DNA from: an uncultured Acidobacteriota bacterium
Lineage (GTDB): Bacteria > Acidobacteriota > Terriglobia > UBA7540
Length of the DNA: 64,000 nucleotides
Assembly: GCA_963804995.1 (NCBI GenBank)
Contig: CAWDSK010000009.1
Location: 288,001-352,000 of the forward strand
Direction: 5' to 3'
The notes below the pieces were generated by a model that made no database searches, was not told the origin of the DNA, and saw only the letters and a list, made by a program, of their open reading frames with translations. Shown here one piece after another: positions 1 through 64,000 of the stretch. The first letter of the stretch is position 1; each line of letters starts with the position of its first letter. The position numbers and the translations under genes were made by a program.

Positions 1-258
1 ATCAAGGCCAAGTGGTTCGTGGCGATTATGGGAGCAATCGAATTCGTAAGTTCCTTAAGCGGCCCAGGTTCCGGCGTGAGCCACGTGGCGCACCTGGGCG
101 GCATGCTCTTCGGGTTTATCTACCTGCGCGGGTGGTCCCTTCCCTACCGTTTACAACTTCGTTACCACGAATGGCGGCGCGCCCAATTGCGCAAAAAGTT
201 TGAAGTGTACATGAGCAACCAGGAAAAGAAGGACAAACACGGGCGCTGGGTGAATTGA
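1..258 (+). CDS. Rhomboid-family intramembrane serine protease, 3' fragment (runs off window start)
   Basis: SHVAHLGGMLFG matches the rhomboid catalytic-His helix (AHLGG); frame open from base 1. Confidence 0.8.
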   Translation: MKAKWFVAIMGAIEFVSSLSGPGSGVSHVAHLGGMLFGFIYLRGWSLPYRLQLRYHEWRRAQLRKKFEVYMSNQEKKDKHGRWVN

Positions 259-278
259 GGTGCTGTCCTAATTTAAAC

Positions 279-328
279 GTAACGCCCCGATGCATCGGGG
301 CTCAATGCCGGCTGGAAGCCAGCGCTAC
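279..328. repeat. REP-like double hairpin (GTAACGCC...GCGCTAC family)
   Basis: Contains palindrome ccccgatgcatcgggg; related copies at 14598-14647 and 26523-26570. Confidence 0.6.
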
Positions 329-364
329 ATCTGAAATTAGGACAGCATCTGAATTGACCCCCCA

Positions 365-393
365 TTGACAGCGCTCCCCCCTGGTGCTAGTTT
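365..393 (+). promoter_or_regulatory. Sigma70-type promoter of the riboswitch leader
   Basis: TTGACA-17 bp-TAGTTT with TG extended -10, directly upstream of the B12 riboswitch. Confidence 0.65.
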
Positions 394-419
394 CATTTGC
401 GTTGTAGGTTCTTTGACAA

Positions 420-610
420 CTGATGTTCCTGCGGTGCCCCGTTCGTACCACGGGGGAAAAGGAAAGGCCGTGCGAATCGGCTGCGGTCCCGCCACTGTAA
501 TCGGTGAGCCGCATCCTCTCAGGCGAAGTTGCCAGCCACTGTTCTGCCATTGGCAGATTGGGAAGGCTGAGGATGAGGTGTTGACCCGGAAGCCAGGAAA
601 CCTGCCCAGG
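420..610 (+). ncRNA. Cobalamin (AdoCbl) riboswitch
   Basis: Hallmarks: cggtgcccc..aaaaggaaaggccgtgcgaatcggctgcggtcccgccactgtaa..gccactg..gggaaggc and B12 box aagccaggaaacctgcc; precedes a TonB receptor. Confidence 0.92.
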
Positions 611-662
611 AATTTTCTCTCAGCCTAACTCTTCTACGGAAAGAGTCCTGAGGAAGACTGCG

Positions 663-702
663 AAGCCTTCCGATTCCGTTTTTGGGGATGGGAAGGCTTT
701 TT
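663..702 (+). terminator. Riboswitch expression-platform terminator
   Basis: aagccttcc...ggaaggctt stem followed by a T-run, between the aptamer and the likely ATG at 823. Confidence 0.6.
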
Positions 703-822
703 CGTTCTCACCCTCTGGATTCTTTCCGAGCGCCCCGTCGTAAGAGCGGGGAGAAGGAGTCTCGTGTGACCAAGTGCGAATCCACAGGCCGATTATCTCT
801 ACCGGCCAATCCAAGAAAAGAG

Positions 823-3111
823 ATGCCGGCATCGATCAAGATTGCCCGGCCGGCGATCCTGCTGGGCTGGCTATGCGTGTTCCTTGGCGCGACGGGCGCG
901 CAGGCGGCAACCCTGGCAGGGACTGTGTTCGACCCCAGTGGCAGTGCGGTCCCCAAAGCCCACGTTATCCTGCTTAAATCCATGGTGGTCATGGACGAAA
1001 AGCAAACCGCTTCCAATGGAGCGTACGAATTTCAAAACCTCGAGGACGGGTCCTACCAGCTAGTGGCCTATGCGCCGGGCCTCGCCGCCGCTCCCTCCGA
1101 AGTGGAAGTTCGCGGTGCGGAAATCCGCACCCTTGATCTGCATCTGCAGTTGAGCGCCGTCCAGCAGCAGGTGGTGGTATCGGCTTCGCTCGAAGACGCC
1201 CTGGCCTCAGAAGTCGGCGCCTCCGTCTCCGTGGTCACCGGGCAGGACATCAAGGATCGCGCCGCGTTAAACGTGTTGGACGTCCTGGGCGGAATCCCCG
1301 GCGTTGAGGTGAGCCAGGCGGGCCGCTATGGAGGCGTGACCGGTGTCTACGTGCGCGGGGGTGAATCCAATTACAATCTGGTGATGGTGGACGGCATCGA
1401 GCTGAATGAGTTCGGCGGCAGCTTTGATTTCGCTCCGCTCCCTGCCGACGGGGTGGAGCGCGTGGAGGTGACGCGCAGTCCGGAAAGCGCCCTCTATGGC
1501 CCGGGTGCCGTTACCAGTGTTATCAATATCGTGACCACGCAGGGTGAGGGCGTTCCGCATTTTACAGTTCAGGCGGAAGGCGGGAGCTTTTACACGCGCC
1601 GTTTTGTGGTGGGCGGAAGCGGCCTGGACCACGGCCTGAGCTGGGGCTTCGATGTTTCCCGGCTGAACTCCGACGGGGTCGTTACCAACGATCAATACCG
1701 CAATCAATCGGCCTTCCTGAGCTTCGGCTATCACCGCAGCCCGCGCCGCCGCCTGGATTTCCATTTCTTCGGCAACGCCAATGACGCCGGAGCGCCCGGG
1801 CCCTATGGATCGGATCCCGACCAGCTCTACGATGCTCCCATCTACCCCGGAGGTCCGACCGACAGGCAAGCGGGCCTGCTTACTCGCGACAAGCAGAACC
1901 TGTTTGGATGGGAGGGCAGTTACTCCGAGCAAATCACCTCGAATTTCCGGCAGGTCACTACCGGCAGCGTGTCCACCAATGACTATTACTTCAGCTCACC
2001 CCTGGGAGATTCCTACTCCAACAATCTGCGCGGCGTCCTGAACACCCGCAGCGAAGTGGCAATCTCCAACAAAGATTTCTTTGTGGCGGGGTTTGAGTAC
2101 AACCGCGAACAGGTGAAAGACACTTACATCTCGGATTCGAATGGCGCCCCCTTTGTCCTCCCCCGCACCAGTTTGGCTGTCTTCGCGGAAAATCGTTGGA
2201 GCCCCACACACCGCCTTTACCTTACCACGGGGTTCCGCGTGGATGATTTGAGGACGCACGCGCTGCCGCCCGATGATTCCGCCGGCCGGCCACTGCTTTC
2301 ACCCAGCACCATTGTCAAAGTGAATCCGCGCGTGTCGGGGGCGTATATGCTGCGCGAATCGCACGGCGGCTCGCTGGATGGAACCCGCCTGCACGCGAGC
2401 TTTGGCACCGGCATCCGCGCGCCGGATGGGTTCAATCTGGCTTTTACCAACAATCCTCATTTGAAACCGGAACAGAGCATCAGCTTCGATACCGGCATCG
2501 AACAGAGATTCTTCCAAGGCAAGGCGGTCTTGGACCTCACTTATTTCAATAACCATTTCAAAGACCAGATCGTGACGCTGGGGGGATCGCTGACGAACCT
2601 CAGCTCGTTTGCCTCTGATAATCTCGGCAACTCGCGGGCCCAGGGAGCGGAAATCTCATTCCAAATCCATCCCACCCGGTCGCTACAGATGTCGACGGAG
2701 TATACCCGCGACAACACGGCGGTGCTCTCTCTCAATGGATCATCGGAAGTGCTGGCGCCGCTCCAGGTGGGACAACAACTGTTCCGCCGGCCGCGCGATT
2801 CGGGGGCTTACAATCTGACCTGGCATCACGGCCGCCTGATGCTCAATACCAATGCGTACATCCGCGGGACGGTTCTGGATATCGAGCCGAACGATGGAAC
2901 CTTTGCTTGCACTCTCGGCCTGCCCTGCCTGTTCACGAATAAGGGTTACACGCGCGTGGACGGTGGGTTCTCCTACCGCTTGCCGCGGGGCGTGGAAATA
3001 TACGGCCGGCTCGATAACATCCTGAATCGGAAATACGAGGAAGTTTTCGGGTACCCGTCGCTGCCCTTCAACTTTCTCACCGGCGTAAGATTTAGTTTTC
3101 CTGGACGGTAA
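823..3111 (+). CDS. btuB: TonB-dependent receptor, BtuB-like, with N-terminal carboxypeptidase-regulatory-like domain
   Basis: Signal peptide; GTVFDPSG domain; plug motifs VRGGESNYNLVMVDG and ERVEV..SPESALYG; C-terminal barrel strand; B12 riboswitch upstream. Start moved to ATG 823 because 682 lies inside the leader terminator. Confidence 0.85.
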   Translation: MPASIKIARPAILLGWLCVFLGATGAQAATLAGTVFDPSGSAVPKAHVILLKSMVVMDEKQTASNGAYEFQNLEDGSYQLVAYAPGLAAAPSEVEVRGAEIRTLDLHLQLSAVQQQVVVSASLEDALASEVGASVSVVTGQDIKDRAALNVLDVLGGIPGVEVSQAGRYGGVTGVYVRGGESNYNLVMVDGIELNEFGGSFDFAPLPADGVERVEVTRSPESALYGPGAVTSVINIVTTQGEGVPHFTVQAEGGSFYTRRFVVGGSGLDHGLSWGFDVSRLNSDGVVTNDQYRNQSAFLSFGYHRSPRRRLDFHFFGNANDAGAPGPYGSDPDQLYDAPIYPGGPTDRQAGLLTRDKQNLFGWEGSYSEQITSNFRQVTTGSVSTNDYYFSSPLGDSYSNNLRGVLNTRSEVAISNKDFFVAGFEYNREQVKDTYISDSNGAPFVLPRTSLAVFAENRWSPTHRLYLTTGFRVDDLRTHALPPDDSAGRPLLSPSTIVKVNPRVSGAYMLRESHGGSLDGTRLHASFGTGIRAPDGFNLAFTNNPHLKPEQSISFDTGIEQRFFQGKAVLDLTYFNNHFKDQIVTLGGSLTNLSSFASDNLGNSRAQGAEISFQIHPTRSLQMSTEYTRDNTAVLSLNGSSEVLAPLQVGQQLFRRPRDSGAYNLTWHHGRLMLNTNAYIRGTVLDIEPNDGTFACTLGLPCLFTNKGYTRVDGGFSYRLPRGVEIYGRLDNILNRKYEEVFGYPSLPFNFLTGVRFSFPGR

Positions 3112-3312
3112 AAACGCGGCCACCTATCGCGAGGTTTCATGATGGGGCGGGTGAGCGAAACACGCCTCGCCCGCCCCATCAATCCGGCAAGCTGGCGTGG
3201 CTGCGCGGGACAAATTGTCCGAGCCGGAGAAGGCTGCGGCATCTGGGACAATTGGCTCGATCGTCCCATTTGTGCCCTGTAGCGGGCTGTAGCGGGCATT
3301 CTCTCACCAGAT

Positions 3313-4002
3313 TTGGACACGGGAGGCACAAATTTGCCAAAACAAATCCTTCTCTCCTGGAGCGGTGGCAAAGACAGCAGCATGGCGCTGTACGAAATCC
3401 AGAAAGCCGGTGATTACATCGTGACAGCATTGCTAACCACGATCACAGAAGACTACGACCGCATCAGCATGCATGGAGTGCGCAGGACGCTGCTTGAACA
3501 GCAAGCGGATGCTTTGGGTTTGCCTCTCAAGAAAATCTTGATTCCCAAAGATTCCACCAATGCCATTTATGAATCCCGCATGCGCACACTGCTGGAAGAA
3601 GGACTGCGCGAAGGAATCGATACGGTCGCGTTCGGAGATATCTTCCTGGAAGACCTCAAGGTATATCGGGAGAAGAACCTGGCACAACTCGGCATGAGGG
3701 GCATTTTCCCTATCTGGAAACGAGACTCCTTGGAATTGGCCCGATCGTTTATCCGATTGGGATTCAAGGCGCGGTTAGTGTGCGTGGACACCGCCATTCT
3801 CGATGCGTCCTTTGCCGGAAGGACTTTCGATGAGGAACTTCTGCAAGACTTTCCGCCAAACGTCGATCCCTGCGGAGAGAACGGGGAGTTCCACTCCTTC
3901 GTTTTTGCCGGCCCCAACTTCCGGCGGCAGATCGATCACACCTTGGGTGAGGTGGTGCGAAGAGATCAGTTTTGCTTCTGTGATTTATTGCCTGCCGATT
4001 GA
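3313..4002 (+). CDS. Diphthine-ammonia ligase-like (Dph6/MJ0570) PP-loop ATPase
   Basis: SWSGGKDS PP-loop, FGDIFL, DPCGENGEFHSFV. Confidence 0.88.
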   Translation: MDTGGTNLPKQILLSWSGGKDSSMALYEIQKAGDYIVTALLTTITEDYDRISMHGVRRTLLEQQADALGLPLKKILIPKDSTNAIYESRMRTLLEEGLREGIDTVAFGDIFLEDLKVYREKNLAQLGMRGIFPIWKRDSLELARSFIRLGFKARLVCVDTAILDASFAGRTFDEELLQDFPPNVDPCGENGEFHSFVFAGPNFRRQIDHTLGEVVRRDQFCFCDLLPAD

Positions 4003-4084
4003 GGGCGGCGAGACCTTGTGGTAAAGGGCAGCGCTTGCTTTGTGGACCACACTCAGGCAGCGCGGGAAGCAGCGCCATGGCGCG

Positions 4085-4333
4085 TCAGATCAACCCGCCA
4101 TCTTTGTGATGGGTTCGCCAGCAATAGAGCTGTTCGACAGCCACTGAAAGCACACAGACCCCGCCCGCGATAGAGACGCTCACCTCAAGCAGATACTGCA
4201 GCATATCTTCGGGGCTGGGGGCGCGGAGCATAATCGCCAAAGCAATTCCGTGACCCACTGCCCAAAGGCCAATAATGGCGCACAGAATCAGACTCACAAC
4301 ACGCAGGGCGGATTTAAGCATAGCCACCCACAC
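4085..4333 (-). CDS. Small hypothetical membrane protein (2 hydrophobic segments)
   Basis: 82-aa ORF with two hydrophobic stretches; no recognised motif. Confidence 0.35.
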   Translation of the reverse strand: MWVAMLKSALRVVSLILCAIIGLWAVGHGIALAIMLRAPSPEDMLQYLLEVSVSIAGGVCVLSVAVEQLYCWRTHHKDGGLI

Positions 4334-4514
4334 TTTCTACCCGCTGGCCACGCGGATTATCTGACAGGATTCATACACCCACAAGCCCGCGGGGTCAACT
4401 CAAAGTGTAGATGCTCACAATGCACCGGAAGCAGGTTTGCAGCGGAGGAAATGAAGAGGAAACAACGCGAGGTGAATGCTAGGACCCGGAGGGTCCCTTG
4501 CCGGTCGGGGATAA

Positions 4515-4991
4515 TTACAGGTTCAGCAGATAATCGGAAGCCGTCAGGTTTCCGAAGCGAACACTATTGACTCGCTCACCCACGACATTTGCGAAGTACT
4601 CAAGAATCACCGTCAGCTTCAAAGCGGCCGGTGTCTCGCGGAACCTCAGCCAGTGTCGCACGGTGAGCAAGAACAGAAACACTTTGAAGTAGAGCATCAA
4701 GAGCTGTTCTTCGTAGCTATAACGTTGGTTAACGTTGGCTGCGTTTTTGAGGAGATAAGTCAGAGCCAGAAAATCACATTTGAGTGTCATCATCAGCCGC
4801 GGGTAATCAACCGGAGCGCCGAAGTCCGCGAGTGCCTTCCGAACCGACGGAAATTCCAATCGATTGGCATTGACGATTGATTGGAAATATTCCTGCGAAA
4901 ACTGCCGTCGCAAAACCTTCTGGCAGGCAGCTTGGAGATAGAAGAAGAAGAGGGCTGTGGATAAAATCAAAATTAGGGTGGTCATAATCAT
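4515..4991 (-). CDS. Hypothetical membrane-anchored helical protein (gene 3 of peptide unit)
   Basis: GAGGTG RBS before ATG 4991 (alternative 4985); N-terminal hydrophobic helix; about 20 bp from the upstream gene's stop. Confidence 0.75.
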   Translation of the reverse strand: MIMTTLILILSTALFFFYLQAACQKVLRRQFSQEYFQSIVNANRLEFPSVRKALADFGAPVDYPRLMMTLKCDFLALTYLLKNAANVNQRYSYEEQLLMLYFKVFLFLLTVRHWLRFRETPAALKLTVILEYFANVVGERVNSVRFGNLTASDYLLNL

Positions 4992-5012
4992 ATTCCACCT
5001 CACTTCAACCGG

Positions 5013-5774
5013 CTATTCAGCGCTAGCCGCAACCAAGCCTGCCTGCTTTCCAAGCAGCACTCGAGCCGGAGCTGCTTCTGGTGTTTTGACGACGGCATAG
5101 ACCCACATCGACAACATTCCCAGCGTGCATACGGGTCCCAGGAAGTTGAGAAGTATGCGGGAGAAGTTCTCGCCAGACGTCAAGTGATACAGCGCCAAGC
5201 AGGCGGCCTCGCCTGCGAACTGGATTCCCATTCCACATACCAACATGCTGAGCTGGTCATCCTCAATCGCCAACTGTTGGATCATCAAGTAAAGCATGGT
5301 GTTCAGAACCAGGCAGGTGAAGTAGAGGTTCTGACTAAATTCCACAATGAACACTGATCCCCGGGCGGAGAGTTGCGTATAGTTGCGGGTAAGAGAAAGG
5401 AGCGTAACTCCCACGACCAGAATAAAGACGAATACCAGCAGCATCCGGACAAAGCGCCACAACTTCTCTTCCCTGGTACAGGCGCGGCGGAAGAAGCCAC
5501 AAATCACTAGAAACGCGCCCAGGGCCAGAACAACGTCCGTCAACCAATAGAAAGACGCGAACTGCGCCGAGGTCCGGCCGAAATAATTGAGGGCAGCAGA
5601 ACGAGCTACACCGTCGAGCAAAAAAAGCCCTAACACATAAAGGCCAAGGCCTTTGAGGCGGCGCCACCTTCCTTGTCCTGCCAGTAGTACACAGAGCAGG
5701 ACCTCCAATCCATATCCCGCGTATTGCAGGCCGAAAGAAATGATCTTCTCACCCATAGGCGACACGGAAACCAT
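5013..5774 (-). CDS. Hypothetical 7-TM integral membrane protein (gene 2 of peptide unit)
   Basis: Seven hydrophobic segments by eye, short loops, no soluble output domain. Confidence 0.8.
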   Translation of the reverse strand: MVSVSPMGEKIISFGLQYAGYGLEVLLCVLLAGQGRWRRLKGLGLYVLGLFLLDGVARSAALNYFGRTSAQFASFYWLTDVVLALGAFLVICGFFRRACTREEKLWRFVRMLLVFVFILVVGVTLLSLTRNYTQLSARGSVFIVEFSQNLYFTCLVLNTMLYLMIQQLAIEDDQLSMLVCGMGIQFAGEAACLALYHLTSGENFSRILLNFLGPVCTLGMLSMWVYAVVKTPEAAPARVLLGKQAGLVAASAE

Positions 5775-5828
5775 CCGGTCCCCCCGCGTGCTCCCGTGTC
5801 GCTCAAAATGGGCGTCGGAAGCAACTCA

Positions 5829-6038
5829 CTACGCTGGAGGCGGCAGCGGCATAGGCGTTGTGCCGATTCTCACCGCTCTTGGTGGCGGCAGCGGCATTGG
5901 GGTTGTACCGATGCCAACTGCTTTGGGCGGCGGCAGAGGCATAGGGGTCGTGCCAATGCCAAGAACACTCTGCCGAAGCGACACACTGCTCAGCACTATC
6001 AATAGTGCGAGCACAAACGCCAAAATTGTGTTTTTCAT
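5829..6038 (-). CDS. Secreted repeat-peptide precursor: signal peptide + 3x IGTTPMPLPPP
   Basis: GGAGGAG RBS; MKN + hydrophobic core; 45-nt period repeats whose 11-aa cores differ only at synonymous positions. Confidence 0.85.
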   Translation of the reverse strand: MKNTILAFVLALLIVLSSVSLRQSVLGIGTTPMPLPPPKAVGIGTTPMPLPPPRAVRIGTTPMPLPPPA

Positions 6039-6498
6039 GGACTCTCCTCCAGAAGGTTTTGCAAGAATGACAGCTTTCTGGAATGAGAGCCTATGCGATT
6101 ATTTAACCCAAGTCAATATACTTCCCTACACTTCTGAACCGCTATTATTTTGGCCCATAAGGACCCAATGTCAAGCAAAATCCACAAGATTCAACACTTG
6201 ATTCTCTTTACCAGACTAAAGGTCTCCCCGTACTTTGGCAATAGTACGGGGGTACTGGTCGGAGAATAGAAGCTGTTGGTGCAACAACGTGGTGCTCATT
6301 TGCGCGGACCCGTCTCGTGCGAGCCTGTCGGCAATAAAAGCCACGGAATAAGTCCAGCTATCCCCTTTCGTGCACTATCCCTCAAGTAATTTACAAATGA
6401 CGCTTGGAGCCCCCTGAAATCTTCTACACCGTGAGTTGACCCAACCGGGTATGAATGGCATCATACATTAAAGTTCAAGGTATCGTGGAGAGTGTTGT

Positions 6499-7626
6499 AT
6501 GACTACGAAGAAAGCCTATTTATTGCTCACTTTAGCGCTGGCGGTTGTTGCGGCGCTGGCCATTGCCAGCTTCCCGCGCGCCTGGTTTGCTCAGTCTCCC
6601 ACGCAGACGCCAACCGAGCAGCAACCCACTACTGGCCCACAACCTGACGTGGGAGAGACAGTTCTGGTTCCCAAGAAAACACAGCCGGCGCCGACTGTGG
6701 TGCAGCCCGAGAAGAAGCCCGAGAAGATCAATCCCAATGAGATCTACACCCTGTCCACCTCCACGAACCTAGTCAATGTGGATGTGATGGTGGTTGACAA
6801 CAACGGGAATCCCATCCAGAGTCTGGGGAAGAAAAACTTCCAACTTTCCGACGATGGAGTTCCGCAGGCGATCACCAATTTTGGGACGGGCGAAGCTCCC
6901 ATGACCATATGCCTACTGATTGAATTCAGTAACCGTTGGTGGCCTTACCTGATGGTGGCGCTCCGAGACGCTTACCAGTTTCTGGGCGTGATCCAGCCCA
7001 AGGATTGGGTTGCGGTCGTTTCCTTTGACATGAATACCCAAATCCTCACGGACTTCACTCAGGACCGCTCCCAAGTGAGAGGAGCGTTGGATACACTCCG
7101 TTATCCGGGCTTCAGTGAATACAACCTTTACGACGCGCTAGCCTTTGTCTTGAAACGTATGGAGGAGATTCATGGGCGGAAGGCTATTGTGGCGGTGGTC
7201 AGTGGTATGGATAGCTTCAGCAAGCTAACCTACGATCAGTGCCTGAAGATCGTCAAGGCCTCCGATACGGCCATCTATCCGGTCAGCATCACGGAGTTCA
7301 TTGCGGTGCGTACCAACGATAACATCACCACCTTGCAAGCGAAGAACGCCCTCAACACGATTGCCAGCTACTCCGGCGGCCGCGCTTACTTCCCGCGGTT
7401 TGAAGCGGAGCTACCCTCTGACTACCAGCAAATTGCCGGGCAGCTTCGCATGCAGTACAGTCTGGGGTTTGTTCCGACGAACGCAGCGAAAGACGGTAAG
7501 TTTCACAAGCTTAAGATTGACCTGGTGGACGACCAGGGAAATCCCTACAGACTTGTCAACGAGAAGGGCAAGCAGGTGAAGTACAAGGTCGTTTCGCGTG
7601 ACGGTTATTACGCCCCGAAGAGCTAG
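6499..7626 (+). CDS. VWA domain protein (acidobacterial VWFA-related type), secreted
   Basis: Signal peptide, NLVNVDVMVVD start, LYDAL, GRKAIV..SGMD, QYSLGF, RDGYYAP end. Confidence 0.88.
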   Translation: MTTKKAYLLLTLALAVVAALAIASFPRAWFAQSPTQTPTEQQPTTGPQPDVGETVLVPKKTQPAPTVVQPEKKPEKINPNEIYTLSTSTNLVNVDVMVVDNNGNPIQSLGKKNFQLSDDGVPQAITNFGTGEAPMTICLLIEFSNRWWPYLMVALRDAYQFLGVIQPKDWVAVVSFDMNTQILTDFTQDRSQVRGALDTLRYPGFSEYNLYDALAFVLKRMEEIHGRKAIVAVVSGMDSFSKLTYDQCLKIVKASDTAIYPVSITEFIAVRTNDNITTLQAKNALNTIASYSGGRAYFPRFEAELPSDYQQIAGQLRMQYSLGFVPTNAAKDGKFHKLKIDLVDDQGNPYRLVNEKGKQVKYKVVSRDGYYAPKS

Positions 7627-7645
7627 GAGCCGGAAGCTGGAATTT

Positions 7646-7735
7646 GTGATTTAGCGATGGGTGATTTACGATTTTCAATCACCCAATCACCCATCACTCC
7701 ATCACCAATATCCTGACTCCTGGCTCCCGACTTCA
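7646..7735. repeat. Degenerate 7-8-mer microsatellite tracts in inverted arrangement between convergent genes
   Basis: gtgatt/ggtgat tract followed by aatcaccc/atcacc tract. Confidence 0.5.
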
Positions 7736-7738
7736 TCC

Positions 7739-9292
7739 TCAATGTGAGAAGTGCCGCATCCCGGTTAAGAGCATCGCCAGGTGATGCTGGTTGGCGGCGG
7801 CGATGACTTCGTTATCGCGGACCGAGCCGCCCGGTTGCACGATGGCTGTGACTCCCGTCCGCGCCGCCTCTTCCACTCCATCTGTAAAAGGAAAGTAGGC
7901 ATCGGAGGCGAGTACGGTACCTTCGAGCGAGTGCTTCAATTCCCGCGCCTTGGTGGCTCCCAGTCGGACGGAGTCCACGCGGCTCATCTGGCCCGCCCCC
8001 ACGCCCACCAAAACTCCCGCACGCGCATAGACGATCGCATTCGATTTCACGTGCTTGACCACTCGCCATGCGAAAATCAATGCCTCCCTCTCTTCCGGCG
8101 TTGGCGGGCGTTCGGTAACGCATTTCCACAGGGAAGGTTCGAGGGGCAGGTGATCCGGCGTCTGGACGAGCAATCCGCCTCCTACTACTTTAAGCTGGAG
8201 CCCGCAATCATCCCCCGCCGTCGCCGACATATCGAGGAGGCGAAGGTTCTTCTTGCCGGCCAACCGCTCGAGCGCGGCTGCCTCAAACCCGGGTGCCACG
8301 ACAGCTTCTACAAACAGCTTGGACAACTCCTCTGCGGCCGGCCCGTCCAGGGCGCGGTTGAAGGCAATTACCGAACCAAAGGCTGAGACAGGGTCTACAG
8401 CCAGGGCGCGCTGGTAACTTTCCAAGAGCGTCTTGCCCGTGGCGGCTCCGCAAGGGTTCGTGTGCTTGATGATGACCGTGGTGGGATCCGTGAATTCCTG
8501 CACGAGACGCCACGCGGCTTCGATATCCACCAAGTTGTTGAAGGAAAGTTCCTTGCCCTGGAGTTGCAGCGCTGCCGCCAAGCCCCGCCCCGCCGCGTCG
8601 GGCCGGCGATAGAGCGCCGCCTTCTGATGCGGATTCTCACCGTACCTCAAATCCGCCAGCTTACGGTAGGTCAGGTGGAGTGTCTCGGGCAAATCTCCAT
8701 TGGCCGCTTCTTGCAAGGTCGTGGAGATGGCGCCATCGTATGCCGCCGTGGTTGCGAACGCTTTGCGCGCCAAGCGGGCACGCGTTTCCCGTGAAATGTT
8801 TCCGTCCTGCTTCCGCAGTTCTTCCAGGACGGACGCGTAATCGGCAGCGTCCACCAGAACCGCAACGTCCTCGAAGTTCTTCGCCGCCGAGCGGATCATT
8901 GAGGGACCGCCAATATCGATGTTCTCGATCAATTCTTCCCGGGTCACGCCGGGCTTCGCGGCGGTCTTTTCGAACGGATAGAGATTCACCACCACCAGAT
9001 CAATGTATTCGATGCCGTGCTCTTTGACCTGCGCCTGATGTTGGGCATTCGAGCGGATGGCCAGGAGTCCGCCGTGAACTTTGGGGTGAAGAGTCTTGAC
9101 CCGCCCATCAAGCATTTCTGGAAATCCGGTCACCTCCGCAACGTCCCTGACCTTCAGGCCCTCCGCGCGGAGGAGTTTGGCTGTTCCGCCCGTGGAGATT
9201 AATTCGACACCCAGCGTGGCAAGCCCGGCGGCCAGTTCGGCCACACCGGTTTTATCGCTGACGCTAATCAGCGCCCGTGAAATTTTTCGCAT
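7739..9292 (-). CDS. purH: Bifunctional AICAR transformylase/IMP cyclohydrolase
   Basis: ALISVSDKTG, GRVKTLHPKVHGG, IDIGGPSMIR, RYGENPHQ, KHTNPCG, QPGGSVRD. Confidence 0.98.
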   Translation of the reverse strand: MRKISRALISVSDKTGVAELAAGLATLGVELISTGGTAKLLRAEGLKVRDVAEVTGFPEMLDGRVKTLHPKVHGGLLAIRSNAQHQAQVKEHGIEYIDLVVVNLYPFEKTAAKPGVTREELIENIDIGGPSMIRSAAKNFEDVAVLVDAADYASVLEELRKQDGNISRETRARLARKAFATTAAYDGAISTTLQEAANGDLPETLHLTYRKLADLRYGENPHQKAALYRRPDAAGRGLAAALQLQGKELSFNNLVDIEAAWRLVQEFTDPTTVIIKHTNPCGAATGKTLLESYQRALAVDPVSAFGSVIAFNRALDGPAAEELSKLFVEAVVAPGFEAAALERLAGKKNLRLLDMSATAGDDCGLQLKVVGGGLLVQTPDHLPLEPSLWKCVTERPPTPEEREALIFAWRVVKHVKSNAIVYARAGVLVGVGAGQMSRVDSVRLGATKARELKHSLEGTVLASDAYFPFTDGVEEAARTGVTAIVQPGGSVRDNEVIAAANQHHLAMLLTGMRHFSH

Positions 9293-9480
9293 GAAGACTC
9301 CTTAGAAACGAAGAGGATGAATTCTACTCTGGTGCCGCACCCGCCTGCAATGTGTCGGCGCATAGCGCCAAGCCGGCGGTTACGGTCTTCTTACGATGAG
9401 CCAATCATGAAGCTTTGAAAAGCAGCAAGGATGTTGCTTCCGAGTGGAGGGAAGCGTCCCAGGAGGCGCCGTCGAACGCT

Positions 9481-10041
9481 TCAGTCCGCTTTCGTGGCCT
9501 TGAACTTGACTTTGCCTCCCTCTACCGAGACGGAGAACTGGACCTTTTCGCAGCCCAGCGTGTCTTTGATCTGCTTGGTCTTAGTCCGGAGAAATTTCTG
9601 AAAGACGTCAGGATTGAGGCTCTCGGTCGGTTCCCCAACTTGCCGTTTGGCGTCGAGCATGGCGTGCAGGAGTCCCTGCACCTTCTCGCTCTCCGCATCC
9701 GGATCAGACCAGACCACGCGCACCACGCCGTCGGCGGCGGGTATTTTTTTATGCCGCCGCGGCACAATGCCGGTAAGGCTTCTGCCTTCTTCCTTTTCCT
9801 GGAGTTTGCGCCGCCAAAGGTTGGCATTAACCGCATATTTCTGCACGATAGCAGTGAACCGGAAGCGCTGGCTGAAATTGAGTTTGGATTGGTCGCTGGA
9901 ATAACGCTTGATTGTAGACTCAACCCGGTAGAGGGTATCGTGAGGAGGCCGCGGCACACTGCCGTTGAAATACACTTCGTACTCAATCTTGAGGCGGCGG
10001 AGGTCGTCATCCAACTTGTTCAATTCCTCGTCAATTGTCAT
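9481..10041 (-). CDS. MXAN_5187 C-terminal-like domain protein
   Basis: LKIEYEVYF.G..PRPP N-terminus and V.FSVSVEGGKVKFKA C-terminus. Confidence 0.7.
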   Translation of the reverse strand: MTIDEELNKLDDDLRRLKIEYEVYFNGSVPRPPHDTLYRVESTIKRYSSDQSKLNFSQRFRFTAIVQKYAVNANLWRRKLQEKEEGRSLTGIVPRRHKKIPAADGVVRVVWSDPDAESEKVQGLLHAMLDAKRQVGEPTESLNPDVFQKFLRTKTKQIKDTLGCEKVQFSVSVEGGKVKFKATKAD

Positions 10042-10206
10042 GGAAGCGCCTCAAGCCTCGGCCGGAAGTGAAAATTATACTCCCTAGTAAACGAGGCGCG
10101 TCAATCGGAAAGTTGACGGCCATTGCCGACTATGTTGAAATGTCGCCGGCAGCCCAGGGGCGGGTTCTTCGCCTGTTACCTCAGGGGTTCTCAGCCGGAG
10201 CGGGTA

Positions 10207-11619
10207 TGAACTCCCCAAAACATGATTCCGGATCGGAGGCTGGCAGCGTGCTCCGCCAGATCCCGGCGGTGGATGAGCTGCTGAATCGCCAAAGCCTGCG
10301 TGAACTCGAAGCCCGAGTCGGACACCGCTTGGTGGTCGAGGCCACGCGTAAAGTTCTCCAGGGCTTGCGACAAAGGATTGCCGACGGCAACTTGGCCAGT
10401 GTTCCCCTCGAATGGTTAGAGAAGGAAATCGTGGCGGAAGCGGAAGGTGGGGCGGGGTTCTCCCTCCAGCCGGTGATCAACGCCACGGGCGTGATTCTCC
10501 ACACCAACCTGGGACGCGCCCCGCTGGCGAGGGAAGCTCTCGAGCACTTGGTCGAGACTGCCGGGCGTTATTCCAATCTGGAGTACGACCTTGAGCGCGG
10601 TGAACGGGGCAAGCGTGACACGCACACTGACCGCCTCTTCGGCGAGTTGCTGGGTGCGGAGCGGGCGCTGGTGGTCAACAACAATGCCGCCGCTGTTTTC
10701 CTGGCTCTGAACACGCTGGCTGAGGGTTCAGAGGTCATTGTCTCGCGCGGAGAGCTGATTGAAATCGGAGGATCGTTCCGCATTCCGGAGGTTTGCGCGA
10801 AGAGCGGCGCCGTGCTGCGCGAGGTAGGCACGACCAACCGTACACGTGCCAGCGATTACACCGCAGCCATCAACGAGCGCACGCGCGTACTTTTGCGCGT
10901 GCACCCCAGCAACTTTCGCATCGTGGGCTTCACGGAGCGGCCGGGTCTGAATGAACTGGTGGAGCTGGCCCGGAAGCACAACTTGCTGGTCATGGAGGAT
11001 CTGGGTAGCGGATGTTTGGTGGACCTCGCTGCTTGGGGAATGCGGGATGAACCACCAGCCAGCCTCAGCCTGAAAGCGGGAGTGGAGGTCGTAACTTTCA
11101 GTGGAGACAAATTGTTGGGAGGCCCGCAGGCGGGAATTCTGGTGGGTAAACGCGCGCCCCTCGAAGCGCATTCGCAAGAATCCTCTCTTCCGCGCCCTGC
11201 GCGTGGATAAATTGACGGTTGCGGCGTTGGAAGCAACTGTCTCACTGTATTTGCGCGGCCAGCTTGATGCCATTCCCGCCCTGCGGATGATGCGGCTTTC
11301 CCGGCAGGAAATCACTCCACGGGCTGAGCGGTTGGCGGAAAGGATCTCGGAGCGGCTTGGCTTCTTCGCCACCGTCCGGGAGGGGGAATCCCTGATGGGT
11401 GGTGGCTCAACTCCCGGGCAGGGGCTTCCCACTTCCCTCGTGGCCGTCACGCATGCCCGGCACAGTGCTCAGGAGTTGGAGGAAGTTCTGCGCCGCCATA
11501 AGCCCGCCGTGGTGGCGCGCCTGGATCAGAACGAATTGATTCTCGACCTCCGAACTGTTTTCGAAGGTCAGGAGGATGAAATCGTCCGGGCATTTGAACC
11601 ATTGACGATTGATGATTGA
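10207..11619 (+). CDS. selA: L-seryl-tRNA(Sec) selenium transferase, split by a one-base insertion at ~11164
   Basis: VINATGVILHTNLGRAPL, SRGELIEIGGSFR, FSGDKLLGGPQAG in one frame; RIRKNPLFRALRVDK...LDLRTV continues in the next frame; removing one A from ctcgaagcgc restores a single ORF. Confidence 0.93.
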
Positions 11620-11745
11620 AAAGGGATGATCGACGATGGCTCATCAATTGTTGGTGGACCATCGACATTCGAAAACTCATTCACTCGGCCATCGGGTAGC
11701 AATAATGCTCTCAATCGTCAATCGACAATCTTGAATCGAAAATCC

Positions 11746-12699
11746 ATGAAAGCTCTCTACTTCGATAGAAAGCTCCAATTGCGGGAAGTCGAAAAGCCCC
11801 AGAGAGCGCCGGGCGAAGCACTGATCCAGGTTCTATTGGCCGGCATCTGCGGCACAGATAGAGAAATCTTGAAAGGTTACTCGGGGTTTCAGGGAATCCC
11901 CGGCCACGAGTTTGTAGGCCGGGTGGTGGAATCTGACGACCCCAAGTGGATTGGCCAGCGCGTGGTGGGAGAGATCAACCTTGCCTGCGGCCGGTGCGAG
12001 TGGTGTGCGAAACGCTTGGGCCGGCATTGCCCGCACCGAACTGTGCTGGGGATTGTGAACCACGACGGCGCGTTTGCCGAATTCCTGACCCTGCCGGTCG
12101 AGAATCTTCACCGGGTCCCCGAGGAGATTTCGGACCAGGCGGCGACCTTCGTGGAACCCGTGGCCGCGGCCGCGGAAATCCTGGAACAGATCCCCCTCGC
12201 CCCGGCGACCCGCGTGGCGATTGTCGGCGACGGAAGGCTGGGCCTCCTGACCGCCCAAGTGCTGAAACACGCGGGGGCCGAGGTGACCATGGTGGGACGC
12301 CATCCCTGGAAGCTGGATTTGGCGCGGGGCTGGGGCGTCCGGGTTTTGAGCGAAGGCACAGAGGAGCTCGCCTCCCGCAGCTTTCCCGTGACCGTGGAGG
12401 CAACGGGCTCGCCGCGCGGCCTCAGCGAAGCGCTGCGGCTGGTCGAGCCGCGCGGGACGGTGGTGATGAAGTCCACCTTTCATGGTGCGGCGCACTTCGA
12501 TGCGACGAAACTTGTGGTCGACGAGGTTACGCTGCTGGGCTCCCGGTGCGGACTCTTTGCGCCGGCTCTGGATTTACTCCGCCAGGGGCAGGTGACGGTT
12601 CATCATCTGATCAGCAAAGTATTTCCGCTGGAGCGGGGCCGTGAGGCCTTCGAGTATTTGGATCAAACTTCGGCGTTGAAGGTCCTGCTCGTACCCTGA
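11746..12699 (+). CDS. Zinc-dependent medium-chain alcohol dehydrogenase family protein
   Basis: GICGTD, GHEFVG, CGRCEWC...HC structural Zn site, GDGRLG Rossmann motif. Confidence 0.93.
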   Translation: MKALYFDRKLQLREVEKPQRAPGEALIQVLLAGICGTDREILKGYSGFQGIPGHEFVGRVVESDDPKWIGQRVVGEINLACGRCEWCAKRLGRHCPHRTVLGIVNHDGAFAEFLTLPVENLHRVPEEISDQAATFVEPVAAAAEILEQIPLAPATRVAIVGDGRLGLLTAQVLKHAGAEVTMVGRHPWKLDLARGWGVRVLSEGTEELASRSFPVTVEATGSPRGLSEALRLVEPRGTVVMKSTFHGAAHFDATKLVVDEVTLLGSRCGLFAPALDLLRQGQVTVHHLISKVFPLERGREAFEYLDQTSALKVLLVP

Positions 12700-12823
12700 A
12701 CCCGCTGGTTGAACTCGGCGGCGGATGGTAGACTTTTCAGGTTGTGGAACACAAAGAGGCGTAGGCCCCTCGAAGGTCTTGCGCAACGGCTTCATAAAGT
12801 AGTTTCAAGCGAGGGAAGGTGGC

Positions 12824-13639
12824 ATGGGCGGCCCATCGGCTCCAAAGTCCCGATTCTTTCATTTCCTAGTACTGTTGTTCGCGGTTGGCGTGTTCGGTGC
12901 GGGTAATTTGCAGGCGAAGAAGACACTGCCGCCGCAGCCGCCGCCCCCCGCCCTGGCCGTGCATATCAACGATCTAGCCAAGCAACTTCCGGGCATGTTA
13001 CTTGAAGATGCAGCGCCCATCACGGACGAGATCCAAAAGCTGGTGGTGGATCACCTGACGGAATGGATGGCGAATCGTACGCCCTCAGACGTGGAAGTGC
13101 GCCGCGAACTGGAAAGTGCCTTCTCGTTACTGCACTACCCGGTCACGGGTGACGCGGCGGCCTTTGCTTACCCTTGGAAGGGGAACATCGTCATCGGCGC
13201 GGGGTACACTCTGGGCTGGACCGGCTTCAACAAGCAAAATGTCGTTGCCATCTTTGCGAGTCGCGAGGGCAAGAGCCGGTTTGCGGCATTGACCAACTTT
13301 GCCCCCTATGCTGACCTGCACTATGAATTCCTGCCCGCCCGCGGCTGGGATGACTTGCGCTTCTTTATTTATGGATTCCGGCCGGGCAAGAGCCAACTGC
13401 GGCTCACGGCCATCCTTTATTCATTCGATGGGGAGAACTTGAAGTCGCTGTGGGAAACGCACAACGTTTATGACGGGAAGATGGACGTACAAGAAACCAA
13501 GGTTGTGATCCGCTATCTCCGCGAAGATGAGTACATTCGAGAAGTCAACGCCAAGCGCCGTCCTCCCCGCCACGAGGCCGTCTATCTCATTACCCCTAGT
13601 GGTCTACAACTCCAGGACGACCACGAGATTCCCTTCTAG
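12824..13639 (+). CDS. Hypothetical secreted protein
   Basis: 271-aa ORF with signal-like N-terminus and Pro linker. Confidence 0.7.
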   Translation: MGGPSAPKSRFFHFLVLLFAVGVFGAGNLQAKKTLPPQPPPPALAVHINDLAKQLPGMLLEDAAPITDEIQKLVVDHLTEWMANRTPSDVEVRRELESAFSLLHYPVTGDAAAFAYPWKGNIVIGAGYTLGWTGFNKQNVVAIFASREGKSRFAALTNFAPYADLHYEFLPARGWDDLRFFIYGFRPGKSQLRLTAILYSFDGENLKSLWETHNVYDGKMDVQETKVVIRYLREDEYIREVNAKRRPPRHEAVYLITPSGLQLQDDHEIPF

Positions 13640-13792
13640 AATCGGGTGATCGGTTGATCCGAAGATCGGTGGAACAACGAAAGCACGCGGATCGAAAGAC
13701 TAAACTCGCGCCTCATACTCCAGCAATTATCGAATTTCGACTTTGGCCTCGGTTATTTGCTCACCCGATTACCGGATCGTCCGATCATCGGA

Positions 13793-14350
13793 TTAATTGG
13801 CGCGCTCCACGTATTTGCCTTCCCAGGTATCGACGCGAATCTTCTCCCCCTCGCCGATAAAAGGTGGCACCTGAACTATCAATCCGGTCTCGAGCTTGGC
13901 CGGCTTGGTAACATTGGTCGCTGAGCCGCCTTTGATGCCTGGTTCAGTTTCCACCACTTTCAGATCCACAGTGGCGGGCAACTCGATGTCCACGGGACGC
14001 CCCTCGAAGAATTCCACTTTGAGCATAACTTCAGGAACCAGGTAAGCAGCGCGGTCACCCACCGTCTCCTTGTGGAGGGAAATCTGTTCGTAGTTCGCCG
14101 TGTTCATAAAACAATATGAATCACCGTCGGCATAGAGGTACTGCATCTCAACTTCGTCAATTTGGGCGCGCTCAACCGTGTCTTCCGAGCGGAAGCGGTG
14201 GTCACTGAGCGAGCCAGTACGCAGGTTGCGCATGCGGGCCTGAACAAAAGCGCGCAGGTTGCCGGGCGTGCGGTGCTCCGCCTTGTGGATGGAAAAGAGC
14301 TCATTGTTGTGCCTGATGATCATTCCAGGCCGGAGATCATTCGCGTTCAT
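13793..14350 (-). CDS. efp: Elongation factor P
   Basis: ANDLRPGM, TPGNLRAFVQ, MQYLY, KPAKLETG..VQVPPFI..GE.IRVDT..GKYVERA; GAAGGA RBS before ATG 14350. Confidence 0.97.
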   Translation of the reverse strand: MNANDLRPGMIIRHNNELFSIHKAEHRTPGNLRAFVQARMRNLRTGSLSDHRFRSEDTVERAQIDEVEMQYLYADGDSYCFMNTANYEQISLHKETVGDRAAYLVPEVMLKVEFFEGRPVDIELPATVDLKVVETEPGIKGGSATNVTKPAKLETGLIVQVPPFIGEGEKIRVDTWEGKYVERAN

Positions 14351-14435
14351 AAGTGTTCCTTCAGTTAGATGGAGGTGGGGCTTAACACAGGATGGAGAAC
14401 CAGGGAGTCCTTTCCCGCAAGAGCCCGAATAAGAA

Positions 14436-14464
14436 ATTCTACCGACTTCCCGCGGTTCCGTCAA
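14436..14464 (-). promoter_or_regulatory. Sigma70-type promoter of efp
   Basis: TTGACG-17 bp-TAGAAT on the minus strand. Confidence 0.65.
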
Positions 14465-14915
14465 CGTTGGGACTGCCCTCGGGCGATCCCCACCCTGAGT
14501 TCTGGGCCCCCGAGAAACAGCCAACAGCAGGCCATCGGGCGGAGCTCACCCGGCCGCGACAAGCAGCTAGTGTGGTGCGACACAGGCAATGGTACCTGTA
14601 ACGCCGGCCTTTAAGGCGGCACATCCCGGGCTCAAACCCGGCGCTGCAACCCCCAACCTGGAGTATCGGTCGGAGGCATTCATTCGAACCGCGGCGACAA
14701 ATGGGTCAGTTTGGTCTTTTTGTGGAGCCGTCTACCTGCCCCGGTGTTTTTCATTGGAAAGACCACTGGCTTTTGATTAATAGGGTTCCGGTGCTAATAG
14801 GAACGACGACACTTGCAAGTGGGAACCCTTATGTTATGATGACCTTCGAAACGTGGCAGGAGTTGCAAGCGAGAACGGTTTCGTGGTGGTGCGGATGGAA
14901 GGGGTTTCTACAGAA

Positions 14916-15266
14916 ATGGCCGTGCGTCGACGAAGCCTACGAATCGTCATGAGAGTGCCGCTCTACGTCAGCCCCGCGGGCGCCCCCCCCACGGCAGAGT
15001 GGGAGCCTGTTGAGACCCTGGTGATCAGCCTGCACGGAGGGCTGATCCGCACCCACCAACGGTTTTCTGTGGGCACAACGCTGGATATCCGTATGCGCAA
15101 CGCGCAGCGATCAACCCGGGGCCGAGTCGTATGGACTGCTTCGGGGGCGGAAGAAGTTGCAGTTGAAGTGGGCTTTGAGATTCTGGAACCGCCGGGGTTT
15201 TGGGAAATCAACTTCCCTCCTGACCGATGGTCAGAGACCGTCCGATCTTCTTCCCGCCCATGCTAA
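14916..15266 (+). CDS. PilZ-like domain protein
   Basis: RRRSLR (RxxxR), ISLHGG, GRVVW, GFE pattern; start uncertain. Confidence 0.7.
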   Translation: MAVRRRSLRIVMRVPLYVSPAGAPPTAEWEPVETLVISLHGGLIRTHQRFSVGTTLDIRMRNAQRSTRGRVVWTASGAEEVAVEVGFEILEPPGFWEINFPPDRWSETVRSSSRPC

Positions 15267-15745
15267 GAAAGGCCCCGGACATGCCTTTGCCAAAAGATGG
15301 CCCGCTGTTGGTGCGTGAGTTCATGGCGACTGAACTCACGACTCTGCAGGAAGACGAGGCTCTGCTCGACGCGACGCTGATCTTCTCCCGCTCCACCATT
15401 CGCCACATCCCCATTCTGCGCGGCAAGCAACTGGTAGGAATCGTCACCGAACGAGACTTGAAGCATTACACCCCATCAATCCTCTCGGGAATTCCCGTCG
15501 CGGAATACAACCGGCTGATGGCAACCACCCCCCTCTCCAAGATCATGACGCGCGATCTGCTCACGATCCGCCCGAACGCATTCATTTATGAGGCCCTGCA
15601 AATCCTCTTGGACCACCGCATCGGTTGCTTGCCGGTGGTCGAGCAGAGTGAGTTGAAGGGGATCATTACCGCTACCGACATGATGCGGCTGCTCGCCGAA
15701 TTGCTGATAGAACGGGGGGACGTGCCCCCCGGGGGTCCTAGCTGA
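15260..15745 (+). CDS. CBS domain pair protein
   Basis: VREFM, IRHIPIL..LVGIVTERD, IGCLPVV..LKGIITATD. Confidence 0.9.
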   Translation: MLRKAPDMPLPKDGPLLVREFMATELTTLQEDEALLDATLIFSRSTIRHIPILRGKQLVGIVTERDLKHYTPSILSGIPVAEYNRLMATTPLSKIMTRDLLTIRPNAFIYEALQILLDHRIGCLPVVEQSELKGIITATDMMRLLAELLIERGDVPPGGPS

Positions 15746-15819
15746 CCACACACCGGCTTCCGGTTCTCTTGCGTTCTGTTGCCCCTCCGCGGTAAATTGC
15801 TTCCGGTTTAATCCTTGTC

Positions 15820-16509
15820 ATGAACTGGCTCAACCTTCCGCGTCAACCTGAACCCGAAGTGATGAACGATCAGGCAGAAGTGGAAGTGTATGCGTCCACG
15901 GCCGCGCAGTCCTTCCTCGACGCCATCGACAACACTCTGGTGGACCAGGTTCTATCCTTTGCCCCCACGGGACTTTTGCTGGACATCGGAACCGGGCCGG
16001 GCGGAATTCCTCTGAAGATCGCGCGCCGTTGCCCGGAGATCCGGGTGGTGGGCGTGGACCGCTCCGCGAACATGATCGCCGCAGCGCGCCGCGCCGCGTC
16101 CGAACAGGGCTTGAGTGAGCGCGCCTCCTTCCTACTCACTGATGCCTGCCAGCTTGCTTTCCCCACGGGCCACTTCGACGTGGTGCTTTCTAACTCCGTG
16201 CTGCATCACATGGACCAGCCCGTCGCACTCATCCAGGAAATGGCGCGGGTGGCAAAGCCCGCTGGGCTGATCCTGCTCCGTGACCTTCGCCGCCCTTCGC
16301 GCCTGGCTCTTCCCTTTCACGTGCGATGGCACGGGCGGTATTATTCCGGACTCATGTACCGGCTCTTCGTGAACTCCGTGCGGGCAGCTTACACGCCTGA
16401 AGAACTTGCGGCCTTCCTGCGCGCATCATCTTTGCCACAGGCGAAGGTCTTTGTTCACAAGCGCACGCACTTGGGTTTCGTTCGCGACGGGCGAAGGAGC
16501 GGAAACTGA
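15820..16509 (+). CDS. Class I SAM-dependent methyltransferase
   Basis: LDIGTGPG, GVDRS, FDVVLSNSVLHH. Confidence 0.92.
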   Translation: MNWLNLPRQPEPEVMNDQAEVEVYASTAAQSFLDAIDNTLVDQVLSFAPTGLLLDIGTGPGGIPLKIARRCPEIRVVGVDRSANMIAAARRAASEQGLSERASFLLTDACQLAFPTGHFDVVLSNSVLHHMDQPVALIQEMARVAKPAGLILLRDLRRPSRLALPFHVRWHGRYYSGLMYRLFVNSVRAAYTPEELAAFLRASSLPQAKVFVHKRTHLGFVRDGRRSGN

Positions 16510-16592
16510 TGCGCGGCCCAGACCGGACGGCACAGGCGATAAAGCCTGAAAGGGTTTTCGACAGGAACGTCCAAGTGCTCTGGGGCGTGAGG

Positions 16593-17188
16593 ATGCAACA
16601 GAGCATCCCGGCGCGCGCCCTGCTCCTGGCACTGGCCTGCGCCCTTACCGGCGTCCTGGGGGCAGCCAAGGATAAGGCGCCAGTTCAATACCAGATCCCC
16701 CTCCCCCCGGCGCCGGATTTCTCAGCGGTAGATTGGCTGGTGGGGGAGTGGTCAGGCAAAACCTTGCCGAACAGCCCCGCCGGGGACGTCCGTCTCACCG
16801 TCAACCTGGACCTCGAAAAGCACTACCTTACCTTTCGAGGCCAAGTCTCGCTGGCGGCGACTCAAACCGTGGCGGCCACCAAAGAGTCCTGGATGGGAAT
16901 CCTCAGCGCAGAATCGCAGGGAGCAGGATTCACTCTGAGCGTGTTCTCGAGTACCGGTTTCATCAGTCGCTATCGCGTCACGGTGGAAGGGCCGTTGGTG
17001 CGGCTGAACCCCGAGGGGGGGATCAGCCTCCGCCCGGGTGGCTGTTCCGAAGAGTCCTGGAACGTACGGGGCCGGCGGAATTCAGGGAAACCGTGCAGGC
17101 CGCGCCGCCGGGCAAACCCTTCTTTGATTATTACGCGGCTAAACTCACCCGCGTGCCTCCGCTCGAAAAACCAAATCCTGCACCATGA
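16593..17188 (+). CDS. Hypothetical secreted beta-barrel-like protein, frameshift in a G7 run at 17015-17021
   Basis: Signal peptide, WLVGEWSG; adding one G joins it to GGDQPPPGWLFRRV...YYAAKLTR. Confidence 0.65.
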
Positions 17189-17310
17189 CTACTCACAGAA
17201 CGGTTAGGAGGTGTAGAATTCTTCTTGCATGTTCGGGGGTAGGCTTCGTGGGAATCGCCGTGTGAACGCCAACGCAAGTCTGCCCGCCAGATTCCCCAGG
17301 AGAAGATTCT

Positions 17311-18843
17311 ATGTCTAAAGGGAAGAAGGTTGCCCTTAGTCTACTGGTTATCCTGCTGGTAGTTGTCGTGGGGCTGGCCATCATCATCCCCCTGCTCGTC
17401 GACGTTGATCGTTACCGGCCGGAAATCGTCGCGCATATCCAGGAGGAGACCGGAAAACCAGCCCAAATCGGGCACCTGGCCCTCACCATCCTTCCTCAGG
17501 TTGCCATCCGCGTGGATGATTTCGCTCTTGGCAACCCTCAAGGGTTCCCGGCCGGGGATTTTGTGAAAGCCAAGGAAATCTACGTGGTCGTTGATACTTC
17601 TGCATTGCTGAACCACAAGGTGGTAATCAACTCCCTGGAGCTGGATAATCCCACCATCCATCTGTTGTCAGACGTCCACGGCAAGTGGAATTTTGAAAAC
17701 CCACCAAGCAAAACGGCCGCTCCAGCCGCTCCGCCCGCCGATCAAAAGGCCGCGTTCACGCTGGGCGTAATCTCCAAAGTAACGATCAAGCATGGAGAGT
17801 TTGCAGCGGCAGACCTGCTTGCCTCTGGTGCTCCGGCGCCGGCATTTATGGAGATTCACGGAGCCGCCATCAACTTGCAGCAGGTGGACTTGAACGCCTT
17901 AACAGCGGCATCGCTCCGGAGGCCCGCGGCACCGCCGGGCGCACTGGCTGCCCTGGCAGGATTGCTTAGCACTGTCGTGTATGCGGCCACTCCGCAGGCG
18001 CCGATGGTCGCTCAGGGGACGCTCCAGGCGGATGCACTGCAATTTGGCGGGCTGGCTGTGACCAAATTGAAGTCGAAGATGCGCCTCTATCCCAAGCAGG
18101 TGTTTTTCGACAATCTCGATTTGAATTGCTATGGCGGAAAAGCTACGGGGAATCTTTCGTTGAACTTCGGAGGCGAAAACCTGAGCTATATTACGGACGC
18201 TCAGATGAAGGGCGTCAACGTCGCCCAGTTTCTGAACGCCTTCCCCCAGGCCCGCGGCATGATGACGGGAACTTTGGAAGGGACAGCCAAGGTGAACGGT
18301 GCGGTCACGCACTCCCCCGATCCCTTGGCGGGCATCCGCGGCACGGGCCAGATGAGCATTCGCGACGGCAAGATGCCCAGCTTGCAGCTCACCAAAAATC
18401 TGCGCACGCTCGCCAAACTGGCAAGCCTCGGCCCCGCCAATGGTGACCCCTCCTCGTTCTCCTCGATCTCCGCAGATTTCAAAATCGCAGAGCAAAGGCT
18501 TTCGAGCAACAAGATCACGGTTGTAGGCAACGGCGTGGATGTGGATGGATCCGGCAGCATGACGATGGCTGGCGAAGGAAGTTTGGATTACCAAGGCGTT
18601 GCCGGTATTGCCGCTAGCGGCAGTAACCCGCTCACGAGTGTCCTGGCCGGTTACTCGGGCGCGACAATGTCGGGGGGCAAGCTGACGTTCCCCTTCACGG
18701 TGGGAGGGACAATCGCCAATCCCAAGTTCTCCCTAAAGGGTGGCGCAGCGACGCCAGGCGGAGCAGCGGCGGCCACGGTGGCGCAACCTGTCAACGCGGT
18801 GCGCGGCATCGCCGGATTGTTTAAGAAGAAACCCCAGCAGTAA
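17311..18843 (+). CDS. AsmA family protein
   Basis: N-terminal anchor followed by DRYRPEI....EETG, GKWNF, C-terminal PFTVGGTIANPKF. Confidence 0.85.
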   Translation: MSKGKKVALSLLVILLVVVVGLAIIIPLLVDVDRYRPEIVAHIQEETGKPAQIGHLALTILPQVAIRVDDFALGNPQGFPAGDFVKAKEIYVVVDTSALLNHKVVINSLELDNPTIHLLSDVHGKWNFENPPSKTAAPAAPPADQKAAFTLGVISKVTIKHGEFAAADLLASGAPAPAFMEIHGAAINLQQVDLNALTAASLRRPAAPPGALAALAGLLSTVVYAATPQAPMVAQGTLQADALQFGGLAVTKLKSKMRLYPKQVFFDNLDLNCYGGKATGNLSLNFGGENLSYITDAQMKGVNVAQFLNAFPQARGMMTGTLEGTAKVNGAVTHSPDPLAGIRGTGQMSIRDGKMPSLQLTKNLRTLAKLASLGPANGDPSSFSSISADFKIAEQRLSSNKITVVGNGVDVDGSGSMTMAGEGSLDYQGVAGIAASGSNPLTSVLAGYSGATMSGGKLTFPFTVGGTIANPKFSLKGGAATPGGAAAATVAQPVNAVRGIAGLFKKKPQQ

Positions 18844-18948
18844 GAAGGTGTCGCGACGGAGACTTTCGACACCTGGGGCATGACCCCGTGCGACCGGCTG
18901 AGCCATCTCAGGCCAGATGCGGCTTGCTATAACCTACGGAAAAAACCC

Positions 18949-20163
18949 ATGAGCCACTCACTCGGAAATCTTCGCACCATCCCCGCCGCAACGAGGCTCG
19001 AACGCGTGCGCTACGCCATTCGTGACCTGGCGGTTCTGGCAGAGCAAATGGCGCGAGAAGGCAAGACCATCCTTCCACTGAATATTGGCGATCCCCTGAA
19101 TTTCGACTTCTGCACTCCTCCTCACCTGATCGAAGCCGTCAACCGCGCCATGCGCGAGGGCAGGAATGGTTACGCGCCGTCACTCGGCGTTCCCGAAGCC
19201 ATTGAGGCCATCCGCGCCGAAGCCGAGCGCAAAGGCATCCGCAACCTTCAAAGCGTTTTCCTGACCGCCGGAGTCAGCGAGGCCGTGGACATTTGTCTGA
19301 CGGCGCTGGTGAATCCCGGCGAAAACATTCTGACGCCCTGCCCAGAATATCCTCTTTACTCAGCCGTGCTGGCCAAGCTCGGCACGCAGCCCAACACCTA
19401 CCAACTCAACGAAGAAAACTCATGGGAGCCTGACCTCGAAGACATCGAGCGCCGGATATTTGCCGGCACGCGTGCCATTGTGGTGAGTAATCCCAACAAT
19501 CCCACGGGCGCGGTTTACTCGCGAAAGACCTTGGAGGGCATCATCGAGTTGGCGCGCCAGAACAACCTGGTGATTATTGCTGACGAAATCTACGACAAGC
19601 TGATTCTGGATGACGCCCCGCACACTTCGCTCGCCGCTTTGGCGCCGGATGTTCCGGTGGTGACCCTTAACGGACTCTCCAAGTCCTACCTCGTGCCGGG
19701 CTGGCGCGTGGGATGGGGCGTGGTCAGCGGCGACGCCGCGGCCACGAAGCCCTACGTTGAGGGAATTCATCAATTGCTGCGGGCACGGCTGTGCTCAAAC
19801 CATCCCCAGCAATATGCCGTGCGTCCGGCGCTCGAAGGACCGCAGGATCATTTGGCGGAGGTGCGCAGCAAACTGCGGGTGCGGCGCGACCTGACTGTCA
19901 GTTGCTGTCGCGCCATGCCCCACGTGAGTTGTGTCGCACCACGCGGGGCTTTTTACGCCTTCCCCAGAATCGATATTCCTGATCGCGATGAGCATTTCGT
20001 AAAGCAGTTGTTGGCGGAAAAGCAGGTGCTTGTCGTGCACGGCAGCGGTTTCGGCCAAGCCCCCGGAACGCAGCACTTCCGCATCGTGTTCCTGCCGGAA
20101 GAATCCACGCTCACGCGAGCCTATCAGGGAATACGCGACTTCATGGTGGAGCACTACGCGTAA
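18949..20163 (+). CDS. PLP-dependent aminotransferase class I/II (AlaA-like)
   Basis: LNIGDP, NPNNPTGAVY, ADEIYDK, GLSKSYLVPGWRVGW. Confidence 0.93.
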   Translation: MSHSLGNLRTIPAATRLERVRYAIRDLAVLAEQMAREGKTILPLNIGDPLNFDFCTPPHLIEAVNRAMREGRNGYAPSLGVPEAIEAIRAEAERKGIRNLQSVFLTAGVSEAVDICLTALVNPGENILTPCPEYPLYSAVLAKLGTQPNTYQLNEENSWEPDLEDIERRIFAGTRAIVVSNPNNPTGAVYSRKTLEGIIELARQNNLVIIADEIYDKLILDDAPHTSLAALAPDVPVVTLNGLSKSYLVPGWRVGWGVVSGDAAATKPYVEGIHQLLRARLCSNHPQQYAVRPALEGPQDHLAEVRSKLRVRRDLTVSCCRAMPHVSCVAPRGAFYAFPRIDIPDRDEHFVKQLLAEKQVLVVHGSGFGQAPGTQHFRIVFLPEESTLTRAYQGIRDFMVEHYA

Positions 20164-20187
20164 GGATTTATTTGGCGCCGGGCGCGA

Positions 20188-20379
20188 ATGGTCCGGCTGA
20201 TTCGGAGCGCGACAAACTTGGCAAACCCTGAAGACGTATCCAAACCCGGCAATCCTGAATCCGCCCCGGAGTTTGCAAATCAGTTTTGCCCTGTCTGCTC
20301 AAGCCGACTCCAATCGCGACACTGCAAGATGCTTTGCCCACGCTGCGGATATTTCATGTCCTGCTCGGAATTTGAATAG
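20188..20379 (+). CDS. Small Cys-rich zinc-ribbon protein
   Basis: CPVC...HCKMLCPRCGYFMSCSEF, six Cys; start uncertain. Confidence 0.65.
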   Translation: MVRLIRSATNLANPEDVSKPGNPESAPEFANQFCPVCSSRLQSRHCKMLCPRCGYFMSCSEFE

Positions 20380-20766
20380 CCGATGTCCCTTGCGGTTCAG
20401 TTTCGACCACTCTGCGGGAACACCATACCTAATCCCGACGCCGCGATGGGCGAGTGACCCCACTGTTTAGAATTTACATGGTTCGCCCTATATCGATTTC
20501 GGCGTCCCAGTCCCCATTTTTAAGTGGGACCTCGCTCGCTATGCCCCGCGCAAGGCAACTTCTGGGACAAATTTCAAGGCTTGTCCCACCACTTCTTTTG
20601 CTCGCATCGCCCCGCGCTCAGGTGACATTTTGGCATCCTGCCGCCTACCTCCAGAGTGCTTCACCTCCCCGTCGCCACACCCCGACCGATGGCCCGTTAA
20701 TCGAACCGGGCCGATCAATCGTGAATTGAACCGGACATTTCAGGTGCTGACGGCAAACAATGAAGA

Positions 20767-20795
20767 TTTACATTGGGCCAGGAGCCTTGTAGAAT
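20767..20795 (+). promoter_or_regulatory. Candidate sigma70 promoter of the STAS gene
   Basis: TTTACA-17 bp-TAGAAT. Confidence 0.5.
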
Positions 20796-20960
20796 GCGCC
20801 TTCCCGTTTGGCGGGTGGCGAGCCCCTCGAACGCGTTACGCAAGGCTTCCGCACTCCTGGCAACCCCGCAGAAACCCTCATGATTCCGGGGATTGTTCCG
20901 CGAGGCAGCTCCGAGCGAATCGGGAGGTGAAGGGCTCGCGGGTCCTCACAGGAGGCTCAG

Positions 20961-21311
20961 ATGGCATTGACGATGTACGAAAAGGAAATCAGCGGAGTCA
21001 GTGTTCTGCACCTCGCCGGCAACGTCACTCTGGGAGACGAGACCAACCTGCTCCGCACGAAGCTCGGGGAGTTGATGGCGCATGGCAGAACGCGTTTGGT
21101 CCTCGACCTCGCCGAAGTGCATTACATTGACAGCGCCGGATTGGGCACGCTGGTAGCGGGATTCACTTCGGCCCAGAACCAGGGCGCCGACATGAAGCTG
21201 GCTAACCTGACCAAGCGTTTCAAGGAGCAGCTTCACATCACGAAGCTGGTCACGGTGTTCGACGTTTACGACAGCGTGGAAGATGCCGTCAAGTCCTACA
21301 CCTCGGCCTGA
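20961..21311 (+). CDS. STAS-domain anti-sigma factor antagonist
   Basis: LDLAEVHYIDSAGLG with phosphorylatable Ser, ITKL.TVF; AGGAGG RBS. Confidence 0.93.
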   Translation: MALTMYEKEISGVSVLHLAGNVTLGDETNLLRTKLGELMAHGRTRLVLDLAEVHYIDSAGLGTLVAGFTSAQNQGADMKLANLTKRFKEQLHITKLVTVFDVYDSVEDAVKSYTSA

Positions 21312-21427
21312 TCTGCGCCGCGCGTCCTTGCGGAAGCTTTCCTTCCCCACGCACATCCTTCGCGGTCGAGGGGCGCTTGGAACCGCACCCGCACGCTCCC
21401 TTCGGCTCAGGTTCCACGGGAGGTATC

Positions 21428-22453
21428 ATGGGCAGTCAACTCGGGTTGGGTATCGCGCTGGTATTGCTGGGAGGTGTGCTCAACGGCAGCTTCGCGGCGC
21501 CCATGAAGCGGCTCTCCGCCTGGCGGTGGGAGAACATCTGGCTGGTTTATGCTCTCGCCGGGCTCATCGTCTTTCCCTGGGCGATTGCCGTCGCTACGGT
21601 CCCGCATCTGGCCAGCGTCTACGCGCAAACCCCGCCCGCCGTCCTCGCCAAGGTTTGCCTCTTCGGTCTCGCCTGGGGAGTCGGCGCGGTCCTGTTCGGA
21701 TTGGGAATCGACCGCGTCGGCCTCGCGCTGGGGTTCGCCGTAATCCTGGGAATCACCTCCTCCTTCGGGTCGTTGCTGCCTTTGATTATCCTGCATCGTG
21801 AACAACTGCTCACCACCCACGGCCTCGCGCTGATGGCGGGGACGCTGGTGATGGCTATCGGCCTCGCGCTCCTGGGCGTAGCGGGCAAACGCCGCGAGCG
21901 TGAGCAGATGGCCGGCGCCGCGGCCTCAACGCGTTCGGGCTTCGGCACGGGCCTGCTGATCTGCATTCTCTCCGGAATCTTTTCCTCGATGTTCAACTTC
22001 GCCTTTGTCTTCGGCGAGGACCTGCGCCTGCAGGCGCTCCAGGCGGGAGCCGCACCGGCTATGGGTGGTAACGCCATCTGGGCGCTGTCGGTCGGCAGCG
22101 GCTTCATCGTGAACGCCGTCTACTGCATCTACCTCCTGAATAAAAACCACACCTGGGGCGCCTACATTCAAAAGCCCTCGGGCATCAGCTACTGGCTGGG
22201 CGGCGCTTTGATGGGAGCGCTCTGGTTCAGCGGCATCGTGGTTTACGGTATGGGCGCCGCCGCACTGGGCGCCTTGGGCGCCATCATCGGCTGGTCCGTC
22301 TACATGTCCATCAACATCATCACCGGCATCCTGTGGGGATTTGTGAACGGCGAGTGGAAAAGCGCCAGCCGCACCTCCCTGGGCTACTGCCTGGCCGGGA
22401 TCGGCGTCCTCTTCCTCGCCATCGCCGTCATCTCCCTCGGCAACGCCGCCTGA
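21428..22453 (+). CDS. rhaT: L-rhamnose/H+ symporter RhaT family
   Basis: GSFAAPMK...WRWENIW, ~10 TM, C-terminal WG...GEWK; GGAGG RBS. Confidence 0.8.
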   Translation: MGSQLGLGIALVLLGGVLNGSFAAPMKRLSAWRWENIWLVYALAGLIVFPWAIAVATVPHLASVYAQTPPAVLAKVCLFGLAWGVGAVLFGLGIDRVGLALGFAVILGITSSFGSLLPLIILHREQLLTTHGLALMAGTLVMAIGLALLGVAGKRREREQMAGAAASTRSGFGTGLLICILSGIFSSMFNFAFVFGEDLRLQALQAGAAPAMGGNAIWALSVGSGFIVNAVYCIYLLNKNHTWGAYIQKPSGISYWLGGALMGALWFSGIVVYGMGAAALGALGAIIGWSVYMSINIITGILWGFVNGEWKSASRTSLGYCLAGIGVLFLAIAVISLGNAA

Positions 22454-22479
22454 CAGAATCGGGAGATCGGGCCATCTGG

Positions 22480-23960
22480 CCATTGGTTCATCGGTTCATT
22501 GATTCATTGATTCATTGATTCATTTGGTGATTGGGTCATTTGTGATTTGCGATTTGTGATTTGCGATTGCCAACCCTCGGCCGAATTGGGCTCATCTTCC
22601 GTCTTGAACCTACCGATAACCGTAGCGGGGCAGTGTGTCACGGCCGGCGAAGTCGGGGGGTGGGCTAACGGTTAATCTCTGCAACGTCAAATTTCATAGC
22701 CCTCTCCGAGGGGAGAGGGTGGCGCACTGCCGGCGTACTCACCAGCCGGAGCGCGACGGGTGAGGGGTCACGTTGCTTGTCAGGGCCACTAAGTTTCCCT
22801 CGTCCTGGGCGTCGATCCTGCCGATAACCGATGTGGGGGAGTGCGTCACGGCGGGCTTGGGGGTCGGTGGGGCGATTGGGCTATCGGTTCATCAGCACAA
22901 GGGGAAAACTCATAGCCCTCTCCGAGGGGTCGCAGATTCCGCCGCGGCGGGAGAGGGTGGACCGCGGCCGGCGTTTTCATCAGCCGGCGCGGGACGGGTG
23001 AGGGGTCACTTCGCGCCTATCGCCCAGACTGCCCATGGGGCTCACGTTTCGTCATAAACCCACCGATAAACGATTTGGAGAAGTGTGGCACGGGCGGATC
23101 GGTCCATCGGCCCATCGGTTCATCGGGAGATTGAGTGATTGGCGATTGGCGAAGTCGATTTTAGGCTCAGGTTCGTGTGCTAACCCACCGATTACCGATA
23201 CGGGGAAGTGTGTCACGGCGGGGGTTGGGGCGTCGGTGCTGCTGCCTTTTCGCCCTTAGATTTTGCCTTATTCTCGTCACTGGTCACTGGTCACTGCTTT
23301 TGCAACGTGTCACGGCGGGGGTTGGGGCGTCGGTACGGCTGCCTTTTCACCCTTAGATTTTGCCCTTATTCTCGTCACTCGTCACTCGTCACTCGTCACT
23401 GCTCTCGCAGTGTGGCACCGCGCGGATTGGTTCATTGATTCATCGGGTCATTGAATCATTGCGTGACCGGGTGATTTGTGATTGCCAATCCTCCCGCGTG
23501 CTAATTGGGCTCACGTTCCGTCTTAAACCAACCGATAACCGATGTGGGGAAGTGTGTCACGGCGGGCTTGAGGGTCGGTGGGAGGATGGGACTATCGGTT
23601 CATCTGCATAAAGCGAAGACTCATAGCCCTCTCCGAGGGGAGAGGGTGGACCGCGGCCCGCGTTTTCATCAGCGGGCGCGGGACGGGTGAGGGGTTACTC
23701 CGCTTGTCACGGGCCACTCAGTTTGCCTCATCCTGGGTGTAGATCCTACCGGTTACCGATGTGGAGAAGTGCGTCACGGCGGATTGGTTCATTGAATCAT
23801 CGGTTCATTGATTCATGGGGTGATCAGGTGATTTGCGATTTGCGATTGGGCGATTGATGGGCTTCAGTCCGTTGAGTTTGGTTCATTTTCGCGTCCCATT
23901 CTGCCGATAATCGTAGTGGGGTAGTGTGTCCCGGCCAGCGAAGTCGTTCGGTGGGCTCGT
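22480..23960. repeat. Non-coding mosaic array: 7 full copies of a 33-bp core (RCCGATAACCGATGTGGGGAAGTGTGTCACGGC-like) with REP hairpins and heptamer tracts between them
   Basis: Core copies start at 22612, 22820, 23062, 23187, 23531, 23748, 23903; CCCTCTCC/GGGTGAGGGG REPs at ~22700, ~22916, ~23627. Confidence 0.8.
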
Positions 23961-24230
23961 GAGCCAATTGGTTTCTTATCCACTCATCGTGCCAGCCTGG
24001 GGCCGGGGCCGTGTCGGCCCTCTGGGTACCCATGAGGGGTACCCCTACGCCGGTCGGCAGGGCCGAACGGCCCTCGGCCCGGGCCAGCGTCGCCCAGGCT
24101 GAAAGTCCGCCGATCCTAATGGTGGACGCCCGAAGCCGGCTCTGGGGCGCAGGGCGCTGGCCCCTACGTTGTGCCACGGGCAGCCTGCCCCGATGTATCG
24201 GGGTCCGAAGCTGTGAAGAAATAGGCAATC

Positions 24231-24310
24231 TCGCGCAGAGACGCAGAGGCGCAGAGAAAACGAATCAGTTATTTGCTTAAAATCTCTGCGCCTCAGCGGC
24301 TCTGCGGGAG
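24231..24310. repeat. Inverted repeat (cgcagag-type)
   Basis: ctcgcgcagagacgcagaggcgcagag ... ctctgcgcctcagcggctctgcgggag. Confidence 0.55.
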
Positions 24311-24678
24311 ATACTTTTGCCCGCTCAGGGATTTTTTCACACCTTCTCCCGCACGTGACCGGCACGGCCAGGACCCCGATGCATCGGGGCAGGTCGGCCG
24401 TGGCACATTTCGGTTGCGGCCCGCCGCCCTGCGCGACCCAATCCAAGCACAGGACTCAGAAACCAACCCAGTACTCGAACCCCGAATCCCCAACCCCGAA
24501 TCCCGCCCCCCTGACACCTGGCACCTGATACCTGACACCTCCGATAAGATTTTGCCCTTGCATCGCAGGTAAAGTGGCGGTTTAATCGCGCCACCCTTTC
24601 GCCAGCCCGAGTGTCCCTGGGAGGCTGGGCGTGGTAAATATCTCCGCTGCCGTGACTGCGGGGCTATCTGCTACCCGC

Positions 24679-24707
24679 TTGACGTAACTACAAATTGTAG
24701 CTACAGT
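24679..24707 (+). promoter_or_regulatory. TA promoter with palindromic operator
   Basis: TTGACG-17 bp-TACAGT with CTACA-AAT-TGTAG in the spacer. Confidence 0.65.
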
Positions 24708-24770
24708 ATCATCTCCGTGAGGAAGGCAACGAAGCATGAAGAAATCAGCTACTTCGAAATCGCGGACTAA
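24708..24770 (+). pseudogene. brnT: C-terminal relic of a BrnT-type toxin
   Basis: Reads IISVRKATKHEEISYFEIAD*, the IIS.RKA tail of BrnT; overlaps the brnA start; no start codon. Confidence 0.7.
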
Positions 24771-25047
24771 TTGGAAGCGAGTAGACGCGCTGAAGGATGA
24801 CCGAATAGATTTTTCTGATACGCCGGAATTGACGCCGGAGATGTTTGCCCGGGCCATCGTTCGGCGGGGCCTGAAGCTCGCGCCCCGGAAAGCCCAACTC
24901 ACCCTCCGGGTCGATAGCGATGTCCTGGAATGGTATAAGCAACAGGGGCCAGGTTATCAAACCCGCATCAATGCTCTGCTCCGCGCTTATATGCAGGAAC
25001 ATGGCAAGCGTAGTGGTAGCCACGGTGTCGCCGCGGCGACCCTTTGA
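24736..25047 (+). CDS. brnA: BrnA-family antitoxin
   Basis: TNWKRVDAL.D..IDFSDTPEL, TLRVDSDVLEWYK..G.GYQTRINALLR. Confidence 0.92.
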   Translation: MKKSATSKSRTNWKRVDALKDDRIDFSDTPELTPEMFARAIVRRGLKLAPRKAQLTLRVDSDVLEWYKQQGPGYQTRINALLRAYMQEHGKRSGSHGVAAATL

Positions 25048-25119
25048 TTGACCGTGGGGTTCGTCTTGCACGGAAAAGCCCGCGGACAGAAGGGGTCGCC
25101 CCGGCGACTCCGTGGCTAC
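25016..25119. repeat. GTAG-type REP doublet (REPIN-like)
   Basis: gtagccacggtgtcgccgcggcgacc ... ggtcgccccggcgactccgtggctac; related copies near 28272 and 29606-29640. Confidence 0.7.
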
Positions 25120-25183
25120 CCGCTTCGCGCGCGGCGGCTCCGTCGACTCGGACCGGACCAAAGTGACGCAAGCCGGGAAGCAA

Positions 25184-25986
25184 CTACTGCTTCTCGGCGA
25201 CGTATGTTGATGTTCGGCCCCTCAGCTTATCCGTCGAGACCGCCGTCATCTTCTTCCCATCGGGTGAGACGGCCAGTTTGTTTACTTCGACTGCCTTGCC
25301 ATCGCGCTTGAGCGTCTCCTCCATCGTGCGGTCATCAACACGCTTCAGAGAGACAGAGTTGTAGTTATACGATCCCTTGACTGGATAGTCTTTGCCGTCC
25401 AGCTTCGCCGTGTAGCTCTCGCCTGTCGGATGCGGACATACTCAGCTCATCGCCACTGCTCTTGTAGGTCAATATGAGGCCAATTTTCACTCACTTTTTC
25501 CTTGTTGATTCGCCACGAGCCAGAAGTCCCATTCGCTCCAGCCGGCGCCTTTCCGACCCGAGTGTACGTACTTTCCGAGCTCACCGGTTGATCGCTGTTC
25601 TCCTGATGGGTGATTTGCTTCCACGTCAGAGTGTTGCCGTCGTCCGACACAGTCCGAGTCTGCTCGGCCACCGTCTTGCCGTTCTTTTTGAACGTGACGG
25701 CAATCGACTTGGGATCAACTTCACGCACACTGATCGTGTCATAAAACTGGCCGGTGACGGGCTGGTCCTGCCCATCAGCCTTCACGTGAATCGTCGGGCT
25801 GCAATAGGAACAGTCATACATGCCTTTGTTCACCGAAAAGACCATGGGCTTCGGTGATAGCTTGGATTGGTCCATGTTGAAGTGCCATGTGCCGTTGAAG
25901 GGGCTTTGCGCAAACGATGATGCAGGAGCCCACAACACCGGCATGAGAAACAACGCGTAAACAATGAGCCGCTCGATTTTGTTCAT
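25184..25986 (-). pseudogene. Secreted two-domain beta-rich protein with two single-base insertions (~25482, ~25430); pseudogene or assembly error
   Basis: Signal peptide + FNGTW; after correction continues GLILTYKSSGDELSMS..PTGESYTAKLDGKDYPV...VSPDGK..TYVAEKQ*, echoing domain 1 (KADGQDQPV, VSDDGN). Confidence 0.7.
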
Positions 25987-26030
25987 ATGAGTTCTCCACC
26001 ACCAGGATTTTGATTTCCGCACTCGCACTG

Positions 26031-26495
26031 CTACTTCTTGGTGATCTTCGCAGTAGCCGAGGCCACACACTGCCAACGGCCGTCCTTCTTGATCCAGGTA
26101 TCTGTGCCTCGGAATTGGCCGCTGACGTCCTTACCTTTGTATCGCTCCTTGGTCGTCCAGCGCATGAGGACCACTGCCGCATCCCCGTAAACACGGACAT
26201 TCCACTCGTCTCCGACGGCGGAGGTGAACACAGCCTCGCCAGACTTGTAGCTGGCGAGAGTCTGGGCCTTGGTCCAGATGGTCCCGTCCTCCGGGTCGAT
26301 GTAAATCCAGTCATCCGTCATAATCCGGTTAAGTACCACCATATCCAGCTTGACAATGGCGTTGTTCCAATCGTTTTCCAGCTTGATTAGCTCCTTTTCG
26401 ACGCTTGCACTCGGTGCTGGTGCCGGCTTTGCTTGCGCAAAGGCCTGGCAAGACACCGCGAGCACCATCACAACCGCTGTTAAAATTCCCTTCAT
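26031..26495 (-). CDS. NTF2-like / DUF4440 family secreted protein
   Basis: LENDWNNA, VRVYGDAAVV, TDTWIKKDGRWQCVA; AAGGAGGT RBS. Confidence 0.88.
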   Translation of the reverse strand: MKGILTAVVMVLAVSCQAFAQAKPAPAPSASVEKELIKLENDWNNAIVKLDMVVLNRIMTDDWIYIDPEDGTIWTKAQTLASYKSGEAVFTSAVGDEWNVRVYGDAAVVLMRWTTKERYKGKDVSGQFRGTDTWIKKDGRWQCVASATAKITKK

Positions 26496-26594
26496 ATGAC
26501 ACCTCCTTAGATTTGAGTACTTGTAACGCCGCCCTTGAGGGCGGCACATGCCGGGCTCAAGCCCGGCGCTCGAGTTTCTACATTTCCAGTTCAG

Positions 26595-26820
26595 CACCAC
26601 CCCGGCTCAGCACCAGCCCGGCGCTCGGCGCGCCACCCCTCCTCATCTGAGGCCGTCTCAAAACTAGGTATTTCTGACTTTTGCACAGCGTAAGTTATTG
26701 ATTATTCGTCGTAAAAACCGTGAATTTGCCAGTTTTGAGACCGCCTCATCTGAGGAGGGGAGCTTTTAAGAACTCCCCTCCTGATTTAGGAGGGGTGGCA
26801 TCGCGGATGCCGGGGTGGTT
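26595..26820. repeat. CCCCTCCT..AGGAGGGG REP cluster
   Basis: Same family at 37980-38124 and 44275-44563. Confidence 0.75.
26649..26747. mobile_element. 99-bp MITE with 17-bp TIRs and 4-bp ATCT duplication, inserted in a REP hairpin loop
   Basis: gaggccgtctcaaaact / agttttgagaccgcctc, flanked by ATCT at 26645-26648 and 26748-26751. Confidence 0.75.
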
Positions 26821-27044
26821 ACCCGCTCGAAGGGCGCAAGTTTGGCCCACGGGTAAAAATGTAGAAACTCCAGTGCCGGGCTAAACCCCGGCGCTACAAC
26901 ATCGACGCTGACATCGTATGTGCCGCGATTTGTGACGCACTACACAGGCAGCCACGGCACGATGCTTGTACCGCGGGCCTTGGCCTGTTCCGTCCAGGAA
27001 TCCGCGGCGTGAAGCTCATGCCGTGGCTAGAGATTCTCTCACGC

Positions 27045-27887
27045 TTACGCGGCGGCCTTGTCTTCGGCCTTGGCGAGCGGCGGCAGAGCGCCGAGTTGCT
27101 GCAAGAAGCCCAGGGCGTCCCATTGCCCTCGGTACTCAACGATCTTGCCCTCGACAATCCGGTAGGTGTCTGTGCCGCTGGTTGTCACCTTCTTGCCGGT
27201 GGGCGCGAGGCCCATGAACTCCCCCTGGTGGGTGCCAGTGCCACTCCAGCGGATTACCAGCTTGTCACCCTCCGCTACCAGGTCCTCAATCGTAAATCGG
27301 ATGTCGGGAAAGGCGGCAAGTATTGAGGCCAGGTATTGTTTCAAAGCCTCACCTTTGAGCTCCCCTGTTTCGGGTCTGTACCACACGCAGTCCGCATAGA
27401 GCTCGTCCAAGAGGGCCAGATCGTGCTTGTTCAAGCCCTCCTCAATCACGCGTCGAAGTAGAGCCTTGTTGTCCTCGCTTGCCTGCGGCGCCGCGCCGAG
27501 TTGCTGGAAGAAGCCCTGGGCGTCCCATTCCTCCCGCAACTCGACGATCTTGCCCTCGACAATCCGGCTGATGTTTATGCCGCTGGTTGTCACCTGCTTG
27601 CCGGTGGGCGCGAGGCCCATGAACTCCCCCTGATGGGTGCCAGTGCCACTCCAGCGGGTCACCACCTTGTCACCCTCGGCTACCTGGTCCTCAATCGTAA
27701 TTCGAAGGTCGGGAAAGGTGGCAAGCATTGAGGCCGCGAATTGTTTCATAGTCTCACCTTTGAGCTCCACTGTGGCAGGTCTGTACCACGCGCAGTCCGC
27801 ATAGAGCTCATCCAAGAGGGCCAGATTACCCTTATTGAAGCCCTCCTCAATCACCCGTCGATCTAGAGCCTTGTTTTCTTCTGACAT
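27045..27887 (-). CDS. Tandem two-domain SnoaL-like ester cyclase
   Basis: Two copies of FPD....IED.VAEGDK.V.RWSGTGTHQGEFMGLAPTGK.V; 405-nt period. Confidence 0.92.
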   Translation of the reverse strand: MSEENKALDRRVIEEGFNKGNLALLDELYADCAWYRPATVELKGETMKQFAASMLATFPDLRITIEDQVAEGDKVVTRWSGTGTHQGEFMGLAPTGKQVTTSGINISRIVEGKIVELREEWDAQGFFQQLGAAPQASEDNKALLRRVIEEGLNKHDLALLDELYADCVWYRPETGELKGEALKQYLASILAAFPDIRFTIEDLVAEGDKLVIRWSGTGTHQGEFMGLAPTGKKVTTSGTDTYRIVEGKIVEYRGQWDALGFLQQLGALPPLAKAEDKAAA

Positions 27888-28613
27888 AGGATTGTCCCCC
27901 TCATCTCAAGGAGTAATTACGTGCCACGAGACTTCCTGTGGATACCCAACCGCCGCTGCGGACCTCGGACCTTTCGATTCGGGCGGAAGAGGGTTCGCTG
28001 ATTCACCCGCGCGCCTTGTGGGCGTCACGCACATCCAACGGGCCGTTATGCCTGCCAGCGCCCGACAGCGCGGCCCAGGTCAATTGCACACTTCACCTGC
28101 GCCGACGCCAGCCAGCTTTTCGTGAAGGCGGTCGTAAGGAAGCTCTGTGCCCGCGGCATCGCAAACAGCCTGCGCTGGCACTTCTATAGTGTCAGTAAGA
28201 TGTACCGATACTACGCCCCGGGAATTGCCAAGTCAAGCCAACGCGCCTAGGAGTGATGGGTGAGACAGCGGGTAGCCACAGTGTCGCCGCGGCGACCAGT
28301 TCTGACTGTGAGTTCTTCCCTTGACCGCGAAGGCATACCTGGTGGGACGGGATTCATATGAATCTCGTGCCGAAGGACTGGTGAAGCGGCCGGAAGATGG
28401 GCGGTGGTTGAGTTACAACCATTGTGTCTTGGCCAAGGCAACGGTAGCGGCGTGACCTTTCCAGATTGACGACGTGCGGTTGCCACTGGGGGATCGGGCC
28501 TGAGAAAAGCCCCTGGTCAGAACGGGGCGTCCGCCATTAAGATCGGCGGACTGGCGCAAAGCGTATCTCTGCCAAGAGCGACTTTGCCCGTCACCTCGCC
28601 GTCCACCCTGCGT

Positions 28614-28859
28614 TCACTGGCTTTCGCCCTTGGCGGGCTGACCGGAAAGCAGGAAGGTCTTCGGATATGGACCCTCACCGCAAATCTTGAAGGAACCAAA
28701 ATCCTTGTACCACTCACCCTCCGGAACCAGCGGATGGGATTCAACCCAAAGCCGTAGCTTATTCAGGTCGGCGATGCTAATGCTTCGATCCCTCATCCTG
28801 TCCATCAAGTGTTGGCGAATGGCGGGCGGGAGCTTATTCCAGGTTTCAAGGTGGGGCAT
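28614..28859 (-). CDS. Small hypothetical protein, putative toxin partner
   Basis: 81 aa; TGATG overlap with the upstream RHH-like gene. Confidence 0.65.
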   Translation of the reverse strand: MPHLETWNKLPPAIRQHLMDRMRDRSISIADLNKLRLWVESHPLVPEGEWYKDFGSFKICGEGPYPKTFLLSGQPAKGESQ

Positions 28860-29116
28860 CAGTCGCCAAAAACCATGCGGCCCAGATCATCCCCGAGGCG
28901 TGCAACCTCTTTAGGATCGATTGCCGCACGGTAACGCTCGGCGAGCTCATAGAACTCTTTTTGTTTGCGCTTCTGGGCCTCGATCCCTTCTTCCACAAGT
29001 TCCACGATGATCCGGTTGGCGCTGAGGCGTCGTTGCTTCGCCAGGCTGCGCACCTGCCGCGCCGTATCGGCCGGAAGGCCCACGGTCTGGCGCACGACTT
29101 TGGTAGAAGCAGGCAT
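28859..29116 (-). CDS. Ribbon-helix-helix-like protein, putative antitoxin
   Basis: VRQTVGLP.....QVRSLAKQRRLSANRIIVELVEEG; TATAAT 6 nt before the ATG. Confidence 0.7.
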   Translation of the reverse strand: MPASTKVVRQTVGLPADTARQVRSLAKQRRLSANRIIVELVEEGIEAQKRKQKEFYELAERYRAAIDPKEVARLGDDLGRMVFGD

Positions 29117-29767
29117 GACACCATTATACACCAAAATGGTGATATACCTTCTTCCGCGCCTGGACTCAGGGTAGCGGGGCCTGTCCTACAGGTCCGGGGC
29201 TTTTTGTTGTCGATGGGGGACGTACCGCCCCCAGGCATCGGGGCGCTACGCCGCGTTTCCGTTCCTTCTATGGTCTAGACGAGCCAATCCAAACCCCGGC
29301 GGCGAGCCACTTCGGCCGCAGGGATATTCTGGCCCTCCTCTTGAGCAGGTAGCCAGAGTGTATGCCTTTCACACTCTGCGGTTCTTAATATGATAAACAT
29401 CCACAGTATTATTAACGCACAGGGTAAACATCAGATGCAGGAATCCGGTTTCCTGGGAGCTCATGAGCGGTGGTCGGAAGCCCTTCGAACGAAGAGCCGC
29501 AGAGTCTCGGAGAGCACGAGACTCTGCGCTACCAACTTGGCATCGGCGCTCTCTCGTGAAGCCGATTGAGAAGGGGTTTTTGCAGGTCGGCGTTGGCAAG
29601 AGCGGGTAGCCACAGTCAGGAGGGCACGGACTGTGGCTACCCGCTCTTGCCAACAATTTTCACGTCGTAGGGGCAGGCCTCGTGCCAAGGCTGTCCAAAT
29701 TAGGGCACCAATATACTTGACTCATCCACTGGGTTTTGGTATAGTTTTGCTTGTGAGGAGCGAAACC

Positions 29768-30736
29768 ATGCGCGAACCCCGTACCCTGCAAGAAGCCATT
29801 ATCTATTTTTCGAACCCTGACAATTCCCGCGCCTACCTTGTGGCGAAGCGCTGGCCCCAGGGCGTCATCTGCCCAACCTGCGGGTCGGAAAAGGTCAAAT
29901 TCAATCCGGCTCGCGGCGTCTGGCAATGCCCCCGCCATCATGCCCGGCGGCAATTCTCCGTCAAGGTGGGCACCCTGTTTGAGGATAGCGCCATCGGCCT
30001 GGATAAGTGGCTCACGGCGGTGTGGATGCTCACCAACTGCAAGAACGGTATCAGTTCCTATGAAGTAGCCCGCGACCTGGGGGTCACGCAAAAGACCGCC
30101 TGGTTCATGCTGCACCGCATCCGGCTGGCCTTGCAGGACGAGGGCGGCGGCAAGTTGGGAGGAGAAGTCGAGGTTGACGAAACCTTTATCGGCGGCCTCT
30201 CCCGCAACATGCACATCGGTAAGCGGCGGGAGAAAATCCAGGGCACGGGCGGGCGCGATAAAATTGCGGTCCTGGGAATTCTGAAACGGCGAGGCAAAGT
30301 TCGCACTTCGGTCGTTCCCGATGTGACCCTCAAAACTCTTCGCGGCAGCGTTGTCGAAAACGTTTCGGCGGGCTCGCAGGTTTTCACGGACGCTTGGATT
30401 GGTTACCACGGGTTGGATTCCGAATATGTTCATAGCGTTATTGACCATGCCCAAGCCTATGCCGTGGAAAACGTCCACACCAACGGCCTCGAAAACTACT
30501 GGAGCCTTTTGCAGCGCACCCTCCAAGGGACCTACGTTAGCGTCGAACCGTTCCATTTGTTTCGTTACCTTGACGAGCAAGCCTTCCGTTACAACCAGCG
30601 CGAAGGACTTGATGATCGTGGCCGCTTCGATGCGGCGGTTTCCAGGATCATCGGTAAGCGCCTCACCTGGAATCGCCTCGCCGGAAAGACGCAAGCTCGT
30701 CCAACCTGTTCTAACGCACAAGGCAAGGCAACGTGA
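29768..30736 (+). CDS. IS1595-family transposase
   Basis: Zn ribbon CPTCGS, HTH (ISSYEVARDLGVTQKTAWFMLHRIR), EVDETFIGG, FTDAW, HTNGLENYWS, YLDEQAFRYN. Confidence 0.96.
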   Translation: MREPRTLQEAIIYFSNPDNSRAYLVAKRWPQGVICPTCGSEKVKFNPARGVWQCPRHHARRQFSVKVGTLFEDSAIGLDKWLTAVWMLTNCKNGISSYEVARDLGVTQKTAWFMLHRIRLALQDEGGGKLGGEVEVDETFIGGLSRNMHIGKRREKIQGTGGRDKIAVLGILKRRGKVRTSVVPDVTLKTLRGSVVENVSAGSQVFTDAWIGYHGLDSEYVHSVIDHAQAYAVENVHTNGLENYWSLLQRTLQGTYVSVEPFHLFRYLDEQAFRYNQREGLDDRGRFDAAVSRIIGKRLTWNRLAGKTQARPTCSNAQGKAT

Positions 30737-30753
30737 GCGCCGGGGGAAGCGGG

Positions 30754-30900
30754 TCAAGCCTTCGCCCGCTTCTTCCGCTGGCGTTGCTTCTTCCACTCCG
30801 CTTTCCTTCGCTGTAACTCCTCCCGCGGGACGGAGAAAATCTTGCTGATTGCAGCGTCGAAATTCTGGAATTCTGAGGTTTTTATCCCCTTCTGGCTCAT
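30754..30900 (-). CDS. Small convergent ORF inside the IS (48 aa, basic tail)
   Basis: MSQKGIKTSEFQNFDAAISKIFSVPREELQRRKAEWKKQRQRKKRAKA; amphipathic helices; fills the space between the transposase stop and the right TIR. Confidence 0.5.
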   Translation of the reverse strand: MSQKGIKTSEFQNFDAAISKIFSVPREELQRRKAEWKKQRQRKKRAKA

Positions 30901-31338
30901 AAACATTAAATGCCTCAGTCCGTGACAATACCTTATCCACTCAACATCGTACACCTCCAACCCGTTCATCTCGCACCTTTCGAATGGATGAGTCAAGTAA
31001 GTTGGTGCCCAAATTAGCGAAGTCTCCACTCGGCATGGGGAGCGAAATTTCGGAGTGCGGGAGCTTGGTCCCGCTTTTGCCACCGCTGACTCGTCAGCGG
31101 TCGGTGTATCGCCGCATCGAGTGGCGCCGAGTGAAAGCGGCGACGAGTCGCCGCACTCCGAAACGAGCGCCTCGGCAACGCGCCGCCAGGTTTAACCAGG
31201 GTACCCGGTATCAGTGTGACTCGCAGGAGCGCAGGAGGGCGGCTCGGTGTATACTGAATCGGGGCGTCGAGTCCAAAATATAAATTCCCGCTAGATAGAT
31301 GGGTCCTGTCAGCGAAGCCCATTCGCGAGGGAGGTGCC

Positions 31339-32169
31339 ATGAGACGAGGCGTGAAACTCCTGGTTTTTCTATCCGCAAGCCTTCTGCTTCAGCCCATGTT
31401 TATTCCCACCGCATACGCCGGCGACTGCTACGCAGACTGCCTCGGCCGGTATAACTGTTACTCCAGCCATCCCTTTGGAGGTACGGAATGCTACAACCTT
31501 TGCCGAGAGGCATGCAGACCGGATGGCTGGGGCGCCATCGCGTATAGCTGGAAAGACAAGATCTCGGGCTGGTCGTTTGCGCTTAACTCCGAGGGTACGG
31601 CCGCGCAGGTCGCGAAGAAATATTGCGCCAATCGGGGCGGCGCCAACTGCATCCTCCAGGCTACCTACTATGAGGCATGCGGGGCCGTGGCGGCGGACGG
31701 CGATCTTGTCGCCTGGGGAACGGAAAGCACCAAAGTGCAGGCCGAGAAGCGAGCGCTGTTGGAATGCGCAAAAATCGGCGGCAAGAAGTGCGTCGTCGAA
31801 GTGTCGGCCTGCTCGGCCCGGGACGCGAATTCGGCCTCGCGGCCCGCCAGCCCGCCCCCGCCGCCGAAAGCCATATCGTGGGGCGCCATCGCCTATAGCA
31901 CCAAGGATATGGGCGCCGGGTGGTCGCAGGGCAAGGAGGACCGGGCCAGCGCGGAAAGAGAAGCCATGAACGCCTGTTCCCAACGCGGCAAGGCGTGCGT
32001 CTTGCGGACCGCCTTCAACAAAGGGTGCGGGGCGCTGGCCGCGGATCGTGATTTCACAGGGTGGGGAACTTCCACGGACCCGAGAGAAGCCCAGCAACAA
32101 GCGATCGCTGCGTGCAAGAAGGCGGGCGGCACGAATTGCGCGCTGCACATTGCGTTTTGCTCCTTTTGA
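31339..32169 (+). CDS. Secreted tandem DUF4189 domain protein
   Basis: Two WGAIAYS...A...C....C......CGA.A repeats; signal peptide; GGAGGT RBS. Confidence 0.88.
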   Translation: MRRGVKLLVFLSASLLLQPMFIPTAYAGDCYADCLGRYNCYSSHPFGGTECYNLCREACRPDGWGAIAYSWKDKISGWSFALNSEGTAAQVAKKYCANRGGANCILQATYYEACGAVAADGDLVAWGTESTKVQAEKRALLECAKIGGKKCVVEVSACSARDANSASRPASPPPPPKAISWGAIAYSTKDMGAGWSQGKEDRASAEREAMNACSQRGKACVLRTAFNKGCGALAADRDFTGWGTSTDPREAQQQAIAACKKAGGTNCALHIAFCSF

Positions 32170-32715
32170 CGCGGTCGCCCGGGAAACGGGCCAATTTCCT
32201 CAACTGTCTGCCGGGTGGCGTGCAGAATTGAGAAGGTGGAGATCTGCCATTGGCGCAGTCCCGGTAAGGCGCTACCGGTCTGTGTCCACTCATCGTCTCT
32301 CATCCTGGCGATGTGCCCATTCCATAGCCGCACAGGTGGTTTGGCCTGAAAGCTGCCTTCCTCGAAAATGCCCGTTGGTTAAGATTCATCCCCAGTGACG
32401 CCGTAAGGTGGCGCGATGACGCTCAACTCCCGAACCGTTTCGGCAGTCGGAGACCGCTCCTACAGCGCGTCAAGAGACTTTTTCACACAGACTCAGAAGT
32501 GGCGGCCGTCACTCACCGCACAAGTAGGATTGGATTGCCCCGTCCGCCAGGTGCAGGTGGTGATAAACTCGGGTCGACCCGGACGGAGGAGCGCTTGCGG
32601 AAAGGCGAAAGTAAGGTCGCGCCCAAACTCGGAAAATCCCTGGGGGAGATCACGAAAGAGCGACAGTCTGCGCCTGACCGCGGTGCTCCACGGGCTCGAG
32701 TCAACTTGGGGGAAC

Positions 32716-34521
32716 ATGACCGGTAGCGAGCTTGCAGGCCGACCTAGTCCCTGGGGAGCTGAGAGGAAGGCTGCCGGCCCCCAACTCCTTCTGGCGTTCG
32801 CCCTCCTGTGTACCCTTGCCGCGTACAGCCGAACGCTGAGTTTTCAATTTGTCTATGACGATCAAACCATAATCCTCCAAAACCCCGCCATCCACTCCTG
32901 GCGGTATATTCCCCAGTACTTCACCCGGCATTTCTGGGCGGGCGTTTATCCGGAAGGGCCGGGGAACTACTACCGGCCCGTATTCCTCATCTGGATGCGA
33001 CTTAACGAAATGGCGTTCGGGGACCGCGCCTGGGGCTGGCACCTGGGGACTATCTTCCTGCATCTTACCGTGACCCTCCTGGTGTATTTCCTGGCGCTCA
33101 GTCTCCTCCCCGACAGATGGACCGCAGCTTGGGCAGCGCTGATTTTCGGACTCCATCCAGTTCACATTGAGCCGGTGGCGTGGGTGTCCGGTGCGACGGA
33201 TGTATTGCTCGCGATCCTGCTGATAGCTTCTTTCCTGTGCTACTCCAAGGCGCGCCGTCAAGTGGAGAAGGCCAGGTTCTGGAGGGTCGCGTCACTCGTC
33301 CTGTTCGCGCTCGCACTACTCACCAAAGAGAATGCCATTTTTCTTCCCGCCCTGATATTTTCCTACGAAGGGTTGTATGGGAGCCAGTTCCCATCGGCAT
33401 GCTCCGGCGGATCAAAGCTCCGGAAGATCAGGGGTGCCCTGCGGGCTGCGGCCCCCTACCTTCTTCTGATTGCGCCGTACCTGGTGGTGCGCGTCATCGT
33501 ATTGCGAGGCCTAAGCCACCTTGAGGTGCGTCTACCCATCTCCACGATCGTCTTCACTTGGCCATCGCTTGGCTGGTTTTGGGTGAAGCACTTGGTCTGG
33601 CCCACTGGCCTGAGCACTTTTTACGACCTGCCGGCAGTGAATCACCCGGGGGTTAGCAACTTCATACTCCCGGCCATCGGCGTCGTGGCTGTTGCTGCCA
33701 TTATCCTGTGGTGGGCGAAGCGGTCACGGGAAATAGCTTTTGCCGTTATCTGGTTGGCGTTACCTCTCCTACCCTTTCTGGATATTCGATTATTTGTACC
33801 CAACGATTACGCTCACGACCGCTACCTCTACTTATCCTCTGTCGGCTTTGCCATAATCGCCGCGTGTGCCCTGCGGCACGTGCCTGTCGGCAACGCAAAA
33901 ATATGGGGACTGCCGGCCCTGCCGGTGGCGGCGGCCGTGGGCGTTGCAGCTCTGCTCGGCTACAGCACAGCGACGCAGAGCGCTTATTTCCAAAACGATC
34001 TGGTTTTTTATCAGCACAACTTTCAGGCCGCTCCTCACAACAAATACGCCAAGCTCTTCTACGGTATCGTTCTGGGCAACGACGGCCAATACGGAGAAGC
34101 GATCAGGGTTTTTAGTCAGGCCTTGGAGATCGATCCGGAATACTGGGGCGCGAAATATAATCTGGGCTACACCTATTACCGATTAGGCGAGCCGGATAAG
34201 GCTGAGGGCTATCTCGTGAAGGCCGTGACCGACGATCCTGATAAGGCCGGCGGATTCTTCTATCTGGGTTTGACTGAGTTCAAGCTGAACCGCCTGGACG
34301 CCGCAGACACAGCCATCCGCCGCGCCCTCCAGATCCAGCCGAACGGTTACGGGTATCACTTCGCACTCGGCGTCGTCTTGAAGGTCAAAGGTGACCTTCC
34401 GGGGGCGCTGGAACAGTTCCACGCCGAGTTGGAGATGAACCCGGGGCAATCCGCCGCGCAACAACAAATCGCGGAGATCGAAGCGGCGGGGAAACCGCCG
34501 GGGCGATCCAGTCCGCATTAA
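32716..34521 (+). CDS. TMTC-like membrane protein (GT-C-type N-terminus + TPR C-terminus)
   Basis: FVYDD, YYRP, HPVHIEPVAW, TKE, DRYLY, then TPR repeats. Confidence 0.88.
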   Translation: MTGSELAGRPSPWGAERKAAGPQLLLAFALLCTLAAYSRTLSFQFVYDDQTIILQNPAIHSWRYIPQYFTRHFWAGVYPEGPGNYYRPVFLIWMRLNEMAFGDRAWGWHLGTIFLHLTVTLLVYFLALSLLPDRWTAAWAALIFGLHPVHIEPVAWVSGATDVLLAILLIASFLCYSKARRQVEKARFWRVASLVLFALALLTKENAIFLPALIFSYEGLYGSQFPSACSGGSKLRKIRGALRAAAPYLLLIAPYLVVRVIVLRGLSHLEVRLPISTIVFTWPSLGWFWVKHLVWPTGLSTFYDLPAVNHPGVSNFILPAIGVVAVAAIILWWAKRSREIAFAVIWLALPLLPFLDIRLFVPNDYAHDRYLYLSSVGFAIIAACALRHVPVGNAKIWGLPALPVAAAVGVAALLGYSTATQSAYFQNDLVFYQHNFQAAPHNKYAKLFYGIVLGNDGQYGEAIRVFSQALEIDPEYWGAKYNLGYTYYRLGEPDKAEGYLVKAVTDDPDKAGGFFYLGLTEFKLNRLDAADTAIRRALQIQPNGYGYHFALGVVLKVKGDLPGALEQFHAELEMNPGQSAAQQQIAEIEAAGKPPGRSSPH

Positions 34522-34887
34522 TTAACCAGTCCCCGGTTCCTTTTCCGATTTCCCAAGGACCTTGTGGGGGCCAACGGCTCGTCCCATTCGGCCCATAGCA
34601 GGATCGGTGCACCCGTAAACCCTCCGACTGTTTGAACCGCGCGACTGGGCCGCAAGAGATAATCAAAAAGCACGGCAAGAGTTGAAGGCCGTACCCTTAA
34701 CAATCCTTGATATCCTTGCCGGGAGAACAATTGACTTCCGAGGGGCAATCCAGGTGTTAGTAATAGCTTCAAGCAGGTCGCGGCAAGCTGACGCATATTC
34801 ACGCTTTCCAACAAGTCAAAAGCTCAATTGCATTCGATTTTGGGTGGGGATTTGCTCATCATCAATTGTACGTGAAGGGAGAAGTGT

Positions 34888-35448
34888 ATGGGCACGCTCA
34901 TAGTTGTGGTCATTTTGTCGCTTTCGGCAATCGCTTTGGGCGTAACGGGCTTCGCGTCGATTAGGGGTATTCGCACCTATTTGAGGGCGCGTGGCAAGCG
35001 TCTGGTGACGTGTCCTGAGACCCAATGTGCGGCGGCAGTCGAACTGGATGCCAATCGGGCTGGATGGAAAGCACTCTTGGGCGAAAGCTATATGCACCTG
35101 CACGATTGCTCCCGCTGGCCGGAGAAGCAGGGATGCGCCCAGGATTGTTTGCAGCAGATTGAAACGCTTGGGCAGGGCTGCCTGGTCGGAAGCATCGTGG
35201 CGTCATGGTATCAAGGCAAGACCTGCGTTTATTGCCACAAGCCTGTGGATAAGGTTGAGGAGTGGACCGGCCATATACCCGCCCTGCTGGGGCCGGACGA
35301 GAAGACGGTTGTGTGGGGCAAGGTTCCACCCGAGAAGCTGCCCGAGGTCTTCGAGAAATACCAGCCGGTGTGCTGGTCATGCCACATCGCGGAGACCTTC
35401 CGCCGCGAACATCCCGAGTTGGTGACCGACCGCCCTGCGCGCTGGTAA
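34888..35448 (+). CDS. Membrane-anchored Cys-rich hypothetical protein
   Basis: N-terminal TM; CPET.C, CSRWPE..GC..DC, CVYCH, CWSCH. Confidence 0.8.
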   Translation: MGTLIVVVILSLSAIALGVTGFASIRGIRTYLRARGKRLVTCPETQCAAAVELDANRAGWKALLGESYMHLHDCSRWPEKQGCAQDCLQQIETLGQGCLVGSIVASWYQGKTCVYCHKPVDKVEEWTGHIPALLGPDEKTVVWGKVPPEKLPEVFEKYQPVCWSCHIAETFRREHPELVTDRPARW

Positions 35449-35458
35449 TCGTTTAGAC

Positions 35459-35534
35459 AAAAAAGCAGCCCCGTCCTTGCGTTAGACAAGGGCGGGGCTA
35501 TATCCAGATGCGGAGCCAACCGCTTCTGAACAAC
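35459..35534 (-). ncRNA. Candidate small RNA (hairpin + intrinsic terminator)
   Basis: TTGATT-17 bp-CACAAT upstream (35569-35541); 11-bp stem with UUGGCU loop; 13-bp GC-rich stem + U6. Confidence 0.5.
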
Positions 35535-35888
35535 AACGGGATTGTGTTCCTTTCCGGAAGAAAAATCAAGAAAAAGTTTACTGACTTGCCAATCTTATCA
35601 CTCCGATACCCTCAATCGGAGAGAATCTCCCCGCTGGGGGCCAGAGTCCGAAGACCTCGGTGACGACCGGCTGCTTTACTGCTTAAATTGATCGCCGAAA
35701 GTCGCTAGAGCAACACCTTGGGGGCAATGTAACGTCACATAGGATGGATCAGTCCCCAGTTGGCGCTGCGAGGACGTTCTTTTCCGATCCGTTAAAGATT
35801 CGTGCCGATACCGCCGATTCCTCTAGGGAGGCTCGAAACCATTGAGGAGGTCGAATTCGCACCCGAAGGTGGTTTGTTGGATACGAAG

Positions 35889-36117
35889 CTAGTGTCGTGT
35901 CTCAGAAGTTCGCCGAAAAAGTCTCACTGGGTTCAAAGGCGACCCCCTCACCCCCCGGCCCCTCTCCCCCAAAGGGGCGAGGGGAGAGTTAATCTGAATT
36001 TGTCGCCCTCGCCCCTTTGGGGGAGAGGGTGGACCGCCACCGGCGTTTTCATCAGCCGGGGCGGGACGGGTGAGGGGGTTCTCTAATAATCAGCGAACTT
36101 TTGAGACACGACACTAG
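35889..36117. mobile_element. MITE with 25-bp TIRs ending in CTAG (IS630-like ends), carrying a REP cluster
   Basis: ctagtgtcgtgtctcagaagttcgc / gcgaacttttgagacacgacactag, 24/25 match. Confidence 0.8.
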
Positions 36118-36219
36118 GCTGTAAATGCAGTTTTTGACCCCCCCCGTATGCTATTGAAAGGGAATGTACGCGCCGTGGTATAATTACAGTAAGATTAGAC
36201 TGATGCCCCTGGGAATAAA

Positions 36220-37836
36220 ATGAAAAGCTGTCCTGATTGCAAGGGGAGTTACCCCAACGACTACGCCATGTGTCCCAAGGACGGGGCCCCCCTTCATGAA
36301 ATCACCCTGTGGCAGATCGGTACGGTCATCCGGGGCAAGTACCGGATTCTCGCCCGCCTGGGCGAAGGCGGGATGGCCACTGTTTACCGGGCTCACCACG
36401 AATTGCTGGACGAGTTCCGGGCGCTGAAGGTCATCAAATCCGATCTGGCGGGCGATGCCGAATTTATCAGCCGCTTCAAGAATGAAGCCATCATGGCTCG
36501 CCGCCTCAACCACCCCAACGCTGTCCGCGTCGATGATCTGGACATTGCCGAAGACGGGCTGCCCTTTATTGCCATGGAGCTGGTGGTAGGCGACACCCTC
36601 AAAACCCTGATTCAGGGCACTGGCGCACTGCCCGTTTCATTGGTGCTGGACGTTTCTATGCAGGTTTGTGAGGCCCTCGACGCCGCCCACAAGCTGAACC
36701 TCATTCATCGCGACATCAAGCCTGAGAACATCCTTTTGATCGCGCAGCGCAACGGACCGCCCATTGCCAAGATACTGGATTTCGGTATCTCCCGCCTGCG
36801 CGAGGAGACCGCCGGATCAAAGGGTCTGACGCAGACGGGCATGGTGATTGGCACACCTGAGTACATGTCGCCCGAGCAAGCCATGGGTAAGCGCAGCGAG
36901 GAGATCGACGGCCGGTCCGACCTCTACTCGCTCGGCATTGTCATGTACCGGATGTTGACGGGTGAGTTGCCCTTCCAGGCGGACACCACGGTCGAGATGA
37001 TTCTTCATCATCTTAAAACTGTGCCCCAGCCCCCCAACAAGTTAAAGCCGGAGCTAGCCATTCCGGCGGCCGTTTCCAGCATCGTCATGAAAGCGCTCGA
37101 AAAGGACCGTAATAAGCGCTATTCGACCGGGGCGGAAATGGCCGCCGCCATCAAGAAGGCACGCGGCAGCATCACCCTGGCTTCTCAAAAGGTCGAATGG
37201 GAAGCTCTGAGCTCCGCCCGGGCCTCGTTTGGTCTGGAAGACAACACCGCCGAGGCAGCCCCCGATAACGGATCCAGCGCGGCTTCGCGAACTCCTGTGC
37301 CGTCCCCCGCTCCGGCCCCCTCGGCTGCCAATAACAAGAAGATGCATCGAAGCTCCGCCCGGCTCGGGCCTCCCCCCCGGGAGTTCCCCCTGCGCGCTGT
37401 GCTGCTGGTCGTTGTGGTCGCGGGATTGGTAGCGGGTGGATATTTCGGCAGGCCTTATTACCAGTCGTGGGGTCTTAAAGTACAGTCTATCACTGCCTCT
37501 TTCGCTTCGGGTGCGGTGGTCGACAAGCTCGCCCAAGCAGTTCGCGACTGGCACAAGACGGGTGAGGATCCAAGCGAAGGAGTAGGAGCGGCGGCAGCCC
37601 CCTCAGCAGAAAAGCAGGGCAAGGTCTTGACGTTCGCCCAGGAAGCCAAGGTCAAGGAACTAAATTCCCTGGCCTCGATCTATCTCCTCCAGGGTGGATG
37701 TGAGAAAGCCATGCCCGTCTATCAACGCGTGATCGATATCGACCCTGGGAATCCTGCCGCCTGGAAGGGCATGCAGGACTGCTATGCAAAAACCAATAAG
37801 GGGCACCCGGCTCCTCCCTCTCACTCGGACCAGTGA
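36220..37836 (+). CDS. Hanks-type Ser/Thr protein kinase with N-terminal Cys knuckle, TM and C-terminal TPR
   Basis: LGEGGMATVY, ALKV, HRDIKPEN, DFG, GTPEYMSPEQ, DLYSLG. Confidence 0.96.
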   Translation: MKSCPDCKGSYPNDYAMCPKDGAPLHEITLWQIGTVIRGKYRILARLGEGGMATVYRAHHELLDEFRALKVIKSDLAGDAEFISRFKNEAIMARRLNHPNAVRVDDLDIAEDGLPFIAMELVVGDTLKTLIQGTGALPVSLVLDVSMQVCEALDAAHKLNLIHRDIKPENILLIAQRNGPPIAKILDFGISRLREETAGSKGLTQTGMVIGTPEYMSPEQAMGKRSEEIDGRSDLYSLGIVMYRMLTGELPFQADTTVEMILHHLKTVPQPPNKLKPELAIPAAVSSIVMKALEKDRNKRYSTGAEMAAAIKKARGSITLASQKVEWEALSSARASFGLEDNTAEAAPDNGSSAASRTPVPSPAPAPSAANNKKMHRSSARLGPPPREFPLRAVLLVVVVAGLVAGGYFGRPYYQSWGLKVQSITASFASGAVVDKLAQAVRDWHKTGEDPSEGVGAAAAPSAEKQGKVLTFAQEAKVKELNSLASIYLLQGGCEKAMPVYQRVIDIDPGNPAAWKGMQDCYAKTNKGHPAPPSHSDQ

Positions 37837-37979
37837 GCCCGCGCTGGACTTCCTTGCCTTCCCCAAGGTCGAACTAAGAACCTCCTGAAACGGCTAATGT
37901 GAACAGCATGGCGGCTAGAGGACCTGCGGGTAAACCCGTTGGCGCCGTCATTATCAGTACGACCGCTTTATCTTGTCAG

Positions 37980-38124
37980 CACCACCCCGGCGCTCGACGC
38001 GCCACCCCTACTCATCCGAGGAGGGAAGTTCTGTAACAACTCCCCTCCTGATTTCCGTGGCGCGCCGAGCCCCGATAGCGTGTTCTTTCCAAATTGGTGA
38101 TCGGGGCCGAGCGCCGGGGTGGTT
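37980..38124. repeat. CCCCTCCT-family REP cluster with nested 37-bp insert
   Basis: caccaccccggcgctcgacgcgccacccc ... cgccggggtggt. Confidence 0.75.
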
Positions 38125-38276
38125 ACGGTGACGCCTGGGGTGCCAGGGTGGATATCCGCATTACGGCATCTATCCGCAGCCTGCAAAGCCCTGCCTAATT
38201 CCGCAACGCAGGGTATAATGGCCGCTTGTTTACGACTCTTGGGGGAACCCCGTGCGCAAGGAGCTTAAGTAAGCGA

Positions 38277-41200
38277 ATGAAGCGAGCCGCTGTTATTTCT
38301 GTTTTCCCCTTAATTCTGATTTTGACGATTGCCTGGTGCATCACCTTCGCCCAAAAGCCGCCCCAGGTGTCGCACCCTGGCTCCCCCCCGGCTAGCCCGC
38401 GTGCCGCGAAGGAATCCGCACCCTCCGCATCACTCCAGACTCTCCGTAATATCGGTAAGGCCTATTTCGAGCAAGGCAAGTACGTCGAAGCCATCGGGGA
38501 ATTTCAAAAAGTCGTGGCCTCCGGAAAGGCCCTGCCCACCGATCATCTGGACCTGGGATTAGCCCTGATGCTGGCGAACAAACTGGACTTGGCCCTGGGC
38601 GAATTGACCACAGCCAAGCAGATGGATTCGCACCTGGTCGCCGCAGACTACAACCTGGGCATCCTTTACAAACGCGAATTGCGCTATCCGGACGCGGAGG
38701 CCGCGCTCCAGCGTGTCATCGCCGTTGATTCCGAGGAGCCCGCCGTCTGGTTCAACCTGGGTAGCGTGTATTTCTTCGAACGAAAAATGCAGGAGTGTCT
38801 CGACGCGCATCATCATGTCCTCAACCTCGGGTACGCCCGCGGCCGGAACTTCTACGTTGCCTCGCTGTTCCGCACCTTTACGGCCTTGGTGCGCTTGAAG
38901 CGTCAGGACGAAGCTCAGAAGGTGCTGAAGCAATGGGAAAAGATGCACGAAAAGGTTCCGAACATCTCGCTTCAGGACCCGGCTCTGGAGGGTGGCAAGT
39001 ACGGAGCCATCCTGGTGCCCGCCAGCCCACCTGCGGAGGTCGCGCGTGCGGCATCGGCGAAGGTGACGTTTACGGAGATCACGGCGAAGCTCGGTATCAA
39101 GCTTCCTGCCTTGCCCACGCCGCCGGCGGACCAGGGAACCGCATTGTTCAACCCCTCCCTGACCATTGCTGATTACGATGGTGATGGCCATCCCGATATT
39201 TACGTCGTGGACCCCCAGGGCTCGAACCACCTGTTTCATAACAATGGGGACGGCACTTTCTCGGACGTGACAGCGAGTGCGGGGGTGGCGGGACCGGGCG
39301 GAAGTGTTTCGGCGACGTTTGCTGATTACGACAACAGCGGCCACCCCAGCCTGTTCGTCGCGGGAGCCCACGGGGTCACCGTCTACCAAAATCACGGTGA
39401 CGGAACGTTTGTGGATGTGACCGAGAAGTGCGGGCTAAAGATGCCCAGCGGGTGGCTGGCTACGCAGGCCGTCTTATTCGACGCTGATAACGATGGGTTC
39501 CTGGACTTGGTTGTCACCCTCTACGGGGACTTTGGCTCTTTGCCCCTGACGGCACGGAAGGGTGATATCCCACCCAATCTGAAGGTACTTCCCAGCCGCC
39601 TTTATCGCAACAATGGCGATGGCACCTTTGCGGATGTTACTTCCTCGAGCGGCTTGGAATCGGCAACGGGACATATGCGGGGCGCCGTGTTCGCGGACTT
39701 CAATGATGACGGGTACGTCGACCTGTTGTTCCTGCGCGACGATGGTTCGCCCATGCTTTATATGAATCAGGGCGAGAATAGGTTTGTGAACCGCACCGCG
39801 GAAGCGGGTGAGGCGCTGGCCAAATCCCGCGCGGTCGAGGCTCAAGTTGCTGACTTCGACCACGACGGCACTTTCGACCTGGCACTTTGGTCGAGCACGG
39901 GTTATCAAGTCCTCCTTAATCGTGGAAACGGGCGCTTCGCTGCGGTCGCCGGCCTGCCCCCCATGATTCTTTCGGGCGGCAGCGGCGATTTCAAGGGGAT
40001 TGTAGTGGACGTGGATGGCGACGGCTTCGCCGATCTCCTGAACCTTGACGCGCACGGCAAGCTGCATCTGCTGCGCAACCGGGCCGGGCGCTTCCAGGAA
40101 ATTCCCCTGGACGTCGCCGCCCCAGCCTCGGGAGCCTTAGCCTTTCTGGCCGCAACGTCGATTGCCAGTCCCGGCAAGCTCAACCTGATGGCCTTGACCC
40201 AGAGCGGTCAGTTGGCGGCGTTTGAAAAGGAAGGCCCGCCCGCGCGCTGGGTGGAAGTGAAGATGACTGGGTTCAAGAGCAACAACCAGGGCATCGGGAG
40301 CGTGGTGGAGTTCAAAGCGGGCAACTACTACAACAAAGTTGTGGTGACCAACAGCCCCATCCGGATTTTCACCGGTGACATCGCGAAGCTCGATGTCATT
40401 CGGGTGACTTGGCCAAATGCCGTCGTGCAGAACTGGATCGATGCCGGAACCGACAGGCAGATTGAGGTCCGCGAGTCCGAGCGCTTGGCGAGTTCGTGTC
40501 CGTTTCTTTACGCCTGGGATGGCCGGAAGTTTGTTTATGTGACCGATGTGCTGGGCGTCGCGCCCATCGGTGAGCTCGCGCCGGACGGCTCCCGCATCAA
40601 GCCCTACCCCGAGGAATGGGTGCGCCTGCCCAACTTGGTGCGCACTCCCCTTGGCGATTTCGTCTTTCAGTTGACCGATGAAATGCGTGAGGCTGAGTAC
40701 TTGGATCAAGCCAAACTCGTGGCGGTCGATCACCCCGCGAGCGAAGAGATTTACGCGAACGAAATCTATGCTTCCAATCCCGGCCGGCCCGCGCTCTACG
40801 CCGTGCGCGACAAGCGCTTTCCAGTTTCGGCGGTGGATGATCGCGGCAACGATGTGCTGCCGCTACTCTTGAAGCAAGACGACCGCTACCCGACGGAGTT
40901 CGCGCGCCACCGCATTCTGGGCATGGCGGAGCAGCATTCGCTCACACTTGACCTGGGAGAATTGCCCGCCAGTGCGCCCGTAAGTTTGTGGCTCAATGGT
41001 TGGGTTTTCTGGACGGACTCGAATGGGGCGCGCGCGCTCGAATCAAATCGGCAACTCGAAATGGTGGCGCCGTATTTGCAGGTGCGTGATGCGGCGGGCA
41101 AGTGGGTCACGGTGATTCCTGATATGGGACTGCCGAGCGGCACGAATCGCACCATGCGCGTCGACATGGCGGGCAAATTCCTTTCTGCCGATCGCCACGT

Positions 41201-41771
41201 GCGCATCGTAACCAACCTTTGCGTCTACTGGGACCAGATTTTCTTCACCACGAACGAAGCCTTGGCGTCTCCCTCCACGGAACTGCCGCTGGCTGCGGCG
41301 GACCTGCATTATCGCGGCTTCTCCCAGGTCGCGAGCGATCCGGAGCACGTGAAGCCTGATTCCTTTGATTACCAGCAGGTGACGGCGACCGCGCCCTGGA
41401 ACCCCCTGCGAGGTAAATACACACGCTACGGGGGGGTTGTAAAGCTGCTTGTGCGGCACGACGATCAAATGGTGGTGATGGCCACGGGTGATGAGATGAC
41501 GCTCGAGTTTAGCGGCGCCGCCCTGCCACCCGTGCAGTCAGGATGGAAACGGGATTTCTTCCTCTACCTGCGCGGCTACGCTAAGGACGGCGAGCCCAAT
41601 ACAGCCTTCGCCCGGACCGTCCAGCCCCTGCCGTTCAGCGGCATGCCAAATTATCCGCCCGGTCCAAGCGACCACCCGCCCGGCACGCCTGAGTATCAGC
41701 GCTATCTGCGCGAGTACCAAACCCGTCCGGGCCGCGCGCTCATCCCACCCCTCGCGCCGGCGATTCAGTGA
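38277..41771 (+). CDS. TPR + FG-GAP repeat + ASPIC/UnbV (CRTAC1-like) secreted protein
   Basis: TPRs; repeated DYDGDG/DNDG..D and N.GDGTF.DVT; VTWPNA; SSCPFLYAWDG. Confidence 0.92.
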   Translation: MKRAAVISVFPLILILTIAWCITFAQKPPQVSHPGSPPASPRAAKESAPSASLQTLRNIGKAYFEQGKYVEAIGEFQKVVASGKALPTDHLDLGLALMLANKLDLALGELTTAKQMDSHLVAADYNLGILYKRELRYPDAEAALQRVIAVDSEEPAVWFNLGSVYFFERKMQECLDAHHHVLNLGYARGRNFYVASLFRTFTALVRLKRQDEAQKVLKQWEKMHEKVPNISLQDPALEGGKYGAILVPASPPAEVARAASAKVTFTEITAKLGIKLPALPTPPADQGTALFNPSLTIADYDGDGHPDIYVVDPQGSNHLFHNNGDGTFSDVTASAGVAGPGGSVSATFADYDNSGHPSLFVAGAHGVTVYQNHGDGTFVDVTEKCGLKMPSGWLATQAVLFDADNDGFLDLVVTLYGDFGSLPLTARKGDIPPNLKVLPSRLYRNNGDGTFADVTSSSGLESATGHMRGAVFADFNDDGYVDLLFLRDDGSPMLYMNQGENRFVNRTAEAGEALAKSRAVEAQVADFDHDGTFDLALWSSTGYQVLLNRGNGRFAAVAGLPPMILSGGSGDFKGIVVDVDGDGFADLLNLDAHGKLHLLRNRAGRFQEIPLDVAAPASGALAFLAATSIASPGKLNLMALTQSGQLAAFEKEGPPARWVEVKMTGFKSNNQGIGSVVEFKAGNYYNKVVVTNSPIRIFTGDIAKLDVIRVTWPNAVVQNWIDAGTDRQIEVRESERLASSCPFLYAWDGRKFVYVTDVLGVAPIGELAPDGSRIKPYPEEWVRLPNLVRTPLGDFVFQLTDEMREAEYLDQAKLVAVDHPASEEIYANEIYASNPGRPALYAVRDKRFPVSAVDDRGNDVLPLLLKQDDRYPTEFARHRILGMAEQHSLTLDLGELPASAPVSLWLNGWVFWTDSNGARALESNRQLEMVAPYLQVRDAAGKWVTVIPDMGLPSGTNRTMRVDMAGKFLSADRHVRIVTNLCVYWDQIFFTTNEALASPSTELPLAAADLHYRGFSQVASDPEHVKPDSFDYQQVTATAPWNPLRGKYTRYGGVVKLLVRHDDQMVVMATGDEMTLEFSGAALPPVQSGWKRDFFLYLRGYAKDGEPNTAFARTVQPLPFSGMPNYPPGPSDHPPGTPEYQRYLREYQTRPGRALIPPLAPAIQ

Positions 41772-41816
41772 GCAATTTTTCACGAGTGAGTTGAAGGGCG
41801 GAGCTTCATAGCAGTT

Positions 41817-42141
41817 GTAGCGCGGACCTCCGCTGTTGAGGTCCGCGGTTCTTCATGCCCCATCTGAGCGAATGTGGCCGTTCGTACTTGGGGTTTGTGG
41901 GTTCTGCAAACGAAAAGCCGCGGACCCCAAAACCGGGGGACCGCGCTACATCTACCGAGGCCCGTGAGGGCCACCAGCAGCGTAACGCGGACCTCCGCTG
42001 TTGAGGTCCGCGGTTCTTCGTGCGCCCTTTGAGCGAATGTATCGTGGCAAAGAGGCAGGTGTGGCGCCGCCCCCCGTCGTTGAGATTTGCGGATTCTTCA
42101 AATGAAAAGCCGCGGACCCCAAAACCGGGGGACCGCACTAC
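41817..42141. repeat. Two tandem GTAG-type REPIN-like units
   Basis: gta(g/a)cgcggacctccgctgttgaggtccgcgg ... ccgcggaccccaaaaccgggggaccgc(g/a)ctac at 41817-41949 and 41982-42141, with different spacers. Confidence 0.8.
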
Positions 42142-42306
42142 GCTTACCACGCCCTCCAACCTTGCCAAGGGTTCTGCATTTGCTATAGTAACCGTTCGCT
42201 TCGTAGGGGTACCCCTCGCGTGTGCCCTTCACGAGGGGTGCCCCTACAAGGCGCCTTGGTTGCGGCCCCGCCGCTCTGCGCCGCCCCCCAAGGACACGAG
42301 GAGATA

Positions 42307-43719
42307 ATGCGAACTGGGTGGTCACACTTCCTTTTCATTTTCCTATTCTGCACGGTGTCTGTGGTTCGAGCGGGCCAGCTTGAACCGAAGGTCGCGGCAC
42401 TCAACTGGGGCGCGTACCAGGATGAGACAGTGAAGATGTTGCAAGCATACCTGCGCATCAACACTTCGAATCCACCCGGACAGGAGCTGGCGGCAGCCGA
42501 GTTTTTCCACCGGATGTTTGATGACGCCGGCATCCCCAACACCATCTATGAATTCACGCCCGGCCGCGCTGACATCTACGCGGTTCTCAAGGGGGATGGC
42601 AGCTCGCGGCCTTTGATATTGCTCAATCACATGGACGTGGTGCGCGCCGATTCCAGCAACTGGCGCCATCCGCCGTTTTCAGGCGAGATCGTGGACGGTG
42701 AGCTTTACGGACGCGGCGCGCTCAACATGAAGGGCGAAGGGTTGCAGCAGGCGATGGTGATGGTCATTGCGGCGCGTGAGCACGTGCCCCTGAAGCGCGA
42801 TCTGATATTTCTCGGCACGGCGGATGAGGAGGTTGACGATGTGGGCAGCGCCTGGTTCCTGGAAAATCATTCAGACCTGGTGCGCCACGCTGAATACTTG
42901 ATTACCGAGGGAGGGTCAAACCTGGTGCGCCCCGGGCAACCCACCCTCTACGGTGTGGGAGTTGCGGAGAAGGCTCCCTATTGGATTCGCGTGACGGCCA
43001 CGGGGCGCGGCGGACACGGGTCGATCCCTCTCGCGGATTCCCCACCCAATCGATTGATTCGGGCGCTCTGCCGGATGGTGGACTGGCAACCGCCGATTCG
43101 CCTGTTGCCTTCCGTAGAACAGTATTTCAGGGCCCTCGCAGTGATTGAGCCCGCGCCGCTGGCCGGGCAATTTCGCGATATTCGCAAGGCGCTCGCGGAC
43201 CCCGTTTTCGCCCGGAAAATGAGCCAGGACGAGGATTTTAACTACCTTTTGCGCGACACGGTTTCGCTCTCCGTGCTGCGGGGCAGCGCGCAGACCAATG
43301 TGATTCCCGATACGGCTTACGCGGAATTGGACGTGCGCCTGCTGCCCGGCCAGGATCCGCAGGTGTTTCTCTCCCAACTCCGCAGCGTCCTGGCGGATGA
43401 AAACCTTCGCCTCGAAAATTTCAATCTCTTCAAACCGCCAAATTCTTCTTCCCCGGACACCCGTCTTTATCGAATTATCGAAGCGGTGGTGCATCAGTAC
43501 AATCCCCAGGCCCTCGTGTTGCCCACGCTCAACAGCGGGTACACCGAAAGCCAGATGTACCGGCCGCTGGGAATCGTCTGCTACGGCTTTAACACTCTGG
43601 AAGTGACGGCGGAGCTGGATGAAACCGAGCATGCTGCCAACGAACGAGTGCCCCTGGACCAACTGCGGCGCGGGGTGAAAATGCTTTATGAAGTCGTCGT
43701 GCGAACGGCGAATGAATAG
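42307..43719 (+). CDS. M20/M25/M40 family metallopeptidase, secreted
   Basis: LNHMDVV, YGRGALNMKG, ADEE, TEGG, GGHGS, HAANE. Confidence 0.92.
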   Translation: MRTGWSHFLFIFLFCTVSVVRAGQLEPKVAALNWGAYQDETVKMLQAYLRINTSNPPGQELAAAEFFHRMFDDAGIPNTIYEFTPGRADIYAVLKGDGSSRPLILLNHMDVVRADSSNWRHPPFSGEIVDGELYGRGALNMKGEGLQQAMVMVIAAREHVPLKRDLIFLGTADEEVDDVGSAWFLENHSDLVRHAEYLITEGGSNLVRPGQPTLYGVGVAEKAPYWIRVTATGRGGHGSIPLADSPPNRLIRALCRMVDWQPPIRLLPSVEQYFRALAVIEPAPLAGQFRDIRKALADPVFARKMSQDEDFNYLLRDTVSLSVLRGSAQTNVIPDTAYAELDVRLLPGQDPQVFLSQLRSVLADENLRLENFNLFKPPNSSSPDTRLYRIIEAVVHQYNPQALVLPTLNSGYTESQMYRPLGIVCYGFNTLEVTAELDETEHAANERVPLDQLRRGVKMLYEVVVRTANE

Positions 43720-43722
43720 AAC

Positions 43723-43760
43723 AGTGGTTAGTGGTTAGTGGTTAGTGGTTAGTGGTTAGT
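43723..43760. repeat. Heptamer microsatellite (AGTGGTT)x5
   Basis: Direct read of perfect tandem units. Confidence 0.85.
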
Positions 43761-43828
43761 TAAAGGGCAGGAGTCAAACTGCTCTTCATTTTAGCTCCTA
43801 ACTCCTAGCTCCTAGCTTCTTACGTACC

Positions 43829-44263
43829 ATGACCCGTGAATATCCCAAACAACCGTTGGTGGGCGTGGGCGGTGTGGTGATTGACCGCCACCGCGCCCTG
43901 CTGATTCGCCGGGGCAGCGAGCCGCTGAAAGGGGAGTGGTCGATTCCCGGCGGCATGCTGGAGTTGGGGGAGGAACTCACCGCCGGCGTGCGGCGCGAGT
44001 TGCAGGAGGAGACTGGCCTCGAAGTCGAACCGCTCGAAATGATCCTGGCGTTTGACCGCATCCTGCACGAAGGTGAGCGGGTGAAATATCATTACGTCAT
44101 CGTCGATTATCTCTGCCGCAAAAAGCGTGGGCGGCTGCGTCCGGCGTCGGACGTCGTTGACGCATGCTGGGTGCGCCAGGAGGACCTGCCGAAATACCAC
44201 CTGACCGACATGGCCACAGCGGTGATCCTTAAAGCCTTCGAGATGGTGAAAAAGCGGCGGTAG
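43829..44263 (+). CDS. NUDIX hydrolase
   Basis: Nudix box GGMLELGE......RRELQEETG. Confidence 0.95.
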   Translation: MTREYPKQPLVGVGGVVIDRHRALLIRRGSEPLKGEWSIPGGMLELGEELTAGVRRELQEETGLEVEPLEMILAFDRILHEGERVKYHYVIVDYLCRKKRGRLRPASDVVDACWVRQEDLPKYHLTDMATAVILKAFEMVKKRR

Positions 44264-44274
44264 GGTGAAAATGC

Positions 44275-44563
44275 TCCCCTCCTCAGATGAGGAGGGGTGG
44301 CGCGCCGAGCCCCGATAGCGCGTTTTTTCCAAATTGATCATCGGGGCCGAGCGTCGGGGTGGTGCTGACAAGATAAAGCCGTGGTGCTAATCGAGGCGTC
44401 AAGCCACCCGGCGGATGGGGTAAACCCCCCGTCGCCCCAGGTGCTCGGGTAACCACCCCGTCGCCTATGGCGCCACCCCTCCTAAATCAGGAGGGGAGTT
44501 CTTAAAAAAGATGCCCCCCTCCTCAGATAAGGAGGGGTGGCGCGTTGAGCGCCGGGGTGGTGC
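44275..44563. repeat. CCCCTCCT-family REP cluster
   Basis: Three cccctcct..aggagggg hairpins with ggggtggtgctga tails. Confidence 0.75.
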
Positions 44564-44577
44564 TGAGAGGATTCTTG

Positions 44578-45162
44578 ATGAGTAACCTGAAAGTGTGTGT
44601 TTATTGCGCCTCGAGCGGCCAGTGCGACCCGGCCTATCTCGACGCTGCCGAGCGCCTGGGCCGGGCCTTAGCGCGCCAGGGAGCGACCCTGGTCTACGGC
44701 GGAGGCGGAGCGGGCGCCATGGCCAGTTTGGCGGATGGCGCGCTGGGCGCGGGCGGCACCGTCATCGGCATCATCCCGCGCTTCATGATGGAACTGGAGT
44801 GGGGACACAAGCACTTGACCGAGATGCGCGTGGTGGAAGATATGCGGGTGCGCAAGCACCTGATGATGGAAGGCGCTGACGCCGTCGTGGCTCTGGCGGG
44901 CGGTTGTGGCACGCTCGAAGAACTATTTGAGGCCATCACCCTGAAGCGGGTCGGACTTTATCTGGGGCCGATTATCCTCGTGAACACGCGCGGCTATTAT
45001 GATCGCATCGTGGCCGCCCTCGAACACTCCATCACGGAACGATTTATGGACCCACGCCACCGGGAAATCTGGACTGTGGTCGGCGAACCCGAAGAAGTGC
45101 TGGGAGCCATCCAAACCGCACCCCGCTGGAGCGCGGACAATCGCGACTTTGCCGTGCTGTAA
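44578..45162 (+). CDS. LOG-family nucleotide monophosphate nucleosidase (TIGR00730-like)
   Basis: CVYCASS, LVYGGG, RKHLM, ALAGGCGTLEELFE. Confidence 0.93.
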   Translation: MSNLKVCVYCASSGQCDPAYLDAAERLGRALARQGATLVYGGGGAGAMASLADGALGAGGTVIGIIPRFMMELEWGHKHLTEMRVVEDMRVRKHLMMEGADAVVALAGGCGTLEELFEAITLKRVGLYLGPIILVNTRGYYDRIVAALEHSITERFMDPRHREIWTVVGEPEEVLGAIQTAPRWSADNRDFAVL

Positions 45163-45634
45163 GCCTGCGCCAGCCTACCGCAACTCCGTAGCCTGATCTT
45201 CCTTCACGCCACCCAGTGAGACAGTGGCTGGCGCAGAGCGAGCCCAGTTCTGCGCTTCACGTCTCTGACCATCGATATCCCCGCCGATCTAGAGATGCCG
45301 CTTCGAGCCCGGCCACGTCCAGCTTCCGATTCTATTATCGGAACGATTCGTCCGTCTCTAGCATGGACCGGCATGCTTAAGTAAATCGCCCCGACGAGTC
45401 GGGGCGCCAGCCGGCCAGAGAGAACCCATGGTTGAATCCCGAAGGACGGGCAAAATAAAAAGCAGACCCAACGCTCACGTCCAACGTGATCTATCTGCTT
45501 ACCTCACGGCCAGGCGCGCGAAGGGTCTGCTTTTATCTATGCTCAATCGGCTATCGGTATCTTCTTAACCGGTGCCTCTTGAGCCTTAGGGCTACGACGA
45601 GTTGTTTCCAAAACTTCTGCAGCTTAAGTCCACA

Positions 45635-48600
45635 TCAGAACGTATACTTCATCGCAAACTGCAAGATACGCGGATCGCTTGCACTCTGGATCACGCCGAA
45701 GGTGGAATCCTGCAGGTTATTGTCCGGAGTGCCGAAATTCGCGTGGTTAAACAGGTTGAAGAATTCGAACCGCAGCTCCACGCGGTGGCTCTCGTGCCGT
45801 GGGACGTTGAAATATCGCGTCACCGCAGCATCCACATTGAAATATCCAGGCCCCACCTGCGCAGCCTGTCCCGAGTTGCCAAACGCGCCGATGGTATTAG
45901 GAACAAAGGCGGCGGGGTTGAGCCACTGCCGGGTATTCATATCTTTCACGTAATTACTTGCCCCGGGGACAACGTTGGCGCGATCCAACCCGACTGCGGT
46001 CAGGGAATTATCGAGGCCGGAGCTCACGCCGTACCATATTCCACTGTGGATGGCAACAATCGGCGAGAACTGCCAGTTGCCCAGCAGCCGGTTGGTCCAC
46101 AGACCGGCAAACTTGGGCGAGGTAGCAACAAAAGACATATTGAACACGTGGCGGAGGTCAAAGCCGCAATTGCCGCGGTCGGCGTTGCGATTGTAGGGAT
46201 TCTGGTTTTGCGGACCATTGATGTCGCCACCGAAATCTCCTTCGTCAATGCAGTGTGACCAAGTGTAATTGGTCAGGAACGTGTAATTCTTGCTGAAACG
46301 ATGCTGGGCGGAAAGGAATAGCGAGTTGTACTCACCATTTGATCCGTCGTCCGCCACAGCAAGGGTGGAAAGCTGCGCGCCGTAGACGGGGTTTTCCAGA
46401 TAAAGCAGCCGCCTCTGGGCGGTGTTGTCTTCCGTCGAGCAAGGTGACCCGCCGCACATTCCGGGAATATAAACGGCGGGGTTCGCCGCCTCACCGGTCC
46501 AGATATGGGTCGTCTTGTTTCCAACGTAAGTCGCCGAAACCATCCAATTGGGTGTCAATTGACGCTGATAGCTAATGTCCCATTGCTGCATGCTGGTGGG
46601 CAACCCTTGCGTCGGAAACGTAAGATAGGCGCTCGGGAAGAAAGGTACATTCGTGGAAGGGACAACGGGAACCGGGAACGGGTTGCCCCCGGGGAATCCT
46701 TGGTAGGGATTCGTAAAGCCTCCCACAGGGGCGGTAAAATTGACGGCGCTTGCCCAGGGAGAGTTCTCACCCGCGTCGGTGTAATAAAAGGTCTGGGGCG
46801 TGTGATAGAAGATGCCGTACCCCACACGGATCGTCTGTTTGCCGTTGCCGGCAGGATCCCAGACCAGCCCTACGCGGGGCTCGAGATCCGAGAGGCGGCT
46901 GAAACTAAAGGCGTTCGACGGATACCCTGGATCACCTATGTAAAAGATTCCGGGCGGCGCGTTCACGAATACCTTGCTCTTCGTGCCGGCCAAGTATGCC
47001 GATGGCGAAAAGTACGTCCCGCCGATGTGATGCAGCTCACTCATGGGCAGGTAAGGTTCATAGCGCAAACCCACCTGAAGATTGAAATGCTTGGTAACCT
47101 GGACATTGTCCATCGCATAAGCGCCAATGTAGAGCTCCCGTTCGTCCCCGGGGTCGGGAGCACCCTGCCGGAAGCTATTATCCCGCCCCAGCAGAAAATC
47201 CAGCAATGCGTCATTCGAAAATTGCCCGTTAAAGTTGATCAGGCCATCACCCAGATGGCCAGTCTGATTGTTGAGCTGGTTGCGAACCACGTCCCCACCG
47301 AATGCGAGGTGATGGCGGCCATGCATAATATCCACATCATCCGCAAATTGATAGGAGTTGGTGTTGAAATAGGACGGCGAGCAGGAACTGCAGCCCGAGG
47401 CGAATTTACCGCTAACCGTTACCACCAGACCGTCGGGGAAATAGGAAAACATGTTTACGCCGAGCTTGGTCGGACTGAGGTAATCCAGCGCCGGCCCGCG
47501 CGTAATGGCCAGCCGCGACCAGGTGAGATGGGCAGAATTGAGTACAGTGGGACTGATCGAATAGGTGTCGCCCAACACAAAGGAGTGGTTGCGGTCAATG
47601 ACTCCGCGTTCGGTGGTTACCAGTACATTGCCGCCAAAGGGGGCCGGACTTTCATAGTCCGCCAAGTAATAACGCCCAAAGAAATTGTGCTTGGGACTTA
47701 GGGTCCAGTCAACTCGACCGATGTATTCATCTTCCCTGGCGGGCACGGGAATTGCGTAGGTCACCATCCCGCAGGGATCAGTGGAGAGGGGTACGTATTT
47801 GAGCAAGTTTAGAGCCTGCTGATTGTAAGTACTCGGATCGACATAATTGCTTGTGTAAGGCTGCTGCGTGGCCGGGTTGATGATCGTGCGTGCCTCGCCA
47901 TTGGACTGGCAGGCGGCGGATTCCATAGCGCTCCAATCGCCATTCAGGACCGCCTGCGTGGGTACGTAAGCGATTGAGGAGGGCGAGGCGGTTCGTTCGC
48001 GGTCCCCTTGGTACCCGAAAAAGCCAAAGAGTTTATCCTTCTTAATCGGGGCGCCAATCGTCCCGCCAAACTGGTTTCGTTTCAGACTGTCGTGCGTGTC
48101 TGCGAAGAAATTCCGGGCATTGACATCGCCGTTACGCAGGAACTCGAACAGATCCCCGTGTACGCGATTGGTGCCGGACTTGGTCACAACGTTGACCACC
48201 GCGCCGGGATGCAGCCCATAGCGAGCCGAAAGGCTGTTGGTCTGAACGCTGAATTCCTGAAGGGCATCTGGGAAGGGGAAGGGGAGATTGATATTCGAAA
48301 AGGAGTCGTTGTTGTCCCCGCCATCCATCAGATAGTTTGTCGCGTCCGGCTGTCCACCCGCAACCGCAATCGAATCCGCAGTAGGCCAGTTCTTACTGCC
48401 GGTGAGATCATTGGCTTGGGTAAGCGCCGGGCCAATGTTGTTGGCGGATCCGGCCAAAATGACCAAGTATAGGGCGTTGCGGCCGTTTAATGGCAGATCG
48501 ACCACGCTGCGCTCATCGATGACCTGGGAGACGGAAGTAGTTTGTGTCTGCACCATGTTGGCGCCGGCGGTGACCTCAACTTGCTGGGTCACCTGTCCTA

Positions 48601-48943
48601 CCTGCAGCTTCACGTTGATGGTAGGGCTGTCGTTGACCTGAAGTATGATTCCCGTCTGAACATAGGTTTGGAATCCGCTGACCTGTACTTCCAGCCTGTA
48701 AGGTCCAACGGGAAGATTGGGGAGCAGATAGGTACCATCCGCCCCGCTAACCGTTTCACGCGACACCTTCGTATTTGTCTGCGTGCCGATTACCTTCGCA
48801 CCGGGGACGGCTGCCCCGCTGGGGTCCTCCACGGTGCCTGAAATCTGTGCGCTTGCCACGGCTTGGCCCCATAGACGTGGGGCATACCCAGTTAGTAGGA
48901 ACAATGCGGCTACCAACAAAGGTCCCGCAATTCTTCTGGTCAT
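45635..48943 (-). CDS. TonB-dependent receptor, Oar-like, with carboxypeptidase-regulatory-like domain
   Basis: ISGTVEDPSGAAVPGA, DLPLNGRN, KSGTN.VHG.LFEFLRN, NQFGGTIG, PRILQFAMKYTF; AAGGAGGT RBS before ATG 48943. Confidence 0.93.
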   Translation of the reverse strand: MTRRIAGPLLVAALFLLTGYAPRLWGQAVASAQISGTVEDPSGAAVPGAKVIGTQTNTKVSRETVSGADGTYLLPNLPVGPYRLEVQVSGFQTYVQTGIILQVNDSPTINVKLQVGQVTQQVEVTAGANMVQTQTTSVSQVIDERSVVDLPLNGRNALYLVILAGSANNIGPALTQANDLTGSKNWPTADSIAVAGGQPDATNYLMDGGDNNDSFSNINLPFPFPDALQEFSVQTNSLSARYGLHPGAVVNVVTKSGTNRVHGDLFEFLRNGDVNARNFFADTHDSLKRNQFGGTIGAPIKKDKLFGFFGYQGDRERTASPSSIAYVPTQAVLNGDWSAMESAACQSNGEARTIINPATQQPYTSNYVDPSTYNQQALNLLKYVPLSTDPCGMVTYAIPVPAREDEYIGRVDWTLSPKHNFFGRYYLADYESPAPFGGNVLVTTERGVIDRNHSFVLGDTYSISPTVLNSAHLTWSRLAITRGPALDYLSPTKLGVNMFSYFPDGLVVTVSGKFASGCSSCSPSYFNTNSYQFADDVDIMHGRHHLAFGGDVVRNQLNNQTGHLGDGLINFNGQFSNDALLDFLLGRDNSFRQGAPDPGDERELYIGAYAMDNVQVTKHFNLQVGLRYEPYLPMSELHHIGGTYFSPSAYLAGTKSKVFVNAPPGIFYIGDPGYPSNAFSFSRLSDLEPRVGLVWDPAGNGKQTIRVGYGIFYHTPQTFYYTDAGENSPWASAVNFTAPVGGFTNPYQGFPGGNPFPVPVVPSTNVPFFPSAYLTFPTQGLPTSMQQWDISYQRQLTPNWMVSATYVGNKTTHIWTGEAANPAVYIPGMCGGSPCSTEDNTAQRRLLYLENPVYGAQLSTLAVADDGSNGEYNSLFLSAQHRFSKNYTFLTNYTWSHCIDEGDFGGDINGPQNQNPYNRNADRGNCGFDLRHVFNMSFVATSPKFAGLWTNRLLGNWQFSPIVAIHSGIWYGVSSGLDNSLTAVGLDRANVVPGASNYVKDMNTRQWLNPAAFVPNTIGAFGNSGQAAQVGPGYFNVDAAVTRYFNVPRHESHRVELRFEFFNLFNHANFGTPDNNLQDSTFGVIQSASDPRILQFAMKYTF

Positions 48944-49470
48944 AAATGGGTACCTCCTTCGCAGATATCCCAAATGATGGATTGTCTCGCCCACGGGATG
49001 TGGAGATCATTCGGTTACGTCGGATTCTGACCGGAAATCATTTCGACCTGCCAAAGGGTCTCACGCAAGGCACTAACTGTGGGCTGGTAAAGGGCGTGCA
49101 TTTTGCGGCCCAAATCGATTACCACTTTACGGATTTCTCGCTGTAACAATAACTGATTGTAAATCAATCGGATGGCGGGATCGGGAGGATGCAATGTTCT
49201 TTCCAATCAGTCATTTAGCCATGTGTTATTCTATAATTTGGATATGATTTTCAGTAGTAGGTATCTCTTTGCGAAATACAGAGGGTTTGATCGTATCTTC
49301 GGCAGGCAAGCAGAGTCAATCCCGGCGCAATAATCAAATGCCCCTGATTGTGCTGCCTGCCGCATTCTGCTTACCGCCTACTGCTTACTGCCTTCTGCAT
49401 TCTGCCTGCTGCCTATCCCGACGGGTCGGGACTCGCACAAGTCGCTCGCTGCCCACCGGCCTCCATCCCC

Positions 49471-49516
49471 AAAAACGAAAAGCCCCTGGTTGTACGCTGA
49501 CCGCACAACCAGGGGC
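49471..49516 (-). terminator. Intrinsic terminator of the small transcription unit
   Basis: 12-bp perfect stem gcccctggttgt/acaaccaggggc followed by ttttcgttttt on the minus strand. Confidence 0.8.
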
Positions 49517-49635
49517 CCGGGTAACTGATGGGTTTGGCTTCCCGTTTTTCGATCGGGACGGCGCCCTGCAGCGCCTTGCCAGAAAACCCTCTCCCGCTAG
49601 AGAGAGGGACCCACGAATGCGCGCGTGCTTAGCGC

Positions 49636-49677
49636 CTAAGCCTCAGCACCCTCGCTACAGTAACTTTCGATCGACAT
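49636..49677 (-). CDS. Candidate 13-aa micro-ORF MSIESYCSEGAEA
   Basis: Directly preceded by AGAAAGGAGGTGATCC (GGAGG 6 nt before the ATG). Confidence 0.45.
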   Translation of the reverse strand: MSIESYCSEGAEA

Positions 49678-49705
49678 GGATCACCTCCTTTCTAGCGATG
49701 GGGCG

Positions 49706-49734
49706 ATAATAAGACTCCATGTCCGTCGAGTCAA
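49706..49734 (-). promoter_or_regulatory. Sigma70-type promoter of the small transcription unit
   Basis: TTGACT-17 bp-TATTAT. Confidence 0.7.
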
Positions 49735-49775
49735 GAGAAAAAAATGGCGAAAATAGGGCGAAAACCGCACGGAAA

Positions 49776-50499
49776 TCACACTTGGTACTGACCCGTGAGG
49801 GCGCGCCAACGTAGAACCAGTAAGTCCAAAATCATGAGCAGGGAGTCGCGGAGATAATGCACTCGGGTGGCGGGGTCGTTGTTCCAGCGCACGGGAACTT
49901 CCACGATCTTTCCTCCCAGGCGCTGGATGAGAAAGAGCACTTCTGGGTCGAAGCCGAAACCTTCCACGCGTTGCAGCTCGAAGGCGCGTCGCGTGGTCTC
50001 GCGGCGAAAGAGTTTGAATCCGCACTGCGTGTCTTGGATGCGCAGTCCCGTGAACATCCGAACCAAAAGGTTGAAGAATCGTCCTCCCCATTCGCGGAAC
50101 TGCGACTGGTGAATGCCGATCAGCTCCCGCTGCAACGCCCTGGAGCCCACGGCCACGTCGGCGCCGGAGGATTCGAGCGCCCTCAGCAGCTTGTCCGCTT
50201 CTGCGATGGGGGCGGAAAGGTCGGCATCGGTGAAGAGGATGAACTCGCCGCGCGCTTCCAGCACTCCGTGCCGAACTGAAAAGCCTTTGCCACGGTTGCG
50301 ATCGTTGGGAAGCACTCGGACTTCCGGGTGGCGCGCTACAACTTGCACGGTGTCGTCCGTTCGAGCCGTCATCCACCACGATCAGTTCGCTAGAGAAATT
50401 CTTCGCGCCCAAATAGCCTCGAATCGCTTCAAGTGAGCTGTGGATGCGACCAGCCTCGTTATACGCGGGGATCACGACACTCAGGAACGGTTCGGACAT
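49776..50499 (-). CDS. Glycosyltransferase family 2 (Dol-P-glucosyltransferase-like), one-base insertion at ~50360
   Basis: SVVIPAYNE...VVDDGS in one frame; NRGKG, FTDADLS, DTQCGFK, FGFDPE in the next; deleting one A gives VVDDGSTDDT. Confidence 0.9.
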
Positions 50500-50583
50500 G
50501 ACGCATGACTATACGGGAAGCGAGCCTCGCGAGTCAAAAGGACGACGGCGGCTGGGGACACGGCTGAAACTTGCGAAACTTAG

Positions 50584-50735
50584 CCCTCTCCGAGGGGTCG
50601 CAGATTCGCCGTGGCGGAAGAGGGTGGACCGCAGCCGGCGTTCTCATCAGCCGGGGCGGGACGGGCCTACGCCCACCGAAGGGGCACATAGAGACTATAA
50701 ACAACTTCGGCTTCGGCCCGCAGGCGGGTGAGGGG
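50584..50735. repeat. CCCTCTCC/GGGTGAGGGG-family REP with nested 59-bp insert
   Basis: Inverted sister copy at 55765-55899; insert-free versions at 22700, 23627 and ~36008. Confidence 0.75.
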
Positions 50736-50805
50736 TCACTTGGGCGTTTGAGAATTCCAGGAATTCAAAGACCATAAGCCCGGCGCTACGGCCGCGGAAA
50801 CTACC

Positions 50806-51477
50806 CTACCCATACCCCTGCGATTTTTCCGGCCACCCGCCTTTTCCAATCAAGGGGACGAACTGACAAGCGTCGAGAAGATGGGTTTCCATTTTGCCGC
50901 CGTGTTTGATGACCAGCAGAAGATCCTGATAATACAAATCACCGACAGGAACAATCAGGCGACCCTCCTCGGCAAGTTGGTCGACCAGAGCCGATGAGAC
51001 GCTCGGCGCCCCGGCCGTCACCATGATGAGGTTGTAGGGCGCCGACGCAGCCAGGCCCTCGCTGCCGTCGCCTAAGAAGACCTGTACGTTCCGAAAGCCC
51101 AGGCGAGCGAGGCGTTCGCGCGCTGCTTCGACCAGCCGGGGATTCCTTTCGATCGTATCGACCTCGGCTCCCAGGTAGGCCAGGATGGCAGCCTGGTATC
51201 CGCTGCCCGTACCCACTTCGAGCGCCCGGTCGCCGGGTTCGACGCGCGCCGCTTCCGTCATGGCCGCGACCATGTAGGGCTGCGAAATCGTCTCAAGATT
51301 CCCAATGGGCAAGGGACGATCCTCGTAAGCGGCCGCGGCAAGTTCCGGTGGAACGAATTCATGGCGGGGAACTTGCAGCATGGCCTCAAGCACGCGCTCA
51401 TCGCGGATGCCTCGCCTGCGTAACTGCAACTCGATCATGTCGTGGGCGCGTTCTTCGAACTGCTTGGCGGTAATCAT
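50806..51477 (-). CDS. pcm: Protein-L-isoaspartate O-methyltransferase
   Basis: VPRHEFV, TISQPYMVA, LEVGTGSGYQAA, GRLIVPVG, FVPL; start uncertain. Confidence 0.95.
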   Translation of the reverse strand: MITAKQFEERAHDMIELQLRRRGIRDERVLEAMLQVPRHEFVPPELAAAAYEDRPLPIGNLETISQPYMVAAMTEAARVEPGDRALEVGTGSGYQAAILAYLGAEVDTIERNPRLVEAARERLARLGFRNVQVFLGDGSEGLAASAPYNLIMVTAGAPSVSSALVDQLAEEGRLIVPVGDLYYQDLLLVIKHGGKMETHLLDACQFVPLIGKGGWPEKSQGYG

Positions 51478-52150
51478 GTGAAACTGGCGGAAACAATTCA
51501 CCCGCCTGTTGCTGGCGCTTGCGGCTGGGTCTACCTGCAACCTTCGGCTAATGCCTATCATCCCTCCGGCGAGGGAGCACGTCCAGTCCATAATCGCCGT
51601 CATGGATTCAGCGAGTTTTGCGCTGCAAGTCCGAAAACCTTTGTAGTTTTAGCACTATCTTTGTACCATTTGAGGTATTACGAAAACAAGAATGGCGCGG
51701 TCGTTTGGTTGGGGCTCGACCGCCTTGCGCCACCCGCTTCGAGAGTCTACGGTCCTTAATAAAGTTGGTGTGCGAATCGGAGGTGGAAAATCTGCCCGCC
51801 CGGCTCGATGAGGGGTGAAATGGTCGGGCTCGGCATCGCCTAGTCGCCTGCTCAACATTGGCAGGCCCACGACTTTTTGTCATTAGTGGGACAGTCCCAC
51901 TTGTTGCTCTCCGCGCGGTTGCGCGCGCGAGGTCCCACCAACTTTCCGGGTTCCATGCGTTTTTCCGTTGATTTTTCGTCAAGGGCTCCAGCGCGCTTAA
52001 CTTCAAAGAGTGACTCCGCATAACGACATTCGGTGACTGCCAATCCGCACGGCACTACGTTTGGAATGGGAGCGTATAATTGTATGGGTTGGGCAACGGC
52101 AAGACCGCGAACGCATGTGACGTCGTTTATCCCGGAAGGTTGAATTAGCA

Positions 52151-53164
52151 ATGAATGCTGAGAAGTATTCGCGACAGATCCTTTTTTCGCGCATCGGGGC
52201 GGAAGGGCAAAAGCGATTGCTGCAATCGCGGGCTGTGATACTGGGCTGCGGCGCGTTGGGGACTGCGCAGGCCAATGCTCTGGTACGCGCCGGCGTGGGA
52301 ACCTTGCGGATTGTGGATCGCGACTTCGTCGAAGAGTCGAACCTGCAACGTCAGATGCTTTTTGACGAAGCCGATGCGCGCGAGAGTTTGCCCAAGGCGG
52401 TGGCCGCGGCGCGGAAGCTCCGGCAAATCAATTCGGATGTGCGCGTGGAAGGTATTGTCGCTGACGCCGACAGCCGCAACATCGAGGAATTCATCGAGGG
52501 CTTCCAGGTCGTGCTGGATGCGACGGACAATTTCGAAGCGCGTTTTCTGCTGAATGACGCGGCGGTGAAAATGGAGATCCCCTGGGTGTATGGCGCCGTC
52601 GTAGCCAGTTACGCGGCCTCGATGACCATCCTTCCCGGGCGAACGGCGTGTCTGGCTTGTGTGTTTCCCAAATCTCCCCGGGGGATGCACGAGACTTGTG
52701 ACACGGTGGGCGTGATCAGTCCGGCTGTCTCCTGGGCCGCGGCAATCCAGGTGACGGAAGCGCTCAAGATTCTGCTGGGTCGCGAAGACGAGTTGCACGG
52801 TTCGTTGCTCGCCTACGATGTTTGGAGCAACCACTATCAACAGGTGAAGCCCCAGCGGGATTCCGCATGCCGGGTTTGTGTGGCCCACGAGTTTGCTCAT
52901 CTGGAGCTCGGTGGGCCAACGCACCTCAGCCTGTGCGGCCGGAACTCCGTGCAGATTCATCAAGCCGAGTCGCGGTCGCTCGACCTCGAAGCGCTGAAAA
53001 TACGGCTCGAGCAATTCGGACCGGTACGCGCCAATGAGTTCCTGCTCAAATGCTTCCTTGACCCCTACGAGTTGACGATCTTTCCCGATGGCCGCGCCAT
53101 CGTGAAGGGAACCCAGGACACCGCCGTGGCCCGCGCCATCTATGCCCGCTACATTGGCTCCTGA
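52151..53164 (+). CDS. ThiF/MoeB-family adenylyltransferase
   Basis: YSRQILF, GCGALG, DRDFVEESNLQRQ, DATDNF, CLAC, TCDTVG, CRVC, LCGRNSVQ. Confidence 0.93.
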   Translation: MNAEKYSRQILFSRIGAEGQKRLLQSRAVILGCGALGTAQANALVRAGVGTLRIVDRDFVEESNLQRQMLFDEADARESLPKAVAAARKLRQINSDVRVEGIVADADSRNIEEFIEGFQVVLDATDNFEARFLLNDAAVKMEIPWVYGAVVASYAASMTILPGRTACLACVFPKSPRGMHETCDTVGVISPAVSWAAAIQVTEALKILLGREDELHGSLLAYDVWSNHYQQVKPQRDSACRVCVAHEFAHLELGGPTHLSLCGRNSVQIHQAESRSLDLEALKIRLEQFGPVRANEFLLKCFLDPYELTIFPDGRAIVKGTQDTAVARAIYARYIGS

Positions 53165-53304
53165 AACGAATCAGGCGCAGATTGATTCGCCGCACCACGT
53201 GGTGAAGGCCTCGCCCCCCTTTGATTCGAAATGTTATACTGACCCCCCTTTTATTGAAACACCCGAATCTTCAGAGGCTACCTGCGGATAAGGAGAGTAG
53301 AGGA

Positions 53305-55704
53305 ATGATTGGCTTTTTCCTGGGATTGGGTCTGATGTGCGCCTGCACTTTGATGTACGAAATCACTTTGACCCGCTTACTGAGCGTGACGTGCTGGTAC
53401 TACCTCGCGTTCGTATCGGTTTCGATGGCGATGTTCGGGATGACGGCGGGCGCGCTCACGGTGCAGCTCCATCCCGCGCTGTTTGATCCGAAGCAGGTGC
53501 GATTACGTATGGCCCAGGCGTCTTTTGCCATGGCCGTGTCGATGCCCATTGTCCTGATGATCATGTTCACCATTCCGCTTGATGTTTCCTTTGCCCTCCA
53601 AACGGTTTCGAGCTTCCTGATCTTCTGCTCCATCATCGCCGTCCCCTTCTTCGGTGCGGGAATTGTTGTCTGCCTCTCCCTCACCAAGGCTTCCGCTCCC
53701 ATTGGGCGGGTTTACTTCGCTGACCTGATGGGCGCGGCGGCAGGATGTTTCGGCTCGGTGATTCTCTTGAATCTGATTGACGCTCCGAGCGCCGTCCTGG
53801 TCATTTCCGCCCTGGTCTTTTTGAGCGCCTCAGCCTACGCTCATTTCGCAAACCAACCGCAACTTCAGAGGCGCAGCTACATTTGGGCGGGTGTGCTGGT
53901 GGTGCTGGCGGCCCTGAACGCTTCGACAGTTCATGGAATTCAGCCCATCTGGTCCAAAGGCCGGATCGACCGGCGCAGCCACATTCTCTACGAGGCGTGG
54001 AACCCGATTTCCCGGATCCGAGCTGTGGACCCGGTGATGGAGTCTCAATTCGGAGGTCCCCAGACGCCGCTAATCTCGAAGGAACGAATCTATGTGGACA
54101 TCGACAATGATGCCGCCACTTGGATTTTTCCTTTCCGGGGCGATCTTAAAGAGGTGGATTTTCTCCGCTACGGAGTGAACTCCCTGGGGGAGCGATTGCG
54201 GGCGGGGGGCAGCGCTGCGATCATGGGTGTGGGCGGGGGGCAAGACGTCTTGTCCTGCGCTCTTTACGGTTTTCGCCGCATCGTGGGAATTGAGATCAAT
54301 CACACCATTGTGAATATCACCTCACAACGCCTCGCGTGGTATTCAGGCTTCGGCAAAATCCCCAACTTTGAGTTGCACAACGATGAAGCCCGCAGTTACC
54401 TGACTCGCACGCATGAGGATTTCGACCTGATTCAGGCTACCCTGGTCGATACCTGGGCCGCCACCGCCGCCGGAGCCATGGCCCTCACGGAGAACTCACT
54501 TTATACGCTGGAGGCGTGGCAAATCTTTTACCGCCATCTCAAGCCGGGCGGCGTCATCGCATTCAGCCGCTGGAACCATAAACCCGATTTTCACGAAAGC
54601 ACCCGCCTTTTCTCCTTGGCATACGCCACCCTGCTCAGCGAAGGCATTCAGGACCCGGAAAGTCACCTGGCCATGATCGAGCAGGAGGAATTGGCCACCC
54701 TCCTAGTAAGCAACCAACCTTTCAGCCCACAGGATCTGGAAAAGATTCGCTCGACAGCCAAGGAATTGAAAGGCGTGATTCTTTATCTGCCCGGGGAAGA
54801 ATTGGGGATGCAGCAGTTGACGCCGGTATTGCAGGCGCGCACCCTCCAAGGTTTGGCGGCGCTACGTTCCAAGGCTTATTTTGATCTTTCTCCGCCCTCC
54901 GATTCTTCCCCATACTTTTTCAGCTTTGTGCGTTTCCACGCCATTCCGGCAATCCTGCGAATTCCTGGCGTTGATGAGAAGGTGCTTCTTCCGCTTTTGC
55001 ATTTAACCATTTTCATGGTGGCCGCCTTGATTCTCGTGGCCCTGACCATCGTGTGGCCTGCCAGCCGCTGGGCGCGATTGCAGCAAGGAGCAGCCCCCGC
55101 GCCGGCGGGTGCCATCCTCTACTTCATCGGAATCGGTCTGGGATTCATGCTGGCGGAAATGGGGATGATGCAACAGCTCTCGATCTTTCTCGGGCAACCC
55201 ATGTACTCGCTGGTCGTGGTGCTGGCGGGGCTGATTCTTTCCGCGGGCTTGGGTAGCTTCGTGTCCGATCGAATCCAGTTGGGCACAGCCTGGATGGGTC
55301 GAATGCCCGCGCTCGCTTCCGGCTTGGTGATTCTACTTTATTCTGCTGGGGTCCTACCCGCGATTCACTCGGCAGTGGCAGGAGTGCTGTGGCAGCGCGT
55401 GGCGGTCTGCCTGGCGTTGGTGCTTCCTTGCGGTTTCGTGATGGGCTTCTGCTTCCCGGTCGGAATGCGTTGGGCCACCGAACTCGGCCAAGAGGGAAAT
55501 CTACCTTGGATGTGGGCGCTGAACGGTGCAGCCTCTGTCCTGGCCACCTTCATTGCCATGTGCATCTCGACGGAGATCAGCATTCGCGCCTGCGTGCTGA
55601 CGGGCGCGGTCTGCTATGCGCTGGCCGGAATCCTTCTCCCCGGAAGGCGCGAGTCAATCCCAGCCAAGCCGCTGATCGCAACGGAAGCGAGGGTGGAGGG
55701 CTAG
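53305..55704 (+). CDS. Polytopic membrane protein with central spermidine-synthase-like SAM-binding domain
   Basis: TM blocks flanking MGVGGGQD, GIEIN, DEARSY, ENSLYT.EA; WMWALNG. Confidence 0.85.
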   Translation: MIGFFLGLGLMCACTLMYEITLTRLLSVTCWYYLAFVSVSMAMFGMTAGALTVQLHPALFDPKQVRLRMAQASFAMAVSMPIVLMIMFTIPLDVSFALQTVSSFLIFCSIIAVPFFGAGIVVCLSLTKASAPIGRVYFADLMGAAAGCFGSVILLNLIDAPSAVLVISALVFLSASAYAHFANQPQLQRRSYIWAGVLVVLAALNASTVHGIQPIWSKGRIDRRSHILYEAWNPISRIRAVDPVMESQFGGPQTPLISKERIYVDIDNDAATWIFPFRGDLKEVDFLRYGVNSLGERLRAGGSAAIMGVGGGQDVLSCALYGFRRIVGIEINHTIVNITSQRLAWYSGFGKIPNFELHNDEARSYLTRTHEDFDLIQATLVDTWAATAAGAMALTENSLYTLEAWQIFYRHLKPGGVIAFSRWNHKPDFHESTRLFSLAYATLLSEGIQDPESHLAMIEQEELATLLVSNQPFSPQDLEKIRSTAKELKGVILYLPGEELGMQQLTPVLQARTLQGLAALRSKAYFDLSPPSDSSPYFFSFVRFHAIPAILRIPGVDEKVLLPLLHLTIFMVAALILVALTIVWPASRWARLQQGAAPAPAGAILYFIGIGLGFMLAEMGMMQQLSIFLGQPMYSLVVVLAGLILSAGLGSFVSDRIQLGTAWMGRMPALASGLVILLYSAGVLPAIHSAVAGVLWQRVAVCLALVLPCGFVMGFCFPVGMRWATELGQEGNLPWMWALNGAASVLATFIAMCISTEISIRACVLTGAVCYALAGILLPGRRESIPAKPLIATEARVEG

Positions 55705-56054
55705 TCCCAATATTGTTCAATTAAGCTTTTTTAGGGGGATGGGCTTGCGTTCGATGTCATGACCCCCCTCACCCGCCTGCGGGCCGAAGCTGAAGTTGTT
55801 TACGGCTCCCAGATGCCCCTTCGGTGGGCGTAGGCCCGTCCCGCTCCGGCTGATGAAAACGCCGGCCGCGGTCCACCCTCTCCCCCAAACGGGAGAGGGC
55901 AATGAATTCAAAAGTTATGGTGGGAGCATAGATTCAAGGAAGTCGAAAGCTCTGAAAAAATTGAAGGGAGAATTGGGGCGGCGTTTCGCGCGCGGGACAC
56001 TAAGAGACGTGCTGCCCCACAGCAGTGCGGCAAGAATGCATGTCGCCAAGAACC

Positions 56055-56735
56055 TCAGTCGCGGGCGCCGCGCAAATGGTTTGCCGCGCTGGTCGCGGAG
56101 GCACTATGCGTGATCTCCAGCGCTCGCGTCAACTGGTAGTTGAGCTGAGTCCCTGCCGGAATCGTCAAATCCTTACCTCTCCGGCGCAGGCGATCGATGG
56201 TGGTTGCCGTGGCGCCAAACGTGGCCCCGATAAAGGGGTGAGCGAATATCAAACCTACCAGTGTGCCGCCGACAGTTCCTGCCCCGATCTCTTTGGCATC
56301 GGCGACGCGTGAACTTGGGCCCTTGACGAGCCCTTCATTGCCGACCACCTTCGCGTGCTCCGCTCCATAGGCGGTCATCAGGACGGCGCTGAGAGGAAAG
56401 GTGCGGCCATCGGGAAACGAGATGTGCTCCACATCCAGCCGCATCTGGCCAACGCCCTTGATGCGCCCGGGCTTGTCCATTTGCGCGATGCGCCCCTGAA
56501 GCGTCGCGCCGGCGGGAATCATCTCGCGGCCATCGAGCATGACGGGCTCAGAGACGCTGGCGGCGAAAGCATCACCTTGGAAATTGAGTTTGGTGGTCAG
56601 AGTCTCGGTGACGCGGCAATGCAGCATGGTTCCGGCGGGGATGGAGAGCGACTCTCCTTTCGCCGGTGATTCTGCAAATGCCAGTGGGATGCCTGCGGCG
56701 GCAAGTAAAACGGCCAGCAAAGCGCGCTTGACCAT
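56055..56735 (-). CDS. Secreted hypothetical protein (IPAGT beta-domain, TrbI/VirB10-like pattern)
   Basis: Signal peptide; IPAGT/IPAGA repeats; Gly-rich hydrophobic segment; AAGGAGG RBS. Confidence 0.75.
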   Translation of the reverse strand: MVKRALLAVLLAAAGIPLAFAESPAKGESLSIPAGTMLHCRVTETLTTKLNFQGDAFAASVSEPVMLDGREMIPAGATLQGRIAQMDKPGRIKGVGQMRLDVEHISFPDGRTFPLSAVLMTAYGAEHAKVVGNEGLVKGPSSRVADAKEIGAGTVGGTLVGLIFAHPFIGATFGATATTIDRLRRRGKDLTIPAGTQLNYQLTRALEITHSASATSAANHLRGARD

Positions 56736-56866
56736 AGTAGACCTCCTTAAGGTCACTACCTGGCCGGACCTGGCGCTTTATCCAGCTTGATTCGAACGGC
56801 GAGTGCGGGCTGCGAAAGCAAGCAGGAGACCCGCTCACGGTGAACGGGTCCCCCCCTCGGAAGCTC

Positions 56867-57745
56867 TTAGTGCGTTCCCTCCGAACGCGAGGCAACCTGG
56901 GTAACACCCTTCGGGGTGCTGACGTAACCCTTCACCTGACTGGATTCTACACTATTAACCACCAATTCATAGGGTTTTTTTGAGCCATTCACGTAGAAGA
57001 TGATGGGCTCGTTGACACTCCGGTCCTTCTTCTCAACCTGCATGTTGTCTACCGTAAGCGCCACGTTGAAGCGATAGCGCTTCACATTGGTTCTCTTCAG
57101 GTCCAGGCCTACACCCGCCACGGTGGTGGGGTGATTCCTTTCAAGAGTGAATTCGACGTAGTCACGCTCACCCAGCTTGCGCAGGTATTCTATGTCGTCA
57201 TGGTTTCGCGCGATGAGCGTGCCCAGTTCGCTGCGGGCCATTCCCAAATCGCCTGACAACGTGGTAACGGCTTTCTTGGTCGTGTCGAGATCTACCTTGG
57301 TGGAAGAAACGTCCTGGGTCAACGCGCCAAGCTGCTGCTGGTCAGCCTTCGTGGCCAGTTCTTCAGCTTGCTTGCGCTGCTGGTCCTGGAGCTCAGTCAC
57401 CATGGCGCGGGCGCGTTTCAACTCGCCTCCCTGTGAGCCCAAGTGCTTCGCCGCCTGGTCAAGCTCCGTTTTGACGGCGTCCAGTTGCCGTGCATCCTGC
57501 TCTTCGAGAGCCGTCAGGCGGGTCGAAACTTCTTGCTGAAATTGGGTGGTCAACTCGCTACGCATCTGGCTTTGCTGCGCCACCAACGCTTGACGCGTTG
57601 AGCTTAGCTTGTCGACGGTATAAAACTCTCCCACGGCCAAGGCCGCGAGGACGAGGGTAATCACCAGCAATTGAATGCCGTGACTCGATTGTCCGGCGGG
57701 TTCCACCGAAACGCTTTCCTGTTTTGGGATGTTGTCGATCGCCAT
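56867..57745 (-). CDS. Membrane-anchored coiled-coil hypothetical protein
   Basis: TM helix, long heptad region, C-terminal beta domain (GERDYVEF...GYVSTPK). Confidence 0.8.
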   Translation of the reverse strand: MAIDNIPKQESVSVEPAGQSSHGIQLLVITLVLAALAVGEFYTVDKLSSTRQALVAQQSQMRSELTTQFQQEVSTRLTALEEQDARQLDAVKTELDQAAKHLGSQGGELKRARAMVTELQDQQRKQAEELATKADQQQLGALTQDVSSTKVDLDTTKKAVTTLSGDLGMARSELGTLIARNHDDIEYLRKLGERDYVEFTLERNHPTTVAGVGLDLKRTNVKRYRFNVALTVDNMQVEKKDRSVNEPIIFYVNGSKKPYELVVNSVESSQVKGYVSTPKGVTQVASRSEGTH

Positions 57746-57972
57746 GATAGTCACTCCTTCTGGCTCTAATCTGCCTCGGGGAGCGTCACAGCTTACCTTT
57801 CATCCGCTTCCCCCGCAGGAAGAAGGGCACGCCACGGGCCAACCTTGATATCTTCCAACATCTTGTTTATGAGTCTTTTACAGACATGGCAGGGTTGACC
57901 CCAGGGTTTGCGACCCCGCAAATCTTACGCGCGGCAGGTAAAAAATACGGGCGGGATTCACGGGTTTAAGCA

Positions 57973-59337
57973 TTATTTCCGCGTGATGGCCGCGGAGGCG
58001 GTTGCAGGCAGCAGTTCGATACCTCTCCCCCCCGTGAGGACTCGAAAGCGCAAGCCAAATATCGTCATATGGCAACTGTCGGCCCATCGCGCACCCGCGG
58101 TTTGCTGGTAGGCAATGAAGACGGAACCGTCAGGCAACTGAACCCCTCGTGAATATCCATACACGGAAGGGTCTATAGAAAAACCGTAATCCGGCCCTGC
58201 GGCAAACCAAGTTTTTCCGCCATCGGGACTGAGAATAGCCCGGAGGCCACGCCTTTCCTGATTGTACGAACCATGAACACAAAGCAATGTCCCGTCTTTC
58301 AGGGTGAGCAGCCAGGGGTCGAACATTCTGAACGGCAGGCGGACGGGATCCGTCCAGGTGTGTCCTCCGTCGCTCGACCAAGCGAGCGCGCCTTCCGGTC
58401 GGGCAACCATAATCAGCCGGCCATCCCGCAAAAGTGCGATGCTCGATTCATCGAGGTCATAATACGTCTTAAGGGTTCCTATGCATTTCCAGGTGTCTCC
58501 TTGGTCCTTCGATTGGAACACCCCAAACTGCAGCGCGTCGGGCTCGGGCTTTTTCGCGCTGCCTTCGGGCGTCCACAGTGTCGTCTTTTCTAATCTGAAA
58601 TTTGGCTTTTCAGGGTCCAGCGGGTCATTGTTGCCATAGACGCAAACGAGGATGGACTTGTCCGGCATCTCCAGCGGAGGACCATTCGTGGAGGTCCAGG
58701 TGAAAGGTCCGTTCAACCATCGGGGGTTTTGTTCCCATGTCTTGCCGTCATCGAACGAACGGATGATTCCCGTTTGTTTGCCACCCCGCCCGTCGTAATC
58801 GAAGAGGCTGGCGACCAGAGTTCCATCGGACAACTGAAGTGGCGCAGGGGCACAGTCGTCATTGGGTGTGTCAATCATCAACTGAGGCGCCGACCAGGTG
58901 AGGCCATTGTCTTCAGAACGGATGATTTCCGCCCGGCCGCCCCGGGGAGCGTTGAAAGTCGATAAGTCAACGCCCGACACCTCCTCGAACAGTTCCCTAA
59001 AATCGCGAGGCAGGAGGATAGGGCCTGTGGGCGGCGATCCGTGCCAATACCCGGAAGAAAAGGTAACCAGGAGCGCGCCCGCTTTGGTGTGCACAACTCC
59101 CGCCCACCCTACAAAACCCGCATAGCCGGGGTAGGGCTTGGGCTGGTTCATTCCGGGCCCGACCAGGATGCGTCGGAATCGCGCGTAGGGGGTCTGCTCA
59201 GGGCTGACAACGATGGTAACGGTTGGCCGCGTAGCCGATGGTCTGCCGACCTCAGCGGCGGTGGCCGGAAGCCCCGCTGGCAGGCAGGTGAGTAGCACTC
59301 CGAAACCCACAGTGACAGCGAGTGCGGATAACCTCAT
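57973..59337 (-). CDS. BNR/Asp-box sialidase-like protein, secreted
   Basis: Five Asp boxes: SEDNGLTW, SFDDGKTW, SKDQGDTW, SSDGGHTW, SPDGGKTW. Confidence 0.88.
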   Translation of the reverse strand: MRLSALAVTVGFGVLLTCLPAGLPATAAEVGRPSATRPTVTIVVSPEQTPYARFRRILVGPGMNQPKPYPGYAGFVGWAGVVHTKAGALLVTFSSGYWHGSPPTGPILLPRDFRELFEEVSGVDLSTFNAPRGGRAEIIRSEDNGLTWSAPQLMIDTPNDDCAPAPLQLSDGTLVASLFDYDGRGGKQTGIIRSFDDGKTWEQNPRWLNGPFTWTSTNGPPLEMPDKSILVCVYGNNDPLDPEKPNFRLEKTTLWTPEGSAKKPEPDALQFGVFQSKDQGDTWKCIGTLKTYYDLDESSIALLRDGRLIMVARPEGALAWSSDGGHTWTDPVRLPFRMFDPWLLTLKDGTLLCVHGSYNQERRGLRAILSPDGGKTWFAAGPDYGFSIDPSVYGYSRGVQLPDGSVFIAYQQTAGARWADSCHMTIFGLRFRVLTGGRGIELLPATASAAITRK

Positions 59338-59464
59338 TCTGATCCTCGATCAGCGGGTGAGGCAGCGCGGCGGAGCCGCAACCAAACGTGTAGGGGCTTG
59401 CGCCGTGGGGCACATGATGCCGCCCGCTATGCGGGCTTTCCAGCAACCCATTCGGCAATCCAAC

Positions 59465-61579
59465 CTACTCCAACTTCTTGCGGCCCACGGCGAAGAGCGC
59501 CGCTGCCATCGCGAGGAAAATCAGCAGGCCGAAGGCGCTCGAGTTCGCGAGCCTGGGCCAAAGCCTGAGCCCGATAGCAGCTTTTTGATCGACTTCGAAT
59601 CCTACCAGCGCAGCAAGAATCAGGCCGCCGATGGAGCCTCCGGCAATCAGCCCGGCCGCGAACAAGGCGCCGCTTGAAACTTCACCTTCCTGGCGCTTCG
59701 TGACGACCTGAAGCAGCCAATTCACCACGCCGCCTGCGAAGATCGGCGCGGTCGTGGAAATGGGCAAGTAGGAGCCGACCGCAAAAGCCAGAGATCGCAC
59801 CCCGCAAAGCTCCAGGGTTACCACGATAAAAACGCCGAGTAATACCAGTCCCCAGGGGAGGCTTTGGCGCAGGATGCCATTGATTACCGTGCTCATCAAC
59901 AGGGCCTGCGGCGCGGGCAAGCGCTCTGACCCGATGCCTTCGCGACGCTGATACCGGATGCTCTGCGCGGCGGGGTCGTAGAAGTAGCGGCCGTCCGGAA
60001 TCCGGTGCGACCCGATGACGTTGATCAGTTGGTAGTTCTTGCCGTCCTCGCCGGTGACCTCACCCACAACTTTCATTTCTGAGGTGAAGGGGACGTTCTC
60101 AACCACCAGTGGCTGGACACGCGTGTAGGCACGGTTGAGCAATACCAGCGTGAAGCCCACCACCAGGACGGAAGTGAGCGCGCCCACAATCATGGCGATT
60201 TCCGCGCGGCGCGGTGTTGCGCCCACCAGGAATCCCGTCTTCAGCGATTGCGAAGTGGCTCCTCCTACGGCCGCGGCAATACACACGATGCCGCCGATGG
60301 AGAGCGCCACGGCGGGATAAGCGCCGGACGTCCAACCGACGGCAACAAAGAGCAGAGCCGTCAGCATCAAGGTCGCTATGGTCATACCCGAAATGGGATT
60401 GGCGGAGGCTCCGATCAGGCCGACGATCCGCGCCGACACGGTGACAAAGAGGAAACCGAAAATCACCACCAGAATCGCAGCGATCAGGTTCCCGCCCAGA
60501 TGCCCGGGATTGATACGCAGGGCAATCAGGCCCCAGACCACCAGCACCAGTAAAAACGAGCCACCAAAAATTACAGTGCCCGGCAGTTCTTCTTCGGTGC
60601 GGATGGCGGCAGGCCGCTCACCCTTCTCTTGTCTTAACTGGCGGATCGAAGTCCGCAGTGCCCGCACAATCGTCGGCACGGTGCGGCCGAGGGTGAAGAG
60701 TCCGGCAGTAGCCACGGCGCCCGCGCCAATGGGTTTGATGTAGGCGGCCCATACCGCGAATGCGTCCATGTCGTGGATGGGAATCGTGCCGGGGAAAATT
60801 GCTCCGGGCAGGCCGCCACCGAAGAATTTGATCATGGGGATGATCACGAGCCACGAGAGCACACCGCCCCCGAAGATCATTCCCGCGGTGCGTGGTCCGA
60901 TGATGTAACCGACACCCAGGTACTCAGGCGTCACCGAGCCTGCCAGCGTGGCCCCGGGGAACCACCCCGGTTGATAGATGGGTTGAGGCTGCCAGAAGCG
61001 TCCGGCCTCGTTGAGCAGCTTATAAGCCAGACCGAGGCCGAAGCCGCCAAACACCTTGCCGGCAAAACTGCCGCCCTTTTCGCCGGCGATAAGGACGTTG
61101 GCGCAGGCCGTGCCTTCAGGATAAGTCAGCGCTCCGTGCTCCACCACGTTCAACTGATGCCGCAACGGGATCATGAAGAGGATGCCGAGCAGTGCCCCCA
61201 CCAGCGCCAACACCAACACGCGCGGAATCTCCGGCAAATCGAGGGAGTAACCCAAAAAAATCAGGGCGGGCAGGGTGAAGACGACACCCGCCGCAATCGA
61301 TTCACCGGCGGAGCCCGCCGTCTGCACGATGTTATTTTCGAGGATGGTGGACTTGCCGATCCACTTGAAGATGCTGATAGAGAGCACCGCGACGGGAATC
61401 GAGGCGCTGACCGTCAACCCCGCCGTCAGGGCAAGGTAAACCGTGACCGCGCCGAAAACCACTCCCAGCAAGGCGCCCAGGATGATGGCTCGCGCGGTTA
61501 ATTCGGGGATTATAACTTCAGGGGGAATGTAGGGACGGAACGTGATTCCCTGTGGTTTATCGGAGGATTCAGCAGCCAT
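59465..61579 (-). CDS. OPT-family oligopeptide transporter
   Basis: ELTARA, ENNIVQT.GSAG, YPEGTACA, NPISGMTI, LKTG.LVGATP, LPAPQA; AGGAG RBS before ATG 61579. Confidence 0.95.
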   Translation of the reverse strand: MAAESSDKPQGITFRPYIPPEVIIPELTARAIILGALLGVVFGAVTVYLALTAGLTVSASIPVAVLSISIFKWIGKSTILENNIVQTAGSAGESIAAGVVFTLPALIFLGYSLDLPEIPRVLVLALVGALLGILFMIPLRHQLNVVEHGALTYPEGTACANVLIAGEKGGSFAGKVFGGFGLGLAYKLLNEAGRFWQPQPIYQPGWFPGATLAGSVTPEYLGVGYIIGPRTAGMIFGGGVLSWLVIIPMIKFFGGGLPGAIFPGTIPIHDMDAFAVWAAYIKPIGAGAVATAGLFTLGRTVPTIVRALRTSIRQLRQEKGERPAAIRTEEELPGTVIFGGSFLLVLVVWGLIALRINPGHLGGNLIAAILVVIFGFLFVTVSARIVGLIGASANPISGMTIATLMLTALLFVAVGWTSGAYPAVALSIGGIVCIAAAVGGATSQSLKTGFLVGATPRRAEIAMIVGALTSVLVVGFTLVLLNRAYTRVQPLVVENVPFTSEMKVVGEVTGEDGKNYQLINVIGSHRIPDGRYFYDPAAQSIRYQRREGIGSERLPAPQALLMSTVINGILRQSLPWGLVLLGVFIVVTLELCGVRSLAFAVGSYLPISTTAPIFAGGVVNWLLQVVTKRQEGEVSSGALFAAGLIAGGSIGGLILAALVGFEVDQKAAIGLRLWPRLANSSAFGLLIFLAMAAALFAVGRKKLE

Positions 61580-61694
61580 GTTAGTCTCCTGGAGGAGTAA
61601 CCGAATCCAAAGCTCTGCACTTTGTCGTGACATGCCTCGGGCGGAGCATCAACCAGCCGCCGTTCAGAGGACCTGTCTTCTCTCACCTTCCTGG

Positions 61695-62144
61695 TCAGCC
61701 ACCCAGCTTGGCCCGAACTTTTTCACTCACGCGTTTGCCGTCAGCATTCTTTCCCGCCAGCTTTGCCATGGCCGCCTTCATGACCTTACCCATGTCTTTC
61801 GCAGTACTGGCGCCGGTTTCGGCGATGGCAGCCCCCACGGCCGCATCGATATCATCATCACTGACGGCGGCGGGGAGGTAGGCTTCCACAATCTTGATCT
61901 CAGCTTCTTCTTTATCCGCTAGGTTGTCTCTGCCGCCTTTGCGAAAAGCCTCAACCGACTCATGGCGTTGCTTCGCCAAAGTGCGCAGAACTGCCAGCGC
62001 TTCCGGGTCCTCGAGAGCTTTGCCCAGCTCGACTTTCTTATTCATCAGAGCGGCTTTTACCATGCGCAGCACGGAAAGCTTCAGGGCCTCCTGCGCCTTC
62101 ATGGCCGCCACCAGATCCTTCTCAATCTTTTCAGCGAGTGACAT
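61695..62144 (-). CDS. GatB/YqeY domain protein
   Basis: DLVAAMKA, KQRHES..F..GGR.L..KE, YLP, KDMGKVM. Confidence 0.95.
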   Translation of the reverse strand: MSLAEKIEKDLVAAMKAQEALKLSVLRMVKAALMNKKVELGKALEDPEALAVLRTLAKQRHESVEAFRKGGRDNLADKEEAEIKIVEAYLPAAVSDDDIDAAVGAAIAETGASTAKDMGKVMKAAMAKLAGKNADGKRVSEKVRAKLGG

Positions 62145-62245
62145 CGTAAATTATCCTTTGCGAAATTCTCCGCGACTATACCACAAAGCACTCGCAGTGA
62201 AACCTGGCTTCAGGCGAGAGTTGGAGTTCGCTGACCGCAGTCTGC

Positions 62246-62336
62246 GGTAGTGACGCATTTTGAGGTGCCACGGACGTTCCCGCCCGTGTCCGGTCACGGC
62301 CAAGATGGCCGTGCCACCTCAAAATGCGTCACTACC
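62246..62336. mobile_element. 91-bp MITE with perfect 22-bp TIRs and 8-bp TSD
   Basis: ggtagtgacgcattttgaggtg / cacctcaaaatgcgtcactacc; CAGTCTGC at 62238-62245 and 62337-62344. Confidence 0.88.
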
Positions 62337-62432
62337 CAGTCTGCGACAGGATTGACAGGAGGGGGTGCCCGTGCAAAACTATAGCTTGCCTGGAAGGATA
62401 AGGTTAACTCCCCCCGGCAAAGCACACAGTGT

Positions 62433-62509
62433 GCGCCCGTAGCTCAGCTGGATAGAGCACTTGCCTACGAAGCAAGGGGTCGGGTGTTCGAATCACCCCG
62501 GGCGCACCA
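62433..62509 (+). tRNA. tRNA-Arg(ACG)
   Basis: Acceptor GCGCCCG/CGGGCGC+ACCA, D-arm gctcagctggatagagc, anticodon arm cttgc-ctACGaa-gcaag, T-loop ttcgaat. Confidence 0.97.
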
Positions 62510-62523
62510 TTCTTTTCAATGAT

Positions 62524-62730
62524 TTAGCTCGATAAGACTCCCTCAGAAAAGGCCTTTGTGACGTGGTTTGTGACATAACCACCCGGAAACTGGTCTGTTT
62601 TCGTGGTCATGCGGGCTTCCACGGCTGCACGGCGGGCCGCAAGTTGAGGGTGGGAGTAATGACGGGTCGTGGCGGGGTCAACGTGTCCCGCAACCTCACG
62701 AATGACGCCGGGAAGCTTGGCAAACACTCT
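62524..62730 (-). pseudogene. C-terminal relic of a tyrosine integrase
   Basis: IREVAGHVDPATTRHYSH matches the GH...T..Y.H catalytic tail; adjacent to the tRNA 3' end. Confidence 0.65.
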
Positions 62731-62784
62731 GAGGCGGCGAAGATTGAAAAGTTGTAGAATAGGGTGCAATTAGAGGAGGCCTCT

Positions 62785-63285
62785 ATGAAAGCCCCAAGGC
62801 GAGGCACTATGAAACGGATTTCGTCGGCCTTGGTGGTGTTGTTCTTTGCAAGTGCGGCACTGCCGAAGGAAAACCCACGCATCACTATTCAAGTCGTTGG
62901 ATCGCAGACGAACGAACGACGGTACACCAACACCACACCGGGACCTGTCATAACATCCCAAACGACCTGCAGCCCCAACCGGAATGGCTCCGTTACCGGC
63001 CCCATCATTGATCCCGCCAGCACCACGCTCTGTGCTACCACATCCCAGACCGGCGCCCCGCCGGTGACCCTTGTAAATTCCATAAAGGAAGAACATGTGC
63101 GAGCGATTATGCCCGACGGGGCGCACGTAACGCTATGGTGCGAAGGGGGCGTCCGTAGGTGCGACTCGCTGCGACCGGGGAACTACTCCGCTGAAGTCAA
63201 AGGCAACACGGTCTGGATGTACCCTCACGATCCGTCGGGTAAGGAGCACAAAATTAAGTACAAGGCGTTGCGTGGTGATTGGTGA
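62785..63285 (+). CDS. Hypothetical secreted protein
   Basis: GAGGAGG RBS, signal peptide, Thr-rich, 4 Cys. Confidence 0.7.
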   Translation: MKAPRRGTMKRISSALVVLFFASAALPKENPRITIQVVGSQTNERRYTNTTPGPVITSQTTCSPNRNGSVTGPIIDPASTTLCATTSQTGAPPVTLVNSIKEEHVRAIMPDGAHVTLWCEGGVRRCDSLRPGNYSAEVKGNTVWMYPHDPSGKEHKIKYKALRGDW

Positions 63286-63431
63286 TACGGAGTCTTGCCA
63301 GAATGGCCCCGCCGTTGTGCGCAATTGGCCCAGTTTCAATAACTTAGTAAATCTGGTTCGCCGCAAGAGTAGTTGCGTGGATTTCAAAGGGTCTCAAGCC
63401 AATCACCCTTGGTTCCCTCCAGCGGCTCCTC

Positions 63432-64000
63432 TTAGTTGCTGCTCAGGATGACGGCTCTTGCCAGGTTTCGTGGGCTGTCAATGTCGTACCCCTTTTTCAG
63501 GCCGGTGTAGAAACCCAACAACTGGCAGGTTACGAGGTAGCCGGCGGCCCGGACAGATTCGGGGGCGTCCAGGTTGAGCTCCACCAGGAAATCCGCGTTT
63601 TCCCGGGTGGCGGCATCTGCCTGGTTCGTGATGACGAGCGTCGTGGCGCCGAGACCTTTAATTTCCTCCAGAACTTTCCGCTCCTCCTCGTATGCTGACT
63701 CCGAGAGAAGAAATGTGACGAGGATCTCCGGACCTGAAATCGCTTTCGGGCCGTGGCGAAACTCCAGGGTATGGAAGACCTGCGCGTAGGAACAGGACAT
63801 CTCCTTGATCTTGAGTTGGCCTTCGGAGGCAATGCCGAATAACGGTCCCTGGCCGAGGAAGACATAGTCTGCAAAGGTCCGGACTTGCACGAACCCACGG
63901 ATTCTCTGATCCACTGAATCAAGAACACTCTGCACGCCTTGGGGAAGCCTGCGTAGCCCGTTGGCAACGTCTTTCCGGTCGGCAACCAACGCCGCCAGCG
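63432..64000 (-). CDS. SIS-domain sugar-phosphate isomerase/deaminase (GlmS/AgaS-like), 3' part
   Basis: FLGQG, EGQLKIKEM, EFRHGPK, D.DSPRNLARAV; runs off window end. Confidence 0.88.
   Translation of the reverse strand, partial: LAALVADRKDVANGLRRLPQGVQSVLDSVDQRIRGFVQVRTFADYVFLGQGPLFGIASEGQLKIKEMSCSYAQVFHTLEFRHGPKAISGPEILVTFLLSESAYEEERKVLEEIKGLGATTLVITNQADAATRENADFLVELNLDAPESVRAAGYLVTCQLLGFYTGLKKGYDIDSPRNLARAVILSSN

Follow-up and report, generated by a model that had tools for sequence, protein, structure and literature searches.

The 64,000-nucleotide stretch of Acidobacteriota DNA analysed here (the window) carries a real, selected, widespread and apparently undescribed three-gene unit that, judged from its sequence, is probably a cell-to-cell signalling system of common soil Acidobacteriota (Table 1). 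Its genes encode a small precursor with identical peptide cores, a membrane protein of predicted GPCR fold and a third, membrane-anchored helical protein. Neither the precursor nor the 247-aa and 158-aa proteins matched a Pfam family, and we found no description of the cassette in the mainly open-access literature searched. What is new is the pairing of a GPCR-fold protein with a multi-core peptide gene. The reading that we favour, and hold with moderate confidence, is a lineage-specific peptide signal: cleavage would follow small residues, a stand-alone GPCR-fold receptor would sense the peptide and the third protein would relay the signal.

Table 1. Features of the cassette and its surroundings in the window
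Feature	Position	Strand	Basis or remark
TonB-dependent receptor	682-3111	plus	Pfam search
Diphthamide-synthase-like ATPase	3313-4002	plus	Pfam search
82-aa hydrophobic ORF just downstream of third gene	4085-4333	minus	no Pfam family
158-aa protein, N-terminal membrane helix and helical bundle; candidate cytoplasmic transducer	4515-4991	minus	AF2 model
247-aa seven-helix membrane protein, candidate receptor	5013-5756	minus	AF2 model, fold searches, topology
Intergenic hairpin burying membrane-gene start codon	5751-5814	minus	z -4.4
Precursor gene, 69 aa	5829-6038	minus	residues 1-27 signal-peptide-like; the rest holds three identical Pro-rich cores of 11 aa
Core 3	5835-5867	minus	preceding linker RAVR (5879-5868)
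Core 2	5880-5912	minus	preceding linker KAVG (5924-5913)
Core 1	5925-5957	minus	preceded by RQSVLG
Signal-peptide-like region	5958-6038	minus	translation read by eye; pattern kept in homologues
Strong Shine-Dalgarno GGAGGAG, precursor gene	6044-6050	minus	sequence
Conserved sigma70-like promoter P2, putative	6088-6116	minus	TTGACT-17-TAGGCT; read from sequence
Sigma70-like promoter P1, putative	6147-6174	minus	TTGACA-16-CAAAAT; 10/12 consensus
VWA-domain gene, divergent	6499-7626	plus	neighbour in 49/104 loci
SelA gene	10035-11210	plus	Pfam search

Purifying selection on exact peptide cores

A sequence-only reading of the window had drawn attention to three cores with only synonymous divergence, and we found the codons of the minus-strand ORF (6038-5829) exactly as it gave them, along with both linkers and the residues preceding core 1. 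The span it marked (5829-5960) holds the cores but takes in neither the signal-peptide-like stretch (6038-5958) nor the other two genes of the unit, which lie downstream; overlooked with them was the key context, the GPCR-fold membrane gene and its partner. Read by eye, residues 1-27 of the precursor comprise a basic start, a hydrophobic stretch and V-L-G directly before core 1. They look like a Sec signal peptide, and the precursor is probably exported. Cores 1 and 2 differ at 7 of 11 codons, 1 and 3 at 6 and 2 and 3 at 4, all silently; at least nine substitutions separate the three copies, every one synonymous (p ~2e-5 in a codon test on this gene alone, with synonymous changes making up about 30% of those possible). 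A second precursor was not found in the same genome.

From 111 unique related precursors we analysed the 79 with Ile-Gly-type cores, leaving out 32 from loci L032-L067 with other core starts; related sequences of this kind are not independent samples. Each of the 79 carries one to nine cores, and adjacent cores are identical over nine residues in 159 of 167 pairs, a pattern that, with RNA contigs lying over the gene in the window, bears out the multi-core precursor design proposed earlier. Across the same 167 pairs pS is 0.42 and pN 0.004 (pN/pS 0.01), against pN 0.28 and pN/pS 0.58 in the three codons that precede the core. Purifying selection thus acts on the exact core, as had been suggested. 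The pattern-free core positions 3, 4, 6 and 8 behave likewise, with 98-100% identity within a precursor and 19-35% between precursors, and the result is therefore no artefact of the search pattern. The expectation that homologues would keep the core from drifting held within each precursor and not between precursors, as 63 distinct core 9-mers occur among the 79; a core stays constant inside its precursor but varies from lineage to lineage. The C-terminal boundary of the core is soft, identity between copies being 0.98 at position 9 but only 0.65 at position 12.

These figures also bear on whether the repeats arose by neutral slippage in a proline-rich, low-complexity tail whose exact sequence has no function. 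Copy number ranges from one to nine and a few arrays have nucleotide-identical core copies, as slippage would produce, but the excess of pS over pN between adjacent copies, the higher pN of the three preceding codons and the p value for the window's own gene make this explanation extremely improbable, in agreement with the earlier dismissal of DNA slippage.

Core number and arrangement vary further among relatives. At loci L148, L150 and L152, two separate, near-identical tandem precursor genes lie upstream of the membrane gene in place of one multi-core gene, and single C-terminal cores with a cysteine pair occur at these three loci and at L069-L071, L143, L145, L146 and L158. Variable copy number (1-9), separate tandem precursor genes and cysteine-looped single cores fit a released ligand better than a spacer.

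The junctions before the cores differ from what the sequence-only reading had supposed, namely that basic residues mark the cleavage sites. In Kex2-type precursors (alpha-factor, dikaritins) the cores are flanked by dibasic Lys-Arg cleavage sites. Here, Lys or Arg stands at -1 of only 4 of 167 internal junctions and a dibasic pair occurs in 4 of 167 linkers (67 contain some Lys or Arg anywhere), whereas Gly, Ala or Ser occupies -1 at 151 of 167 internal junctions and before the first core of 76 of 79 precursors. We therefore rejected basic-residue cleavage for the precursor family. The Arg at -1 of core 3 in the window is an atypical exception, and no change at that residue is among the differences listed for a near-identical RNA contig. 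Signal-peptidase sites follow the (-3,-1) rule; the core junction resembles such a site, repeated before every core, and suggests cleavage after small residues.

Linkage, distribution and expression of the cassette

The precursor is tightly linked to the membrane gene. From 123 unique membrane genes at loci L001-L138 we dropped five with less than 400 nt of upstream DNA and asked for a signal-peptide-like (by hydrophobicity), proline-rich ORF ending just upstream; partial frames were skipped in collecting precursors. Such an ORF was present at 103 of 118 loci under a strict filter and at 109 under a loose one; before control ORFs (long ORFs of the window's own genome) the same filters gave 10 and 412 of 4,887. 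In three of the nine loci missed by the loose filter (L042, L061, L114) a precursor could be recognised by eye, and none was found upstream of 6 of the 118 genes. At more distant loci, an upstream peptide was seen by eye in 14 of 20, two or three of them atypical. Membrane genes that are frame-split or shortened, and one frame-shifting precursor, were encountered at L019/L113, L042, L133, L137, L138 and L083; these may be assembly errors or pseudogenes. Apparent tandem copies of the membrane gene occur at L147 (3077-3868 and 3938-4729), on contig C74 of genome G008 (three) and on C15 of G059 (two).

Named relatives belong to Terriglobia/Acidobacteriota. With a profile of 43 diverse members, the membrane gene was detected in 129 of the 251 class genomes searched, and it occurs in 26 of 301 genomes of a phylum-wide sample, four of these outside the class; the cassette is present in 32 of 35 genomes of the family (unpublished genomes contribute to all three tallies: G075 and G106 to the class and family counts, G295 to the phylum-wide count). 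The window's own genome holds one copy of the membrane gene, no paralogue having been found. At 50% identity the membrane-protein family comprises 2,363 clusters, and matches in the ESM Atlas to both downstream proteins were only nameless Acidobacteriota clusters.

The cassette lies mostly as a single copy among housekeeping genes, and its conserved neighbours are a VWA protein, purH, ffh, pyruvate kinase, tilS, ftsH and a TonB-dependent receptor. Its position beside purH and the VWA gene is stable at about 40-50 of 104 loci, and along with the VWA neighbour the element GTACTATTG is conserved, some 215 nt upstream of the precursor. Our neighbour survey covered a range of about 4 kb (26 cluster representatives and 89 further neighbours), and within it no protease, exporter, modifying enzyme, kinase or response regulator is conserved near the cassette. 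In one family whose members have no third gene (L054, L057, L058, L061, L063), a gene for an AAA_22 ATPase lies about 1.6 kb upstream. Frames 500-700 nt upstream of the cassette at L044-L051 and L056, also of one family, are what we take to be typical of a tRNA gene.

Toxin-immunity loci commonly have a gene for a small secreted peptide ahead of membrane genes. Together with the variation of cores by lineage, this layout would suit a secreted antimicrobial or kin-discrimination peptide, bacteriocin-like or apidaecin-like, to which the two membrane proteins would confer immunity; multi-copy proline-rich antimicrobial polyproteins do exist, apidaecins being the example in the sections of PMC5850478 considered here. 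The cores are, however, mostly uncharged, and no transporter or modifying gene is conserved nearby. Bacteriocin loci are patchy, in contrast to the steady purH/VWA position of the cassette and its occurrence in 32 of 35 family genomes. We regard an antimicrobial role as very unlikely.

Signals for expression are conserved as well. A TTGAC element corresponding to P1 recurs near -137 in homologous upstream regions. P2 has counterparts in ATTGACTT, found in 43 of 76 upstream regions, and TAGGCTCT, found in 36 of 76 at -60 ± 2, and the Shine-Dalgarno motif recurs as CTGGAGGA at -13 in 28 of 76. None of 200 shuffles was as stable as the hairpin between precursor and membrane gene, and 52 of 78 homologous spacers have a hairpin with z below -2, by a cruder shuffle. 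For the start of the membrane gene, homologue alignment led us to reject the ATG at 5774 and to place the start at 5756. A strong precursor promoter and ribosome site, with a buried start codon for the membrane gene, fit an arrangement that would make much ligand and little receptor. In two RNA runs from two metatranscriptome studies, contigs cover 5886-6112 (no differences) and 5733-6041 (four differences), with most of the two downstream genes outside their coverage. As DNA carry-over is possible and contigs cannot rank expression, they hint only weakly at transcription of the precursor.

By coupling precursor and membrane genes, the buried start codon would also suit tethered or cell-autonomous sensing, in which the peptide would be an envelope-state reporter or accessory subunit, periplasmic or anchored, and its seven-helix target would sit in the same cell. 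The anchor would be an uncleaved N-terminal helix, and the peptide would act much as a tethered agonist set free by proteolysis does. The mostly single-copy state of the cassette among housekeeping genes favours such sensing, as does the outer membrane of a diderm cell, which an 11-14-mer may not cross freely. On the other side, 63 cores in 79 precursors, in one to nine copies, suggest that specificity and dose matter, and some lineages have separate tandem precursor genes. Tethered sensing seems to us unlikely in either form.

The predicted GPCR fold and its putative partner

An AlphaFold2 model of the 247-aa protein, built from 30 sequences, has seven long helices (pLDDT 79, pTM 0.74), with membrane helices throughout. 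In a fold search against 48,161 representative chains, the best 50 matches were all GPCRs or GPCR-like folds, and microbial rhodopsins were absent from those 50. A designed GPCR-like fold scored highest (Z 15.0); the sweet receptor TM domain gave Z 13.9 (rmsd 4.3, 217 aligned), yeast Ste2 (PDB 7ad3) Z 11.9 (rmsd 5.0, 219 aligned) and, in a second comparison, mGlu3 Z 14.2 (rmsd 4.8, 218 aligned). Z scores of 13-14 are borderline for helical bundles. Foldseek returned no E below 0.001 for the model (best TM 0.56) and sequence identity to the fold matches is 6-14%; we thus read the match as one of predicted fold at the helical-bundle edge, not as homology. A profile search found no relative of solved structure.

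The charge pattern agrees with a receptor-like orientation. Basic residues number 3.4 per sequence in loop 1, 4.8 in loop 3 and 3.7 in the C-tail, against 0.2-1.1 in the N-terminus and loops 2, 4 and 6; loop 5 is acidic, not basic. The basic loops 1 and 3 and C-tail argue for an N-out/C-in topology, which places the conserved residues R52, W71, D74 and Q142 in the outer half, where close relatives of the protein have conserved polar residues.

Neither Pfam nor NCBIfam has a family for the membrane protein, and its 43 diverse members had no Pfam match, GPCR families included; a single member gave a weak match to the NCBIfam MASE3 kinase (E 0.018). HisKA_7TM, 7TMR-DISM and MASE are known bacterial 7TM sensor domains, and the protein may be remotely related to such domains by fold. 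It carries no kinase domain. A weak search among 8,000 candidates showed no longer forms fused to a kinase or cyclase, and the window's genome, 92% complete, had no match to G-alpha (PF00503).

According to the sections of PMC13581589 considered here, prokaryotes widely use GPCR-like 7TM folds, both in the sensor parts of histidine kinases and diguanylate cyclases and in non-sensors; the fold alone is therefore neither new nor proof of sensing. Unlike the 7TM sensors treated in those sections, the protein described here is stand-alone (the best 150 of its 2,363 clusters span 122-310 aa), belongs to no Pfam 7TM family and has a candidate peptide ligand gene alongside; those sections name no peptide-linked family.

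Core likeness rises with receptor likeness, from 5.2 of 9 residues at 30-45% receptor identity to 8.6 of 9 above 85%, a trend that shared descent alone would also produce. A tree-aware co-evolution analysis of 74 loci gave a weak signal. Only core position 8, in one of five tests, favoured receptor columns of the outer half, its difference of 0.40 exceeding that of all 66 control columns; positions 3, 4 and 6 showed no such lean and the best single columns (z 3.9) stayed within the control range. Outer-half residues 11, 14, 48, 66 and 211, picked by raw column association, disappeared after tree correction. A predicted complex between precursor residues 28-69 and the first 228 residues of the membrane protein (alignment A1) scored 0.01, which counts neither way.

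The third gene lies directly downstream of the membrane gene at 74 of 104 larger loci, and 16 more have a related, shorter form (hhalign probability 84%). Some loci carry a form of about 185 aa with no detectable kinship to the 158-aa protein, and several have no third gene directly downstream. The AF2 model (pLDDT 81) shows an N-terminal membrane helix and basic residues, followed by a helical bundle. Fold searches matched nothing more specific than generic helical bundles, a designed protein giving the best Z (9.4); a match to the anti-sigma70 factor Rsd (Z 7.6, rmsd 4.2, 119 aligned) was indistinguishable from background and was rejected. The protein lacks conserved His or Cys and appears to face the cytoplasm, where it could act as a transducer. 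Among membrane proteins without a third gene, those at L141, L144, L145, L148, L150, L152 and L158 have longer conserved C-tails (about 290-310 aa in total), which perhaps replace the absent partner.

Strict gene linkage, conserved polar residues in the outer half in close relatives and the absence of a dedicated protease nearby could also point to RiPP-like or Agr-like biosynthesis, with the seven-helix protein, together with the third protein, processing, cyclising or exporting the cores. Across the 43 diverse members, however, no residue is invariant (F146, L155, G177 and W218 nearly so), which speaks against an enzyme. With no enzyme fold among the top matches and a third protein that lacks conserved His and Cys and apparently faces the cytoplasm, we judge a biosynthetic role decidedly unlikely. 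Dedicated modifying enzymes or proteases, such as accompany precursors in RiPP clusters (cyanobactins and others), were not found with the precursor within about 4 kb; modifying enzymes may be encoded elsewhere in the genome.

Proposed mechanism, known systems and possible outputs

In the peptide-signalling reading, Sec would export the precursor, and signal peptidase, probably with a general periplasmic or extracellular protease, would cut after Gly, Ala or Ser and so set free a short peptide that begins with Ile-Gly, in one or several identical copies. Core repeats would raise the peptide yield, and the proline-rich tail would withstand trimming. The peptide would bind the seven-helix GPCR-fold protein at the inner membrane, from the periplasmic side, and this protein, without a kinase domain, would hand the signal to the membrane-anchored, four-helix third protein; where the third gene is missing, the signal would probably pass through the longer C-tail. 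As each lineage has cores of its own, a signal specific to self or kin, in the manner of quorum sensing, is probable.

In the Agr and Com systems (AgrD-AgrC, ComC-ComD, ComX-ComP), a lineage-specific secreted peptide is encoded beside a polytopic membrane sensor with a histidine kinase. The cassette likewise sets a lineage-specific peptide gene next to a polytopic membrane protein; unlike those systems, that protein has no histidine kinase, and no response regulator, AgrB or ABC exporter is conserved nearby.

The RRNPPA systems of Bacillota (Rap-Phr, NprR-NprX, AimR-AimP) have tandemly duplicated propeptides and one to four pheromone repeats, as described in the sections of PMC11343458 considered here. 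The cassette resembles them, so far as those sections go, in its small propeptide with a signal peptide (recognised by eye and by the hydrophobicity filter) encoded beside a candidate receptor gene, and maturation by signal peptidase and other proteases with cognate specificity, reported for RRNPPA (PMC11343458), is proposed alike here. It differs from what is described there in its diderm Acidobacteriota host and in cores that are longer, proline-rich, present in up to nine copies and nearly always identical. RRNPPA receptors are cytoplasmic TPR proteins reached by Opp re-import, in the same partial account, whereas the neighbour here is a seven-helix membrane protein without a TPR or DNA-binding domain; no TPR family occurs among the conserved cassette genes and neighbours.

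Yeast MF-alpha1 offers another parallel: its identical cores diverge at synonymous positions, vary in repeat number and evolve in concert, as set out in the part of PMC5850478 considered here. Like the MF-alpha1/Ste2 pair, in so far as that part describes it, the cassette combines a signal peptide and several identical cores with a partner of predicted GPCR-type seven-helix fold; unlike it, it has no Lys-Arg sites, no G-alpha was found and there is no sequence homology. With ligand and putative receptor in one operon, sensing here would be of self, unlike yeast, where it is of the opposite mating type. As for GPCRs at large, the predicted model and charge bias show the seven-helix arrangement with the N-terminus outside, but not sequence homology or heterotrimeric G-protein coupling (no PF00503 match). 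That the unit is a bacterial counterpart of a pheromone-GPCR pair, with a multi-copy prepropeptide, lineage-specific ligands, a stand-alone GPCR-fold receptor, neither G protein nor kinase, and a dedicated transducer, we put forward tentatively, at slightly less than even confidence. None of the unit's genes belongs to a described family, and the defining features of RRNPPA systems (TPR receptor), Agr/Com systems (kinase), Kex2-type precursors (dibasic sites) and true GPCRs (G protein, sequence homology) were not found here; signalling is the putative use of the unit.

Peptide quorum sensing through histidine kinases has been described mainly in Gram-positive bacteria. The same is said of sensing through cytoplasmic TPR receptors in the sections of PMC11343458 considered here. 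If our reading is right, the cassette would be a third design, built around another class of receptor, in a soil phylum that is both abundant and little studied. As a counterpart of the pheromone-GPCR pair it would further represent a new kind of peptide communication, carried by about half of the searched Terriglobia genomes, and a model for peptide sensing by a GPCR fold outside eukaryotes. The 63 cores in 79 precursors are natural specificity variants and would supply ready candidate ligand-receptor pairs for a prokaryotic GPCR-like fold, making peptide sensing by such a fold without G proteins, and kin recognition in soil Acidobacteriota, testable.

No output module is conserved beside the cassette, and individual subgroups offer leads. 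In one subgroup a gene with receiver and HD (HD-GYP-like) domains lies right downstream (L064:4490-5566, L066:4436-5512, L155:4610-5680, L158:5394-6629), a possible, not general, lead to a second-messenger output. Further possible output links are a GGDEF gene close to L156, a gene of the LuxR family close to L147 and, upstream of L141, a histidine kinase. At L032, L033, L035 and L036 an XRE-type helix-turn-helix gene precedes single-core precursors; its product has a cysteine-rich N-terminus and Asn-Gly repeats and is a candidate regulator.

What the first reader, a model, noticed from the sequence alone, without database searches (positions are those of the whole stretch)
49471..49734. Complete mini transcription unit with a 17-nt complement of the 16S rRNA 3' end, 13-codon ORF and structured tail
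Seen (minus strand): TTGACT-17-TATTAT promoter; about 6 nt after the predicted start comes AGAAAGGAGGTGATCCA, whose last A begins ATG. ORF MSIESYCSEGAEA* has its stop inside a hairpin (gcttag-gcg-ctaagc). Next come hairpin ccctctctc..gggagaggg, a plausible three-way junction (gggtt..tggc / ggcgc-gcgcc / cccg-cggg / gccaaaccc) and a strong terminator. Established: TGGATCACCTCCTTTCT is the typical bacterial 16S 3' terminus, and ordinary SD sites pair only 4-9 nt. Inference: an RNA built to clamp 30S subunits (ribosome sponge, 5' stabiliser or maturation aid), a dual-function sRNA, or a highly translated micropeptide. It is independent of the flanking genes.
Basis: partly seen in the sequence, partly recalled or inferred. 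Interest (0 to 1): 0.78.

Follow-up and report, generated by a model that had tools for sequence, protein, structure and literature searches.

The report
Ribosome-docking mini-mRNA of soil Acidobacteria
This is a real, free-standing small RNA gene whose start matches the whole tail of the ribosome's 16S RNA and whose tiny reading frame ends inside a conserved fold; it is a divergent relative of RNAs already catalogued in other bacteria, and what they do at the ribosome is still unknown.

Summary
The unit is real. Promoter, 17-18-nt complement of this genome's 16S tail, 13-codon frame and terminator are present. A model finds it in 117 of 132 family genomes. All 92 distinct family sequences keep frame and promoter; named hits are uncultured Terriglobia. 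Instead the last codons pair with the bases before the terminator (98% paired). The design is published: rreB/rreR of Alphaproteobacteria (PMC5711450) bind 30S, translate weakly and have no known function. By sequence it links to Rfam Ms_IGR-5: it scores 12.9 bits (cut-off 45), Terriglobia relatives up to 42.5. Not found in my literature searches: Ms_IGR-5-type RNAs carry the same mini-frame, with an SD-like GAGG exactly five codons before the stop (114 of 119 metagenome hits) while the peptide drifts. Best reading: a translation-gated RNA switch, peptide incidental; this is inferred, untested. The scan noted this class before in other phyla. Verdict: new variant of a known, functionally unexplained kind.

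The parts
49729..49734 (-). -35 hexamer TTGACT
   Evidence: TTGACN-17/18-TANNNT in 92 of 92 distinct family sequences
49706..49711 (-). -10 hexamer TATTAT; transcription start inferred near A49699
   Evidence: the start is inferred from spacing, not mapped
49677..49694 (-). 18-nt exact complement of this genome's 16S rRNA 3' end (extended Shine-Dalgarno, SD1); last A is the A of AUG
   Evidence: duplex -31.5 kcal/mol against -7.6 mean and -21.3 best of 2500 sampled ORF starts; 17-mer in 85 of 92
49636..49677 (-). 13-codon ORF MSIESYCSEGAEA plus TAG
   Evidence: frame kept in 92 of 92, 13-16 aa; last codon GCN in all four forms; stop TAG 82, TAA 10
49650..49653 (-). GAGG motif five codons before the stop (SD-like, 'SD2'; weak in this family)
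   Evidence: 38 of 38 Acidobacteriota-phylum sequences, 114 of 119 pattern hits; -6.5 kcal/mol here, matched by 17% of background ORF ends
49643..49651 (-). helix A, 5' arm (GGGTGCTGA, inside the ORF)
   Evidence: 98.3% paired over 64 sequences
49639..49642 (-). helix B, 5' arm (includes the last sense codon)
   Evidence: 95.3% paired, one pair with two-sided changes
49621..49635 (-). short hairpin right after the stop codon
   Evidence: 92.2% paired, 2 of 4 pairs with two-sided changes
49587..49608 (-). hairpin P3; its 5' arm and loop can alternatively pair with the RNA's 5' end and SD1
   Evidence: 6 of 7 pairs with two-sided changes; the SD-sequestering alternative is the minimum-energy fold here but shows no covariation
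49560..49575 (-). hairpin P4 (GGCGC/GCGCC)
   Evidence: 95.0% paired
49541..49557 (-). variable hairpin P5
   Evidence: length varies among relatives; pairs not counted
49536..49539 (-). helix B, 3' arm, followed by a conserved AA-pyrimidine linker
49519..49528 (-). helix A, 3' arm, directly before the terminator
   Evidence: its two commonly varying positions change mainly between C and U opposite G; one bulged base in this genome
49471..49518 (-). intrinsic terminator (17-pair stem and U-tract)
   Evidence: 10 of 16 counted pairs with two-sided changes

Best explanation
A housekeeping-promoter, stand-alone mini-mRNA of about 230 nt whose working part is the RNA, not the peptide. Shown: SD1 can pair with the whole free 16S tail; a 13-codon frame follows; its last four codons form helices A and B with the bases before the terminator and close a multi-hairpin domain. 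Inferred from rreB: the 30S binds tightly, initiates weakly, and translation speeds decay. Inferred from anatomy: a ribosome must melt helices A and B to reach the stop; with the stop in the A site, the GAGG five codons back lies 8 nt from the P-site codon, SD spacing, and would hold the post-termination ribosome on the RNA. The RNA is thus a translation-gated switch whose fold and lifetime report how freely ribosomes initiate and recycle. What reads that signal is unknown.
For: Frame, start and stop kept in 92 of 92 while the N-terminal codons vary; AGC GAG GGT GCT GAG shows no synonymous change, which points to RNA-level constraint (nine of these bases were fixed by the pattern, but the 29 BLAST-found loci agree). 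Helix A 98% paired, with compensatory changes visible between families; the cognate arm beats other families' arms in 30 of 38. Stop exactly five codons after GAG in 114 of 119 hits of a pattern that did not specify a stop, with at least 25 different five-residue endings. With the 30S footprint blocked, helix A forms in 82 of 87. rreB: 30S co-sedimentation, weak translation, half-life 10 to 37 min on start-codon loss (PMC5711450). An SD 9-14 nt before a stop slows mRNA release 50-fold in vitro (PMC5737721).
Against: No experiment on this family. SD2 is weak here (-6.5 kcal/mol; 17% of background ORF ends match it), and the fixed stop position could follow from the helices alone. rreB-type RNAs lack GAGG at -5 (0 of 10), so their data may not carry over. 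The SD-sequestering fold has no covariation and dominates in only 27 of 87 relatives. In the metagenome set the cognate arm beats a selection-matched control in only 70 of 107. No in-frame ATG/GTG/TTG in 17 of 119 hits. No output or target was identified.
Confidence: 0.5

Rival explanations
1. The peptide is the product; the RNA structure only tunes its low expression.
For: SEGAEA is invariant in 92 of 92 family sequences, the last codon varies synonymously and indels are whole codons. RreB and RreR are conserved within their clades.
Against: Five of the six invariant codons show no synonymous change; C-termini differ across relatives (EVADC, EVAGR, EVAVS, EVAET and others); length 13-22 aa in the phylum; synthetic RreB is unstructured.
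Confidence: 0.15
2. The RNA aids 30S maturation or reactivation: by pairing 16S nt 1532-1534 it competes with the alternative neck helix of inactive or immature subunits.
For: SD1 covers the GGAUCA segment; in other Terriglobia families the complement runs further (CCAG, CCAGCC) and the start codon lies 12-15 nt away, poor for initiation. The inactive state pairs 921-923 with 1532-1534 (PMC11182017 abstract); the mapping to E. coli numbering is from my own knowledge.
Against: Does not explain the fixed frame and stop. rreB was far less abundant than ribosomes. The model gave no true hit in several families of the class (the seven f7/f5 hits read were rDNA or unrelated).
Confidence: 0.1
3. A trans-acting small RNA whose bound 30S only shields the 5' end; hairpin loops or the pyrimidine arm pair with mRNA targets or bind a protein.
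For: Conserved hairpins P3 and P4 and a conserved P3 loop. 5' stabilisation by a stalled 30S is known from Bacillus mRNAs (recalled, no call).
Against: The inner domain is not conserved beyond the family, whereas the ribosome-facing parts are. In rreB the start codon destabilises the RNA. No target search was run.
Confidence: 0.12
4. Ribosome sponge or storage device for 30S subunits.
For: -31.5 kcal/mol duplex, stronger than all 2500 sampled starts; summed contig depth near 1000 in one soil metatranscriptome (a hint only).
Against: 20-fold rreB overproduction left growth unchanged; a pure sponge needs no conserved stop position.
Confidence: 0.09
5. Attenuator leader of the downstream gene.
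For: Short ORF, alternative folds and terminator; SD-like sequences near leader-peptide stops are known.
Against: Downstream neighbours fall into 25 clusters among 77 loci and the commonest are convergent; no antiterminator in the folds examined; no amino-acid-rich tract.
Confidence: 0.03
6. Chance match or rDNA remnant.
For: The 18-mer is identical to the rDNA complement.
Against: Similarity ends at 18 nt; conserved promoter, frame and covarying helices.
Confidence: 0.01

Closest known systems
Rfam RF02471 Ms_IGR-5 (actinobacterial sRNA, function unknown)
   Same: 5' extended SD; GAGG five codons before a stop (the Rfam consensus reads EVAAR*; members at 80-164 bits encode such frames); helix with the pre-terminator bases, AAU-pyrimidine linker, terminator. 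Model R1 aligns end to end to true members at 16-30 bits (SD-only matches score about 8-19).
   Different: The window scores 12.9 bits against a cut-off of 45. SD has GATCC rather than GGTCC and is a perfect 18-mer; frame ends EGAEA, not EVxxx; inner domain has four hairpins. Rfam lists it as a non-coding sRNA.
rreB / rreR small mRNAs (Hahn et al., RNA Biol 14:1353, PMC5711450); Rfam RF01867 CC2171
   Same: Stand-alone small transcript, 16-17-nt complement of the 16S tail ending in the first base of the start codon, 14-18-codon ORF, structured tail; SD partly in a predicted stem.
   Different: rre has 7-nt spacing and mostly GTG; here 6 nt and ATG. No sequence likeness beyond the SD (19.9 bits against 75). 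No GAGG at -5 in 10 of 10 CC2171-type loci with the SD motif. Published only for Alphaproteobacteria.

Membership tests
rre small mRNAs (Hahn 2016) | at least 16 nt perfect complementarity to the 16S 3' end | tested here: met
   18 nt to own rDNA; 17-mer in 85 of 92
rre small mRNAs (Hahn 2016) | complement ends in the first base of the start codon of a short conserved ORF | tested here: met
rre small mRNAs (Hahn 2016) | GTG start and 7-nt spacing (the paper notes an ATG exception in Azospirillum) | tested here: not met
   ATG at 6 nt in 92 of 92 (fixed by the pattern for loci, free for the 29); 7 nt in 10 of 10 CC2171-type loci
rre small mRNAs (Hahn 2016) | own promoter and terminator | tested here: met
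   (predicted, not mapped)
rre small mRNAs (Hahn 2016) | 30S binding, weak translation, start-codon-dependent decay | not testable with these tools
   needs gradients, reporters and half-life assays
Rfam RF01867 CC2171 | gathering score 75 bits | tested here: not met
   19.9 bits, from the SD motif
Rfam RF02471 Ms_IGR-5 | gathering score 45 bits | tested here: not met
   12.9 bits; no match at E <= 1 genome-wide; Terriglobia relatives reach 39-42.5 in 4 of 20 loci scanned
Rfam RF02471 Ms_IGR-5 | consensus motifs: 5' SD block, GAGG-stop block, AAUUCC linker, CAGUCACC block, terminator, in that order | tested here: met
   all present in variant form; reciprocal end-to-end alignment of R1 to true members (loci pre-selected by an SD pattern)
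Rfam RF02471 Ms_IGR-5 | GAGGUG (Glu-Val) at the ORF end | tested here: not met
   GAGGGU (Glu-Gly) in 92 of 92 (partly fixed by the pattern, free in the 29 loci)
6S RNA / tmRNA / SRP RNA | Rfam or ARAGORN match | tested here: not met
   no hit in the window; tmRNA on C4, SRP on C2; no 6S match in the 92%-complete genome

The most novel reading that the evidence does not exclude
Ms_IGR-5, this family and their relatives form one old, multi-phylum class of ribosome-test RNAs with two anti-SD docking sites: one for initiation and one placed at initiation spacing from the stop codon. A single round of translation opens the RNA's closed domain and parks the post-termination 30S on it, so the RNA senses, or directly assists, 30S activation and recycling. 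That would be an unrecognised RNA component of translation quality control.
Probability: 0.2. Interest if true: 0.85.

Novelty: new variant of a known kind. Interest (0 to 1): 0.5.

Why it matters
Mini-mRNAs with a full-tail SD are kept at about one copy per genome in several phyla, yet no function is known. The rule found here (GAGG five codons before the stop, last codons locked in a helix with the 3' end, peptide free to drift) turns a catalogue entry into a precise test, and it can be run in culturable carriers of Ms_IGR-5 such as Mycobacterium smegmatis or Streptomyces. It also suggests that an Rfam family listed as non-coding is translated. This window adds one divergent branch; the class itself is published and was noted by this scan before.

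Tried and rejected
Rfam at gathering score: only a cobalamin riboswitch and a tRNA elsewhere in the window. One search used a pattern with the wrong spacing for this element: it tested only 7-nt spacing and matched 3 of 301 genomes, not G000; two are SDs of ordinary long genes, one (L033) is a real relative. (6-nt spacing, GATC) matched G000 and 1 of 300 others; that scarcity is due to the GGTCC variant and longer spacing elsewhere, not to absence. Phages: 0 hits with the family pattern, 1 hit without a short frame with the wide pattern. Five non-Acidobacteriota hits among the 80 listed lack promoter, full SD and family frame and were dropped as chance. Automatic terminator picking failed for about five of 38 loci (the three f3 loci, L161, L171); they were left in the count. 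Expression: only small word shares (0.04-0.07) in 8 RNA runs; 4 of 11 listed runs were laid as contigs. X1 has strain variants over 49526-49712 at summed depth up to 1049; X5 and X8 cover only the terminator end. Contigs show neither ends, strand nor level, and one reaches the -10 box, so DNA is not excluded. A recalled link to Streptomyces scr4389 could not be verified and was dropped. No protein-homology, fold or complex job was run: the peptide is below the tools' length limits.

Full report
Observation. The match to this genome's own 16S end is 18 nt, and the 14-mer core occurs only in the rDNA and here; chance expectation for the 17-mer is 5e-6 per window. The duplex with the tail is -31.5 kcal/mol; none of 2500 sampled ORF starts (of 5423) reaches that. 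Rfam has no hit at gathering score here.

Conservation. BLAST found the unit in 30 of 36 other genomes of the family and 0 of 24 outside it. A covariance model from 64 sequences matched 119 of 132 family genomes, 117 of them at E <= 1e-11 and two only weakly (E about 1e-5, terminator part), nearly always one copy. Eight of these genomes are flagged unpublished; without them the tally is 111 of 124, and G411 also enters the 20 of 20. A named scan gave 96 hits; of the 80 listed, 75 are uncultured Acidobacteriota (Terriglobia, two titled subdivision or gp 13) and 5 are chance. Among 92 distinct family sequences all keep a TTGACN-17/18-TANNNT promoter 15-17 nt before GGAGG and an open frame of 13-16 codons; length changes are whole codons although the pattern allowed any gap; the last codon is GCN in all four forms and the stop is TAG (82) or TAA (10). 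The early codons vary freely, while AGC GAG GGT GCT GAG never changes, even synonymously. So the frame is read, but its end is constrained as RNA.

Context. The upstream neighbour is mostly a family-2 glycosyltransferase (37 of 81 loci, plus 9 that I read as antisense shadows of it) or pcm (12); downstream neighbours fall into 25 clusters among 77 loci, the commonest convergent (NUDIX, LOG, M20). It is not a leader.

Structure. Over 64 sequences chosen by hand for diversity from the 92, a fold in which the last codons pair with the bases before the terminator (helix A 98.3%, helix B 95.3%) and enclose hairpins P2-P4 is 93.2% paired, with 20 of 46 pairs showing two-sided changes, mostly in P3 and the terminator; 0 of 500 shuffles reach this, though kinship inflates that control. 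Helix A itself has only one-sided changes within the family, because its 5' arm is invariant. For the window sequence alone the lowest-energy fold buries SD1 in a rod with the P3 arm (probability 0.96); across 87 complete relatives this dominates in 27 and helix A in 59, and with a 30S footprint blocked helix A forms in 82. The rod has no covariation, so a two-state switch is possible, not shown.

Wider family. In the class, R1 matched 46 of 130 genomes outside the family. I read 41 of these 46 loci: 33 are true relatives in six families, 6 are rDNA, 2 unrelated. The relatives mostly have GAAAGGAGGTGGTCC, start codons 5-15 nt from the SD core, and frames ending EVAEA, EVAAA, EVADC, EVTAV and similar. 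Four of 20 loci scanned score 39-42.5 bits on Ms_IGR-5 (cut-off 45), and the Rfam consensus itself reads as EVAAR followed by a stop. Five of 20 scanned are true Ms_IGR-5 members at 80-164 bits, and R1 aligns end to end to them at 16-30 bits, against about 8-19 for SD-only matches. Helix A arms fit their own partner better than other families' in 30 of 38; in the metagenome set 99 of 107 against a plain control but only 70 of 107 against a selection-matched one (8 truncated loci dropped). The link to Ms_IGR-5 is therefore transitive and motif-based, and the window is below the family's cut-off.

Known systems. Earlier scan notes pointed to Hahn et al.. I read parts 1-4 of 6 of that text (introduction to discussion) and both parts of its supplement text; figures, including alignments, were not visible (PMC5711450). 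rreB has a 17-nt SD and 14 codons, binds 30S, is weakly translated, is stabilised by loss of its start codon, and its overproduction does not affect growth; function is unknown. Its primers match the 5' end of the CC2171 consensus, and locus L328, which encodes the frame of the published oligonucleotide, scores 44.5 bits on CC2171; I infer that CC2171 is the Rfam form of rre. None of 10 such loci (of 12 fetched) has GAGG at -5. So the window works like rre by design but descends with Ms_IGR-5 by sequence. L033, from another class of this phylum, has both the rre-type start (33.6 bits on CC2171) and the EVxxx end, a possible bridge. On IGR-5 I saw only passages: uncharacterised and NAD-capped in M. 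smegmatis (10.1101/2021.12.14.472595; supplement closed), expressed in Streptomyces (PMC8079986; PMC8780764), listed in a cold-stress study (PMC10454040). CC2171 expression: 10.1101/2022.01.24.477521, passages; PMC11701678, one passage. The original IGR-5 paper (Li et al. 2013) was not read. Searches listed no paper that, by title, abstract start or the passages read, reports an ORF in Ms_IGR-5 or such an RNA in Acidobacteriota; most subscription journals are outside the library, and unseen supplements of small-protein surveys may list the frame.

Mechanism. Shown: unit, frame, helices, fixed GAGG-to-stop distance. Inferred: tight 30S binding and weak initiation (from rreB); melting of helices A and B by the ribosome (geometry); retention after termination, since an SD 9-14 nt before a stop slows mRNA release 50-fold (PMC5737721, passages) and GAGG lies 12-15 nt before the stop here. 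Against: in this family the site is weak (-6.5 kcal/mol, 17% of background), though in 12 of the 13 other EVxxx loci scored it is -9.8 or stronger, within the top 5%. An alternative is action on immature or inactive 30S through nt 1532-1534 (PMC11182017, abstract only). Expression is only hinted: strain variants at high summed depth confined mostly to the unit in one of four runs laid.

Verdict. Real, conserved, a divergent Acidobacteriota variant of a described but unexplained kind. Interest 0.5: the class is published and repeatedly seen by this scan, but the five-codon rule makes its function directly testable.

Noticed in passing
window 50499-49776 (-): The upstream family-2 glycosyltransferase is split over two frames near 50360 (ORFs 49681..50499 and 49776..50372), while a relative reads through: a frameshift or an assembly error.
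   Followed up: partly
window 50537-50508 (-): A second sigma-70-type promoter, TTGACT-18-TATAGT, ahead of the glycosyltransferase.
   Followed up: no
window 49410-49340 (-): Degenerate short repeats (GCAGTA/GGCAGT-like) after the terminator; similar tracts follow the unit in relatives and attract unrelated contigs.
   Followed up: no
window 48994-45635 (-): A 1119-aa outer-membrane beta-barrel receptor-like gene (PF25183, PF13620) sits between the unit and the LOG/NUDIX/M20 genes that adjoin it directly in relatives: probably an insertion.
   Followed up: partly
window 414-623 (+) and 62433-62506 (+): Cobalamin riboswitch (94.6 bits) and a tRNA.
   Followed up: no
L033 1345-1528 (-), genome G342: Relative from another class with rre-type start (7-nt spacing, GTG) and EVAGF end; scores on both CC2171 (33.6 bits) and R1 (29.7 bits).
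   Followed up: partly
L181-L183, L186, L187, L199: In one Terriglobia family the SD has a one-base insertion and the complement runs on into CCAGCC or CCAGTC, which would pair into the last 16S helix.
   Followed up: partly
G000 whole genome: No 6S RNA match; the genome is 92% complete and the model may miss divergent forms.
   Followed up: no
G000:C3 near 133839 (-) and C6 near 1582756 (+): Other AAAGGAGGTGA sites in apparently non-coding surroundings; not examined.
   Followed up: no
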